Program-made: the position numbers and the translations under genes
Notes under the pieces: generated by a model
Told to the model about the DNA's origin: nothing
Databases searched by the model: none
Seen by the model: the letters and a program-made list of their open reading frames with translations, nothing else
Origin: a virus
Taxonomy: Duplodnaviria; Heunggongvirae; Uroviricota; Caudoviricetes
Reading direction: 5' to 3' (one strand)
DNA: 14,076 bases
Virus record (IMG/VR): IMGVR_UViG_2541047688_000003
Part shown: positions 1 to 14,076 of the stretch, one piece after another
Numbering within the stretch: position 1 is the first letter of the stretch
Layout: every line of letters starts with the position of its first letter

Positions 1-1143
1 CTATGCTGTTTTGATATCTACGATAATCCAGTCTTTACCACGATCATCATTGTATCGGTCGGTCATTTTTCTGGATTTATGACCTAACAACTTTTGCGTA
101 TCCAGACCCTGTTCCCGATATAACCGTTCTGACAGAGATCGCTGCTCATGAAATGTGGGCGCAGTTCCTGGCTCCCATTTTATGCCACATTTTTCCCTGG
201 CCTTTTTAAAAGCCGTTGTAAGAGTATTTGCAGACACCTGGTCTCCTCTGTTTGCTTGAGAGGTAGTGTGACGGTAATGGACCAGATATTTACTAACAAC
301 AGCATCCCTGCACTGAGATATAACTTCACGAAGGGTAATATTCAGAGCATCGCATTTCAGGTTAAGCGGAATAGCAAGTTTTGAACCGGTTTTTTCCTGA
401 GTAATGTGCAACATGTCGTCCCAGATATCAGAGAATTTCAAATTGCAGATATCGCCTAAACGTTGTCCAGTGACAAGAGCAAGTAGCATCCCGCATTTTA
501 AATAGGGCTGCCGTCTGCTTACGCTGTCAAATATTGCCTGCCATTCGGGCAGTGATAATCTTTGGCGGTTTACTCGATTTCGCGGTTGTTTTGTTGCCTG
601 CGCTGGGTTAAATCCTGGCGGAACATGTCCTGCGTGTTGTGCTTCTTTGAAGACGTCGATCAACACCATTCTCACGACTTGCGCCATCCTGTTATGACCT
701 TCAGCCTTTACAGCATCAATTATTTCGGCAATATCAAGTGCGGTAATATCCTTGAGGTGTTGCATTCCACAATGCTCACGGAAAAGACGAATGGGTTTGC
801 CTTTTTGCCGATAGGAGTTGGGTCTTAGTTCATTATGTTGCAGCCTGTCCTCCTGGATAGAAATATATTTATCAAGCCATTCTGTCACCGTAATGTCTGA
901 GCGCCTGCCTTTCATTCTTTCTAGACGCTCATTGACGCTTAATATTTGTCGGGTACGTTGTTCAGCAATAATGGTATTTGCTTCAGTAGCAACTTGTTTT
1001 GCTTCATTCTCATCAGTTCCTAAGCTATGAAAACGACCGGATAGTGGATGTTTGTATTGCCAATATACCTTTCCGGTTCGCTTATCTAATTTGCAATATA
1101 AATTGGGTATAGAGATTTTGTGAGATCGGGGTCTAGCAGCCAT
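1..1143 (-). CDS. int: Phage tyrosine integrase, lambda Int-like architecture (380 aa)
   Basis: Full ORF with ATG at 1141-1143 and TAG at 1-3. C-terminal catalytic region carries HxxR and LGHKSRKMTDRY (tyrosine nucleophile context). Overlapped at its 5' end by an excisionase-like gene, as in lambdoid phages. Sequence is not lambda Int itself. Confidence 0.9.
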   Translation of the reverse strand: MAARPRSHKISIPNLYCKLDKRTGKVYWQYKHPLSGRFHSLGTDENEAKQVATEANTIIAEQRTRQILSVNERLERMKGRRSDITVTEWLDKYISIQEDRLQHNELRPNSYRQKGKPIRLFREHCGMQHLKDITALDIAEIIDAVKAEGHNRMAQVVRMVLIDVFKEAQHAGHVPPGFNPAQATKQPRNRVNRQRLSLPEWQAIFDSVSRRQPYLKCGMLLALVTGQRLGDICNLKFSDIWDDMLHITQEKTGSKLAIPLNLKCDALNITLREVISQCRDAVVSKYLVHYRHTTSQANRGDQVSANTLTTAFKKAREKCGIKWEPGTAPTFHEQRSLSERLYREQGLDTQKLLGHKSRKMTDRYNDDRGKDWIIVDIKTA

Positions 1144-1369
1144 CAGCGATTATCCGTTGGAGTTTTGGGTTTGCGTTTATTGGGAGTTGCGGTTCTGCAA
1201 GCGTTCCTACAAAACGGGAATTTCGGTCAATCATCCAGTAGCGACCAACTTTTATAGCGGGTGGGGCCATCATTTTCCCTTGCGCGTATTTTTTCAGAAC
1301 TCGCTCACTTGGTGCTAAGTCCCCAAATTCTTCTTTAGCCCAGTCCTGTAAAGTGATTAGTCGAGACAT
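1133..1369 (-). CDS. xis: Excisionase-like small basic DNA-binding protein (78 aa)
   Basis: Strong RBS (GAGGAGG) 5 nt upstream of ATG at 1367-1369. Overlaps the int start by 11 nt. Motif APPAIKVGRYW resembles the lambda Xis PPPVKDGREY region. Confidence 0.75.
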   Translation of the reverse strand: MSRLITLQDWAKEEFGDLAPSERVLKKYAQGKMMAPPAIKVGRYWMIDRNSRFVGTLAEPQLPINANPKLQRIIADGC

Positions 1370-1508
1370 TTGTCCTCCTCTTAGCTGCTGAGGGAGTTTG
1401 TGACCGATATATCTGACATGATATTAAGCTCATGGCAGGTACATCTCTTGACTGGTCATAGAGATAAATTTAATGCTGAGAAATGCAGTATTGAATTTAT
1501 CAATTTTT

Positions 1509-1748
1509 CTATTTCCTGCGTATGGCACGTAACTTCTTAATGTGTTCTGCTGTTTCGATCTCTTCAGCTATCCGATCTGCGTCAGCTTTATTCACAGGTT
1601 CAAAGTCATGATTAAAGCGGAACATGCTGGCGATACATGTTCTGCCTTTTCGGATGTAGTGAACTTTGTTGTGAGTGGAACGCAGGATTTTGCAGGGAGT
1701 GCCGTGGTGGTCGACGTACCAGGTGTTAGGGTAAATCACTCTGAACAT
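1509..1748 (-). CDS. Hypothetical small phage protein (79 aa)
   Basis: ORF with ATG at 1746-1748, co-oriented and tightly packed in the leftward operon. Function not recognised. Confidence 0.5.
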   Translation of the reverse strand: MFRVIYPNTWYVDHHGTPCKILRSTHNKVHYIRKGRTCIASMFRFNHDFEPVNKADADRIAEEIETAEHIKKLRAIRRK

Positions 1749-1773
1749 TCTTGACCTTGTGTTGTGCGGATTG

Positions 1774-2058
1774 TTATTCAGTGCCGATATTTACCTTTAT
1801 CGCGTATACCTTTACCGGTTTATCACCGAAGTGCGGATGTGTGATTGTCTTCACTTCATATCCGTCATACGGAACATCAACTCTGCGGCTGGAATCGTCG
1901 CGCTTCGGATATCCCTTTGTGATAATCAGGCGGTCATGCTTACGGTTAACGAGGCGCTTTTTCCAGTAGTCATTACACAGGCGATACTCTTCCGTTTTCT
2001 CTCCGCGAATCATGGCATCGAAGTATTCACCTTTAACGGCAAGTTGCAGGTTAGCCAC
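1774..2058 (-). CDS. Hypothetical phage protein (about 94 aa, GTG start)
   Basis: GTG at 2056-2058 preceded by AAGGAG 6 nt upstream and located 2 nt after the upstream gene's stop. The longer ORF to 2142 would overlap the upstream gene by 92 nt. Confidence 0.5.
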   Translation of the reverse strand: MANLQLAVKGEYFDAMIRGEKTEEYRLCNDYWKKRLVNRKHDRLIITKGYPKRDDSSRRVDVPYDGYEVKTITHPHFGDKPVKVYAIKVNIGTE

Positions 2059-2791
2059 GGTTAACTCCTTGCTGTGTGGCGTCGAGTAATAAATCCCACA
2101 ACCGCTGAGAGCAATTTCCGCATGTACAGCGTTGACCCACAACGTTTATCGCGTTGCTGATTTCCGGCGTTACCTGTTTAGGAACCATAACCCAACCATC
2201 CGGAGTTACCGGAAGCGAGAACGGCAGCACATCTCTGTGAACAAGTTTTTGCTGTGACAGGTTATCCAGAACTTTCTGTACTGCTGCATCACCGAATACA
2301 CCAAGCGCATCTGCCATAACTCCTACAACCTGATAAGCCTCAGCGCATACCGTGGATAAACCATCCGGAATTACCGGAGAGTTGCCGGGTTCTTTAATGT
2401 GCAAGCGAGGCTCACCATCTTTTGGCTCAGGCCACTGGCGCTCCATGTTGATCTTCAATTTATCTTCCATAGCAACGGTAATTTCAGCATCGCTGATGCC
2501 AGCACGGCGCTGTGCATCCCACAACAGAAACTGCATATCAGCCCACTCGCTAAGATCGTCTGGTTCGGCTGCGGCTTCCAGTGCCTCTTTTGAGAGGTGT
2601 TTCAGTGGACCAATGGGGCCAACGCAGCCAAATGTGGAGTCAGACCATTTGGCATGCTCGTGGCGAATCTGTTCGCGTTCCAGTGATGCCAGTGCAATTC
2701 GTGCTAGTTCCATTTGTTCGCCACGAGTAAGCCCGTTTTCAAGCGGATTTTTAATGAACAATTCAATACGTTCTTTGGTAATAGTGGTCAT
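2051..2791 (-). CDS. Phage accessory protein (246 aa); N-terminal region recalled as DUF550/MazG-like nucleotide pyrophosphohydrolase-type, C-terminal module with PVxPDG motifs
   Basis: ATG at 2789-2791 with GAGGA RBS, ATGA overlap with the upstream gene's stop. Domain assignment is from memory of prophage protein families and is unverified. Confidence 0.7.
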   Translation of the reverse strand: MTTITKERIELFIKNPLENGLTRGEQMELARIALASLEREQIRHEHAKWSDSTFGCVGPIGPLKHLSKEALEAAAEPDDLSEWADMQFLLWDAQRRAGISDAEITVAMEDKLKINMERQWPEPKDGEPRLHIKEPGNSPVIPDGLSTVCAEAYQVVGVMADALGVFGDAAVQKVLDNLSQQKLVHRDVLPFSLPVTPDGWVMVPKQVTPEISNAINVVGQRCTCGNCSQRLWDLLLDATQQGVNRG

Positions 2792-2997
2792 GTGTTAATC
2801 CTCAAAACTTTATGCCCGGGCGCAAAAGTACGTGTTTTGTCTTTGCTTATTCGCCACCCGTCTTTACGGGCCTCTTTTGCACAACCAGACCATGACGTAC
2901 CGATATACTCACCGAAGTCTGGCACTGGATATACACCTTCCGTACACTGGCGACAATCACAATAGAGATGCATGGTGTAACTTGCGGCAATAGCCAT
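2788..2997 (-). CDS. Small Cys/His-rich putative zinc-binding protein (about 69 aa)
   Basis: Internal ATG at 2995-2997 sits 3 nt after the upstream gene's TGA with a purine-rich RBS. HLYCDCRQC and SWSGC motifs. Alternative start at 3039 would overlap the upstream gene by 41 nt. Confidence 0.5.
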   Translation of the reverse strand: MAIAASYTMHLYCDCRQCTEGVYPVPDFGEYIGTSWSGCAKEARKDGWRISKDKTRTFAPGHKVLRINT

Positions 2998-2998
2998 A

Positions 2999-3532
2999 TC
3001 ACTCTCTTTTTCCCTGAAGCATGGCAGCGTGGCAGGCATCCTCTACGCCCTTAACTGCATCTGCGCAGTAGTTATAGCGATTGCATTCCACTAACTTCTG
3101 CCTGAGATTTTCAATTGCTTGCGCGACATCAGCCTGTATTACAGGAACTGGCGGAACGGCTGTCTGCTGCTCTCGAACGTCATTAGTCGCTATCGGTTCT
3201 GCTGCCAACTGACTGGCATATTTGTTAATGGTAACGATAAGCTCTTGCTCAGCCTCATCCAGACAATCACCGATACCTCGCCTGTCGCCGTCAAAATCAT
3301 CGAAATCAGCACGAACTCTGGCAAATTTCAGGATTGCGGACAACACCTCACCAGGAATTACCGGAGAGTTGGTTGACGTTTCCGAAATTTCCCGAAAATT
3401 ATTGGTTGACGAATTCGCGTTTTCCCGAAAGTTTCCGGCATGAAGCATAGCCGCGCGGCAGGCGTTCCAGCCTCTCACCTCTGCAATAGCGGCAACAGCA
3501 TCGACCGCGTACATGCTAAGAGGGTTAGGCAT
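2999..3532 (-). CDS. Phage accessory protein with low-complexity in-frame tandem repeat (about 177 aa; start uncertain)
   Basis: Long minus-strand ORF. Candidate starts are ATG 3530-3532, GTG 3557-3559 and TTG 3605-3607 (the ORF-track start). Contains the NSPVIPGE motif shared with the neighbouring gene. Confidence 0.55.
   Translation of the reverse strand: MPNPLSMYAVDAVAAIAEVRGWNACRAAMLHAGNFRENANSSTNNFREISETSTNSPVIPGEVLSAILKFARVRADFDDFDGDRRGIGDCLDEAEQELIVTINKYASQLAAEPIATNDVREQQTAVPPVPVIQADVAQAIENLRQKLVECNRYNYCADAVKGVEDACHAAMLQGKRE
3371..3430 (-). repeat. Imperfect tandem direct repeat (about 30 nt, 2 copies), in-frame within a CDS
   Basis: ggttgacgtttccgaaatttcccgaaa followed by ttggttgacgaattcgcgttttcccgaaa. 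Encodes FRENANSSTNN / FREISETSTNS on the minus strand. Confidence 0.6.
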
Positions 3533-3549
3533 TGGTTTTTCTTCAGGTA

Positions 3550-3804
3550 CTACTGGCACTGGCTTGGCATATATAGCGGCTGAACATACCAACCCTTTGA
3601 TAACCAACTGTCAGCAATGTTTTTACTCCTCGTTATTGCCGGAATACCTAAGCCATTGTCTGAATGCAGCCATGCCACCGGATTCTCTTCCAGCGATGCC
3701 AGAGCAATTTCATAAGCCCGGCGCTCAACATTGTCTCGCACATCCAAACTGCTGATACGCTCTTTGATTTCTTTAATCAGTTCTTTGTCGGTAAAAGTGC
3801 TCAT
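3550..3804 (-). CDS. Hypothetical phage protein (84 aa) sharing an IALASLE module with the 246-aa protein
   Basis: ATG at 3802-3804 preceded by GGAG with a 7-nt spacer, 1 nt after the upstream TGA. The longer track ORF to 3825 overlaps the upstream gene. Confidence 0.6.
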   Translation of the reverse strand: MSTFTDKELIKEIKERISSLDVRDNVERRAYEIALASLEENPVAWLHSDNGLGIPAITRSKNIADSWLSKGWYVQPLYMPSQCQ

Positions 3805-3805
3805 A

Positions 3806-4570
3806 TCAATCTCCATTGGTATCAATGTTTACAGCCTGACAAGACTCTTTGAGCACCCAGTCAATAGCGTCTTTCCATGCCTCTGTTTCGACTGGTGGAT
3901 TTTCACGCTTAACCTGTTCATAGAAGCGCACTGCTTTAACCAGTCCTTCCGGTACTACTGGTGATGGCTGTTTAGCTTCTAAATCAGCAATTCTGTCAAC
4001 CACGGCATCGACAGCATCTGAAAAGCCGAACCAGTTGCTCCACTCCGGCTCATCCCCGGTTGCTGCAAAGTACATATCTGCTAAAGCAGATTCAGCATGG
4101 TCACGCTCGTTAATGAGTTGCTCTTCGCTTTTCTCCAGTTCAGCAATACGCTTACCCCCATCCGAGATAACACCTTCGTAATACTCACGCTGCTCGTTGA
4201 GTTTTGATTTTGTCTCCTCAAGCTCAACTCTCAGCTTCCCAACAGTAAGAGCAATATCCTCGTTCTCCTGGTCGCGGCGTTTTATGTATTGCTGGTTTCT
4301 TTCCCGTTCATCCAGCAGTGCCAGCACAGTAGCCGGATTGGCTGCGGCGATGAATTCAGCATTGGCCTGCTGTTCCATTTGGAAATCTTCATCGAAACCG
4401 CTTTCTGGATGCGCTCCTTCAATTCTGCAAATGGGAATATATCCAGCAACTTCACGATGAATTAGCGCATAATCACCATCAAATCGGCTCTCTCCATATT
4501 CGAGCGACCACTCACCACACGTTGCTTTTTCTGCCGCTTCACGCAGTGCCTGATAGTTAATTTCGCTCAC
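3806..4570 (-). CDS. Ead/Ea22-like protein (254 aa) with central coiled-coil-like region
   Basis: GTG start at 4568-4570 overlaps the upstream stop (GTGA) with GAGAGG RBS. N-terminus QALREAAEKAT...NAEFIAAANPATVLALLD matches my recollection of the Ead/Ea22-like family. Charged heptad-like middle region. Confidence 0.75.
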   Translation of the reverse strand: MSEINYQALREAAEKATCGEWSLEYGESRFDGDYALIHREVAGYIPICRIEGAHPESGFDEDFQMEQQANAEFIAAANPATVLALLDERERNQQYIKRRDQENEDIALTVGKLRVELEETKSKLNEQREYYEGVISDGGKRIAELEKSEEQLINERDHAESALADMYFAATGDEPEWSNWFGFSDAVDAVVDRIADLEAKQPSPVVPEGLVKAVRFYEQVKRENPPVETEAWKDAIDWVLKESCQAVNIDTNGD

Positions 4571-4788
4571 TTCGAACCTCTCTGTTTACTGATAAGCTCC
4601 AGATCCTCCTGGCAACTTGCACAAGTCCGACAACCCTGAACGACCAGGCGTCTTCGTTCATCTATGGGATCGCCACACTCACAACAATGAGTGGCGGATA
4701 TAGTCTGGTAGTTCAGACGACGCATTTTTATTGCTGTATTGCGCTGTAATTCTTCAATTTCTGATGCTGAATCAATGATGTCCGCCAT
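4567..4788 (-). CDS. TraR/DksA-family C4 zinc-finger protein (73 aa), lambda Orf73-like
   Basis: CCECGDPIDERRRLVVQGCRTCASC gives a CxxC...CxxC C4 finger with the conserved spacing of the TraR/DksA family. Size and position match the TraR homologue recalled in lambda's early-left operon. Confidence 0.75.
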   Translation of the reverse strand: MADIIDSASEIEELQRNTAIKMRRLNYQTISATHCCECGDPIDERRRLVVQGCRTCASCQEDLELISKQRGSK

Positions 4789-4837
4789 CTTTCATTAATC
4801 CCTGAATTGTTGGTTAATACGCTTGAGGGTGAATGCG

Positions 4838-4865
4838 AATAATAAAAAAGGAGCCTGTAGCTCCC
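4838..4865 (-). terminator. Candidate intrinsic terminator or attenuator inside the leftward operon
   Basis: On the minus strand: GGAGC-UACAG-GCUCC stem-loop (plus coordinates 4850-4864) followed by UUUUUUAUUAUU (4838-4849). Stem is short (5-6 bp). Confidence 0.35.
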
Positions 4866-4886
4866 TGATGATTTTGCTTTTCATGT

Positions 4887-5168
4887 TCACCGTTCCTTAA
4901 AGACGCCGTTTAACATGCCGATCGCCAGGCTTAAATGAGTCGGTGTGAATCCCATCAGCGTTACCGTTTCGCGGTGCTTCTTTAGTACGCTACGGCAAAT
5001 GTCATCGACGTTTTTATCCGGAAACTGCTGTCTGGCTTTTTTGATTTCAGAATTAGCCTGACGGGCAATGCTGCGAAGGGCGTTTTCTTGCTGAGGTGTC
5101 ACTGAACAAGCCCCATGTCGGCAAGCATAAGCACACAGAATATGAAGCCCGCTGCCAGAAAAATGCAT
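4887..5168 (-). CDS. Hypothetical phage protein (93 aa as drawn; true start uncertain)
   Basis: ORF with ATG at 5166-5168 but poor RBS. An internal GTG at 5100-5102 overlaps the stop of a 27-codon upstream ORF (see findings). Confidence 0.45.
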   Translation of the reverse strand: MHFSGSGLHILCAYACRHGACSVTPQQENALRSIARQANSEIKKARQQFPDKNVDDICRSVLKKHRETVTLMGFTPTHLSLAIGMLNGVFKER

Positions 5169-5178
5169 TCAGTGGTTG

Positions 5179-5370
5179 TCATACCTGGTCTCTCTCATCT
5201 GCTTCTGCTTTCGCCACCATCATTTCCAGCTTTTGTGAAAGGGATGTGGCTAACGTATGAAATTCTTCGTCTGTTTCTACTGGTATTGGCACAAACCTGA
5301 CTCCAATTTGAGCAAGGCTATGTGCCATCTCAATACTCGTTCTTAACTCAACAGGAGATGCTTTGTGCAT
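5179..5370 (-). CDS. orf63: Lambda Orf63-like protein (63 aa)
   Basis: 63-codon ORF immediately downstream of orf60a in the same order as recalled for lambda. Identity from memory, unverified. Confidence 0.6.
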   Translation of the reverse strand: MHKASPVELRTSIEMAHSLAQIGVRFVPIPVETDEEFHTLATSLSQKLEMMVAKAEADERDQV

Positions 5371-5525
5371 ACCGCCTCCCGTTTATTATTTATCTTCTCA
5401 GCCAGCCGCTGTGCTTTCAGTGGATTTCTGATAACAGAAAGGCCGGGAAATACCCAGCCTCGCTTTGTAACGGAGTAGACGAAAGTGATCGCGCCTACCC
5501 GGATATTATCGTGAGGATGCGTCAT
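5343..5525 (-). CDS. orf60a: Lambda Orf60a-like protein (60 aa)
   Basis: ATG at 5523-5525 overlaps the exo stop (ATGA). Sequence [29 protein letters not shown] matches my recollection of lambda orf60a. Confidence 0.6.
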
Positions 5526-6202
5526 CGCCATTGCTCCCCAAATACAAAACTAATTTCAGCCAGTGCCTCGTCCATTTTTTCGATGAACTCCGGCACCATC
5601 TCGTCAAAACTCGCCATGTACTTTTCATCCCGCTCAACCACGACATAATGCAGTCCTTCACGCTTCATACGCGGGTCATAGTTGGCAAAGTACCAGGCAT
5701 CTTTTCGCGTCACCCACATGCTGTACTGCACCTGGGCCATGTAAGCCGATTTTATGGCCTCGAAACCACCGAGCCGGAACTTCATGAAATCCCGGGAGGT
5801 AAACGGGCATTTCAGCTCAAGGCCGTTGCCGTCACTGCATAAACCATCGGGAGAGCAGGCGGTGCGCATACTTTCGTCGCGATAGATGATCGGGGATTCA
5901 GTAACATTCACGCCGGAAGTAAACTCAAACAGGGCTCTGGCGTCGTTCTCGTACTGTTTTCCCCAAGCCAGCGCCTTAGCGTTAACTTCCGGAGCCACAC
6001 CGGTGCAAACCTCAGCAAGCAGGGTGTGGAAGTAGGACATTTTCATGTCAGGCCATTTCTTTCCGGAGCGGGGTTTTGCTATCACGTTGTGAACTTCTGA
6101 AGCGGTGATGACGCCGAGCCGTAATTTGTGCCATGCATCATCCCCCTGTTCGACAGCTCTCACGTCGATCCCGGTACGCTGCAGGATAATGTCCGGTGTC
6201 AT
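5522..6202 (-). CDS. exo: Lambda exonuclease (Red alpha), 226 aa
   Basis: Translation [40 protein letters not shown]...GFVFGEQWR is essentially lambda Exo by recall. ATGA overlap with bet as in lambda. Confidence 0.97.
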
Positions 6203-6984
6203 GCTGCCACCTTCTGCTCAGTGGCTTTCTGTTTCAGGAATCCAAGAGCTTTCACTGCTTCGGCCTGTGTCAGTTCTGACGATGCGCGAATGTCGCGGCG
6301 AAATATCTGGGAACAGAGCGGCAATAAGTCGTCATCCCATGTTTTATCCAGGGCGATCAGCAGAGTGTTAATCTCCTGCATGGTTTCATCGTTAACCGGA
6401 GTGATGTCGCGTTCCGGCTGACGTTCTGCAGTGTATGCGGTATTTTCGACAATGCGCTCGGCTTCATCCTTGTCATAGATACCAGCAAATCCGAAGGCGA
6501 GACGGGCACACTGAATCATGGCTTTATGCCGTAACATCCGTTTGGGATGCGACTGCCACGGCCCCGTGATTTCTCTGCCTTCGCGGGTTTTGAATGGTTC
6601 GCGGCGGCATTCATCCATCCACTCGGTAACGCAGATCGGATGATTGCGGTCTTTGCGGTAAATCCGGCATGTACATGATTCATTGTCCTGCTCAAAGTCC
6701 ATACCATCAAACTGCTGGTTTTCATTGATGATGCGGGACCAGCCATCAACGCCCACCACCGGAACAATGCCGTTCTGCTTATCAGGGAAGGCGTAAATTT
6801 CTTTCGTCCACGGATTAAGGCCGTACTGGTTGGCGACGATCAACAATGCGATGAACTGCGCATCGCTGGCATCACCTTTAAATGCCGTCTGGCGAAGAGT
6901 GGTGATCAGTTCCTGTGGGTCGACAGAATCCATGCCGACACGTTCAGCCAGCTTCCCTGCCAGCGTTGCGAGTGCTGTACTCAT
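6199..6984 (-). CDS. bet: Lambda Bet (Red beta single-strand annealing protein), 261 aa
   Basis: Translation [44 protein letters not shown]... is essentially lambda Bet by recall. Confidence 0.97.
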
Positions 6985-6989
6985 CCGTT

Positions 6990-7286
6990 TTATACCTCTG
7001 AATCAATATCAGCCTGATGGTGAGCAATGGTTTCAACTATGTACCGGATGTGTTCTGCCATGCGCTCCTGAAACTCAACATCGTCATCAAACGCACGGGT
7101 AATGGCTTTTTTGCTGGCCCCGTGGCGTTGTAAATGATCGATGCATAGCGATTCAAACAGGTGCTGGGGCAGGCCTTTTTCCATGTCGTCTGCCAGTTCT
7201 GCCTCTTTCTCTTCACGGGCGATCTGCTGGTAGTGACGCGCCCAGCTCTGAGCCTCAAGACGATCCTGAATGTAATAAGCGTTCAT
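6990..7286 (-). CDS. gam: Gam, short form (GamS-type RecBCD inhibitor), 98 aa
   Basis: [21 protein letters not shown]...[10 protein letters not shown] matches the C-terminal 98 aa of lambda Gam. Own RBS CAGGAG upstream. The N-terminal extension coding sequence is present but out of frame (see findings). Confidence 0.93.
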
Positions 7287-7361
7287 GGCTGAACTCCTGA
7301 AAATGGCTGTGAAAATATCGCCCGCGAAATGCCAGGCTGATTAGGAAAACAGGAAAGGGGG

Positions 7362-7505
7362 TTAGTGAATGCTTTTGCTTGATCTCAGTTTCAGTATTAA
7401 TATCCATTTTTTATAAGCGTCGACGGCCTCACGAAACATCTTTTCATCGCCAATAAAAGTGGCGATAGTGAATTTAGTCTGGATAGCCATAATTGTTTGA
7501 TCCAT
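7362..7505 (-). CDS. kil: Kil (host cell-division inhibitor), 47 aa
   Basis: Internal ATG at 7503-7505 with [55 protein letters not shown] matches lambda Kil by recall. Overlaps the cIII 3' end as in lambda. Confidence 0.85.
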
Positions 7506-7638
7506 TTTTTGGGACTCCTGGCTGATTAAGTATGTCGATAAGGCGTTTCCATCCGTCACGTAATTTACGGGTGATTCGTTCAAGTAAAGATTCGGAAGGG
7601 CAGCCAGCAACAGGCCACCCTGCAATGGCATATTGCAT
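7474..7638 (-). CDS. cIII: CIII (FtsH/HflB protease inhibitor), 54 aa
   Basis: ATG at 7636-7638 with AAGGAG RBS 6 nt upstream. [54 protein letters not shown] matches lambda CIII by recall. Confidence 0.85.
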   Translation of the reverse strand: MQYAIAGWPVAGCPSESLLERITRKLRDGWKRLIDILNQPGVPKNGSNNYGYPD

Positions 7639-7752
7639 GGTGTGCTCCTTATTTATACATAACGAAAAACGCCTCGAGTTGAAGTGGTTTACTGAATTTG
7701 GCCACCTGAACAGAGGTGATATGCTCACCTCAGAACAACACAGGTGCCATAA

Positions 7753-7795
7753 TGTCAACGCCACGATGTTTGACCGTTATTTGCCATTTTCATGC
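7753..7795. repeat. IS21 terminal inverted repeat (istB-proximal end)
   Basis: tgtcaacgccacgatgtttgaccgttatttgccatttt aligns, with one gap, to the reverse complement of the other end. Confidence 0.7.
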
Positions 7796-7812
7796 CCGCT
7801 AAGATACTTTCG

Positions 7813-9782
<1,970 letters not shown>

Positions 9783-9840
9783 GTTGATGTCCTTTCTGGT
9801 GTGAGAACCTTAAGGAAACAACATGTTGGGTGGAGCGGAC

Positions 9841-9883
9841 AATCCAAATGGTGAATTACCGTCTTATATCACTGGCGCTGACA
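9841..9883. repeat. IS21 terminal inverted repeat (istA-proximal end)
   Basis: Reverse complement reads tgtcagcgccagtgatataagacggtaattcaccattt, matching the opposite terminus. Confidence 0.7.
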
Positions 9884-10026
9884 GCTGGCAGTTGTATGAG
9901 CGCGGAGAGCTTGTTGATGTGCTGTGGGGGGAACTGGAATGGTCTTCCCCGACAGATGACGATGAGCTGCCGGAAGTCACCGGACCTGCGTGGATAGTCG
10001 ACAATGTGGCGCATTATGGCGGATGA
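9884..10026 (+). pseudogene. 3' remnant of a plus-strand gene truncated by the IS21 insertion or rearrangement
   Basis: Open frame runs from the IS boundary to TGA at 10024-10026 (...SWQLYERGELVDVLWGELEWSSPTDDDELPEVTGPAWIVDNVAHYGG) and is followed by a terminator. The frame upstream lies within IS DNA. Confidence 0.35.
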
Positions 10027-10038
10027 AGTATGACGGAG

Positions 10039-10067
10039 ACGGGCGGGCAACCGCCCGTTTCTTTTCC
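10039..10067 (+). terminator. Intrinsic terminator
   Basis: ACGGGCGG-GCAA-CCGCCCGT 8-bp GC-rich stem with tetraloop, followed by TTCTTTTCC. Confidence 0.6.
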
Positions 10068-10127
10068 GGTAAAGGATGTCGCCGTGCTCCTCTTTTTACT
10101 GCGCCGGCTGACGCGGCGCGGCATAAA

Positions 10128-10351
10128 CGCTGCCTGTGGTCAGTGTCCCGCGTCCGGTGGGCACGGGACGGGCGCTTTTACCGCTCCCGGCTGGCGTCGG
10201 TGACAGTGTACGCCAGCCTGTCGCCCTTTTCTGATGAACGCCCTTCAAGCCGCTTTCGCGGCATAGCCTTGCCGTCAGAAAGACGACGGCTGCGGTATTC
10301 CACGGTCGGCCTGACCCGTTACCGGACGCGGTGAACAGCCCACAGGCAGCG
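10128..10351 (+). promoter_or_regulatory. Long imperfect inverted repeat; candidate single-strand promoter (Frpo/ssi-like) or other structured regulatory element
   Basis: Arm 10128-10157 (cgctgcctgtggtcagtgtcccgcgtccgg) is about 25/30 complementary to arm 10322-10351. Arms are about 165 nt apart in a GC-rich noncoding region upstream of the methyltransferase gene. Confidence 0.4.
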
Positions 10352-10409
10352 GGGAACGGGCACCACAGGGGTGCCCTCCCGGTGCCCTCTGTAAGAGAAG
10401 GAGTTTTGT

Positions 10410-11093
10410 ATGTCCCGTTTTGTCCTCGGTAACTGCATCGATGTTATGGCCCGTATTCCTGATAACGCCATTGATTTCATACTGACTGACCCGCCGTACC
10501 TCGTCGGTTTCCGTGACCGTTCCGGGCGCACCATTGCCGGTGATGTTAATGATGACTGGCTGCAACCTGCCAGCAATGAGATGTACCGCGTACTCAAAAA
10601 AGACGCGCTGATGGTCAGCTTCTACGGCTGGAACCGTGTCGATCGCTTTATGGCCGCCTGGAAACGCGCCGGATTCAGCGTGGCAGGGCACCTCGTGTTC
10701 ACCAAAAACTACACATCCAAATCTGCGTATGTCGCGTACCGTCACGAATGCGCTTACATCCTGGCAAAGGGCAGTCCGGCCCGGCCCCGTAACCCTCTGC
10801 CGGATGTGCTGGGCTGGAAATATTCAGGCAATCGTCATCACCCGACGGAAAAGCCCGTTACCAGCCTGCAACCACTGATTGAGAGCTTCACACATCCGAA
10901 CGCGATTGTGCTGGACCCGTTTGCAGGCAGCGGCTCAACCTGCGTCGCTGCCCTCCAGTCCGGACGCCGGTATATCGGTATCGAGCTGCTTGAACAGTAT
11001 CACCGTGCCGGACAGCAACGACTGGCCGCCGTGCAACGGGCCATGCAGCAGGGGGCCGCGAATGATAACTGGTTTGAACCGGAGGCTGCGTAA
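10410..11093 (+). CDS. Orphan DNA amino-methyltransferase (DPPY motif, beta-class N6-adenine/N4-cytosine), 227 aa
   Basis: AAGGAG RBS 7 nt upstream. Catalytic motif TDPPYL near the N-terminus and SAM-binding motif DPFAGSGST near the C-terminus. No restriction endonuclease partner is visible in the window. Confidence 0.9.
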   Translation: MSRFVLGNCIDVMARIPDNAIDFILTDPPYLVGFRDRSGRTIAGDVNDDWLQPASNEMYRVLKKDALMVSFYGWNRVDRFMAAWKRAGFSVAGHLVFTKNYTSKSAYVAYRHECAYILAKGSPARPRNPLPDVLGWKYSGNRHHPTEKPVTSLQPLIESFTHPNAIVLDPFAGSGSTCVAALQSGRRYIGIELLEQYHRAGQQRLAAVQRAMQQGAANDNWFEPEAA

Positions 11094-11315
11094 ATGAACT
11101 ATGCCGGACACGAAAAACTTCGCGCCGACGTGGCGGAGGTGGCCAACACCATGTGTGACCTTCGGGCCAGGCTGAACGATATGGAGCATCGCTGTCGCTT
11201 TGATTCCGATGTGCTTGTTGAACGCCTGACACGCCAGACGCTGTATCGCGCCAATCGCCTGTTCATGGAGGCGTATACCGAAATTCTGGAACTGGATTCC
11301 TGCTTCAAAGATTGA
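11094..11315 (+). CDS. Hypothetical protein (73 aa)
   Basis: ATG immediately after the methyltransferase stop codon, GGAGG 10 nt upstream. Co-oriented in the same gene block. Confidence 0.6.
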   Translation: MNYAGHEKLRADVAEVANTMCDLRARLNDMEHRCRFDSDVLVERLTRQTLYRANRLFMEAYTEILELDSCFKD

Positions 11316-11328
11316 GAAGGAGACGAGA

Positions 11329-11763
11329 ATGTACGGAACATGCGAAACGCTATGCCGGAAGCTGGCAGCAAAGTATTCGGGAGACACGCCACTGATGCTG
11401 GTTATCTGGTCCCCGGAAGAAATTCAGGCCCTCTCTGACGGAATGGATATTGCCCTGACCGATCATGAAATCAGGACTGTCCTGGCGCGCCTGGAGGACA
11501 TCCCGGAAGACCAGCGGACTGAATCCGGTATTTCTTCCGGCGTGGCGATGGAGATCATCAATAACGTGAGCGAAAACCGCCAGGTGACTGTCCCTGCTGA
11601 ACTGCTGGCGTCCCTGATTCAGACCGCTGAACAGGCATTGTGGAAACGTGAATGGGCCGCCTGGGATCATGGCCTCGCCGTCCCGGAATGCGTCACCCGC
11701 CGTCAGGCGGTGGTTAATCAGGTCCGCATCCTGCTGAAAAACAACACACACGAAAACGACTGA
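11329..11763 (+). CDS. Plasmid leading-region protein, DUF1380-like (144 aa)
   Basis: AAGGAG RBS. Shares the motif R(Q/H)VTVPA(E/V)(L/M)L and a near-identical start region with the 13466-13888 ORF. Family name from recall, unverified. Confidence 0.75.
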   Translation: MYGTCETLCRKLAAKYSGDTPLMLVIWSPEEIQALSDGMDIALTDHEIRTVLARLEDIPEDQRTESGISSGVAMEIINNVSENRQVTVPAELLASLIQTAEQALWKREWAAWDHGLAVPECVTRRQAVVNQVRILLKNNTHEND

Positions 11764-11766
11764 TGT

Positions 11767-11790
11767 TATCGCCGCCTCCGGGCGGCGATA
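11767..11790 (+). other. Perfect hairpin without U-tract between genes
   Basis: TATCGCCGCC-TCCG-GGCGGCGATA (10-bp stem, 4-nt loop) immediately after the stop at 11761-11763. No T-run follows. Confidence 0.5.
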
Positions 11791-11807
11791 CAGGGAGTTC
11801 ATGAATT

Positions 11808-12578
11808 ATGAATGAAATGCTGAATGCACTGATTTATCGCCACGCCAGCAACCTGTTGCTGGCGCAGGGCTGGCCGGAAGAGACGGATGTTGACCAGCGT
11901 AACCCGAAGTATCCGGGCTGGATCAGCATTTACGTGCGGCTGGATGCGCCCCGGCTGGCGACGTTACTTATCAAGCGTCACGGCGGCGTACTGCCGCCGC
12001 TCCTGGCCTCTGCCATTCAGAAACTGACCGGAACCGGAGCGGAACTTGTTCTGTCCGGCAGTCAGTGGCAGTCGCTGCCGGTACTTCCGGCAGACGGAAC
12101 GCAGGTGTCTTTCCCGTATGCCGGTGAGTGGCTGGCAGAGGACGAAATCAGGGCCGTTCTTGGTGCGGTACGCGATGCAGTATGCAGTGTCAGTTACCAG
12201 GTGGCAGAAGATGCGCGGCGTATCCGTGCGGCGCTGACCACCACCGGTCAGACGTTGCTGACCCGCCAGACGCGCCGCTTTCGCCTGGTGGTGAAGGAAA
12301 GCGATCACCCCTGCTGGCTCGATGAAGACGACGAAAACCTGCCCGTGGTGCTCGATGCCATCCTGAACCGGGGCGCTCGTTTTTCGTCGGTGGAAATGTA
12401 TCTGGTCAGTGAGTGTGTGGAGCATATCCTGTCCAGTGGGCTGGCCTGCGATATGCTGCGTATACCGGATGAACCGCCCCGCCGCTGGTTTGACCGTGGT
12501 GTTCTGCGGGAGGTGGTCCGGGAAGCCCGGAACGAAATCCGCAGCATGGCGGATGCCCTGGCAAAAATCCGGAAATGA
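11808..12578 (+). CDS. Uncharacterised protein (256 aa)
   Basis: Long plus-strand ORF with AGGGAG upstream. No recognisable motif. Embedded between antirestriction-type genes. Confidence 0.75.
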
Positions 12579-12585
12579 TGACGCT

Positions 12586-12611
12586 GGCGGGGAAAAATCT
12601 CCGCCTTTTCC
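12586..12611 (+). terminator. Intrinsic terminator
   Basis: GGCGGGG-AAAAAT-CTCCGCC stem (one G-U pair) followed by TTTTCC, 8 nt after the stop codon. Confidence 0.5.
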
Positions 12612-12720
12612 AGTCGGTCCCCGGAAAGAGCAAAAGGATGTCGCCGCAGGCTCCTCTTTACCCGGCCATGTGGGGCATGGCCTTGTGGGTTTTCAGTTAT
12701 GTGGCCTCAGCGTCGTGTGC

Positions 12721-12956
12721 GGGCTGTGCCGTGCCTCCATCGTAGCCGGGCTTCTGCGGGCGGGTTGCAAGGTAAGGTGAACCGCTGCGGTCACCCGGTC
12801 CCTCCTTCCCGTCTGCCGTGATTTTCCGGTCGTTCACCCGCTCAGATTTCGCGGTCTCACCCTCCAACTCCCGTCAGCCGTGCGCGTCAGGCTGCGGCTT
12901 CCCTTGCGCCCTTGCAACCCTGCAGGCCCGGCAAAGATGGAGGCACGGCACCGCCC
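12721..12956 (+). promoter_or_regulatory. Second long imperfect inverted repeat (about 50-nt arms); candidate single-strand promoter or structured regulatory element
   Basis: Arm 12721-12772 pairs with arm 12910-12956, including a perfect 14-nt core gccgtgcctccatc / gatggaggcacggc. Lies upstream of klcA. Confidence 0.4.
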
Positions 12957-12993
12957 GGTGTCGCGGAATATGTGAACAACGGAGGAAAACATC

Positions 12994-13419
12994 ATGCAAT
13001 ATGCGAAACCTGTCACTCTGAATGTTGAAGAGTGCGACCGTCTCTCCTTTCTGCCTTACCTGTTTGGCCTGGATTTTCTGTATGCCGAGGCATCTGTGTA
13101 CACGCTGGCGAAAAAAATGATGCCGGAATATGAAGGCGGATTCTGGCACTTCATCCGCCTGCCGGACGGTGGCGGTTACATGATGCCGGATGGCGACCGT
13201 TTTCATCTGGTTAACGGTGAAAACTGGTTTGACCGTACCGTGAGTGCTGATGCCGCAGGCATCATCCTTACCTCCCTTGTGATTAACCGCCAGTTGTGGC
13301 TGTACCACGACAGCGGGGATGCAGGGTTGACACACCTGTACAGGATGCGCGATGCGCAGTTGTGGAGCCACATCGAATTTCACCCCGAATGCAACGCGAT
13401 TTACGCGGCACTTGACTGA
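12994..13419 (+). CDS. klcA: ArdB/KlcA-family antirestriction protein (141 aa)
   Basis: GGAGG RBS. Motifs [30 protein letters not shown] and [12 protein letters not shown] parallel ArdB/KlcA proteins as recalled. Confidence 0.85.
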
Positions 13420-13428
13420 TTAACGGAC

Positions 13429-13447
13429 GGGGCGGCAATGCCGCCCC
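13429..13447 (+). other. GC hairpin without U-tract upstream of the next RBS
   Basis: GGGGCGGC-AAT-GCCGCCCC 8-bp perfect stem, followed directly by AAAGGAGACGAGAAC and ATG at 13466. Confidence 0.45.
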
Positions 13448-13465
13448 TGTAAAGGAGACGAGAAC

Positions 13466-13888
13466 ATGTACTGTACTGTTAAAGAAATCATCCGCGATGT
13501 ACTGGATACAGACGTGCCGGACAGTGAATGCGTTTTTGCCGTGGTGCTGACCCGTGGGGATGTGCGTCACATAGCCCAGGACTGGAGTCTGACAGACGAT
13601 GAGCTGGAAACCGTCATGCAGCGGCTGGACGATGCTTTTGTATATGGCGCATGTGACAGAGTTGTTTCCGATATTGTAAATGAACTGATGGAAGAAAAGC
13701 GCGCCAGCCGTCATGTGACAGTCCCGGCGGTGATGCTGGAAAAAGTGATGGCGCTGGCAGGCAGTGAAATGAAGCGCCTGTATGCCGTCGGGAGTGAGAA
13801 CGGGGGCGACGGTGACGCATTCGTCAGGGAGGAACGCGAAGCAATGGACGTTGTGTTACAGGCGCTGGACGGGGAGCACATGTCATGA
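13466..13888 (+). CDS. DUF1380-like paralogue (140 aa)
   Basis: Same RBS and start context (aaggagacgagaacatgtac) as the 11329 gene. Shared RHVTVPAVML motif. Confidence 0.75.
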   Translation: MYCTVKEIIRDVLDTDVPDSECVFAVVLTRGDVRHIAQDWSLTDDELETVMQRLDDAFVYGACDRVVSDIVNELMEEKRASRHVTVPAVMLEKVMALAGSEMKRLYAVGSENGGDGDAFVREEREAMDVVLQALDGEHMS

Positions 13889-14076
13889 ATATCAGCACAG
13901 AAACCCGCGAAATTCTGCGTAATTACAGGGCCGTGATTAATGCGCGGCGTCGTGAAATGGGGCAGAAACCGCTCACCACCGCGCAGATTGTTGATGAAAT
14001 CTGCGATTTTGTGGCGAATCAGCAGGCGGTTTTCCTGGGCGGTCACTACATCTTACAGGGCAGCAGAAACAGGTGA
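13885..14076 (+). CDS. Hypothetical small protein (63 aa)
   Basis: ATGA overlap with the preceding gene. Stop codon TGA at 14074-14076, the last three bases of the window. Confidence 0.55.
   Translation: MNISTETREILRNYRAVINARRREMGQKPLTTAQIVDEICDFVANQQAVFLGGHYILQGSRNR

Follow-up and report, generated by a model that had tools for sequence, protein, structure and literature searches.

The terminator-distal genes of phage lambda need N for their expression, with a leak of ~10% from pL (PMC7084815). Phage recombination genes can be stranded in defective prophages, as found for recET in the Rac prophage, whose activation by sbcA was demonstrated genetically, and upstream mutations are known to switch on silent prophage recombinases (PMC3945230). 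IS elements are another possible source of transcription. A −35 sequence was described in the right terminal inverted repeat (TIR) of IS21; the promoter of a single IS21 copy is weak, is strong in tandem copies only and is occluded by IstA (PMC10122671). Elements of the IS21 family activate neighbouring genes, and fusion promoters using the −35 of the right inverted repeat (IRR) require a −10 in the flanking DNA (PMC9330008). IS21 of the IncP plasmid R68.45 is also an agent of replicon fusion by the tandem-IS21/cointegrase route.

The locus analysed here lies in a 14,076 nt stretch of viral DNA (IMG/VR record IMGVR_UViG_2541047688_000003), whose full length is hereafter called the window. Our preferred reading, which we hold to be probable, is a joint of three mobile elements (a prophage arm, ISEc52 and a plasmid-borne IS21) whose early-left phage genes are nearly silent and were stranded very recently.

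The Prophage Early-Left Block

Positions 1–7638 carry on the minus strand a block ordered int-xis...exo-bet-gam-kil-cIII, as defined by ORFs and Pfam matches. The block is intact, as the initial annotation had it, because window positions 1–7684 match two phage records, those of the infectious phage ev017 (NC_049948) and of PhiR57_1, at 100% identity. Identity to lambda is 97.3% between window 4530–7684 and lambda 30355–33508. The integrase gene int (1..1143, 380 aa; Pfam Arm-DNA-bind_1 and Phage_integrase) is of the lambda/phage-21 type. The same int adjoins icd in FDAARGOS_1255 and ATCC 25922, which places the relatives of this block beside icd. Note that the window ends at the int stop codon, with the attL/icd side out of view. 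In coordinate order, the excisionase gene xis (1133..1369; Pfam Exc) precedes the accessory “b-region” genes (1509..5531), assigned by ORFs, Pfam and the annotation of identical DNA, which code for DUF4222, ASCH, dATP/dGTP pyrophosphohydrolase, Ea22-like, TraR/DksA, DUF1382 and DUF1317 proteins. The recombination genes are exo (5522..6202), encoding the lambda exonuclease of the YqaJ family, bet (6199..6984), encoding a RecT-family annealase, both identified by Pfam, and gam (6990..7286, 98 aa; Pfam Gam, 1.4e-63). They are joined by kil (7362..7505, 47 aa), coding for the FtsZ-inhibitor peptide, and cIII (7474..7638, 54 aa), supported by their translations and by Pfam Lambda_Kil and Lambda_CIII, respectively. 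All these genes are on the minus strand. The kil gene is 100% identical to that of a live phage and has no inactivating change. The mRNA thermoregulator controlling cIII translation is complete (7593..7651, minus strand; Rfam RF01804, 88.5 bits, model positions 1–59 of 59).

Gene order and strand, the cIII thermoregulator and terminator-like hairpins are thus shared with the pL operons of lambda and ev017. The difference lies upstream of cIII. In ev017 this region reads ea10-ral-sieB-N-...-cI, with N ~1.6 kb upstream of cIII, whereas ea10, ral and sieB are missing there in the window, and pL, oL, nutL and N are absent from its 14,076 nt. Upstream of cIII are only an ISEc52 stub, IS21 and plasmid DNA, and ISEc52 has disrupted the hairpin preceding cIII. 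The region near xis was searched for a CII-dependent pI-type box (TTGC-N6-TTGC); the single match is inside exo and was rejected, as the motif occurs at chance frequency.

The ISEc52 Stub Upstream of cIII

The prophage sequence breaks at 7679/7680, where the left end of ISEc52 (IS3 family) starts, so that 41 nt of it remain in front of the cIII ATG. The stub (7680..7752, plus strand) consists of the left inverted repeat, TGAAGTGG..., and the leader to the orfA ATG (7752–7754), and matches without a difference the full-length ISEc52 copies (1250 bp) of L001, L003 and L004. The complete element, with both inverted repeats and the transposase, is not present: the first 73–75 nt are retained and IS21 sits in the stub at the orfA ATG. 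The initial annotation attributed to IS21 the replacement of pL, N and the immunity region. This attribution has to be revised: the cut was made by an ISEc52 insertion or rearrangement, and IS21 came with the plasmid DNA described below.

Of 5426 complete E. coli genomes, a single one, that of ECC-1470 (NZ_CP010344), shares the joint between cIII and ISEc52. Its DLP12-like prophage has the joint at the same nucleotide, is 100% identical over window 7493–7754 and has its immunity region deleted. Unlike the window, it bears a complete 1250-bp ISEc52, has neither IS21 nor plasmid DNA, occupies another site (tRNA-Arg) and diverges to the left of window position 7493. An ATCC 25922 match to 7685–7754 was rejected as an instance of this joint; it is a separate ISEc52 copy within that prophage that BLAST had merged.

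IS21 and the Junction with Plasmid DNA

A complete IS21 of 2131 bp (7753..9883, minus strand) was identified by its ends, its inverted repeats and an identical copy in pUTI89. The right inverted repeat, TGTCAACGCC, begins at 7753 and the left one, TGTCAGCGCC (reverse complement), at 9883. These terminal repeats are imperfect and begin with TGTCA (left, TGTCAGCGCCA; right, TGTCAACGCCA). The element has the adjacent istA and istB genes of its family, assigned by Pfam: istA (8610..9782, 390 aa; rve and Mu-transpos_C_2) codes for the DDE transposase and istB (7813..8610/8613; IstB_IS21, 2.5e-90; stop codon TAA at 7815–7813) for the AAA+ helper ATPase. Both are on the minus strand and point into cIII, in agreement with the initial annotation.

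The flanks of IS21 are mismatched (ATAA at 7749–7752, GCTG at 9884–9887) with no target duplication. The identical copy in pUTI89 is inside a DUF1281 gene and bounded by a 4-bp GCTG duplication, of which the window retains the left-end GCTG only. The copy in the window does not represent a simple insertion. In MMC-J-0020, the related plasmid has its IS21 elsewhere, in umuC, which indicates that the element is mobile in the pUTI89-type lineage. DNA beyond IS21 (9884..14076, plus strand) is plasmid, neither chromosome nor prophage: it is F-plasmid leading-region DNA of the pUTI89 type, found uninterrupted and at 100% identity in pUTI89 and in over 60 related plasmids. Its genes, supported by Pfam, comprise the DUF1281 gene (3′ part) and those for an N6/N4 DNA methylase (10410–11093), a DUF1380 protein (11329–11763) and an antirestriction protein (12994–13419). 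Together with IS21, the whole segment 7753–14076 is 100% identical and contiguous in pUTI89-type F plasmids. An origin of the high-GC right half from IncP/RP4 plasmids, the classical home of IS21, was rejected because it matches pUTI89-type IncF DNA.

Since plasmid identity starts at 7753 and GCTG is found on one side only, the window holds either the joint of a plasmid–prophage fusion or two sequences that assembly connected via IS21. IS21 is bounded by its native donor flank at one end and by target DNA at the other, the arrangement expected of a cointegrate. The likeness to IS21 of R68.45 extends to istA-istB, the length of 2131 bp, the TGTCA termini, the right-end TTGACA, the 4-bp duplication on simple insertion (seen in the pUTI89 copy) and the layout expected of one cointegrate joint, with the native flank at the left end and foreign DNA at the right. 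In contrast to R68.45, a single joint is in view here; the second IS21 copy predicted for a cointegrate, with its target duplication, would lie outside the 14-kb window. Recombination between two IS21 copies would produce the same flank picture as cointegrate formation. Megablast searches of complete E. coli genomes and PLSDB plasmids with the whole window and with segments 7550–7950, 7450–8050 and 7560–7752 returned no record spanning the ISEc52/IS21 joint. An exact 45-mer across it had zero matches in genome and metagenome contigs, and exact look-up of two joint-spanning ORFs gave no match.

Transcription Signals Around cIII

The gap between istB and cIII is 174 nt long. Promoters were searched with a tool scan and a relaxed scan (at least 8/12 matches, spacers of 15–19 nt), consensus approaches that miss promoters of weak or non-canonical type. 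On the minus strand, neither a consensus terminator nor a consensus promoter was found between the istB stop codon and the cIII ATG. This bears out the initial view that no strong terminator separates the istB stop (7813) from cIII, and the gap showed no independent promoter either. The 7-bp hairpin without a U-tract pointed out at 7714–7732 is real (stem 7713–7731, −11.2 kcal/mol, no T-run) and belongs to the ISEc52 stub. No C-rich, G-poor Rho-loading stretch is obvious in the gap, where C is roughly equal to G. A transcript leaving istB would enter cIII, because the two genes are on the same strand and the gap between them has no such terminator or promoter.

Promoter signals that could feed this transcript are poor. 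No σ70-like site with at least 9/12 matches was found on the minus strand anywhere in IS21 or the joint. The sole match of the relaxed scan (8/12 at 7828–7801) is at chance level and was dismissed as a hybrid or independent promoter. The right terminus of IS21 carries the outward-facing −35 hexamer TTGACA (7753..7758, minus strand, reading 7758–7753), identified by sequence and by its description in the literature (PMC10122671). An outward −35 at the right end of the IS, facing a same-strand downstream gene, is also the arrangement of ISKpn7 (IS21 family) upstream of blaKPC. In contrast to that hybrid promoter, the required −10 at a distance of 16–18 nt is missing here in either scan (the hexamers are GTTCTG, TTCTGA and TCTGAG), so that one of the two halves that define a fusion promoter, the second, is lacking.

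Several terminator-like hairpins lie on the minus strand within the block. Upstream of cIII, a hairpin with a T-run (7661..7686), presumably lambda tL2b, is a remnant: its left arm was replaced by the ISEc52 end and its stem is weakened from −8.5 to −2.3 kcal/mol. A weak hairpin between kil and gam (7310..7337, stem 7337–7320; 5 bp, −6.9 kcal/mol, then GATATTTTCA) is homologous to lambda ~33136–33163, presumably tL2c. Just after exo, a hairpin of 9 bp (5429..5461, stem 5461–5439; −15.6 kcal/mol) has a stem identical to lambda ~31255–31283, presumably tL3. The lambda GenBank record (J02459) annotates no terminator features. A further hairpin (4838..4866, stem 4866–4848) has an 8-bp stem in the scan, followed by TTTTATTATT, and seven pairs in the RNAfold MFE structure (−9.7 kcal/mol). 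The hairpins at 7337–7320, 5461–5439 and 4866–4848 are conserved with lambda, and the first two, each with a T-run, are putative terminators of the tL2/tL3 type.

Proposed Origin of the Joint and Expected Expression

The following order of events would account for this anatomy. ISEc52 would have severed the left arm (int to cIII) of a lambdoid prophage resembling ev017, leaving 41 nt in front of the cIII ATG, taking away ea10, ral, sieB, N, nutL, pL/oL and the repressor region on that side and breaking the first terminator hairpin. The right end of an IS21 on a pUTI89-type F plasmid would then have become linked to the orfA ATG of ISEc52, with the plasmid flank kept at the left end of IS21, either by IS21 replicon fusion (tandem-IS21/cointegrase) or by recombination between two IS21 copies. 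Deprived of their own promoter, operator, nut site and N, the early-left genes would be entered solely by read-through from the weak single-IS21 promoter. This RNA would run through the ISEc52 stub and past the crippled hairpin, which may permit trace-level translation of cIII and kil. Without N antitermination most transcripts would halt at the terminator homologues before gam-bet-exo and again before xis-int.

The physical link between plasmid and prophage is seen in a single sequence, and its creation by assembly is unlikely, if still a serious possibility. A free pUTI89-like plasmid and a chromosomal IS21 located in ISEc52 beside cIII might have been joined through their identical 2.1-kb IS21; the cIII-ISEc52-IS21 joint would then stay real and the plasmid DNA at 9884–14076 would be unlinked to it. 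The switch of context does fall somewhere within a perfect 2131-bp repeat, strains such as FDAARGOS_1255 (CP069447, CP069448) have this prophage as well as an independent pUTI89-like plasmid, and the combined arrangement was seen in no other record searched. However, the chromosomal IS21-in-ISEc52 copy that is needed was likewise not observed in complete genomes, and IS21 is classically known to fuse replicons. Linkage could also be real and carried by a plasmid, F-prime-like or derived from a cointegrate, that gained the prophage left arm and ISEc52 stub by IS21-mediated fusion and imprecise resolution. The mismatched flanks are equally compatible with this, and some records of the plasmid collection have lambdoid exo-bet-gam segments. 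It is nevertheless quite improbable: no plasmid record searched has the block at 80% coverage or more, or has the joint, and the best “plasmid” matches are of megabase size and look like mislabelled chromosomes.

The initial annotation proposed that IS21 read-through could drive Red and Kil. Its geometry stands, and expression of cIII, kil and Red, constitutive or under IS control, from istAB read-through or an IS21-derived hybrid promoter is in line with the crippled native hairpin, the −35 at the extreme end of IS21 and the activation of neighbouring genes by this family (PMC9330008). If so, a natural hyper-recombination or filamentation phenotype would result, analogous to the sbcA activation of recET in Rac, where stranded phage recombination genes also need a new upstream source of transcription; here, unlike in Rac, activation is conjecture and the sequence signals favour weak expression. 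We consider it distinctly unlikely. The terminal −35 has no −10, that strand of IS21 has no site of at least 9/12, the single-copy promoter is weak and occluded by IstA (PMC10122671), and intact kil fits little or no toxic expression, or else a very recent event. Constitutive Red expression is judged unlikely because of this weak promoter, the absence of nutL and N, and the lambda-homologous hairpins retained before gam and after exo; strong read-through from IS21 is unlikely as well.

We thus favour the stranded, nearly silent block: judging from its sequence, there is most likely hardly any expression of the genes for recombination and killing, with cIII and kil expected to be expressed at trace level at most. 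As a counterpoint to silence, the first terminator is crippled, the tL2c-like hairpin is weak (5 bp, −6.9 kcal/mol) and the gap has no obvious features of a site for Rho loading; even weak read-through might yield measurable Kil or Red activity.

Biological Significance

All event kinds invoked (IS-truncated prophages, IS21 replicon fusion and IS read-through) are well known, and the locus is an ordinary mobile-element scar. Only demonstrated expression would give it more than a small practical importance, and the sequence evidence favours a mostly silent block. The most far-reaching reading, highly improbable in our view, combines a real joint, in which a conjugative virulence plasmid of the pUTI89 type is integrated Hfr-like via IS21 in a defective prophage beside icd, with weak IS21 read-through past the broken first terminator that gives a natural isolate low constitutive Kil, cIII and some Red. 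This would be a wild “sbcA-like” strain with the plasmid leading region and oriT beside recombination genes. If the linkage is real, the locus would be a natural case in which IS21 fused a prophage with a virulence plasmid of ExPEC; it could mobilise nearby chromosomal DNA and could leave a perfect Red/kil module stranded where neither the repressor nor N controls it. Remnants of this kind serve as a reservoir with which incoming lambdoid phages can recombine.

Organization of the Phage Gene Block

Judged from sequence comparison, the window is a prophage arm truncated by ISEc52 and joined via IS21 to DNA of pUTI89-type (IncF) plasmids. The initial annotation, which described a lambda-type early-left operon decapitated by IS21, holds for the gene block, its strand and the gap between istB and cIII, but not for direct contact between IS21 and phage DNA, because an ISEc52 stub lies between them. 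ORF coordinates and matches to the expected Pfam families place all the phage genes that it named on the minus strand: int (1–1143), xis (1133–1369), exo (5522–6202), bet (6199–6984), gam (6990–7286), kil (7362–7505) and cIII (7474–7638). A run of accessory genes on the same strand occupies the interval between xis and exo, and a complete cIII thermoregulator (Rfam) is found at 7593–7651. This gene block is part of the lambda early-left module, although pL/oL, N and nutL, the control features that define that operon, are missing from the window. Over positions 1–7684 the window shows 100% identity to ev017 (NC_049948) and PhiR57_1, both phage records, as well as to the icd-linked prophages of ATCC 25922 and FDAARGOS_1255, while the segment 4530–7684 has 97.3% identity to lambda 30355–33508. 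These identities mean that the block is intact, as had been proposed, and show no decay.

On the identical DNA of ATCC 25922 and FDAARGOS_1255, RefSeq annotates the minus-strand segments 2051–2791 and 3353–3804 as partial or frameshifted pseudogenes. A whole 246-aa DUF550/pyrophosphohydrolase gene is annotated at 2051–2791 in the ev017 record; the discrepancy is a disagreement of annotation, not a sequence difference. The interval that separates xis from the DUF4222 gene, on the upstream side of xis, contains an AT-rich 16-bp inverted repeat with a T-run after it (1463–1501, plus strand). Near its attachment end, the intact relative ev017 carries the sitABCD iron/manganese transporter genes (1–2806 of its locus); fitness cargo is therefore carried by this phage family.

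Truncation Upstream of cIII

Base-by-base comparison sets the last phage base at 7679. The next 73 nt (7680–7752) come from ISEc52, a 1250-bp IS3-family element, and comprise its left inverted repeat (TGAAGTGG...) and its leader; it is this stub, not IS21 as initially claimed, that adjoins the phage DNA. The ATG of ISEc52 orfA is found at 7752–7754, IS21 being inserted exactly at this start codon; the rest of the element, not in the stub, begins ATGAAAAAAAG... The order upstream of cIII in ev017 is ea10, ral, sieB, N, two more genes and the repressor, none of which is in the window. In intact relatives and in lambda, cIII is preceded by a hairpin and T-run (ACGCTTC-ACTC-GAGGCGT TTTTT) whose left arm is replaced here by the ISEc52 end, lowering the stem stability from about −8.5 to −2.3 kcal/mol.

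Among 5426 complete E. coli genomes, a single one, that of strain ECC-1470, has an identical cIII-ISEc52 joint; there ISEc52 is complete and without target duplication. Positions 8944–9205 of the ECC-1470 locus correspond to 7493–7754 of the window, with the same joint nucleotide, but the prophage is another one, DLP12-like and located at tRNA-Arg. The shared joint could mean that the terminator hairpin contains a hot spot for insertion, or that prophages have exchanged DNA.

The cIII frame is open upstream through the stub to a GTG within the IS21 right end (7474–7764, minus strand, 96 aa), making a putative N-terminally extended CIII formally possible. On the plus strand, 7698–7725 contains TTGGCC-16-TATGCT (8/12, TG-extended), which is probably the native promoter of ISEc52. 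It is directed into the right end of IS21, in antisense orientation to istB, and could oppose read-through from IS21.

IS21 and the Plasmid Joint

The 2131-bp IS21 (7753–9883; inverted repeats TGTCAACGCCA and TGTCAGCGCCA) encodes istA (8610–9782) and istB (7813–8610/8613). Like pUTI89 itself, over 60 related IncF plasmids carry the segment 7753–14,076 contiguously and with 100% identity. The pUTI89 copy is a simple insertion within a DUF1281 gene, flanked by a 4-bp GCTG duplication. The window element matches IS21 in gene content, ends and behaviour, but its flanks are not those of a simple insertion: GCTG is kept at the left end (9884–9887) whereas the right end abuts ATAA from ISEc52 (7749–7752). 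It therefore represents one joint of a plasmid–prophage rearrangement. This could be an IS21 replicon fusion (an IS21 cointegrate should have two joints, of which one is present), recombination of one IS21 copy with another, or a join made in assembly via the repeat. Searches for the combined joint found it neither in PLSDB or complete E. coli genomes nor in metagenome contigs, one-per-species genomes or a gene-position index.

In the related MMC-J-0020 plasmid the same IS21 is found in umuC (4005–6135 of its locus) with DUF1281 intact; IS21 is therefore mobile in the pUTI89-type lineage. Its right-end flank is also ATAA there, by coincidence.

Potential for Transcription from IS21

The idea that IS21 read-through expresses the operon finds partial support in the geometry, but what it claims about function is unlikely. 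IS21 and cIII are on one strand, and scans of the 174-nt gap between the istB stop (7815–7813) and the cIII ATG (7638) detected neither a consensus terminator nor a promoter-like site, in agreement with the view that no strong terminator separates the two genes. The hairpin noticed there is real (7713–7731, −11.2 kcal/mol, no T-run) but belongs to the ISEc52 leader. The geometry thus allows read-through into cIII.

The source of transcription appears poor. IS21 has a −35 sequence in its right end and a −10 sequence in its left end (PMC10122671), so a single copy has only a weak promoter; promoter activity is strong only in tandem copies and is occluded by IstA binding (PMC10122671). No promoter-like site of at least 9/12 on the cIII-facing strand was found anywhere in IS21 by scanning. 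For a terminal −35 to form part of a hybrid promoter, the flanking DNA must supply the −10 (PMC9330008). Facing the terminal TTGACA (7758–7753), the flank at 16–18 nt reads GTTCTG, TTCTGA or TCTGAG; on these hexamers, the hybrid promoter model fails for want of a −10.

Three lambda-conserved terminator-like hairpins are retained: a weak one in the kil-gam interval (7337–7320, −6.9 kcal/mol), which we take to be tL2c, one after exo (5461–5439, −15.6 kcal/mol), presumably tL3, and one with a long T-run (4866–4848, −9.7 kcal/mol). In lambda, genes beyond the terminators depend on N, and only a minority of transcripts get past otherwise (PMC7084815). Strong expression is disfavoured because the source is weak, the flank has no −10, and N and nutL are missing while the hairpins remain. 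We would predict at most trace expression of cIII and kil, less of the Red genes and essentially none of xis and int. In function, the read-through model most resembles the activation by sbcA of recET, silent genes of Rac (PMC3945230), but here activation is only conjectural.

The joint is a fresh instance of well-known kinds of events, and its general interest would be low unless plasmid integration or expression of Red or Kil were demonstrated by experiment.

Follow-up and report, generated by a model that had tools for sequence, protein, structure and literature searches.

The closest described relatives of the proteins considered here are the Ea22 proteins of lambda and of Stx phages, which have been described as mosaic, with DUF551 as a "portable domain"; for lambda Ea22, pro-lysogenic activity and tetramerisation have also been reported (PMC7093339; PMC10834534). 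The locus analysed here resembles theirs in its place in the exo-xis region and in its plan, i.e., a conserved N-terminal part, made of Ead/Ea22 domain and coiled coil, to which unrelated C-terminal domains are attached. By word search, the same two papers (PMC10834534; PMC7093339) contain neither a conserved proline linker, nor joints at the DNA level, nor crossovers in common blocks. A further difference is that the joints described below also link DUF550 and many modules outside Ea22. A second relative is MazZ/DUF550 (PF04447), which is matched well above cutoff by residues 42–137 of one gene product of the locus; that product, a putative enzyme, differs in having an extra N-terminal module and two C-terminal modules attached via joints. 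Two further parallels deserve mention. In T4-type tail-fibre adhesins, the glycine-rich motifs of gp38 and the "His boxes" of gp37 reportedly delimit hypervariable segments and are thought to mediate their shuffling. They, too, are short conserved in-frame motifs between variable protein segments, but these adhesins determine the host range of virulent phages, whereas the proteins studied here are early accessory proteins of temperate phages. The modular theory, which Susskind and Botstein are said to have put forward in 1978 and Clark et al. to have taken up in 2001 (HK620), reportedly proposes short conserved border sequences as sites of homologous recombination by which modules are exchanged. 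The linkers of that theory reportedly lie mainly between genes or gene blocks, whereas the present joints are intragenic and in frame, lie in inter-domain linkers or at helix ends, and occur in at least 77 combinations. Finally, De Paepe et al. (2014, PMC3945230) and Martinsohn et al. (2008, PMC2327257) deal with relaxed or homeologous recombination by Red beta and other Rad52-like phage recombinases, a route to phage mosaicism that operates on short or diverged homology; of the mosaics in their studies, about half have traces of homology beside them. Their measurements of recombination come from experiments with other sequences, whereas the present joints are known from sequence comparison. 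Both the mosaicism of Ea22 and phage recombination at short homologies have been described before, and our case is a clear instance of a known route to phage gene mosaicism; for this universal joint and its motif peptide, the searchable literature yielded no relevant paper.

The window, i.e., the whole stretch of 14,076 nt that was analysed, is DNA of Escherichia phage PhiR57_1 (= ev017), and the genes considered here belong to the exo-xis section of its leftward early operon. The order on the minus strand is gam, bet, exo, orf60a, orf63, orf61, a TraR-like gene, the Ea22-like gene, further genes, xis and int. The Ea22-like gene thus lies between exo and xis, as lambda ea22 does, and exo, bet and gam stand just upstream of the mosaic region in the same window. 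Three gene products are built of multiple modules: the Ea22-like protein, the product of a split gene, and a DUF550/MazG-like protein. The genes and segments concerned are as follows.

3806–4570, minus strand: Ea22-like gene, 254 aa; N-terminal Ead/Ea22 domain and coiled coil, proline joint, small C-terminal module
3550–3804, minus strand: 5′ half of the split gene; N-terminal module A (ending in IALASLE) and variable module B
3568–3569, in the minus-strand split gene: site of a 1-nt deletion (plus-strand T missing within TATATA), which yields ORFs 3550–3804 and 2999–3607
2999–3568, minus strand: 3′ half of the split gene (phrog_14306, 366 bits); joint AKPVPVVPEE, module C (ending in ACRAAML), repeat-containing linker, module D, PPVPV joint, module E (ending in ACHAAML)
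2788–2997, minus strand: small gene between the two multi-module genes, phrog_926
2051–2791, minus strand: DUF550 gene, 246 aa; module A′ and a MazG-like dATP/dGTP pyrophosphohydrolase domain, then two-helix module F and C-terminal module G, each preceded by a joint
2054–2191, minus strand: exchangeable cassette at the C-terminal end, occupied by module G in the window and by DUF551 variants or other modules in relatives

In profile searches, residues 2–146 of the Ea22-like protein match Pfam PF13935 (138.1 bits against a cutoff of 27, E = 4e-40), and the counterpart of its gene is annotated as Ea22 in PV340572 and NC_049948. Residues 42–137 of the DUF550 protein match positions 1–96 of the 97 of PF04447 (141.8 bits against a cutoff of 23). 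The product of gene 2788–2997 had no Pfam match. At the deletion site 3568/3569 of the split gene, the window has GGC-ATATATAGCGG where two related loci (L175 and L178) have GGCTATATATAGCGG. The conceptual in-frame fusion matches proteins of 259–400 aa across 100% of its length, phrog_5117 covers both ORFs, and P0121 and P0123 are full-length in-frame relatives.

No protein of the window matched DUF551 (PF04448) in the profile search. In close relatives the PVTPDGW joint is followed by DUF551, and in the window by a different module of 46 aa; the limits of this cassette are the joint at 2192 and the gene boundary at 2057–2065, and in one locus (L318) module G follows a different upstream module. 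A diversity-generating retroelement was rejected, on the sequences alone, as the source of DUF551 variability, because the variants differ widely in length and content and not at fixed codons; nor did the window show a reverse transcriptase.

The region had been labelled a moron in the first-pass annotation. A moron is a self-contained unit that brings its own promoter and terminator into an operon, between two of its genes, and often deviates in composition. The label does not suit this region: promoter-like sites are not in excess (3 found, 5.3 expected), G+C is uniform at 0.45–0.51 throughout, and the genes abut or overlap at 4567–4570, 3804–3806, 2788–2791 and 2051–2058.

The same annotation had pointed to two repeated nucleotide blocks and five proline motifs shared between neighbouring genes, and these are real. 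An independent repeat search recovered both blocks. The 18-mer GGAATTACCGGAGAGTTG occurs exactly twice, at 2367–2384 and 3354–3371, so that the positions first given (2369–2386 and 3355–3372) were off by 1–2 nt; none of 200 dinucleotide-preserving shuffles contained two matches, even at 3 mismatches. The second block, the 21-mer TTCCAGYGATGCCAGWGCAAT, lies at 2678–2698 and 3688–3708, against a chance expectation of 0; the interval first proposed for one copy (about 2672–2707) contains it, while that for the other (about 3664–3700) overlaps it only in part. By both the shuffles and the expectation, the repeats are thus far above background. All five proline motifs are present on the minus strand, and the pattern P[VI][IVT]P[DEG][GE] has five matches and no others in the six frames of the window. 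The list was incomplete, as it lacked PPVPV and the pair ACRAAML/ACHAAML. The repeated elements and joints are the following.

3944–3970, minus strand: joint QPSPVVPEG, PVVPE class, CCAGTAGTACCGGAAGGA; motif SPVVPEG at 3944–3961, residues 203–209 of gene 3806–4570
3688–3709, minus strand: IALASLE block, copy 2, in the 5′ half of the split gene
3539–3568, minus strand: joint AKPVPVVPEE, PVVPE class; motif VPVVPEE at 3539–3556
3443–3463, minus strand: ACRAAML block, helix end of module C; repeat partner of 3017–3037
3368–3433, minus strand: two tandem units of 33 nt/11 aa, NFRENANSSTN and NFREISETSTN (78% identity), in the linker upstream of the next joint
3347–3371, minus strand: joint NSPVIPGE, containing 18-mer copy 2 (3354–3371); motif SPVIPGE at 3347–3364
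3140–3154, minus strand: proline joint PPVPV
3017–3037, minus strand: ACHAAML block, helix end of module E; repeat partner of 3443–3463
2678–2699, minus strand: IALASLE block, copy 1, in the DUF550 gene; 22 nt common to copy 2
2360–2386, minus strand: joint GNSPVIPDG, containing 18-mer copy 1 (2367–2384); motif SPVIPDG, P-to-G codons 2360–2377, residues 138–144 of gene 2051–2791
2192–2218, minus strand: joint SLPVTPDGW, CCGGTAACTCCGGATGGT, the most widespread form; motif LPVTPDG at 2195–2212, residues 193–199 of gene 2051–2791

The 33-nt duplication was seen by the repeat search only, Tandem Repeats Finder having returned nothing for 1400–4900 at a minimum score of 30; one related locus (L299) has three copies of the unit.

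These elements lie at module borders, and the proline motifs fall outside domain cores. In the DUF550 protein, the Pfam dATP-dGTP_PPHyd match stops at residue 137 and SPVIPDG begins at residue 138, partial PHROG matches begin or end at proline motifs, and in AlphaFold models all proline motifs fall in predicted coil between helices, at the lowest pLDDT. It should be noted that the confidence of these models is low (mean pLDDT 42 for the DUF550 protein and 49 for the in-frame relative P0121), and for this reason only the secondary-structure pattern was taken from them. The suggestion that the motifs mark interdomain linkers therefore holds for the proline motifs, but not for IALASLE, which is helical and closes a homologous N-terminal module at its 3′ end. 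Two kinds of joint can be distinguished: proline-rich linkers, with the consensus (A)GNS-PV[TI]PDG-W and a second class P-PVVPE-E/G, and conserved helix ends of modules, IALASLE and AC[RH]AAML.

Relatives of the window differ from it by crossovers inside these blocks. In 240 related loci that were fetched (238 from IMG/VR and 2 GenBank phages), homology breaks at 2192, 2359, 2699, 3354/3371, 3556–3564, 3688 and 3946–3969. Nine distinct flanks break at 2192, in the SLPVTPDGW joint; homology to many loci ends at 2359, at GNSPVIPDG; breakpoints fall exactly at 3354 and 3371 in the NSPVIPGE joint; 17 distinct-flank breakpoints lie at 3555–3564 in AKPVPVVPEE, and 18 lie within 10 nt of IALASLE copy 1; those of the QPSPVVPEG joint span 3940–3969. 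The same step is visible in protein, where homologs of the DUF550 protein are 98–99% identical up to residue 201 and divergent beyond. Blocks account for 35 of the 41 internal breakpoints of the DUF550 gene and for 31 of the 61 of the split gene, in which 33 more fall, at slightly wider limits, into clusters at two further joints, 3138–3167 (PPVPV) and 3439–3472 (ACRAAML). Of the 103 breakpoints in the Ea22-like gene, 7 are at the proline motif and most are in the coiled coil. Taken over all breakpoints, 73 of 293 lay within 12% of the range (permutation P about 0.04, with counts that ignore the kinship of the loci); this overall enrichment at the seven features of the first-pass annotation is modest, since a large number of breakpoints coincide with gene boundaries or with the coiled coil of Ea22, both of which lack those motifs.

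Three-way alignments reveal four kinds of natural chimera, all in frame, with the crossover within a common block of 22, 20, 27 or 24 nt. Three loci (L048, L049 and L050) cross over in the IALASLE block at 3688–3709, and in L049 identity to the window steps from 90% to 99.6% across the block. Three more (L053, L063 and L078) join 2359 to 2213 with a 20-nt overlap, a further three (L135, L138 and L143) join 3439 to 3039 with a 27-nt overlap, and in eight loci Ea22 is fused at the 3944–3970 joint to the module after 3564, with a 24-nt overlap. In the loci L049, L053, L135, L205 and L208, the overlaps are 20–27 nt and all are in frame. Joints made by homologous recombination should show a common sequence between unrelated flanks in both parental contexts, and variants that cross over inside it with a step in identity; both are seen here. 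With repeats far above background and proline motifs at module borders, neither of the outcomes named beforehand as refuting was obtained. Breakpoints at each block and in-frame chimeras support the earlier proposal of recombinational domain shuffling, as far as comparison of present-day sequences can reveal past exchange.

The joints are also portable. In an unbiased scan, the joint 18-mer CCGGTAAYTCCGGATGGT was found exactly in at least 120 IMG/VR loci; among the matches listed, it connects 37 upstream with 32 downstream module types in 77 combinations. Loci whose far flanks are unrelated to each other agree exactly around it over a median of 31 nt (interquartile range 24–45). Its codons are nearly fixed, valine being GTA in 57 of 66 cases and threonine ACT in 33 of 35, in contrast with the genes of the window, in which GTA makes up 20% of Val codons and ACT 28% of Thr codons. 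This conservation could come in part from shared descent of the linker with an adjoining module. Modules of this kind are ubiquitous, whereas the window's combination is rare: parts of 2000–4600 are matched in 4,169 of 5,426 complete E. coli genomes, at a median of 2 and a maximum of 13 places per genome, but only 86 of the 5,426 hold at least 80% of the segment in one place.

We consider it likely that the repeats are conserved joints between the modules of mosaic accessory proteins and serve as patches for in-frame homologous exchange. The proteins belong to a superfamily of enterobacterial lambdoid phages whose members are annotated as Ea22, EaA, DUF550 or DUF551. As the same DNA lies beside unrelated modules, the joints would act as homology patches: with identical stretches of 18–45 nt, identical in codons, flanking otherwise unrelated modules, co-resident or co-infecting phages and prophages would recombine at them, and the outcome would be in-frame module swaps, insertions, deletions and fusions. 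We infer that the exchanges are homology-driven, most plausibly through annealing of the Red beta/RecT type. Published minimal pairing lengths are 23–27 bp for Red beta and 31–34 bp for RecA (PMC3945230), and the shortest blocks of the window (18–22 nt) fall below the length reported for efficient pairing, including the Red beta minimum. No Chi sites are present in the window. DNA hairpins at the joints were considered and rejected, since no consistent structural signal extends over the joint classes: the PV[IT]PDG joints contain a mini-palindrome TCCGG-N5-CCGGA with weak folding (about −5 kcal/mol, z −1.3 to −2.3), the PVVPEG joint has a weak fold with different pairing, and the PVVPEE joint (3532–3566) has essentially no predicted DNA structure.

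An explanation by selection alone would hold that illegitimate joins occur at random sites, that the survivors are those in frame at domain borders, and that a flexible proline linker is kept for the sake of the protein. Protein-level selection is plausible for motifs in predicted coil between folded elements. That many breakpoints fall away from any such motif, at the edges of genes or within the coiled coil of Ea22, fits as well. However, every crossover examined shares 20–27 nt, compared with the 0–5 nt typical of illegitimate joins, and synonymous positions of the joint are nearly invariant over 69–77 module combinations, which the need for a linker peptide alone would not produce. In our opinion, this explanation is unlikely.

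It is also quite improbable that the motif serves chiefly as a short peptide with a function of its own, for instance in docking to a host or phage factor or in processing by one, with its position at breakpoints secondary. The GNSPVTPDGW consensus is strikingly constant in many contexts, and its carriers are all accessory proteins of the early operon; yet several proteins have two or three copies, always between modules, the PVVPEE class and the non-proline IALASLE and ACRAAML behave alike at breakpoints, and the peptide, itself absent from the searchable literature, matched no known binding motif. Such a function is compatible with exchange at homology patches and does not exclude it. Lastly, that the repeats are mere remnants of duplications within one phage, with paralogous neighbours and no role in exchange, is very hard to credit: the N-terminal modules of 2051–2791 and 3550–3804 do both match phrog_3323 and phrog_660, and the 33-nt unit is tandemly duplicated at 3368–3433, but the neighbours are unrelated outside the short blocks (pairwise BLASTP aligns only IALASLE, at a non-significant E = 0.079, so that relatedness of the N-terminal modules rests on their common PHROG matches), other genomes use these blocks with dozens of different partners, and the natural chimeras contradict it.

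Beyond exchange at homology patches as such, we tentatively raise the possibility that the joint is a DNA "adapter" whose nucleotides are held constant, down to the synonymous sites, over a common stretch of typically 24–45 nt, which might let phage annealing recombinases swap hypervariable C-terminal effector domains, among them DUF551 variants, in frame between the several prophages of one cell; it might then be a recombination-based diversification system for early accessory proteins in an arms race against the host or rival phages.

These results bear on an old dispute over phage mosaicism, which sets random illegitimate joining followed by selection against homologous exchange at short conserved "linkers"; the joints are a compact and abundant natural test case for the homologous-linker view at the level of protein domains. 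They also supply domain boundaries for many uncharacterised Ea22, DUF550 and DUF551 proteins, and account for the inconsistent names that annotation pipelines give these genes. Finally, they draw attention to DUF551, a hypervariable domain open to exchange, as one whose function merits study.

The genes of interest are all on the minus strand and together make up the distal section of the leftward early operon; window positions 1400-4900 are identical to Escherichia phage PhiR57_1 (PV340572.1, same coordinates) and phage ev017 (NC_049948.1). In transcription order, as mapped, the genes are:

kil, minus strand
6990-7286, minus strand, gam
6199-6984, minus strand, bet
5522-6202, minus strand, exo
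orf60a, orf63 and orf61 homologues, minus strand
4567-4788, minus strand, TraR/DksA zinc-finger gene
3806-4570, minus strand, Ead/Ea22-like gene (PF13935, 138 bits)
3550-3804, minus strand, ORF
2999-3607, minus strand, ORF
2788-2997, minus strand, small gene
2051-2791, minus strand, DUF550 gene (PF04447, residues 42-137, 142 bits)
1774-2058, minus strand, ASCH-like gene
1509-1748, minus strand, DUF4222 gene
xis, then int, minus strand

The first-pass annotation had called the accessory region a moron, a label left unsupported by the lack of an excess of promoter-like sites, the abutting or overlapping genes and the uniform G+C content. The stretch separating the TraR-like gene from the orf61 homologue holds a terminator-like hairpin followed by a T-run, at 4848-4866 (minus strand). 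An IS21-family element (7813-9782; IstB-like ATPase, 7813-8613; IstA-like transposase, 8610-9782) is inserted just past kil in the leftward operon. Past this element, the plus-strand genes of 10410-13888, among them an N6/N4 DNA methylase (10410-11093), DUF1380 (11329-11763) and an Antirestrict-family protein (12994-13419), look less like a lambdoid immunity region than like an anti-restriction module from a plasmid or island.

The profile phrog_5117 extends across two overlapping ORFs, 3550-3804 and 2999-3607. When their reading frames were conceptually fused at PLY/AKP, full-length protein matches covered 100% of the fusion; these include P0121 (259 aa, 92% identical), P0123 (263 aa) and many proteins of ~400 aa with extra modules and a DUF551 tail. 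Two related loci, L175 and L178, have GGCTATATATAGCGG in place of the window's GGC-ATATATAGCGG; the window and its identical copies have therefore lost 1 nt between 3568 and 3569, within a TATATA run. The two ORFs are thus one gene split by this deletion. The frameshifted allele is widespread in databases (P0163, P0193 and P0200, with many member sequences).

The 18-mer GGAATTACCGGAGAGTTG, which encodes N-S-P-V-I-P on the coding strand, occurs exactly twice in the window, at 2367-2384 and 3354-3371, that is, 1-2 nt from the coordinates first proposed; no shuffled sequence contained two matches, even with three mismatches permitted. The second block, TTCCAG(Y)GATGCCAG(W)GCAAT, encodes I-A-L-A-S-L-E and is likewise real, with two copies (2678-2698 and 3688-3708) against a chance expectation of 0; the range 3664-3700 originally given overlaps the second copy only partly. 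All five proline motifs previously listed were found, and no reading frame of the window (14 kb) contains a further match to P[VI][IVT]P[DEG][GE]. A repeat search independently recovered both blocks (pairs D2 and D8), together with three unlisted pairs: 3541-3564 with 3946-3969 (D6), 3015-3037 with 3441-3463 (D7), and two tandem 33-nt units at 3368-3433 (D1). The latter encode an 11-aa unit, NFRExxxxSTN, which lies in the linker ahead of the NSPVIPGE joint and varies in copy number in relatives (three in locus L299). A weakly folding palindrome, TCCGG-N5-CCGGA, lies within the PV[IT]PDG joints (2364-2378, 2199-2213) and is absent from PVVPE-class joints.

The Pfam domain of the DUF550 protein runs to residue 137; SPVIPDG occupies 138-144, and the second proline motif 193-199. 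PHROG profiles match the proteins only piecewise, and piece ends coincide with the motifs, as with 38-137, 145-195 and 190-210 of the DUF550 protein or 1-203 and 195-252 of the Ea22-like one. The AlphaFold models were poor (mean pLDDT 42 and 49), so secondary structure alone was used. Every proline motif falls in coil between helical elements, in the lowest-pLDDT stretches, while IALASLE and AC[RH]AAML are helix ends; there are therefore two sorts of shared block, proline-rich linkers and conserved module helix ends. The IALASLE block is the most conserved stretch of a ~40-aa N-terminal module, both copies of which match phrog_3323 and phrog_660; pairwise, the two copies resemble each other only in the 21-mer and in their opening 15 nt.

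Window positions 1-5200 were aligned to 238 IMG/VR loci encoding relatives of the three large genes and to two GenBank phage loci. Alignments of 85% identity or more were kept, and their ends, each counted once per distinct flanking sequence, were strongly clustered at joints, gene boundaries and the Ea22 coiled coil.

Breakpoint clusters (distinct flanks where counted)
2192, directly after PVTPDGW (9)
2355-2361, directly after PVIPDG
2671-2710, IALASLE block (20)
3138-3167, over an additional PPVPV motif
3354 and 3371, exact 18-mer edges
3439-3472, over ACRAAML
3555-3564, upstream edge of PVPVVPEE (17)
3687-3704, second IALASLE block
3940-3969, PVVPEG
4129-4153, 4209-4232 and 4301-4362, Ea22 coiled coil
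gene boundaries

With 10 nt added on each side, the seven features first listed cover 12% of the range and hold 73 of 293 breakpoints (P about 0.04 by permutation). The share is 35/41 within the DUF550 gene and 31/61 within the split gene, where, under slightly wider count limits, another 33 cluster at two extra joints. The Ea22-like gene has 7/103 at features; no proline or helix-end block lies in its three dense coiled-coil clusters.

A search was made for loci that bring two non-adjacent parts of the window side by side, and the joins were checked by three-way alignment; those found are in frame and overlap at the junction. L048, L049 and L050 join the N-terminal module of 3550-3804 (90% identical) to the DUF550-gene body (99.6% identical), with the crossover inside the 22-nt IALASLE block. 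L053, L063 and L078 join 2359 straight to 2213 via two PV[IT]PDG copies (20 nt), the intervening module being lost; L135, L138 and L143 join 3439 to 3039 via ACRAAML/ACHAAML (27 nt). In eight loci (e.g. L205, L208), an Ea22-like protein is fused at …QPSPVVPE to the split-gene module after PVVPEE (24 nt). Recombination with the shared blocks as substrates would be expected to yield such chimeras.

The DUF550 C-terminus is hypervariable. The 120 close homologues (P0001-P0120) are 98-99% identical to residue 201 (…LPVTPDGW), past which they bear dozens of different sequences, mostly DUF551 variants starting WISCSERMP and ending WMPLPEPPQEV. The cassette, 2054-2191, occurs as dozens of DUF551 variants of differing length, besides zinc-ribbon-like and other modules; its downstream limit is a conserved C-terminus (…PPQEVNRG) overlapping the next gene's start.

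Among the loci selected through homologues, the motif links 34 upstream with 24 downstream sequence contexts, giving 69 combinations. An unbiased IMG/VR scan for CCGGTAAYTCCGGATGGT yielded at least 124 sites in at least 120 loci, joining at least 37 upstream to at least 32 downstream module types (at least 77 combinations), with the consensus (A)GNS-PVTPDG-W among the matches listed. Some part of 2000-4600 is matched in 4,169 of 5,426 complete E. coli genomes (median 2 places per genome, maximum 13), and at least 80% of it in one place in only 86; the modules are thus ubiquitous and this combination rare. Plasmids of about 90-105 kb, probably phage-plasmids, carry 892 of the matching places, and yfdS and yfdT in the K-12 cryptic prophage CPS-53 are hit by short matches.

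The blocks lie at module borders, and relatives differ by events with crossovers inside them. Given breakpoints at blocks and in-frame chimeras, the original interpretation, recombinational shuffling of modules, is essentially right. A peptide-level function of the motif is compatible with this explanation; the joint DNA is conserved beyond the peptide's needs, its codons being almost fixed in homologue-selected loci (Val GTA, 57/66; Thr ACT, 33/35; Gly GGT, 36/37) (GTA makes up 20% of Val codons and ACT 28% of Thr codons in the genes of the window itself). The main rival, less probable, is that modules are joined at random and in-frame products then selected; it predicts neither a shared stretch of 20-27 nt at every crossover nor the freezing of synonymous sites.

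Module exchange would be homology-driven. Exact-match tracts around the joint have a median of 31 nt (interquartile range 24-45) in locus pairs with both far flanks unrelated. The minimum for efficient pairing has been published as 23-27 bp with Red beta and 31-34 bp with RecA (PMC3945230); the shortest blocks (18-22 nt) are below these values. Red-mediated recombination also tolerates divergence (PMC2327257). The typical 24-45-nt tracts fit the phage pathway, and exo, bet and gam are just upstream in the window.

That conserved boundary sequences mediate module exchange is an idea from the modular theory of phage evolution, and in T4-type adhesins conserved in-frame motifs separate variable segments. 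Published work already presents Ea22 proteins as mosaics ending in unrelated C-terminal domains, and DUF551 as a portable domain (PMC10834534, PMC7093339). No paper containing the joint motif strings was found in the searchable literature, a weak sign of novelty given that it omits most subscription journals. What appears new is a specific, very widespread in-frame joint, conserved at the nucleotide level and with direct examples of crossovers inside it; the modules it links are Ea22, DUF550, DUF551 and many unnamed ones.

Follow-up and report, generated by a model that had tools for sequence, protein, structure and literature searches.

A plasmid block of known leading-region type joined to prophage DNA at an IS21 element

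Does the DNA to the right of an IS21 element in a tailed-phage record encode an undescribed anti-defence system? The stretch analyzed (the window, 14,076 nucleotides) ends in a block, 9884-14076, that the first-pass annotation had called a leading-region anti-defence island and the likeliest place in the window for an undescribed system. We found that the block is such an island, based on 100% DNA identity to the leading region of pUTI89, proximity to oriT, and validated functions of the methyltransferase and KlcA/ArdB [PMC4288162, PMC7736820, bioRxiv 10.64898/2026.01.09.698686]. The expectation of something undescribed did not hold. The block is already known: its architecture is in print [PMC12672017, PMC11541004], its methyltransferase is of the M.EcoGIX type, and its uncharacterised ORFs have long been known as conserved hypotheticals (Hp9-Hp13 in pESBL). 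Very probably the block represents the portion of the canonical leading region that lies farther from oriT in conjugative plasmids of the F-like (pUTI89-type) and IncI1 groups, with two transcription units that stay off on duplex DNA and become active only in a new recipient, while the plasmid is still single-stranded.

All seven ORFs named in the first-pass annotation were present on the + strand (10410-14076), in the order DPPY N6-adenine methyltransferase, 73-aa protein, DUF1380 protein, 256-aa protein, KlcA/ArdB, weak DUF1380 paralogue, and 63-aa protein (Table 1). The block was GC-rich, as claimed (0.53-0.62 vs 0.42-0.53 in the prophage part). Profile searches bore out the methyltransferase, which has TDPPY at residues 26-30, the ArdB/KlcA gene, and the pair of DUF1380-like paralogues, the second of which was below the Pfam threshold and matched the first by BLASTP (28% identity, E 6e-7). 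The methyltransferase was correctly described as lacking a restriction partner; no endonuclease gene adjoins it in the window, pUTI89, F or pESBL. Shine-Dalgarno sequences and coupled start codons were found at the block genes, and dN/dS was 0.07-0.36 in 18 of 19 comparisons. Judged by sequence, the block genes, including the five uncharacterised ones, are real genes under purifying selection.

Table 1. Features of the right-hand part of the window
Feature	Position	Strand	Basis and remarks
IS21	7749-9883	-	istA 8610-9782, istB 7813-8613; left boundary of block, joins lambdoid prophage DNA
DUF1281 gene, 3' remnant	9884-10026	+	IS21-disrupted; alignment to intact pESBL gene, pUTI89 left flank, pUTI89 annotation
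Terminator-like hairpin	10039-10065	+	8 bp, GCAA loop, T-run; 3' of DUF1281 stop; invariant in F, pESBL
Repeat motif AAAGGATGTCGCCG..CTCCTCTTT, copy 1	10071-10099	+	direct repeat D1; between terminator-like hairpin and ssp3 hairpin
ssp3, class 3 ssDNA promoter hairpin of methyltransferase operon	10128-10351	-	assigned from inverted repeat (arms 10128-10158, 10321-10351), fold, conservation
M.EcoGIX-type N6-adenine DNA methyltransferase, 227 aa	10410-11093	+	PF01555 N6_N4_Mtase E 1.6e-38; NCBIfam NF010253 E 2e-147
YubE-family protein, 73 aa	11094-11315	+	PF27407 YubE (precomputed newer Pfam, identical protein); phrog_4830 E 1e-36
DUF1380 protein, 144 aa	11329-11763	+	PF07128 E 8.9e-51; acidic, pI 4.8
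256-aa protein	11808-12578	+	Hp11/'YchA' in pESBL; last gene of methyltransferase operon
Terminator-like hairpin	12586-12609	+	8 pairs, AAAA loop, TTTT; 3' of 256-aa gene stop; kept in F, pESBL
Repeat motif AAAGGATGTCGCCG..CTCCTCTTT, copy 2	12633-12661	+	direct repeat
ssp2, class 2 ssDNA promoter hairpin of klcA operon	12720-12957	-	assigned from inverted repeat (arms 12720-12751, 12926-12957), fold, covariation
KlcA/ArdB anti-restriction protein, 141 aa	12994-13419	+	PF03230 Antirestrict E 2.7e-26; F homologue yfgB
Divergent DUF1380 paralogue, 140 aa	13466-13888	+	PF07128 17.4 bits (cut-off 26), E 0.005
63-aa protein	13885-14076	+	Hp13 of pESBL; start overlaps preceding stop (ATGA); window ends at its own stop

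The leading regions of pUTI89 (NC_007941, 61717-65909) and F (NC_002483, 54166-57837; proteins 89-98% identical) include these seven genes, arranged and oriented as in the window, and pESBL has the same gene order. pUTI89 and F also share the two structured upstream regions with the window. There, the block lies between a DUF1281 gene and the genes ssb, psiB, psiA and hok, up to oriT. The proposed synteny check placed the homologous block 8.3-15.2 kb from the oriT nic in pUTI89 and F; the F nic sequence is on the - strand, and the transferred strand is the template for every gene of the block. In contrast, the window copy is severed from the plasmid at IS21, fused to prophage, and ends before ssb, psiB and oriT; we found no oriT, relaxase, ssb or psiB inside the window. 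At least 5,000 plasmids match the block, and 4,100 of the matches listed are predicted to be conjugative. The block was present in 3,850 of 5,426 complete E. coli genomes, at 7,274 plasmid places vs 94 chromosomal ones. It is among the most abundant examples of the anti-defence islands described in plasmid leading regions (Samuel et al. 2024 [PMC11541004]). Like those islands, it combines an orphan methyltransferase, an anti-restriction gene and uncharacterised families, can be transcribed from the T-strand, and has ssDNA promoters associated with it; there is no categorical difference.

We found that identity to pUTI89-type plasmids begins at 7749. The ends of IS21 read TGTCAACG...GCGCTGACA, and its left flank is lambdoid prophage DNA (cIII side). 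The block start given earlier, 9884, is exact because the right end of IS21 is at 9883; the annotated 67-aa ORF (9823-10026) starts within IS21. The prophage-IS21-plasmid junction has no matching target-site duplication. We put at about even the chance that the window copy is stranded or artefactual, that is, either an assembler chimera formed between identical IS21 copies or a segment of plasmid that has recombined into a chromosomal prophage and has ceased to act as a leading region. The flanks point that way, with ATAA ending the prophage side and the duplicated target GCTG on the plasmid side (9884-9887), as does the finding of the prophage-IS21 junction in 0 of the 5,426 complete E. coli genomes and in no PLSDB plasmid. 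The 94 chromosomal places of the block indicate that integration does occur. However, the plasmid-derived part, including IS21, matches intact conjugative plasmids at 100% identity, and therefore nothing in it is degraded.

The regions 10027-10409 and 12579-12993 had been passed over as plain intergenic DNA, but both hold structured elements. The T-strand of the first is predicted to fold at -108.9 kcal/mol (z -6.7), with 99 predicted pairs that include 14 compensatory ones; the upstream region has 98% column identity with F and pESBL. The second is predicted to fold at -102.7 kcal/mol (z -5.7), in an upstream region with 94% column identity to the same plasmids. Covariation was pronounced there: 93% of cells were paired, and 24 pairs had changed on both sides, compared to 8.6±2.2 in shuffles (0/500 reached 24) and 0-5 in slid controls. 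Changes between pUTI89-type ssp2 and pESBL were compensated mid-stem. By fold and conservation, the two hairpins are the published class 3 (ssp3) and class 2 (ssp2) ssDNA promoters, which belong to six ssDNA-promoter operons (classes 1-3) that are conserved in F [PMC12672017]. Hairpin stability was nearly equal on the two strands (-98.5 vs -102.7 kcal/mol), so the strand assignment rests on oriT geometry and not on folding. A search for sigma-70-type promoters in 9800-14076 gave 0 matches vs 1.7 expected. The class 1 promoters, Frpo/ssi of F and ColIb-P9 (Masai and Arai 1997, via PMC12672017), share the principle that a long T-strand stem-loop recreates a duplex promoter, one that works only until the complementary strand is made. 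Class 2 and class 3 elements have no sequence homology to Frpo [PMC12672017]. No class 1 element lies inside the window; in pUTI89 and F they are nearer oriT, 5' of ssb and psiB.

During conjugation, the transferred strand enters the recipient 5' to 3' from oriT. By the geometry computed here, the - strand of the window would be the transferred strand and would template all seven genes. Two inverted repeats of ~230 nt on this strand would fold into stem-loops (ssp3 and ssp2) that mimic duplex promoters, and host RNA polymerase would transcribe a methyltransferase-YubE-DUF1380-256-aa operon and a KlcA-DUF1380b-63-aa operon. We base the promoter step on the fold and covariation computed here; in pESBL and F, whose elements are 94-98% identical, zygotic induction and the sites of transcription initiation have been shown [PMC12672017]. 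The M.EcoGIX-type enzyme would then methylate adenines (SAY context) on the single strand as it enters, as shown for the pESBL enzyme, and the resulting duplex would therefore resist type II restriction. KlcA/ArdB would block type I restriction, as shown for homologues. The ssp2 hairpin may stall complementary-strand synthesis until it is unwound by host UvrD, thereby prolonging early expression, as in F, where ssp2 is a UvrD-resolved roadblock to complementary-strand synthesis and its deletion reduces transfer into EcoGIII and EcoKI recipients [bioRxiv 10.64898/2026.01.09.698686]. Duplex formation would remove the hairpin promoters and end expression.

The two recognized anti-restriction proteins are close to known ones. 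The methyltransferase shares 96% identity with M.EcoGIX of pESBL and 89% with the F homologue (dN/dS 0.12-0.15). M.EcoGIX is a characterised single-strand-specific m6A enzyme that guards incoming plasmid DNA; its protection of pESBL during entry depends on the orientation of oriT [PMC4288162, PMC7736820]. KlcA/ArdB shares 94% identity with its F and pESBL counterparts (dN/dS 0.11-0.13) and matches the structures of KlcA (PDB 2kmg, E 1e-17) and ArdB (2wj9, E 1e-8). In pESBL, the M.EcoGIX and klcA operons have class 3 and class 2 promoters [PMC4288162, PMC7736820, PMC12672017], and Hp9-Hp13 correspond one-to-one to the five uncharacterised ORFs; pESBL differs in its IncI1 rather than IncF backbone and in YubE (77% identity).

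Profile and structure searches, proposed earlier for three of these proteins, assigned the 73-aa protein to the YubE family, and for none of the five was there an informative sequence, profile or fold match. The local Pfam copy had zero matches to any of the three. The ATG of yubE directly abuts the methyltransferase TAA stop (dN/dS 0.14-0.28). The 256-aa protein has a confident predicted fold (pLDDT 89), for which we found no structural relatives. The second DUF1380 protein is very acidic (net charge -16, pI 4.4; dN/dS 0.32-0.35). The 63-aa protein (dN/dS 0.07-0.17), with no family match in profile searches, falls in 199 clusters, all from enterobacterial plasmids, and a 60%-identical homologue is directly 3' of KlcA at one locus (L020). 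In pESBL, TnSeq showed that neither maintenance nor transfer to a K-12 recipient requires the five genes. We infer that the five would be co-transcribed early genes, most likely accessory establishment or anti-defence factors needed only in certain recipients.

An anti-defence role for these ORFs is plausible. That all five instead serve other establishment tasks is a possibility we rate somewhat lower than even. Such tasks might include modulating the methyltransferase or its association with DNA polymerase I, ssDNA handling or priming, or host reprogramming. Leading regions do carry establishment genes unrelated to defence, including the ParB-like YfjB/HerB, which reprograms host transcription [PMC13370423]; accessory factors are conceivable because DNA polymerase I works with M.EcoGIX [PMC7736820]; and none of the five matched a PADLOC model or an anti-defence fold. 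On the other hand, the 256-aa family occurs beside KlcA or ArdA without a methyltransferase (L006, L016-L019), and so the protein is not a dedicated methyltransferase subunit. The uncharacterised ORFs have also diverged two to three times as fast as the methyltransferase and KlcA, which fits an arms race and equally fits relaxed constraint.

It is very unlikely that the methyltransferase, YubE, DUF1380 and 256-aa proteins form one obligate, undescribed system. These four genes lie close together, with translational coupling in part, under a single ssDNA promoter and ahead of a single terminator-like hairpin, and their order is kept in F, pESBL and two further loci (L020, L021). However, this reading is weakened by modular synteny: one locus (L008) has methyltransferase, YubE and a 256-aa homologue without DUF1380, and the five loci named above have the 256-aa homologue with none of the other three. 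Furthermore, M.EcoGIX cloned by itself is sufficient for DNA methylation and for protection from restriction [PMC7736820].

The repeat motif was also found 5' of klcA, ardA and methyltransferase hairpins in IncF and IncI loci. We rejected its second copy as a start codon because the pESBL copy has ACG for ATG. 'YubG family protein' is listed among the features under the match in one 93.8%-identical RefSeq record, and this name probably belongs to the 256-aa protein. The 'YubG' family is always immediately 5' of a structured spacer, beyond which comes KlcA or ArdA; this placement is a small new point.

We found that the GC-rich block that follows the IS21 element is a plasmid leading-region module that is already known, and is among the best-known and most abundant of plasmid modules. 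Over its 4,193 bases, the block matched pUTI89, along with many other IncF plasmids, at 100% identity. Its seven genes occur in identical order in F (54166-57837) and in the IncI1 plasmid pESBL-EA11 (pESBL; 54782-58453). At least 5,000 plasmids matched the block, at least 4,100 of them predicted to be conjugative. Matches were present in 3,850 of 5,426 complete E. coli genomes, with at least 80% of the block in 3,128 of the 5,426, and the places matched in these genomes were on plasmids in 7,274 cases versus 94 on chromosomes. A search of phage records gave just one match, to a 1.9-kb unannotated record.

The position of the block in its plasmid relatives bears out the first-pass annotation, which had read it as a leading-region anti-defence island. 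In pUTI89, the block is followed on its 3' side by DUF3560, a class I methyltransferase, ssb, DUF905, a ParB-like gene, psiB, hok, gene X, oriT and traM, and the same layout was found on contigs encoding an identical KlcA protein. A synteny search for proximity to oriT placed the block close to nic: the F nic-site sequence is found on the opposite strand, at a distance from the block of 8.3-12 kb in F and 11.6-15.2 kb in pUTI89. The transferred strand (T-strand) is therefore the minus strand of the window, which is the template strand for all seven genes. In pUTI89, F and pESBL these genes are among the first to enter from oriT and can be transcribed from the T-strand, as in the leading-region islands of Samuel et al. 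2024; oriT itself lies outside the window. All of the ORFs named in the first pass are present on the plus strand (see table), and matches to PF01555, PF07128 and PF03230 confirmed the families assigned.

Coordinates of features in the window
Feature	Position	Strand	Remarks
Early-left arm of lambdoid prophage (int, xis, exo, bet, gam, kil, cIII)	1-~7748		GC 0.42-0.53
Lambda cIII thermoregulator element RF01804	7593-7651	-	Rfam, 88.5 bits
IS21 element	7749-9883		
GC-rich block	9884-14076	+ (all genes)	GC 0.53-0.62
Terminator-like hairpin before methyltransferase unit	10039-10065		read from sequence
Shared motif AAAGGATGTCGCCG(N4-5)CTCCTCTTT, methyltransferase copy	10071-10099	+	~30-60 nt ahead of left arm of hairpin
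ssp3 arms	10128-10158 / 10321-10351		
Methyltransferase (227 aa)	10410-11093	+	PF01555
YubE (73 aa)	11094-11315	+	PF27407
First DUF1380	11329-11763	+	PF07128
256-aa protein	11808-12578	+	
Terminator-like hairpin before klcA unit	12586-12609		read from sequence
Shared motif, klcA copy	12633-12661	+	~30-60 nt ahead of left arm of hairpin
ssp2 arms	12720-12751 / 12926-12957		
KlcA/ArdB	12994-13419	+	PF03230
Second DUF1380-like copy	13466-13888	+	below PF07128 threshold
63-aa protein	13885-14076	+	

By its sequence, the first gene product is an orphan methyltransferase of the M.EcoGIX type. The protein matched PF01555 (N6_N4_Mtase; E 1.6e-38, residues 21-201), with TDPPY at residues 26-30, and NCBIfam NF010253 (E 2e-147). 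It was 96% identical across 227 residues to M.EcoGIX (dN/dS 0.15), which we equated with pESBL positions L004:4783-5466 using the coordinates in Table 2 of PMC4288162; the F homologue was 89% identical. There was no endonuclease gene among its neighbours in the window, pUTI89, F or pESBL, and the nic sequence is 12-15 kb distant, on the opposite strand. M.EcoGIX forms m6A in an SAY context; it is promiscuous and specific for single-stranded DNA (PMC7736820, PMC4288162). It shields pESBL up to 1000-fold from EcoGIII or EcoRI in the recipient, an effect that depends on how oriT is oriented (PMC4288162, PMC7736820). Methylation of SAY in ssDNA and protection during conjugation have thus been demonstrated for the pESBL enzyme, and would apply to the window copy by orthology.

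The klcA product matched PF03230 (Antirestrict; E 2.7e-26) and two solved structures, KlcA (2kmg; E 1.1e-17, residues 5-141) and ArdB (2wj9; E 1.1e-8). R64 ArdB and RP4 KlcA have been reported to inhibit type I restriction in vivo. The F orthologue, yfgB, shares 93% identity with R64 ArdB and is the first gene behind ssp2; its inhibition of type I restriction was inferred from the phenotype of an ssp2 deletion, which lowers transfer of F into restriction-proficient strains (bioRxiv 10.64898/2026.01.09.698686).

Each of the two long intergenic regions (10027-10409 and 12579-12993) contains one inverted repeat of approximately 230 nt, and we assign these hairpins as predicted class 3 (ssp3) and class 2 (ssp2) ssDNA promoters. 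Folded as single-stranded DNA, the T-strand gave -108.9 kcal/mol (z -6.7) for ssp3 and -102.7 kcal/mol (z -5.7) for ssp2, and none of 100 shuffled sequences was as stable. The hairpins were nearly equally stable on either strand, and their strand was assigned from the geometry of oriT. In three-way alignments with F and pESBL, column identity was 98% upstream of the methyltransferase and 94% upstream of klcA; between IncF and IncI, both hairpin stretches were more conserved than some coding DNA. Covariation in ssp2 was measured in six sequences: the klcA-upstream regions of the window, F, pESBL and a diverged metagenomic plasmid, and the ardA-upstream regions of pESBL and that same metagenomic plasmid. 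In this alignment 93% of cells were paired. Both sides had changed in 24 of 76 pairs, compared to 8.6±2.2 in shuffled alignments (0/500 reached 24) and 0-5 when the pairing partner was slid. For ssp3, 14 of 99 pairs were compensatory, in an alignment limited to four sequences. Transcription starts of the class 2 and class 3 elements have been mapped by 5' RACE in pESBL, and the elements are reported to be conserved in F (PMC12672017). In F, ssp2 stalls complementary-strand synthesis until it is resolved by UvrD (bioRxiv 10.64898/2026.01.09.698686).

A scan of 9800-14076 for the sigma-70 consensus found no duplex promoter, which is consistent with expression from ssDNA only; by eye, only weak candidates for -35 and -10 boxes were seen (e.g., TTGCAA at 12912-12917). 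An Rfam search of the block gave no match. In F, pUTI89 and pESBL, all class 2 and class 3 hairpins (the ardA hairpin among them) had the core AAGGANGTCGCCG of the shared motif on their 5' side, always on the plus strand; no exact match to this core was found in more diverged plasmids. Two coding explanations for these regions were considered and set aside. The motif half AAAGGATGTCGCCG might have been the start of a small ORF; this was ruled out because the pESBL klcA copy has ACG. RefSeq lists a 103-aa ORF (WP_001310011.1, 10023-10334) that overlies ssp3. It is probably no gene: it is without a Shine-Dalgarno sequence, has a pI of 11.7, and in F has a different start frame such that a 1-nt indel is required to rejoin it.

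Five proteins of the block remain uncharacterised, and the profile searches suggested in the first pass named one of them. Neither the 73-aa, the 256-aa nor the 63-aa protein had a match in our local Pfam, NCBIfam and PADLOC libraries. Precomputed annotation with a newer Pfam assigned the 73-aa gene to PF27407 (YubE) in six contigs (L009-L014, chosen for an identical KlcA and with the same layout as the block), and assigned its diverged homologues in three others (L008, L020 and L021) to this family too. The 256-aa and 63-aa proteins stayed without an informative match; the 63-aa family comprises 199 clusters, all from enterobacterial plasmids.

The two DUF1380-like paralogues described in the first pass were confirmed in part. 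The first copy scored 172 bits against PF07128 (E 8.9e-51; gathering threshold 26 bits). The second scored 17.4 bits (E 0.0048), and the two copies were 28% identical in pairwise BLASTP (E 6e-7); we therefore regard the second as a distant paralogue and not as a scored member of the family. An AF2 model of DUF1380 was weak and all-helical (pLDDT 73, pTM 0.44; the other four models, 49-58). The sole PDB match of the DUF1380 profile was to a de novo designed protein (E 0.0045), and structural matches were generic. Both paralogues are acidic (net charge -9 and -16, respectively) and could be protein or DNA mimics. We also observed a type I-F CRISPR spacer in E. coli STEC299 (a marmot isolate, NZ_CP022279; contig L015, 702-734) that matches 11482-11514, in the DUF1380 gene, at 100% over 33 nt. 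This spacer is nearest to the cas6f side of the array, and the protospacer is exact in F, pESBL and pUTI89. Type I-F systems require a CC flanking dinucleotide. The dinucleotide here is CG, so interference by this spacer may be weak.

The 256-aa protein is probably a member of the 'YubG family', a name found among the features under the match in one recent RefSeq record. The protein had no match in Pfam, NCBIfam or PADLOC and only an unnamed family in PHROGs, and 18 diverged members gave the same result. Comparison to PDB sequences with phmmer and a family profile found nothing below E 0.4. The predicted fold is confident, and Foldseek found no match to it in BFVD at E ≤ 0.001. The family is small (177 representatives of 50%-identity clusters). 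Homologues of 23-46% identity were directly 5' of a 166-427-nt spacer followed by KlcA or ArdA in all nine contexts with a visible downstream gene (the window, F, pESBL, and contigs L006 and L016-L020). All 12 of the tested spacers 5' of a klcA, ardA or methyltransferase gene folded better than shuffled sequences (z -2.9 to -8.1). Upstream of the homologues, the neighbours varied: methyltransferase-YubE-DUF1380, methyltransferase-YubE, a 156-aa protein, or DUF1281. This modular synteny argues against an obligate four-gene system centred on the methyltransferase, and we reject that reading. In the contexts compared, the 256-aa family is the most persistently placed unknown beside anti-restriction genes. 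Its fixed placement appears to be a small new observation, and is an association only. Because of this position before an ssp2-type spacer and KlcA or ArdA, the protein could act with, or parallel to, type I anti-restriction.

Substitution rates indicate that the five proteins are under purifying selection. All five genes have a Shine-Dalgarno sequence or a coupled start codon, and their dN/dS was 0.07-0.36 in most comparisons (0.11-0.15 for the methyltransferase and KlcA). In the same plasmid pairs, the genes in 11094-12578 and 13466-13888 (dN/dS 0.2-0.36) evolved approximately 2-3 times faster at non-synonymous sites than those for the methyltransferase and KlcA, the 63-aa gene (0.07-0.17) being the exception. 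We found no functional study of the five ORFs in the literature on yubD-J and yffA/yffB/yfgB. In TnSeq of pESBL, their counterparts, Hp9-Hp13, were all dispensable, both for maintenance and for transfer into K-12 (PMC4288162).

The first pass had singled out the block as a likely place for an undescribed system. That claim was not supported: the module has been published, its mechanism is known for sequences 94-100% identical, and our results on the five proteins do not amount to a new kind of system. Because the block is in over half of complete E. coli genomes, and on resistance and virulence plasmids by the thousand, its biology is important to how antibiotic resistance spreads. This importance is already recognised, as the methyltransferase, KlcA/ArdB and the two ssDNA promoters were dissected experimentally between 2014 and 2026. 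The residual value is in the five conserved, zygotically induced small proteins. We consider it possible, with more doubt than confidence, that at least one of these early proteins acts as a new effector of anti-defence or of establishment, and the 256-aa protein is the best candidate. Purifying selection, the lack of an informative homologue or fold match, and the fixed position of the 256-aa gene can guide the choice of targets for deletion and defence challenge.

How the block came to lie beside a prophage has two possible explanations. The prophage arm showed 100% identity with phage ev017 and with a prophage of ATCC 25922, and the RF01804 match within it is as expected for a lambdoid arm. 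In pUTI89, IS21 lies inside the DUF1281 gene and is flanked on either side by GCTG, its target duplication. In the window, the right-hand GCTG is kept at 9884-9887 (right flank GCTGGCAG...), and the left flank is prophage sequence ending in ...CCATAA (positions 7740-7760 and 9879-9890 compared); IS21 is thus without a matching target-site duplication across its prophage and plasmid flanks. The prophage-IS21 joint was absent from the 5,426 complete E. coli genomes and from 72,556 PLSDB plasmids. Because of the unmatched duplication and this absence, the prophage-IS21-plasmid joint either arose by recombination between two IS21 copies or is a chimera of the assembly. Recombination would have left a plasmid integrated in a replicon that has a prophage, or fused to one.

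Modules of the leading region were present in several copies on one E. coli contig (L011; GCA_000458845.1, KE700750.1; 1148-20426), which contains methyltransferase-YubE-DUF1380 twice, KlcA twice, and SSB-DUF905-ParB-like three times. This arrangement points to recombination among repeated elements of the leading region, or to an artefact of assembly.

Follow-up and report, generated by a model that had tools for sequence, protein, structure and literature searches.

The 14,076-nt stretch of DNA analysed here (the window) contains two units in which an intrinsic terminator precedes a long inverted repeat, and an earlier note on this DNA claimed that the same short block lies between these elements in both. 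What is this block, hereafter the box, and what might it do at such a place?

From about position 7750 on, the window corresponds by sequence to an IncF (pUTI89/F-type) leading region. Positions 9800 to 13100 are 100% identical to pUTI89 and many IncF plasmids, with matches to more than 5000 PLSDB records, and the earlier placement of the box in a plasmid leading region was correct, the leading region of pUTI89 matching at 100%. According to the pUTI89 annotation, IS21 is followed by a truncated DUF1281 gene and unit 1; by a DNA methylase gene, a small ORF, a DUF1380 gene, a 256-aa ORF and unit 2; by an anti-restriction gene (KlcA/ArdB type), a DUF1380 gene and further genes; and, beyond those, by ssb, psiB and hok, towards oriT. 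All leading-region genes are located on the plus strand, and the transferred (T) strand is therefore the minus strand of the window. The features of the two units are, in order:

10039-10066, plus strand: intrinsic terminator of the IS21-truncated DUF1281/yfaB remnant (RNA fold, -23.7 kcal/mol)
10071-10084, plus strand: first half of box copy 1, AAAGGATGTCGCCG, identical in F and IncK ssp3
10086-10099, plus strand: second half of box copy 1, GCTCCTC + TTTTTAC, anti-Shine-Dalgarno-like
10101-10119, plus strand: small hairpin (GCGCCG/CGGCGC) in the interval from the box to the main hairpin (fold prediction)
10128-10351, minus strand: main hairpin of the putative single-stranded-DNA promoter ssp3 (class 3), inverted repeat I2, folding on the transferred strand
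10399-10403, plus strand: Shine-Dalgarno sequence AGGAG preceding the methylase gene
10410-11093, plus strand: M.EcoGIX-type orphan DNA methylase gene (ORF list, pUTI89 annotation 'DNA methylase', homologues)
12586-12609, plus strand: intrinsic terminator after the 256-aa gene (RNA fold, -14.4 kcal/mol)
12633-12646, plus strand: first half of box copy 2, AAAGGATGTCGCCG; F and IncK read AAAGGAAGTCGCCG at this site
12650-12661, plus strand: second half of box copy 2, GCTCCTC + TTTAC
12660-12695, plus strand: small hairpin (ACCC-GGCCATG / CATGGCC-GGGT), then TTTTC (RNA fold, -17.1 kcal/mol)
12720-12957, minus strand: main hairpin of the putative single-stranded-DNA promoter ssp2 (class 2), inverted repeat I1
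12981-12985, plus strand: Shine-Dalgarno sequence GGAGG preceding the klcA/ardB-type gene
12994-13419, plus strand: klcA/ardB-type anti-restriction gene (ORF list, pUTI89 annotation)

In 2025, donor-depleted RNA-seq combined with 5' RACE led to the definition of three classes of single-stranded-DNA promoters in pESBL and F, which were said to have no sequence relationship to one another: class 1 comprises Frpo/ssi1-3, class 2 lies 5' of klcA and ardA, and class 3 lies 5' of M.EcoGIX (Wen et al. 2025, PMC12672017). The names ssp1a/b, ssp2 and ssp3 were introduced in a preprint by Fraikin et al. 2026 (10.64898/2026.01.09.698686). By homology, the two terminator-plus-structure units of the window are such published promoters, unit 1 being assignable to ssp3 (class 3), 5' of the M.EcoGIX-type methylase gene, and unit 2 to ssp2 (class 2), 5' of the KlcA/ArdB anti-restriction gene. 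Both have the same downstream genes and T-strand hairpins as ssp2 and ssp3 of F and pESBL, and F possesses the box beside both.

Unit 1 combines a position 5' of the methylase gene, the first gene of the ssp3 operon, with a large T-strand hairpin (DNA fold -108.9 kcal/mol versus -79.2 +/- 4.4 for shuffles, z = -6.8) and homology to F/pESBL, with 96% mean column identity to the F and IncK ssp3 copies; moreover, an IncK plasmid (L002, 15240-15352) has this DUF1281/yfaB gene end together with the terminator and the box. In F, oriT and traM lie downstream in this layout. A consensus scan revealed no canonical promoter in unit 1; a putative -35-like CTGACC lies at 10311-10316, and a putative mismatched -10 bubble is formed by 10142-10147 (T-strand GACACT) opposite 10332-10339. 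The transcription start and induction data for class 3 come from pESBL/F (PMC12672017). In unit 2, the klcA/ardB gene lies downstream, the T strand folds into a large hairpin (DNA fold -103.5 kcal/mol, z = -4.4 versus shuffles) and homology to F ssp2 amounts to 90% mean column identity. Its -35 is probably TTGCAA at 12765-12770/12912-12917, and its -10 would be T-strand TACGAT (12739-12744) opposite AAAGAT (12933-12938), with mismatches. The small hairpin of unit 2 is terminator-like on the plus strand, with a terminator scan match at 12669-12687.

Class 1 promoters (Frpo/ssi1-3) reside in the same leading regions and follow the same strand logic, with a hairpin that rebuilds -35 and -10 elements, but unlike the ssp2/ssp3 units they have no box: beside the class 1 units of pUTI89, IncK and F, no match was detected within 3 mismatches. 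Assignment of units 1 and 2 to class 1 was rejected, their sequences being different from Frpo1/2 and ssi1-3. The class 1 units of pUTI89 contain a 9-nt resemblance to the box only (CTGTCGCCGG), located in the loop of a small hairpin.

The units themselves are already known, and the box is the new, testable detail. The main texts consulted on ssp2/ssp3 contain no mention of a box outside the hairpins, and a full-text literature search for the box string returned no relevant paper among the matches listed (primers and the like); the box seems to be undescribed.

In both copies the box consists of AAAGGATGTCGCCG, a spacer of 2-4 nt and CTCCTCTTT(TT)AC, roughly 29 bases altogether. Copy 1 spans 10071-10099 (AAAGGATGTCGCCGTGCTCCTCTTTTTAC) and copy 2 spans 12633-12661 (AAAGGATGTCGCCGCAGGCTCCTCTTTAC); the T-strand version reads 5'-GTAAAAAGAGGAGCACGGCGACATCCTTTACC. 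Common to both are an exact 14-nt core, found in the window at these two sites only, and the subsequent GCTCCTCTTT(TT)AC, with spacers that differ by 2 nt. Sequence reading and a repeat search confirmed the claim of a conserved block at both places, and the claim that each copy comes after an intrinsic terminator and before a long imperfect inverted repeat is true in this window, as judged from RNA folds and the repeat search. The block as first delimited requires trimming, however: its box part stands, whereas 'cttttcc(g/a)g' at its start represents the T-tract of the terminator upstream and is not conserved elsewhere. Thus, the first 9 nt belong to an intrinsic terminator, which explains 'cttttccRg' and not the box. 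In unit 1 the terminator comprises a stem (10039-10046/10051-10058) and a T-tract (10059-10066), the 'cttttccgg' being its tail; in unit 2 it comprises a hairpin (12586-12605) and a T-tract (12606-12609) that lies 23 nt from the box, so the range 12605-12660 proposed for copy 2 wrongly takes in a non-homologous spacer.

A repeated exact 14-mer was present in 31% of first-order Markov random sequences (14 kb, same composition), and at least two matches occurred in 4 of 200 shuffles. Since such a repeat is common in random sequence, the window by itself proves nothing, and the significance of the box rests on its conservation.

To follow the box in related loci, these were gathered via the methylase protein, one genome per species, and then scanned for it. 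In F, in IncK and at about 50 loci from about a dozen enterobacterial genera, the box forms the left edge of such units, located 5' of methylase, klcA and ardA genes and always in gene orientation. It is found at this edge in Escherichia, Klebsiella, Citrobacter, Lelliottia, Salmonella arizonae, Yersinia pestis, Erwinia, Pantoea, Edwardsiella, Raoultella, Buttiauxella, Apirhabdus and others (40+ GTDB loci). The IncK plasmid carries it before its methylase unit, its klcA unit and its ardA unit, and the mutual alignment of its two class 2 copies starts at the box. The consensus is WAAGGATGTCGCC, 0-7 nt, GCTCC[G/T]C-TTT, with a sharp left edge: positions -25 to -6 reach a majority of 30-55%, and AAGGATGTCGC one of 77-100%. 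The near-invariant core of the first half across the family is GATGTCGC. It is preceded by A-A-G (84, 95 and 77%), which the search pattern did not impose, and followed by the spacer, GCTCC(G/T)C and a T-rich tail, the variable part (48-91% majority at positions +7 to +12). The hairpins beside the box fall to 52-65% identity in the most distant pairs.

Samples drawn without regard to the box gave it in 19 of 33 methylase units, in all 10 stand-alone ardA units and, within 480 nt, in 17 of 19 klcA units; in the other two klcA units it lies 609 nt upstream, behind a tandem partial duplication. Seven class 3 units of a Klebsiella/Raoultella lineage have no box, and the class 3 hairpins of Burkholderiales (Achromobacter, Paraburkholderia, Bordetella) keep the hairpin core and likewise have none. 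The existence of such lineages implies that the box is accessory and not required for promoter function. One box variant was present in 2860 PLSDB plasmids, all from Enterobacterales and 87% of them conjugative, and among the matches listed it lay in unannotated DNA in nearly all. A pattern scan of metagenomes identified 120 loci, of which about five are chance matches inside genes of soil organisms and the rest have the same contexts. The search in other plasmid leading regions that the earlier note had proposed thus decided in favor of a shared element over chance similarity, as most homologous units possess the box.

The suggested common origin of the whole units is unsupported, as nothing outside the box aligns between them. 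A class 3 profile HMM aligned to class 2 units only across the box (nhmmer, E 4e-5 to 2e-3), and whole-unit homology between the classes was rejected, the profile search recovering the box alone. Short apical words common to both classes (TTTCGCGG, GGCTGCGG) are below detection. As the sole detectable similarity between classes 2 and 3, the box fits the published statement on the hairpins and adds to it. On comparative grounds, two known single-strand promoter classes share the box as a genuine, strongly conserved cis element at their upstream boundary, and we claim that strong purifying selection acts on this 25-nt motif, which lies outside the hairpins.

The box is tied to the hairpin unit and not to the terminator, the ardA unit of the IncK plasmid having a box and no terminator. 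The upstream flanks vary freely, as do the distances to terminator and hairpin. The methylase gene is found behind class 3 or class 2-like hairpins, the box being kept in either case; one and the same combination of upstream flank and box leads into a klcA-type unit in Citrobacter (L012) but into an ardA-type unit in Salmonella (L014); and in a metagenome contig (L125) a class 3 hairpin drives a DUF1281 gene. In several plasmids the large hairpin has been cleanly deleted and the box kept, as expected for an element outside the palindrome. Furthermore, the IncK plasmid has a 2.1-kb parAB insertion that is bordered on one side by a relic copy of terminator, box and small hairpin and on the other by an intact copy. 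Promoters and genes are shuffled behind a constant boundary. A box-like GCTGTCGCCGGCCTCCTC upstream of yfaB lies within the apical part of another hairpin and was treated as no true box.

Whether folded as RNA or T-strand DNA, the box itself displayed no structure (z about 0), and its first half had no consistent partner in the T-strand folds of 40 distinct units, where partners vary by unit. The CTCC within the second half is complementary to the GGAG that each downstream Shine-Dalgarno sequence contains. In unit 1, CTCCT-CTTTTTAC (10087-10099) is predicted to pair with GTAAGAGAAGGAG (10391-10403), closing the whole fold; the MFE helices on T-strand DNA are 10087-10091/10399-10403 and 10096-10099/10391-10394, and this closing helix of a four-way junction reaches pair probabilities of 0.8-0.99. 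In copy 2 a local pairing between CTCTTT (12654-12659) and AAAGAG (12625-12630) is possible, which would place the first half in a loop.

Plus-sense RNA of 46 units was folded twice, as 'read-through' RNA (box to ATG+30) and as 'promoter-initiated' RNA (estimated start to ATG+30). The mean unpaired probability of the Shine-Dalgarno sequence was 0.13 in read-through RNA, with the box, versus 0.33 in promoter-initiated RNA (Wilcoxon p = 2e-4, a value inflated by the phylogenetic relatedness of the units, which are not independent); in unit 1 it was 0.00 with the box versus 0.46 without. In these RNA folds, the Shine-Dalgarno sequence paired with the box CTCC in every E. coli-type methylase unit and in 3 of 4 scored methylase units with class 2-like hairpins. 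In ardA-type units its partner is a separate TCCTCCA immediately following the box, in the klcA units of Citrobacter/Klebsiella it is a CTCT further in, and in E. coli-type klcA units, including unit 2, the Shine-Dalgarno sequence pairs locally whether the box is present or not. As modelled, masking of the ribosome-binding site by the left flank looks like a general design of these cassettes, and the second half of the box appears to do so in some.

The box is best explained as a conserved upstream-boundary module of ssp2/ssp3-type cassettes in enterobacterial conjugative plasmids, 'upstream' being meant in gene sense, with the box at the 3' end on the transferred strand: a linear motif, about 25-30 nt long, that lies close to the promoter hairpins but outside them and is common to cassettes whose hairpins cannot be aligned. 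As to its action, we tentatively favor a boundary or insulator module that links translation of the first gene to firing of the single-strand promoter. As such a gate, the box would tie first-gene expression to initiation at the cassette's own promoter. Folding of the long hairpin would bring the CTCC half beside the ribosome-binding site, with which it could pair; on the incoming T strand, this pairing would close the folded unit and cover the template of the ribosome-binding site, and the CTCC half could also help to peel the nascent ribosome-binding site off the template after passage of RNA polymerase. RNA entering from upstream, through terminator read-through or from the established double-stranded plasmid, would carry the box and have its ribosome-binding site masked, while RNAs started within the right arm of the hairpin would be without the box and translatable.

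Fold-back inhibition in hok-family mRNAs is an example of long-range anti-Shine-Dalgarno masking of a ribosome-binding site. The likeness is that a far-upstream CTCC pairs with the ribosome-binding site after folding and that the 5' end of the RNA decides on the mask; the mask formed by the box, however, would depend on promoter choice and not on RNA processing, and its pairing is predicted by folding for a subset of units.

Several results stand against the insulator. Pairing of the second half with the Shine-Dalgarno sequence is not general: in a direct duplex test it was no stronger than any C/T-rich 20-mer gives, with no advantage of native pairs over non-native and shuffled pairs (permutation p = 0.77, mean z = -0.25). 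The Shine-Dalgarno sequence has other partners in ardA and klcA units. Co-variation of this half with the Shine-Dalgarno sequence was rejected as evidence: the T/G polymorphism follows gene class (AGGAG with T, CGGAG with G); this is confounded by ancestry, though, and unit 2 of the window breaks the correspondence. Both copies in the window lie behind terminators, and box-containing RNA should be rare; the box is, moreover, missing in the seven Klebsiella/Raoultella class 3 units and in all Burkholderiales class 3 hairpins. Finally, masking by the second half leaves the family-wide conservation of the box unexplained, above all the near-invariance of GATGTCGC. Pairing does not account for GATGTCGC, and we expect a sequence-specific reader. 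In the insulator model, the first half would have such a partner, possibly a protein that binds either read-through RNA or the exposed single strand separating the terminator hairpin from the promoter hairpins.

Nearly as likely as the insulator, and likewise well short of an even chance, is a reading in which the box serves as a sequence-specific landing site on the incoming single strand for a candidate DNA-processing factor of the host or co-transferred with the plasmid. The box would then be displayed as a stretch poor in SSB, with the terminator hairpin on one side and the promoter hairpins on the other, and the factor would act on priming, helicase loading or the timing of complementary-strand synthesis; enzymes of the UvrD/PriA type, moving 3' to 5', would enter the hairpin from the box side. 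A dedicated recognition site at the entrance of every ssp2/ssp3 cassette, setting the time of its unfolding, replication or silencing, is conceivable at about the same low level. Consistent with a landing site, GATGTCGC is linear and near-invariant and has neither structure nor a consistent partner, the variable spacing to terminator and hairpin points to an independent module, and the box is confined to Enterobacterales. Complementary-strand synthesis proceeds in gene direction and would therefore copy the box right before the hairpins. In F it halts at the stem end of ssp2 until UvrD resolves it, and all leading-region loci are converted 60-90 s later than expected, for which ssp2 alone is insufficient (10.64898/2026.01.09.698686). 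According to the same study, however, rifampicin experiments indicate that the delay needs no newly made plasmid factor, and ssp3, unlike ssp2, is no replication roadblock (10.64898/2026.01.09.698686). The presence of the box at ssp3, which has no roadblock, and at ssp2, which has one, implies that the box does not determine stalling.

Apart from these timing data, comparison with known single-strand elements speaks against a landing site, and we know of no ssDNA-reading replication factor with the specificity of the box. Signals of the ssi type have historically been mapped in plasmid leading regions, and phiX174-type and G4-type ssi priming signals are likewise single-strand cis elements displayed beside hairpins, but the box has no conserved hairpin of its own. 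G4-type primase ssi was rejected, the start triplet CTG being absent from the T-strand box and flank of unit 1. The hexamer AAGCGG, which we take to be that of PriA sites in phiX174-type primosome signals, is present only in GCTCCGC variants (27 of 44), is absent from both window copies and falls on the polymorphic G/T position. Similarly, a MOBP (IncI/IncP) nic site, YATCCTG|Y, was rejected: the T-strand box reads ACATCCTT versus ACATCCTG|T in the IncK nic region, the G at -1 being changed, no inverted repeat adjoins the box, and the box also occurs in F, which is MOBF-only. The T-strand box and the nic region of IncK oriT both contain ACATCCT. A Tus-Ter site requires the core GTTGTAAC, where the box reads GTCGCCGG; TerC/TerG share only AGGATGT with it.

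The earlier note also proposed that the box may be a common binding or processing site, but none of the known-factor motifs compared proved to have the box as a member. For Nus-factor boxA/lambda nut (GCUCUUUAACAA or CGCUCUUA core plus boxB), only a CGCUUUUAC / CUCUUUAC resemblance was found, in combination with the variable T-rich tail, and Rfam models gave nothing at the gathering score and no boxA/nut match. On the ssp3 hairpin, a sub-threshold 'Erse' match scored 18.7 bits, the gathering score being 138; it was not reproduced in 11 related loci and was dismissed. No sigma-70 promoter was detected in or around the box on either strand. The ops/RfaH, REP, DnaA box, LexA, IHF and integron attI/attC motifs each fail on their defining core; an EcoBI site (TGA-N8-TGCT) fits the Citrobacter variant only, and a 16S 3'-end mimic fits window copy 2 only. 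A small ORF starting at the box ATG was rejected as well, the ATG being AAG/ACG in F and IncK copies, with no Pfam matches over the units.

The best resemblance among the known motifs compared is that to CsrA sites. The CsrB repeat is CAGGAUG and the SELEX consensus of CsrA is RUACARGGAUGU, and the box shares AAGGAUG(U) with them. It is unlikely, however, that the first half acts as a CsrA site in plus-sense RNA (AAGGAUGU), from which a CsrA dimer would bridge to the GGA of the downstream Shine-Dalgarno sequence, brought into proximity by the hairpin, and silence read-through. Both window copies and 77% of unique contexts contain AAGGA, it would be presented in the loop of the local AAAGAG/CTCTTT hairpin in unit 2, some ardA-type flanks have a tandem GAAGGATAAGGATG, all downstream Shine-Dalgarno sequences contain GGA, and the box is absent from Burkholderiales units; in CLIP data, GGA/ANGGA in loops is the CsrA signature (PMC5207318). 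But the invariant positions of the box are GA.GTC.C and not the GGA, a strict requirement of CsrA: 23% of contexts, about a quarter, read AATGATG, TACGATG or ATTGATG, GGA being replaced by TGA or CGA while GATGTCGC is kept, and on this ground the box was not accepted as a CsrA site. Moreover, RNA containing the box would have to arise behind a terminator.

The mosaic described above would also fit a recombination joint, with promoter/gene cassettes of leading regions being swapped there through a dedicated recombinase or short homology, an explanation that we consider improbable. In its favor are the mosaic breakpoints that coincide with the box in Citrobacter versus Salmonella, the retention of the box before methylase genes with either hairpin type, the class 3 hairpin before the DUF1281 gene, and the relic and intact IncK copies around the parAB insertion. 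However, the box has no dyad symmetry and no core-type architecture, no recombinase is consistently linked to it, and the IncK breakpoint lies about 50 nt downstream of the box and not inside it; that breakpoints fall at a conserved block is no surprise in any case, since only there can homology be detected. Least probable of all is a functionless, slowly decaying ancestral remnant held similar by gene conversion, which would suit the lineages without a box and the hairpin-deleted units that keep it simply as DNA outside the palindrome, but is contradicted by near-identity of the box across plasmids with 52-65% identical hairpins and across otherwise unalignable classes, by the random immediate upstream flank, and by the inability of gene conversion to hold a 25-nt island across genera without selection.

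The first minutes in which a plasmid establishes itself are under the control of single-strand promoters in its leading region. Active while the conjugative plasmid has yet to become double-stranded, they drive the anti-restriction, SOS-inhibition and methylase genes that decide on the survival of a resistance plasmid on entry. The box offers a mutational target of about 25 nt in F that is separable from the hairpins and could reveal gating of ribosome-binding sites, factor loading or the timing of strand conversion. It also serves as a sequence tag: the combination of box, hairpin and strong ribosome-binding site found methylase, klcA, ardA and DUF1281 cassettes. Should the box indeed be a recognition site, it would add to plasmid establishment a level of cis regulation that has not been seen before and is separate from the hairpin promoters, and would be usable as a tag for new classes of single-strand promoters.

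The class-3 hairpin, the type of single-strand DNA promoter to which ssp3 of the window belongs, has an apical core (cttcaagggctttcgcggcataaac ... ttattccacgtcccttgaccg) that is conserved in Achromobacter, Paraburkholderia and Bordetella; class 3 is therefore far older and more widespread than the box at the upstream edge of the hairpin units. The class-2 (ssp2) and class-3 hairpins also have short apical words in common at comparable positions, TTTCGCGG and GGCTGCGG.TTCC, which are too short for a profile search to recover and may hint at a remote common ancestry of the hairpins. A shorter, GC-rich hairpin with class-2-like arm motifs (gccgtgcc...ggcacggc) lies upstream of the DUF1281 (yfaB) gene, contains the box-like GCTGTCGCCGGCCTCCTC, and may be a further variant of the single-strand promoter.

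Loci L034-L043 and L046, some 250 nt 5' of the start of the methylase gene (4001): class-3 apical core; the genes are M.BceJIII-like methylases.
Window 10253-10260 and 12862-12869; 10288-10300 and 12897-12910: apical words shared by the class-3 and class-2 hairpins.
pUTI89 (L001) 7990-8170 and IncK plasmid (L002) 14160-14340: hairpin upstream of DUF1281 (yfaB).

In one comparison locus, L057 (NZ_AP028311.1), the IS110-family element ISShdy1 (about 1.67 kb, 660-2325) is inserted exactly in the loop at the apex of the ssp3 hairpin. At the non-coding end of the element 'tgtttcgcgga' occurs twice, and the similarity of these copies to the insertion target suggests that ISShdy1 is directed to the ssp3 promoter by a guide RNA.

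Window equivalent ~10259/10260: ISShdy1 insertion point in L057, with the junction ...gccgctttcgcg / IS / gcatagcc...

As for the surroundings, a 2.1-kb parA/parB segment in the IncK plasmid has on one side a relic copy, made up of the terminator, the box and the beginning of the small hairpin, and on the other side an intact copy. In the window, positions 1-7750 represent the early-left region of a lambdoid prophage (integrase, bet/exo/gam), in which an exact 18-nt direct repeat, GGAATTACCGGAGAGTTG, occurs at 2367-2384 and 3354-3371. This part adjoins IS21, followed by the pUTI89-type leading region. Neither the PLSDB plasmids nor the complete E. coli genomes contain the prophage/IS21 junction (~7750-7813), which therefore reflects either an uncommon rearrangement or a chimera made in assembly.

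IncK plasmid 15296-15352 and 17471-17530: direct repeat of ~57 nt around the parA/parB segment.
IncK plasmid 21690-23988, minus strand: group II intron separating the klcA operon from the ssb unit.
pUTI89 16148-16245, minus strand: AS-pc01 antisense RNA (Rfam match).
Window 7593-7651, minus strand: Lambda cIII thermoregulator (Rfam match).

In at least four klcA or ardA cassettes the large promoter hairpin is missing altogether, cut out cleanly at its base. The box, the small hairpin, the 5' UTR and the gene are retained, and such cassettes represent 'promoter-less' forms of the ssp2 unit that occur in nature.

L009 6214-6345; L024 6213-6345; L029 6253-6373; L089 13205-13335: hairpin-deleted cassettes.

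Directly 3' of the ssp2 hairpin in the window, GGTGTCGCGG (12957-12966) is similar to box half 1 (GGATGTCGCCG) and runs in the same direction; this look-alike is conserved among klcA-type units. At the matching place, ardA-type units carry the inverse, CGACATCG, which is able to form 7 bp with box half 1, with predicted pair probabilities of up to 0.99 (L009, 6840).

For most of 46 cassettes (L001-L052), folding predicts that one or other part of the left flank masks the first gene's Shine-Dalgarno sequence in read-through RNA, but that this sequence is free in RNA begun at the single-strand promoter. This contrast is a possible general rule of the cassettes, irrespective of the segment that provides the masking.

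Follow-up and report, generated by a model that had tools for sequence, protein, structure and literature searches.

It is established that, in conjugation, the transferred strand (T-strand) enters the recipient 5' end first from oriT and is the template for the leading genes. The class 1 hairpins of this strand (Frpo or ssiD of F, and ssi1-3 of ColIb-P9; Masai and Arai 1997) lie in leading regions and are described as being read by host RNA polymerase in the single-stranded form only, with early and transient expression as the result. According to Wen et al. 2025 (Nucleic Acids Res, PMC12672017), six leading operons of pESBL are strongly induced in transconjugants, as judged by RNA-seq, and a large T-strand hairpin is present upstream of each of them (the hairpin screen retained folds below -75 kcal/mol per 300-nt window). 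The transcription starts of all six operons were obtained by 5'-RACE with transconjugant RNA. The hairpin of the M.EcoGIX operon is the class 3 element, a class characterised by its position, its fold and a mapped start, and the authors state that classes 2 and 3 are conserved in F. The F copies were named ssp1a/b, ssp2 and ssp3 by Fraikin et al. 2026 (bioRxiv 10.64898/2026.01.09.698686), who described ssp3 as a portable promoter equivalent in strength to ssp2 but devoid of roadblock activity, and who found that replacement of ssp2 by ssp3 in F restored transfer to an EcoGIII-restricting recipient.

The window analysed here (the whole stretch of 14,076 nt) contains an element that is very probably the class 3 or ssp3 single-stranded DNA (ssDNA) promoter of IncF/IncI leading regions, switching on the methylase gene next to it. 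Positions 10030-10384 are base-for-base the same as the region 5' of M.EcoGIX in pESBL-EA11 (NC_018659.1, 100% identity), so that the hairpin is homologous to the one on which class 3 was defined, and the F plasmid copy (NC_002483.1) is 97% identical. The element lies directly upstream of an M.EcoGIX-type methylase gene in a leading region with its genes pointing toward oriT, and it shares with class 3 of pESBL and ssp3 of F the sequence, position, methylase, leading-region gene order and folded strand. Since both sequence and context match, we identify it with the published element. The report on pESBL (PMC12672017) places the start inside the hairpin and attributes the activity in transconjugants to its single-stranded state for this identical sequence, and the exchange of ssp2 for ssp3 in F supports this. 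Nothing substantive distinguishes the window from pESBL, except that the DUF1281 gene upstream is cut by IS21 and that the plasmid segment abuts prophage DNA. The element has the class 3 type sequence, known since December 2025; having been described experimentally in 2025, it is not new, and more than 5000 plasmid records contain it at an identity of at least 90%. Induction in transconjugants, the mapped start and portability were demonstrated by others; sequence identity, structural conservation and strand bias come from the present analysis. The identity with pESBL, the published function, and the covariation and strand asymmetry described below support the proposal, made previously from the sequence, that the repeat allows early expression from transferred ssDNA. 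The features discussed are listed in Table 1.

Table 1. Features of the class 3 element, its surroundings and its relatives (positions refer to the window unless a locus, L, is given).
Feature	Position	Strand	Remarks
Terminator-like hairpin followed by a T-run	10036-10061	+	11-nt arms, 91% complementary; ends the DUF1281 gene remnant
Whole class 3 / ssp3 ssDNA promoter element, very probably; branched hairpin of about 240 nt	10121-10359	-	full-length profile-HMM match; pESBL 100%, F 97%
Left arm of the repeat, 3' arm of the outer stem on the transferred strand	10128-10158	-	putative non-template side
Right arm of the repeat, 5' arm on the transferred strand	10321-10351	-	putative template side leading to the methylase
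-10-like hexamer GACACT in the conserved mismatch zone of the outer stem	10142-10147	-	putative -10
Second -10-like hexamer TACACT, in the 12-nt apical loop of the inner hairpin 10193-10222	10205-10210	-	helix 11, covariation
Invariant 27-nt block TATGCCGCGAAAGCGGCTTGAAGGGCG at the three-way junction, with -35-like TTGA	10239-10265	-	
Predicted transcription start, about A10344; 5' UTR about 66 nt	10342-10346	+	7 nt downstream of GACACT, paired template arm
Small conserved hairpin GGGCACC-ACAGG-GGTGCCC, between promoter stem and RBS	10358-10376		helix 2, three compensatory pairs
Methylase RBS AAGGAG	10398-10403	+	ATG at 10410
DNA methylase, M.EcoGIX homologue, 227 aa	10410-11093	+	Pfam N6_N4_Mtase, E 1.6e-38
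Class 2 / ssp2 / 'Frpo3' copy, 2.4 kb downstream, upstream of the antirestriction gene 12994-13419	12729-12953 (arms 12729-12775, 12908-12953)	-	z -4.2
Divergent second copies	L010 40-276; L034 838-1053; L050 250-477; L031 249-476; L026 692-877		
Class-3-like three-way-junction hairpin, Achromobacter/Bordetella	L036-L041, L048, about 1245-1475	-	
Partial core, Paraburkholderia	L042-L044, about 1300-1400		

The plasmid part of the window (7749-14076) is an IncF/IncI leading region, 100% identical to pUTI89 and many other plasmids. The stretch 1-7684 matches the lambdoid Escherichia phage ev017 at 100% identity; it carries integrase, recombination genes and cIII, together with the cIII thermoregulator RNA on the minus strand (7593-7651, Rfam RF01804). 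The phage part abuts the IS21-bounded plasmid segment at about 7685-7748, a junction found in none of 5,426 complete E. coli genomes, and which could be due to an IS21-mediated integration or be an assembly chimera. IS21 (istA/istB, 7813-9782, minus strand) splits the DUF1281 gene 5' of the hairpin element; as in pUTI89, only the C-terminal 67 codons of this gene (9823-10026) are found beside the promoter, and in pESBL the gene precedes the element. On the other side, the plus-strand genes comprise the methylase (96% identical to M.EcoGIX of pESBL-EA11, WP_000086153.1), DUF1380 genes and the KlcA/ArdB-type antirestriction gene. The order methylase, klcA, ssb, psiB and then oriT, all on the plus strand, is common to pUTI89, pESBL and F, with oriT beyond the end of the window. 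The leading genes being on the plus strand and oriented to oriT, the minus strand of the window is therefore the transferred, template strand. The sequence-only reading had placed the repeat between an intrinsic terminator and the ribosome-binding site of the methyltransferase. This location is correct, but the consensus terminator scan did not call the upstream hairpin, so that its designation as a terminator derives from the sequence alone.

That reading had also reported a 30-nt arm complementary at about 25 of 30 positions to a second one about 165 nt away. The repeat was recovered with arms of 31 nt, complementary at 26/31 positions (84%) and separated by 162 nt. Of 300 dinucleotide-preserving shuffles of 9900-10600, none attained 26, and the highest match of any 31-nt inverted repeat in them was 22/31. 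The stretch had rightly been called GC-rich (65-66% G+C for the element, vs 51% for the whole window). Folded as ssDNA, the 301 nt from 10100 to 10400 were far more stable than shuffled sequences on both strands, with -92.9 kcal/mol (z -6.3) for the plus strand and -94.0 kcal/mol (z -7.1) for the minus strand, no shuffle being as good in either case; the minus-strand value is below the -75 kcal/mol of the published class 3 screen. The minus strand of 10120-10362 folded at -71.4 kcal/mol (z -5.6). Between this stem and the ribosome-binding site, the small hairpin at 10358-10376 shows a double change in the F copy that preserves pairing, and it can be extended by G.T pairs that are possible on the minus strand only. 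It could be a DNA feature or a stem-loop of the mRNA leader.

We compiled 54 loci with methylase relatives, taking one genome per species, and a recognisable homologue of the element was found upstream of the methylase in 24 of them (72-98% identity). A second copy is located further upstream in 5 of these 24 loci; such copies, more divergent and 0.4-1.2 kb upstream of the first, were seen in some Citrobacter, Klebsiella, Raoultella and related plasmids. The second copy of locus L010 precedes an ORF of 155 aa, and class 3 promoters can therefore drive genes other than that of the methylase. Twenty copies with 72-98% DNA identity were aligned in the orientation of the transferred strand. Their consensus structure has 80 base pairs in 11 helices, arranged as an outer stem (the inverted repeat) that a conserved internal loop interrupts, followed by a short helix and by a three-way junction bearing two hairpin domains. 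Pairing is conserved across the homologues, with standard pairs in 98.1% of the cells, vs 38-45% when the partners were slid by 1-3 columns. Compensatory double changes were observed at 17 pairs, nine of them in the outer stem, whose helices 3 and 4 (24 pairs, 9 compensatory) were paired in 95-99% of the cells. None of 500 column shuffles reached the observed pairing or covariation score.

The two strands of the homologues differed in stability. The ssDNA fold of the minus strand was more stable than that of the plus strand in 20 of the 20 homologues, by a mean of 5.5 kcal/mol, and the energy of the consensus fold was -106 kcal/mol for the minus strand vs -86 for the plus strand. The counts of G.T vs A.C pairs pointed the same way (134:6 for the minus strand), but this figure is inflated, the structure having been predicted on the minus strand; the reciprocal count on the plus strand's own structure was 71:9, and the 44 pairs common to both predictions gave 9:1, with small numbers. 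This count was dropped as a strand test, as it is biased by the structure prediction step, and we therefore relied on the fold energies of the individual sequences. Covariation and strand asymmetry are consistent with selection for the structure on the transferred strand, although covariation is blind to the difference between DNA and an RNA of the same sense.

No canonical duplex sigma-70 promoter and no consensus terminator was found in 9800-10500, the former result being in favour of a single-strand promoter. Given that RNA polymerase has to exit toward the methylase, in the folded minus strand the 5' arm would serve as template and the 3' arm as non-template strand. Of the -35- and -10-like hexamers that a promoter within the paired stem might be expected to show, the second was found, in the mismatch zone, but no contiguous -35-like hexamer occurs 16-18 nt upstream of GACACT on the same arm. 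The 3' arm contains an invariant ACACTG, and the hexamer reads GACACT, or CACACT in some copies. Its A at -11 and T at -7 were invariant in all 22 copies and never paired (T.T in 20/20, A.C in 19/20 and A.G in 1/20), with positions -9 and -8 paired; the bases facing A-11 and T-7 lie at 10332 and 10336. A divergent second copy keeps the mismatches through other bases (C.T and C.A). Region 2 of sigma-70 flips A-11 and T-7 out of the helix, so that the hairpin appears to offer a -10 that is already open; class 1 hairpins also have mismatches in the -10 region of the stem. We infer from these sequence patterns that GACACT on the 3' arm acts as the -10 element, with A-11 and T-7 held unpaired.

With GACACT as the -10, the start is predicted about 7 nt downstream, near A10344, which corresponds to about position 54716 of pESBL. 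The template base at this position always gives a purine, the corresponding pair (72:285) being C-G in 16 copies and T-A in 4. Two other arrangements were considered and rejected. The patch TTTATGCC, AT-rich and located where the stem ends at its 3' foot, was dismissed as the -10 because it lacks conservation, even in F (GGCAGGAA) and in Klebsiella-type copies. In the reverse orientation, with the 5' arm as the non-template strand, the invariant TGGAATA has neither a -35 partner nor a T-7.

The most conserved part of the element is the junction block TATGCCGCGAAAGCGGCTTGAAGGGCG, which was unchanged in the 20 aligned homologues and had one substitution in the divergent second copy. Stacked on the next helix, its TTGA (10245-10248) would read TTGA|CC. 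The spacing of such a composite -35 would be plausible in the enterobacterial copies, with 15 nt on the template side and 18-19 nt on the other side, but would not fit in the Achromobacter copies, with about 22 nt. We consider a -35-like role of the junction TTGA to be speculative, and hold it with low confidence. The apical loop of the inner hairpin displays a second hexamer with the pattern TA[A/C]A[A/C]T, in which the T, A, A and T positions are invariant; TAAAAT is found in 10 of the 20 homologues and TAYAAA at the equivalent loop tip of the Achromobacter copies. As a -10 for the methylase, TACACT or TAAAAT was rejected on geometric grounds, since the loop has no separate template strand, and the hexamer is left unexplained by the promoter model. 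The loop-displayed TAnAnT might be an extra docking site for sigma-70. Taken jointly, these features may describe a three-way-junction ssDNA promoter with a weak GACACT -10 in which A-11 and T-7 are mismatched, with the junction block (GGCTTGAAGGGCG) as a split -35-like contact, and with an ancient architecture that accompanies this family of ssDNA methylases outside Enterobacterales as well, in Burkholderiales (Achromobacter, Bordetella and, in part, Paraburkholderia). We offer this combined view tentatively, and regard it as possible rather than probable.

The accessible parts of the published class 3 reports (Wen et al., PMC12672017; Fraikin et al.) mention pESBL and F only. In our locus set, the core of TATGCCGCGAAAGCGGCTTGAAGGGCG was also present in Paraburkholderia, Achromobacter and Bordetella loci. 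Contigs of Achromobacter and Bordetella petrii have the junction core GGTCAAGGGA-CGTGGAATA…TTTATGCCGCGAAAGCCCTTGAA upstream of methylase homologues with 61-65% aa identity. These copies share the long outer stem, the three-way junction and the second hairpin domain (z -6.6, 11 covarying pairs), and their 3' arm carries a better -10, TATGCT, with A-11 bulged. The Paraburkholderia copies keep the core and GACACT, with a contiguous TTGAAG-N16-GACACT, and their fold was no better than that of shuffled sequences (z -1.1), so that they can only weakly be suggested as members of the class 3 architecture.

The likeness to class 1 is one of working. A class 1 hairpin consists of one long stem, A/T-rich at its tip, in which -35 and -10 hexamers can be recognised, whereas class 3 combines a high G+C content (66%) with a three-way junction and lacks a contiguous -35. 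A blastn search (word size 7) against pUTI89, which has two class 1 copies, returned a 13-nt word only (E 0.29), and no homology to class 1 is likewise reported in the accessible part of PMC12672017. No -35/-10 pair with a 16-18 nt spacer was present on the stem arms, and the consensus structure is a three-way junction. The element is therefore Frpo-like in its working but lies outside the Frpo family, from which it differs in sequence, architecture and base composition. Membership in class 1 (Frpo) or in class 2 was rejected, as blastn showed no sequence homology to either and the class 2 element shares only a 27-nt motif upstream of the hairpin. Class 2 (ssp2, upstream of klcA/ardB) is an element of the same kind in the same plasmids and, like class 3, is preceded by AAGGATGTCGCC. 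It differs in sequence and in its recognisable TTGCAA ... TACGAT, carried by the 3' arm of the class 2 copy in the window; moreover, ssp2 stalls complementary-strand synthesis and ssp3 reportedly does not (Fraikin et al. 2026). The 12-mer AAGGATGTCGCC occurs twice in the window (10072-10083 and 12634-12645, 0.09 expected), 45-95 nt upstream of the class 3 and class 2 hairpins. This motif is also present in the Frpo'4 and Frpo*3 sequences of Samuel et al., and the class 2 hairpin of the window resembles the candidates Frpo'4, Frpo*1 and Frpo*3 of Samuel et al. 2024.

Folded ssDNA also offers promoter-like duplexes to polymerase in the RNA-polymerase-dependent sso of rolling-circle plasmids and in the hairpin promoters of phage N4. 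These elements differ in serving priming, or a phage-encoded polymerase, and we know of no sequence or architectural relationship between them and class 3.

Could the structure act as RNA instead? The sequence-only reading had mentioned an unrecognised structured RNA, which might act in cis as a regulatory leader of the methylase mRNA, or be a small antisense RNA from the minus strand. The strong conservation of the structure, with covariation, fits both, and the mRNA leader could contain the small hairpin of 10358-10376. As an antisense RNA would be identical in sequence to the T-strand, covariation taken alone is compatible with it. However, no match to the covariance models of Rfam 15 was obtained, either at the gathering threshold in this region of the window or, in 9980-10450, at E<=1. 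The better-folding strand is antisense to the methylase mRNA; in all 20 homologues the mRNA-sense strand is the less stable one, many of its pairs would become A.C mismatches, and the mRNA would exclude the hairpin, as its predicted start lies near the base of the stem. No strong promoter was found for an antisense RNA, and the published data credit the promoter activity to the ssDNA form. We thus consider a structured RNA extremely improbable. A main role in DNA processing, as a single-strand initiation (priming) site or as a roadblock for complementary-strand synthesis, is very unlikely. Transcripts of class 1 (Frpo) prime this synthesis and the class 2 hairpin (ssp2) stalls it; DnaG primase initiates at CTG, a triplet contained in the invariant ACACTG. 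Yet ssp3 was described as a promoter 'but with no roadblock activity' (Fraikin et al. 2026), no priming from it has been reported, and the operon immediately downstream of the element is induced and has a mapped start. Priming could be an added function of the promoter rather than an alternative to it.

The stretch had been called noncoding from its sequence, although RefSeq annotates a hypothetical protein, WP_001310011.1, at 10023-10334 of the window, in pUTI89, in pESBL and, in a variant form, in F. If this protein were truly encoded, the repeat would be incidental. Its frame was not conserved, since the homologues have indels of 1 and 2 nt and the longest ORF shifts in frame and length (33-104 aa), and it had no Pfam match; the stretch is therefore taken as noncoding. 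The substitutions are compensatory for base pairing rather than codon-like, the ORF crosses the terminator-like hairpin, and we give this annotation practically no credence. The same is true of a chance repeat, or of the terminal repeats of a small MITE-like mobile element, which the 31-nt imperfect repeat around some 160 nt and the second upstream copy of some plasmids might bring to mind: besides the shuffling result, the element, with its compensatory changes, holds the same place just 5' of the methylase gene from genus to genus, no direct repeat flanks it in the sequence, and its inner domains are better conserved than its arms.

The class 3 promoter would thus work as follows. The minus strand would enter the recipient as ssDNA in conjugation (the copy in this window being in a plasmid segment joined to prophage DNA), and the element of about 240 nt would fold into the long outer stem formed by the inverted repeat, carrying the three-way junction. 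Host sigma-70 RNA polymerase would recognise the duplex-like stem and, with the 5' arm as template, transcribe out of the hairpin into the methylase gene, and the early methylase would methylate the plasmid before its exposure to restriction. Complementary-strand synthesis would then remove the hairpin, leaving no duplex promoter, and expression would stop.

Since the window holds two recently defined non-Frpo classes, the present result is a useful and correct annotation rather than a discovery, and the remaining interest is in mechanistic details and phylogenetic spread. The comparative results (three-way junction, -10 mismatches and Burkholderiales homologues) amount to testable predictions on how RNA polymerase reads a promoter that has no canonical -35, and they suggest that a structure-aware model could find the element in plasmids where BLAST fails. 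In the first minutes after a plasmid has entered by conjugation, promoters active on ssDNA determine which of its genes are expressed, and the early leading genes (methylase, anti-restriction and SOS inhibition) help resistance plasmids past host defences.

Follow-up and report, generated by a model that had tools for sequence, protein, structure and literature searches.

The window, meaning the whole 14,076-nucleotide stretch of DNA analysed here, consists in its left half of prophage DNA joined at an IS21 end to plasmid DNA, with positions 7753-14076 agreeing with plasmid pUTI89 at all 6324 positions (100%) and falling in the pUTI89 leading region. A 415-bp intergenic gap in this plasmid part (12579..12993) separates a yffB-like gene for a 256-aa protein from a klcA/ardB-family antirestriction gene on the plus strand (12994..13419; Pfam PF03230, Antirestrict, E = 2.7e-26), which is predicted to be the first gene driven by the element described below. 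It is followed on the same strand by a weak DUF1380-like open reading frame (ORF; 13466..13888; Pfam E = 0.0048, 17.4 bits, under the 26-bit cutoff) and by a small ORF downstream of it taken from the ORF list (13885..14076). The same-strand genes at 13466..14076 probably share the early operon of klcA, and the gene order downstream of klcA matches that of F and pESBL. An earlier sequence-only reading of this DNA had described the gap as a noncoding stretch of 415 bp in front of an antirestriction gene, and both descriptions hold. Six ORFs cross the gap at 12579-12993 and have no Pfam match, and indels of 1 and 4 nt set close homologues of the gap apart; a protein-coding gap was rejected on these grounds. 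No Rfam covariance model matches 12579-12993. In public records such gaps are left blank or are given spurious "hypothetical protein" calls, and the practical value of the present analysis lies in their annotation.

At the left end of the gap, a terminator-like hairpin with the arms GGCGGGGA and TCTCCGCC (12586-12605), followed by TTTT, spans 12586..12609 on the plus strand (RNA fold -14.4 kcal/mol) and may mark the end of the upstream operon. The terminator that the sequence-only reading placed ahead of the element thus has a structural counterpart, but its tail comprises four T only and a terminator scan with a five-T criterion leaves it out, so that it is kept here as a tentative one.

Plasmid context and the transferred strand

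The gap is 100% identical to that of the IncF plasmid NZ_CP024888 (locus L001), to which the plasmid part of the window is 97.6% identical overall, and it is found at 80% identity or more in at least 5000 PLSDB plasmids. F carries an equivalent gap of 413 bp before its antirestriction gene. In alignments of 360-423 nt, the identity of the gap is 88.2% to F (417 nt), 87.7% to the gap before pESBL klcA and 86.7% to that before pESBL ardA. The region represents the distal leading region of pUTI89 and L001, where the order runs methylase, DUF1380, 256-aa gene, gap, antirestriction gene, ssb, psiB, hok, gene X and traM. A second copy of the element was not found in L001.

Orientation was read from the F nic sequence GGGGTGTGGTGCTTT, which occupies 27084-27098 on the L001 minus strand and has the corresponding position in F. 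This relaxase-site sequence belongs to the transferred strand (T-strand), whose 5' end enters the recipient first. The minus strand of the window is therefore the transferred strand, serving as template of the plus-strand genes. In L001, nic is located about 12.7 kb to the right of the hairpin, at a position outside the window, with traM beyond nic. The window itself holds no oriT and its prophage half is joined at an IS21 end, so that this particular copy may no longer be transferred.

A conserved hairpin of the transferred strand

The gap contains a long inverted repeat. A repeat search returned one pair of arms at 12720-12751 and 12926-12957 (32 nt, 91% complementary) and a second pair at 12762-12772 and 12910-12920 (11 nt, 100% complementary), in agreement with the paired arms at 12721-12772 and 12910-12956 that had been noticed from the sequence. 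The perfect core reported with them is present and measures 16 nt, not 14 (GTGCCGTGCCTCCATC at 12726-12741 versus GATGGAGGCACGGCAC at 12936-12951), and the GC-rich spacer of about 137 nt is found as described (12773-12909, 65% GC). Altogether the hairpin spans 12720..12957 on the minus strand, 238 nt with a GC content of 68% compared with 51% for the window. Folded as single-stranded DNA, a 276-nt stretch of the minus strand reaches -75.8 kcal/mol (z = -5.39, equalled by 0 of 200 shuffles) and the same stretch of the plus strand -72.4 kcal/mol (z = -4.81); the 238-nt hairpin alone has a ΔG of -74.1 kcal/mol.

Three parts can be distinguished in the folded minus strand. Its 5' arm (12910..12957) is the template arm according to the repeat, the fold and the orientation given by the nic site, and would be read by RNA polymerase into klcA. 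Its 3' arm (12720..12772), delimited by the repeat, the fold and the family logo described below, is the non-template arm and carries the promoter hexamers. Between them lies an apical domain of 137 nt (12773..12909), defined by alignment and comprising helices 5-8, in which two motifs conserved in the family, AAGCCGCAGCC (consensus of the family AAGCCGCAGCGC) and G(A/C)CCGGGTGA, pair with one another.

Homologues were collected from one genome per species by a conserved-pattern scan followed by nhmmer, which yielded 76 full-length copies in Enterobacterales, in genera including Escherichia, Klebsiella, Salmonella, Yersinia, Erwinia, Pantoea, Mixta and Rahnella. Fifty non-redundant representatives (<92% identity) were aligned, and the resulting family profile matches the window at 12993-12696 with E = 6.5e-32. 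The consensus structure consists of 32 pairs. Across the 50 copies 96.7% of the cells are paired, compared with 33-40% when the partners are slid by 1-3 columns. Compensatory changes occur at 15 pairs, with observed values reached by 0 of 500 shuffles, and extend to helices 5-8 of the apical domain. The basal clamp folds independently in 42 of the 50 copies. The arms are thus conserved as a pair in relatives of the element, which bears out the sequence-only reading on this point as well as on its proposal of a structured regulatory element, repeated within the leading region and belonging to a family shared across plasmids.

The non-template arm carries a strongly conserved signature, T50 T48 G47 of 50 at the -35 position, a constant 15-nt spacer and T49 A50 N N G47 T50 at the -10 position; the search pattern included TA...T and both clamps and so inflates their apparent invariance, which is partly controlled by 16 representatives that were obtained without the pattern and read T15 A16 ... 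T16, with TTG at 16, 16 and 15 of 16. In the folded homologues the -35 element is mostly paired, T(-12) is paired in 41 of 42 and A(-11) is left unpaired in 40 of 42. Throughout the family alignment the hairpin is succeeded, at constant spacing, by the complements of a Shine-Dalgarno sequence and of a start codon. The genes served are equally consistent: among 44 downstream genes there are 16 N6_N4 methylases, 12 ArdA, 10 KlcA/ArdB and 3 DUF1281 proteins, so that ArdA, KlcA/ArdB or a DNA methylase accounts for 38 of the 44. These data establish the hairpin with its homology and structural conservation, as well as the promoter signature, the strand and the kinds of gene that are served.

The same alignment bears on the molecule in which the fold operates. 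A repeat of this kind could serve at the RNA level, in plus-sense read-through transcripts, as a terminator, an insulator, a processing site or a translational regulator of klcA, and the good folding of the plus strand (z = -4.8) together with the terminator-like hairpins just upstream would be in keeping with such a role. However, wobble cells are strongly biased to the minus strand, with 61 G.T against 14 A.C, which places selection for the fold on the T-strand rather than on plus-sense RNA; at one pair, 37 of the 50 copies have G.T, which would become A.C in a plus-sense transcript. Further, the conserved TTG and TAnnnT with a mismatched -10 would be meaningless in an RNA hairpin, and the predicted transcription start lies inside the last arm, so that the mRNA derived from single-stranded DNA would not contain the hairpin. 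We consider an RNA-level function highly unlikely.

A duplex-DNA element would be the other departure, either an operator or cruciform for a plasmid or host regulator or a MITE-like selfish repeat with terminal inverted repeats. In favour of this, the element has long inverted repeats, and several copies per plasmid are present in Erwinia and Pantoea. Several loci carry two or three full-length copies per 8 kb, but these always lie on one strand within a locus, and copies keep one orientation per locus and a fixed distance to the gene start. There is no transposase and target duplications were not seen. The compensatory changes preserve intra-strand pairing and not a protein-binding sequence, and the F homologue has a demonstrated single-strand function (bioRxiv 10.64898/2026.01.09.698686). 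The probability of an operator or mobile repeat is accordingly close to negligible. The element very probably acts as minus-strand, transferred DNA, not as RNA and not as a duplex operator.

A probable class 2 single-stranded DNA promoter and its mid-stem allele

The family signature places a -35 hexamer TTGCAA at 12765..12770 and a -10 hexamer TACGAT at 12739..12744, both on the minus strand. The -35 hexamer is palindromic and pairs with 12912-12917, and it would thereby be presented as duplex. The -10 hexamer stands on the non-template arm opposite 12933-12938, where T(-12) and C(-10) face T residues (T.T, C.T) and A(-11) forms a lone A:T pair between these mismatches. A(-11) is the base flipped out by sigma-70 during promoter opening. 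A count of 7 nt downstream of the -10, in the register of the hairpin, predicts a transcription start at about 12945, an A (12943..12947, plus strand), which would give a 5' UTR of about 49 nt up to the ATG at 12994. For klcA, a Shine-Dalgarno sequence GGAGG is found at 12981..12985 on the plus strand; its complement CTCC is nearly invariant in the alignment and stands at a fixed distance from the hairpin. Against the promoter reading, a spacing of 15 nt is short for sigma-70, and A(-11) of the window is a lone A:T pair and not unpaired as in most homologues.

A conventional duplex promoter was also sought. In its duplex form the plus strand reads TTGCAA-15 nt-AAAGAT, and a consensus scan of 9700-13100 returned no duplex sigma-70 consensus promoter; this candidate was rejected.

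Elements of this type have been described in the literature of 2024-2026, and the finding is a re-identification. Wen et al. 2025 mapped six zygotically induced operons in the IncI1 plasmid pESBL, with starts determined by 5' RACE, and screened for hairpins below -75 kcal/mol per 300 nt (PMC12672017). Their class 2 single-stranded DNA promoters are the hairpins 5' of pESBL klcA and ardA, which are conserved in F and are unrelated in sequence to the Frpo/ssi elements (class 1), whereas class 3 is the hairpin 5' of the methylase M.EcoGIX in pESBL (PMC12672017). Promoter activity on the single strand that is transferred has been shown for the homologues of F and pESBL (PMC12672017; bioRxiv 10.64898/2026.01.09.698686). 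A start within the hairpin and induction in transconjugants ahead of conversion to duplex DNA have been reported for pESBL by 5' RACE and for F by RNA-seq (PMC12672017). The F copy has been named Frpo3, with 68.6% GC and 86% identity to Frpo'4 (bioRxiv 10.1101/2025.04.03.647016; PMC13478746), a candidate listed by Samuel et al. 2024 in their Supplementary Table 2 (PMC11541004). In Fraikin et al. 2026 it is ssp2 (bioRxiv 10.64898/2026.01.09.698686). According to that study, the ssp2 stem stalls complementary-strand synthesis at the stem end until relieved by UvrD, and its deletion halves PsiB induction and cuts transfer into non-isogenic or restriction-proficient recipients, by 21-fold or more for restriction-proficient E. 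coli strains (bioRxiv 10.64898/2026.01.09.698686).

Comparison with the F copy shows a close relationship. As in the window, ssp2/Frpo3 occupies the gap between a yffB-like gene and an antirestriction gene on the same strand; the basal clamps and the apical domain are near-identical, the lengths are 239 nt in F and 238 nt in the window, and the GC content of 68% matches. The window differs by one G.A mismatch in the basal stem, where F has 21 continuous pairs, by a ΔG of -74.1 compared with -79.6 kcal/mol, and in the mid-stem, where F has a -35 TTGCAT, a 15-nt spacer and a -10 TAAGAT while the non-template arm of the window has TTGCAA, 20 nt and TACGAT. The klcA and ardA promoters of pESBL (NC_018659) share the architecture and the class of downstream gene with the window but reside in an IncI1 backbone, have F-type mid-stem alleles and occur as two copies compared with one in the window. 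The alignment with Frpo'4, Frpo*1 and Frpo*3 covers the entire hairpin, for Frpo'4 on the minus strand of the window, with the clamps GCCGTG and CACGGC and GCCCGGCTA invariant (PMC11541004); these candidates stem from an insect-gut metagenome element, are computational predictions only and are more divergent, and Frpo*1 and Frpo*3 represent the short form.

The element under study is homologous in sequence to the pESBL klcA/ardA and F hairpins. It lies in a leading region in which the downstream genes have the transferred strand as their template, with oriT outside the window, and it forms a long and very stable T-strand stem-loop whose pairing is conserved with covariation. The stem rebuilds -35 and -10 elements on the arm that leads into klcA and in the matching direction, though with an atypical spacer. 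On these features, 12720-12957 is very probably a class 2 single-stranded DNA promoter, the pUTI89-type allele of F ssp2/Frpo3 and thus its orthologue, with its activity taken over from the F and pESBL homologues.

Class 1 offers the closest mechanistic parallel. Its members, F ssiD (Frpo1) and Frpo2 and ssi1-3 of ColIb-P9 (Masai and Arai 1997; Bates 1999; Nasim 2004), are likewise long leading-region hairpins of the T-strand that rebuild -35 and -10 elements for sigma-70 RNA polymerase and are silenced by conversion to duplex. They are less GC-rich, at 56-58% compared with 68% (bioRxiv 10.1101/2025.04.03.647016). Using F ssiD, F ssiE and ColIb Frpo1-2 as queries, blastn (word size 7, E up to 0.01) gave no match in the window, and these class 1 queries matched elsewhere: pUTI89 has three copies beyond the point where the window ends on its downstream side, F has two and pESBL three. 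Membership of the classical Frpo/ssi sequence class was rejected on this absence of blastn matches, and class 1 was retained as an analogue in mechanism: like an Frpo, the element is a hairpin of the T-strand that presents sigma-70 boxes, but its sequence does not belong to class 1.

The parallel with class 1 also raises the question of priming, in which case the hairpin would mainly be a single-strand initiation site, where RNA polymerase or primase would make a primer for complementary-strand synthesis, and klcA expression would be incidental. In its first description, the classical Frpo supplied primer RNA (Masai and Arai 1997), and priming has in vivo support at the class 1 promoters ssp1a and ssp1b (bioRxiv 10.64898/2026.01.09.698686). 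In F, however, it is the class 1 transcripts that serve as primers for DNA synthesis, which ssp2 blocks; ssp2 delays conversion and does not start it, and the delay survives rifampicin (bioRxiv 10.64898/2026.01.09.698686). Moreover, every family copy is followed at constant spacing by a ribosome-binding site and a start codon, and anti-restriction genes are the ones served, a coupling that indicates selection for expression. A mainly priming function is therefore unlikely, and the element is discussed below as a promoter.

We propose that, during conjugation, the minus strand would enter the recipient 5' end first, from nic about 12.7 kb to the right of the hairpin. Once both arms are inside, the strand would fold into the 238-nt GC-rich hairpin, whose stem would rebuild a sigma-70 promoter from the duplex -35 TTGCAA and the -10 TACGAT on the 3' non-template arm. 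Being partly mismatched, this -10 would already be half open. Host RNA polymerase could then start near 12945 and use as template first the 5' arm and then the DNA past it, and klcA and the following genes would be transcribed into mRNA before any complementary strand exists. Complementary-strand synthesis would remove the hairpin and switch the promoter off, leaving the duplex silent. By homology with F ssp2, complementary-strand synthesis may also stall at the base of the hairpin, at a point predicted around 12719-12720, until the stem is opened by the host helicase UvrD, and this stall would prolong early expression of the whole leading region. The start, zygotic induction, the roadblock and UvrD dependence are extended to this allele from the F and pESBL homologues, which are 87-88% identical.

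Single-stranded DNA promoters allow anti-restriction, anti-SOS and methylase genes to be expressed within seconds of entry, before the complementary strand is made, and F ssp2 in addition times the conversion to duplex DNA. The element is carried by very common pUTI89-like virulence and resistance plasmids of E. coli and is thus relevant to their spread.

What is new beyond the published class lies partly in the variant internal loop of this allele. Compared with F, both arms have changed in a coordinated way between the GCCGGGC/GCCCGGC clamp and the -35. The spacer of the window allele is atypical, counting 20 nt on the non-template arm against 15 nt on its template counterpart. In F and the 49 other representatives it is the non-template side that has 15 nt and the template side that has about 20. 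The unpaired mid-stem bases thus lie on the non-template arm in the window and on the template arm in F, pESBL and the 49 other representatives. Given these extra unpaired bases on the non-template arm, promoter strength or stalling could differ from F and pESBL. A 66-nt probe across the variant mid-stem matched about 1390 PLSDB plasmids with at least 95% identity, most of them conjugative plasmids of E. coli, and because of this wide occurrence the pUTI89-type mid-stem allele is not a decayed copy.

The methylase-upstream hairpin and the flank motif

A first long T-strand hairpin is present in the window directly 5' of an N6_N4 methylase gene (10410-11093). It spans 10128..10351 on the minus strand, with an inverted repeat of 31 nt (84%) and z = -6.6. 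The sole Rfam match in 9700-14076 falls on this hairpin (Erse, RF02757; 18.7 bits compared with a gathering score of 138). The first element is 99.2% identical to pESBL locus L004 at 4401-4780, directly 5' of M.EcoGIX, and 96% identical to its F equivalent. From this position 5' of M.EcoGIX, it probably corresponds to class 3 of Wen et al., or ssp3, which according to Fraikin et al. is without roadblock activity (bioRxiv 10.64898/2026.01.09.698686). The sequence-only reading had placed both structured elements before an antirestriction gene; this applies to the second, upstream of klcA, whereas the first precedes a DNA methylase and not an antirestriction protein.

Aligning the two elements with each other, as that reading had proposed, separated them. 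No alignment is obtained between the two hairpins, and the first element gives no match to the class 2 profile; homology between the two hairpins of the window was rejected, and they belong to different published classes. What they have in common is an architecture, a place in the leading region and the flank motif AAAGGATGTCGCC..CTCCTCTTT, a 27-nt stretch that is the sole similarity of the two gaps.

Upstream of the klcA hairpin this motif (AAAGGATGTCGCC...GCTCCTCTTT) is located at 12633..12659 on the plus strand, and its counterpart in the methylase-upstream gap at 10072-10096. A small ORF, a ribosome-binding site, an anti-Shine-Dalgarno sequence and an intrinsic terminator were considered by inspection, and none fits the motif, which forms the other new aspect of the locus. 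It is possible, if rather doubtful, that the pUTI89-type allele is a functionally distinct ssp2 variant that tunes promoter strength or stall length, and that the flank motif, written as (AA)GGATGTCG-N5-9-CTCCNCTTT, is an undescribed module, for example in termination, priming or factor loading. In pESBL and pUTI89 the flank motif is absent beside class 1 elements and occurs only upstream of the class 2 hairpins and the methylase hairpin; in the family alignment it adjoins 15 of the 50 class 2 copies.

Conserved features of class 2 hairpins and their flanks

Class 2 hairpins, the single-stranded DNA promoter hairpins of the F ssp2/Frpo3 type, are represented in the window by a copy at 12720-12957 located 5' of klcA. 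Their apical domain (window 12773-12909) contains two near-invariant motifs, AAGCCGCAGCGC and GCGAACGGGTGAG, corresponding to columns 115-128 and 224-238 of an alignment of 50 non-redundant class 2 copies. In this alignment, AAGCCGCAGCGC pairs with GCGAACGGGTGAG and the bulges are likewise conserved. Both motifs lie beyond the -35 element and their conservation is thus left unexplained by promoter function.

A second conserved motif, (AA)GGATGTCG-N5-9-CTCC(G/T)CTTT, is found outside the hairpin, a few tens of nucleotides (about 20-60) past its base and on the arrival side of complementary synthesis. It adjoins class 2 hairpins as well as the hairpin upstream of the methylase gene, but is absent next to class 1 (classical Frpo/ssi) hairpins. 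Sites are located at 12633-12659 and 10072-10096 in the window, at 4443, 7012 and 13957 in the IncI1 plasmid pESBL (locus L004) and at 20320 and 22882 in pUTI89 (locus L125).

The hairpin upstream of the methylase gene

The methylase-upstream hairpin (window 10128-10351, minus strand) lies directly 5' of the methylase gene and forms a hairpin family of its own (z = -6.6). It is probably the published class 3 hairpin, ssp3, known as the M.EcoGIX promoter hairpin. A RefSeq hypothetical protein, WP_001310011.1, is annotated over this element (window 10023-10334) and is probably a spurious gene call. Rfam returned a weak match to the Erse sRNA (RF02757) in the same region (window 10174-10369, minus strand). 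Its score of 18.7 bits falls short of the gathering score of 138, and the match is most likely a mere effect of the long GC-rich hairpin.

Possible further class 2 relatives

Weak full-length matches to the class 2 profile (26 bits, E about 2e-6) were detected upstream of DUF1281 genes in pESBL (locus L004, 3279-3464) and F (locus L002, 2664-2849), and clear class 2 copies precede DUF1281 genes in Erwinia and Pantoea. The pESBL and F region may represent a diverged class 2 relative that is missing from the six-promoter scheme for pESBL. Strong class 2 matches also occur in assemblies labelled Streptomyces, Ferruginibacter and Leucobacter, on contigs that are short (loci L062, L082, L078 and L046). 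These matches look as if enterobacterial plasmid DNA had contaminated the respective assemblies or been mis-binned into them.

Composite make-up of the window

The window consists of two joined parts. Positions 1-7754 are 100% identical to a lambdoid prophage early-left region (int, bet, exo, gam, kil), as found in phage ev017, PhiR57_1 and the prophage of ATCC 25922, and positions 7753-14076 are 100% identical to pUTI89. The start of the plasmid part coincides exactly with an IS21 terminus, TGTCAACGCC, and this part contains a complete IS21 copy (7753-9880) encoding istB (7813-8613) and istA (8610-9782), both on the minus strand. No record spanning 80% of the window was found in the plasmid, phage and E. 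coli collections. The junction thus arose either through recombination mediated by IS21 or through a mis-join across IS21 during assembly. In pUTI89, IS21 interrupts a DUF1281 gene that lies immediately 5' of the methylase operon.

Three class 1 Frpo copies follow in pUTI89 downstream of the window (locus L125, 24716-25048, 28007-28356 and 33397-33746), the nearest only about 400 nt past its end; the full plasmid therefore carries at least five hairpins resembling single-stranded DNA promoters.
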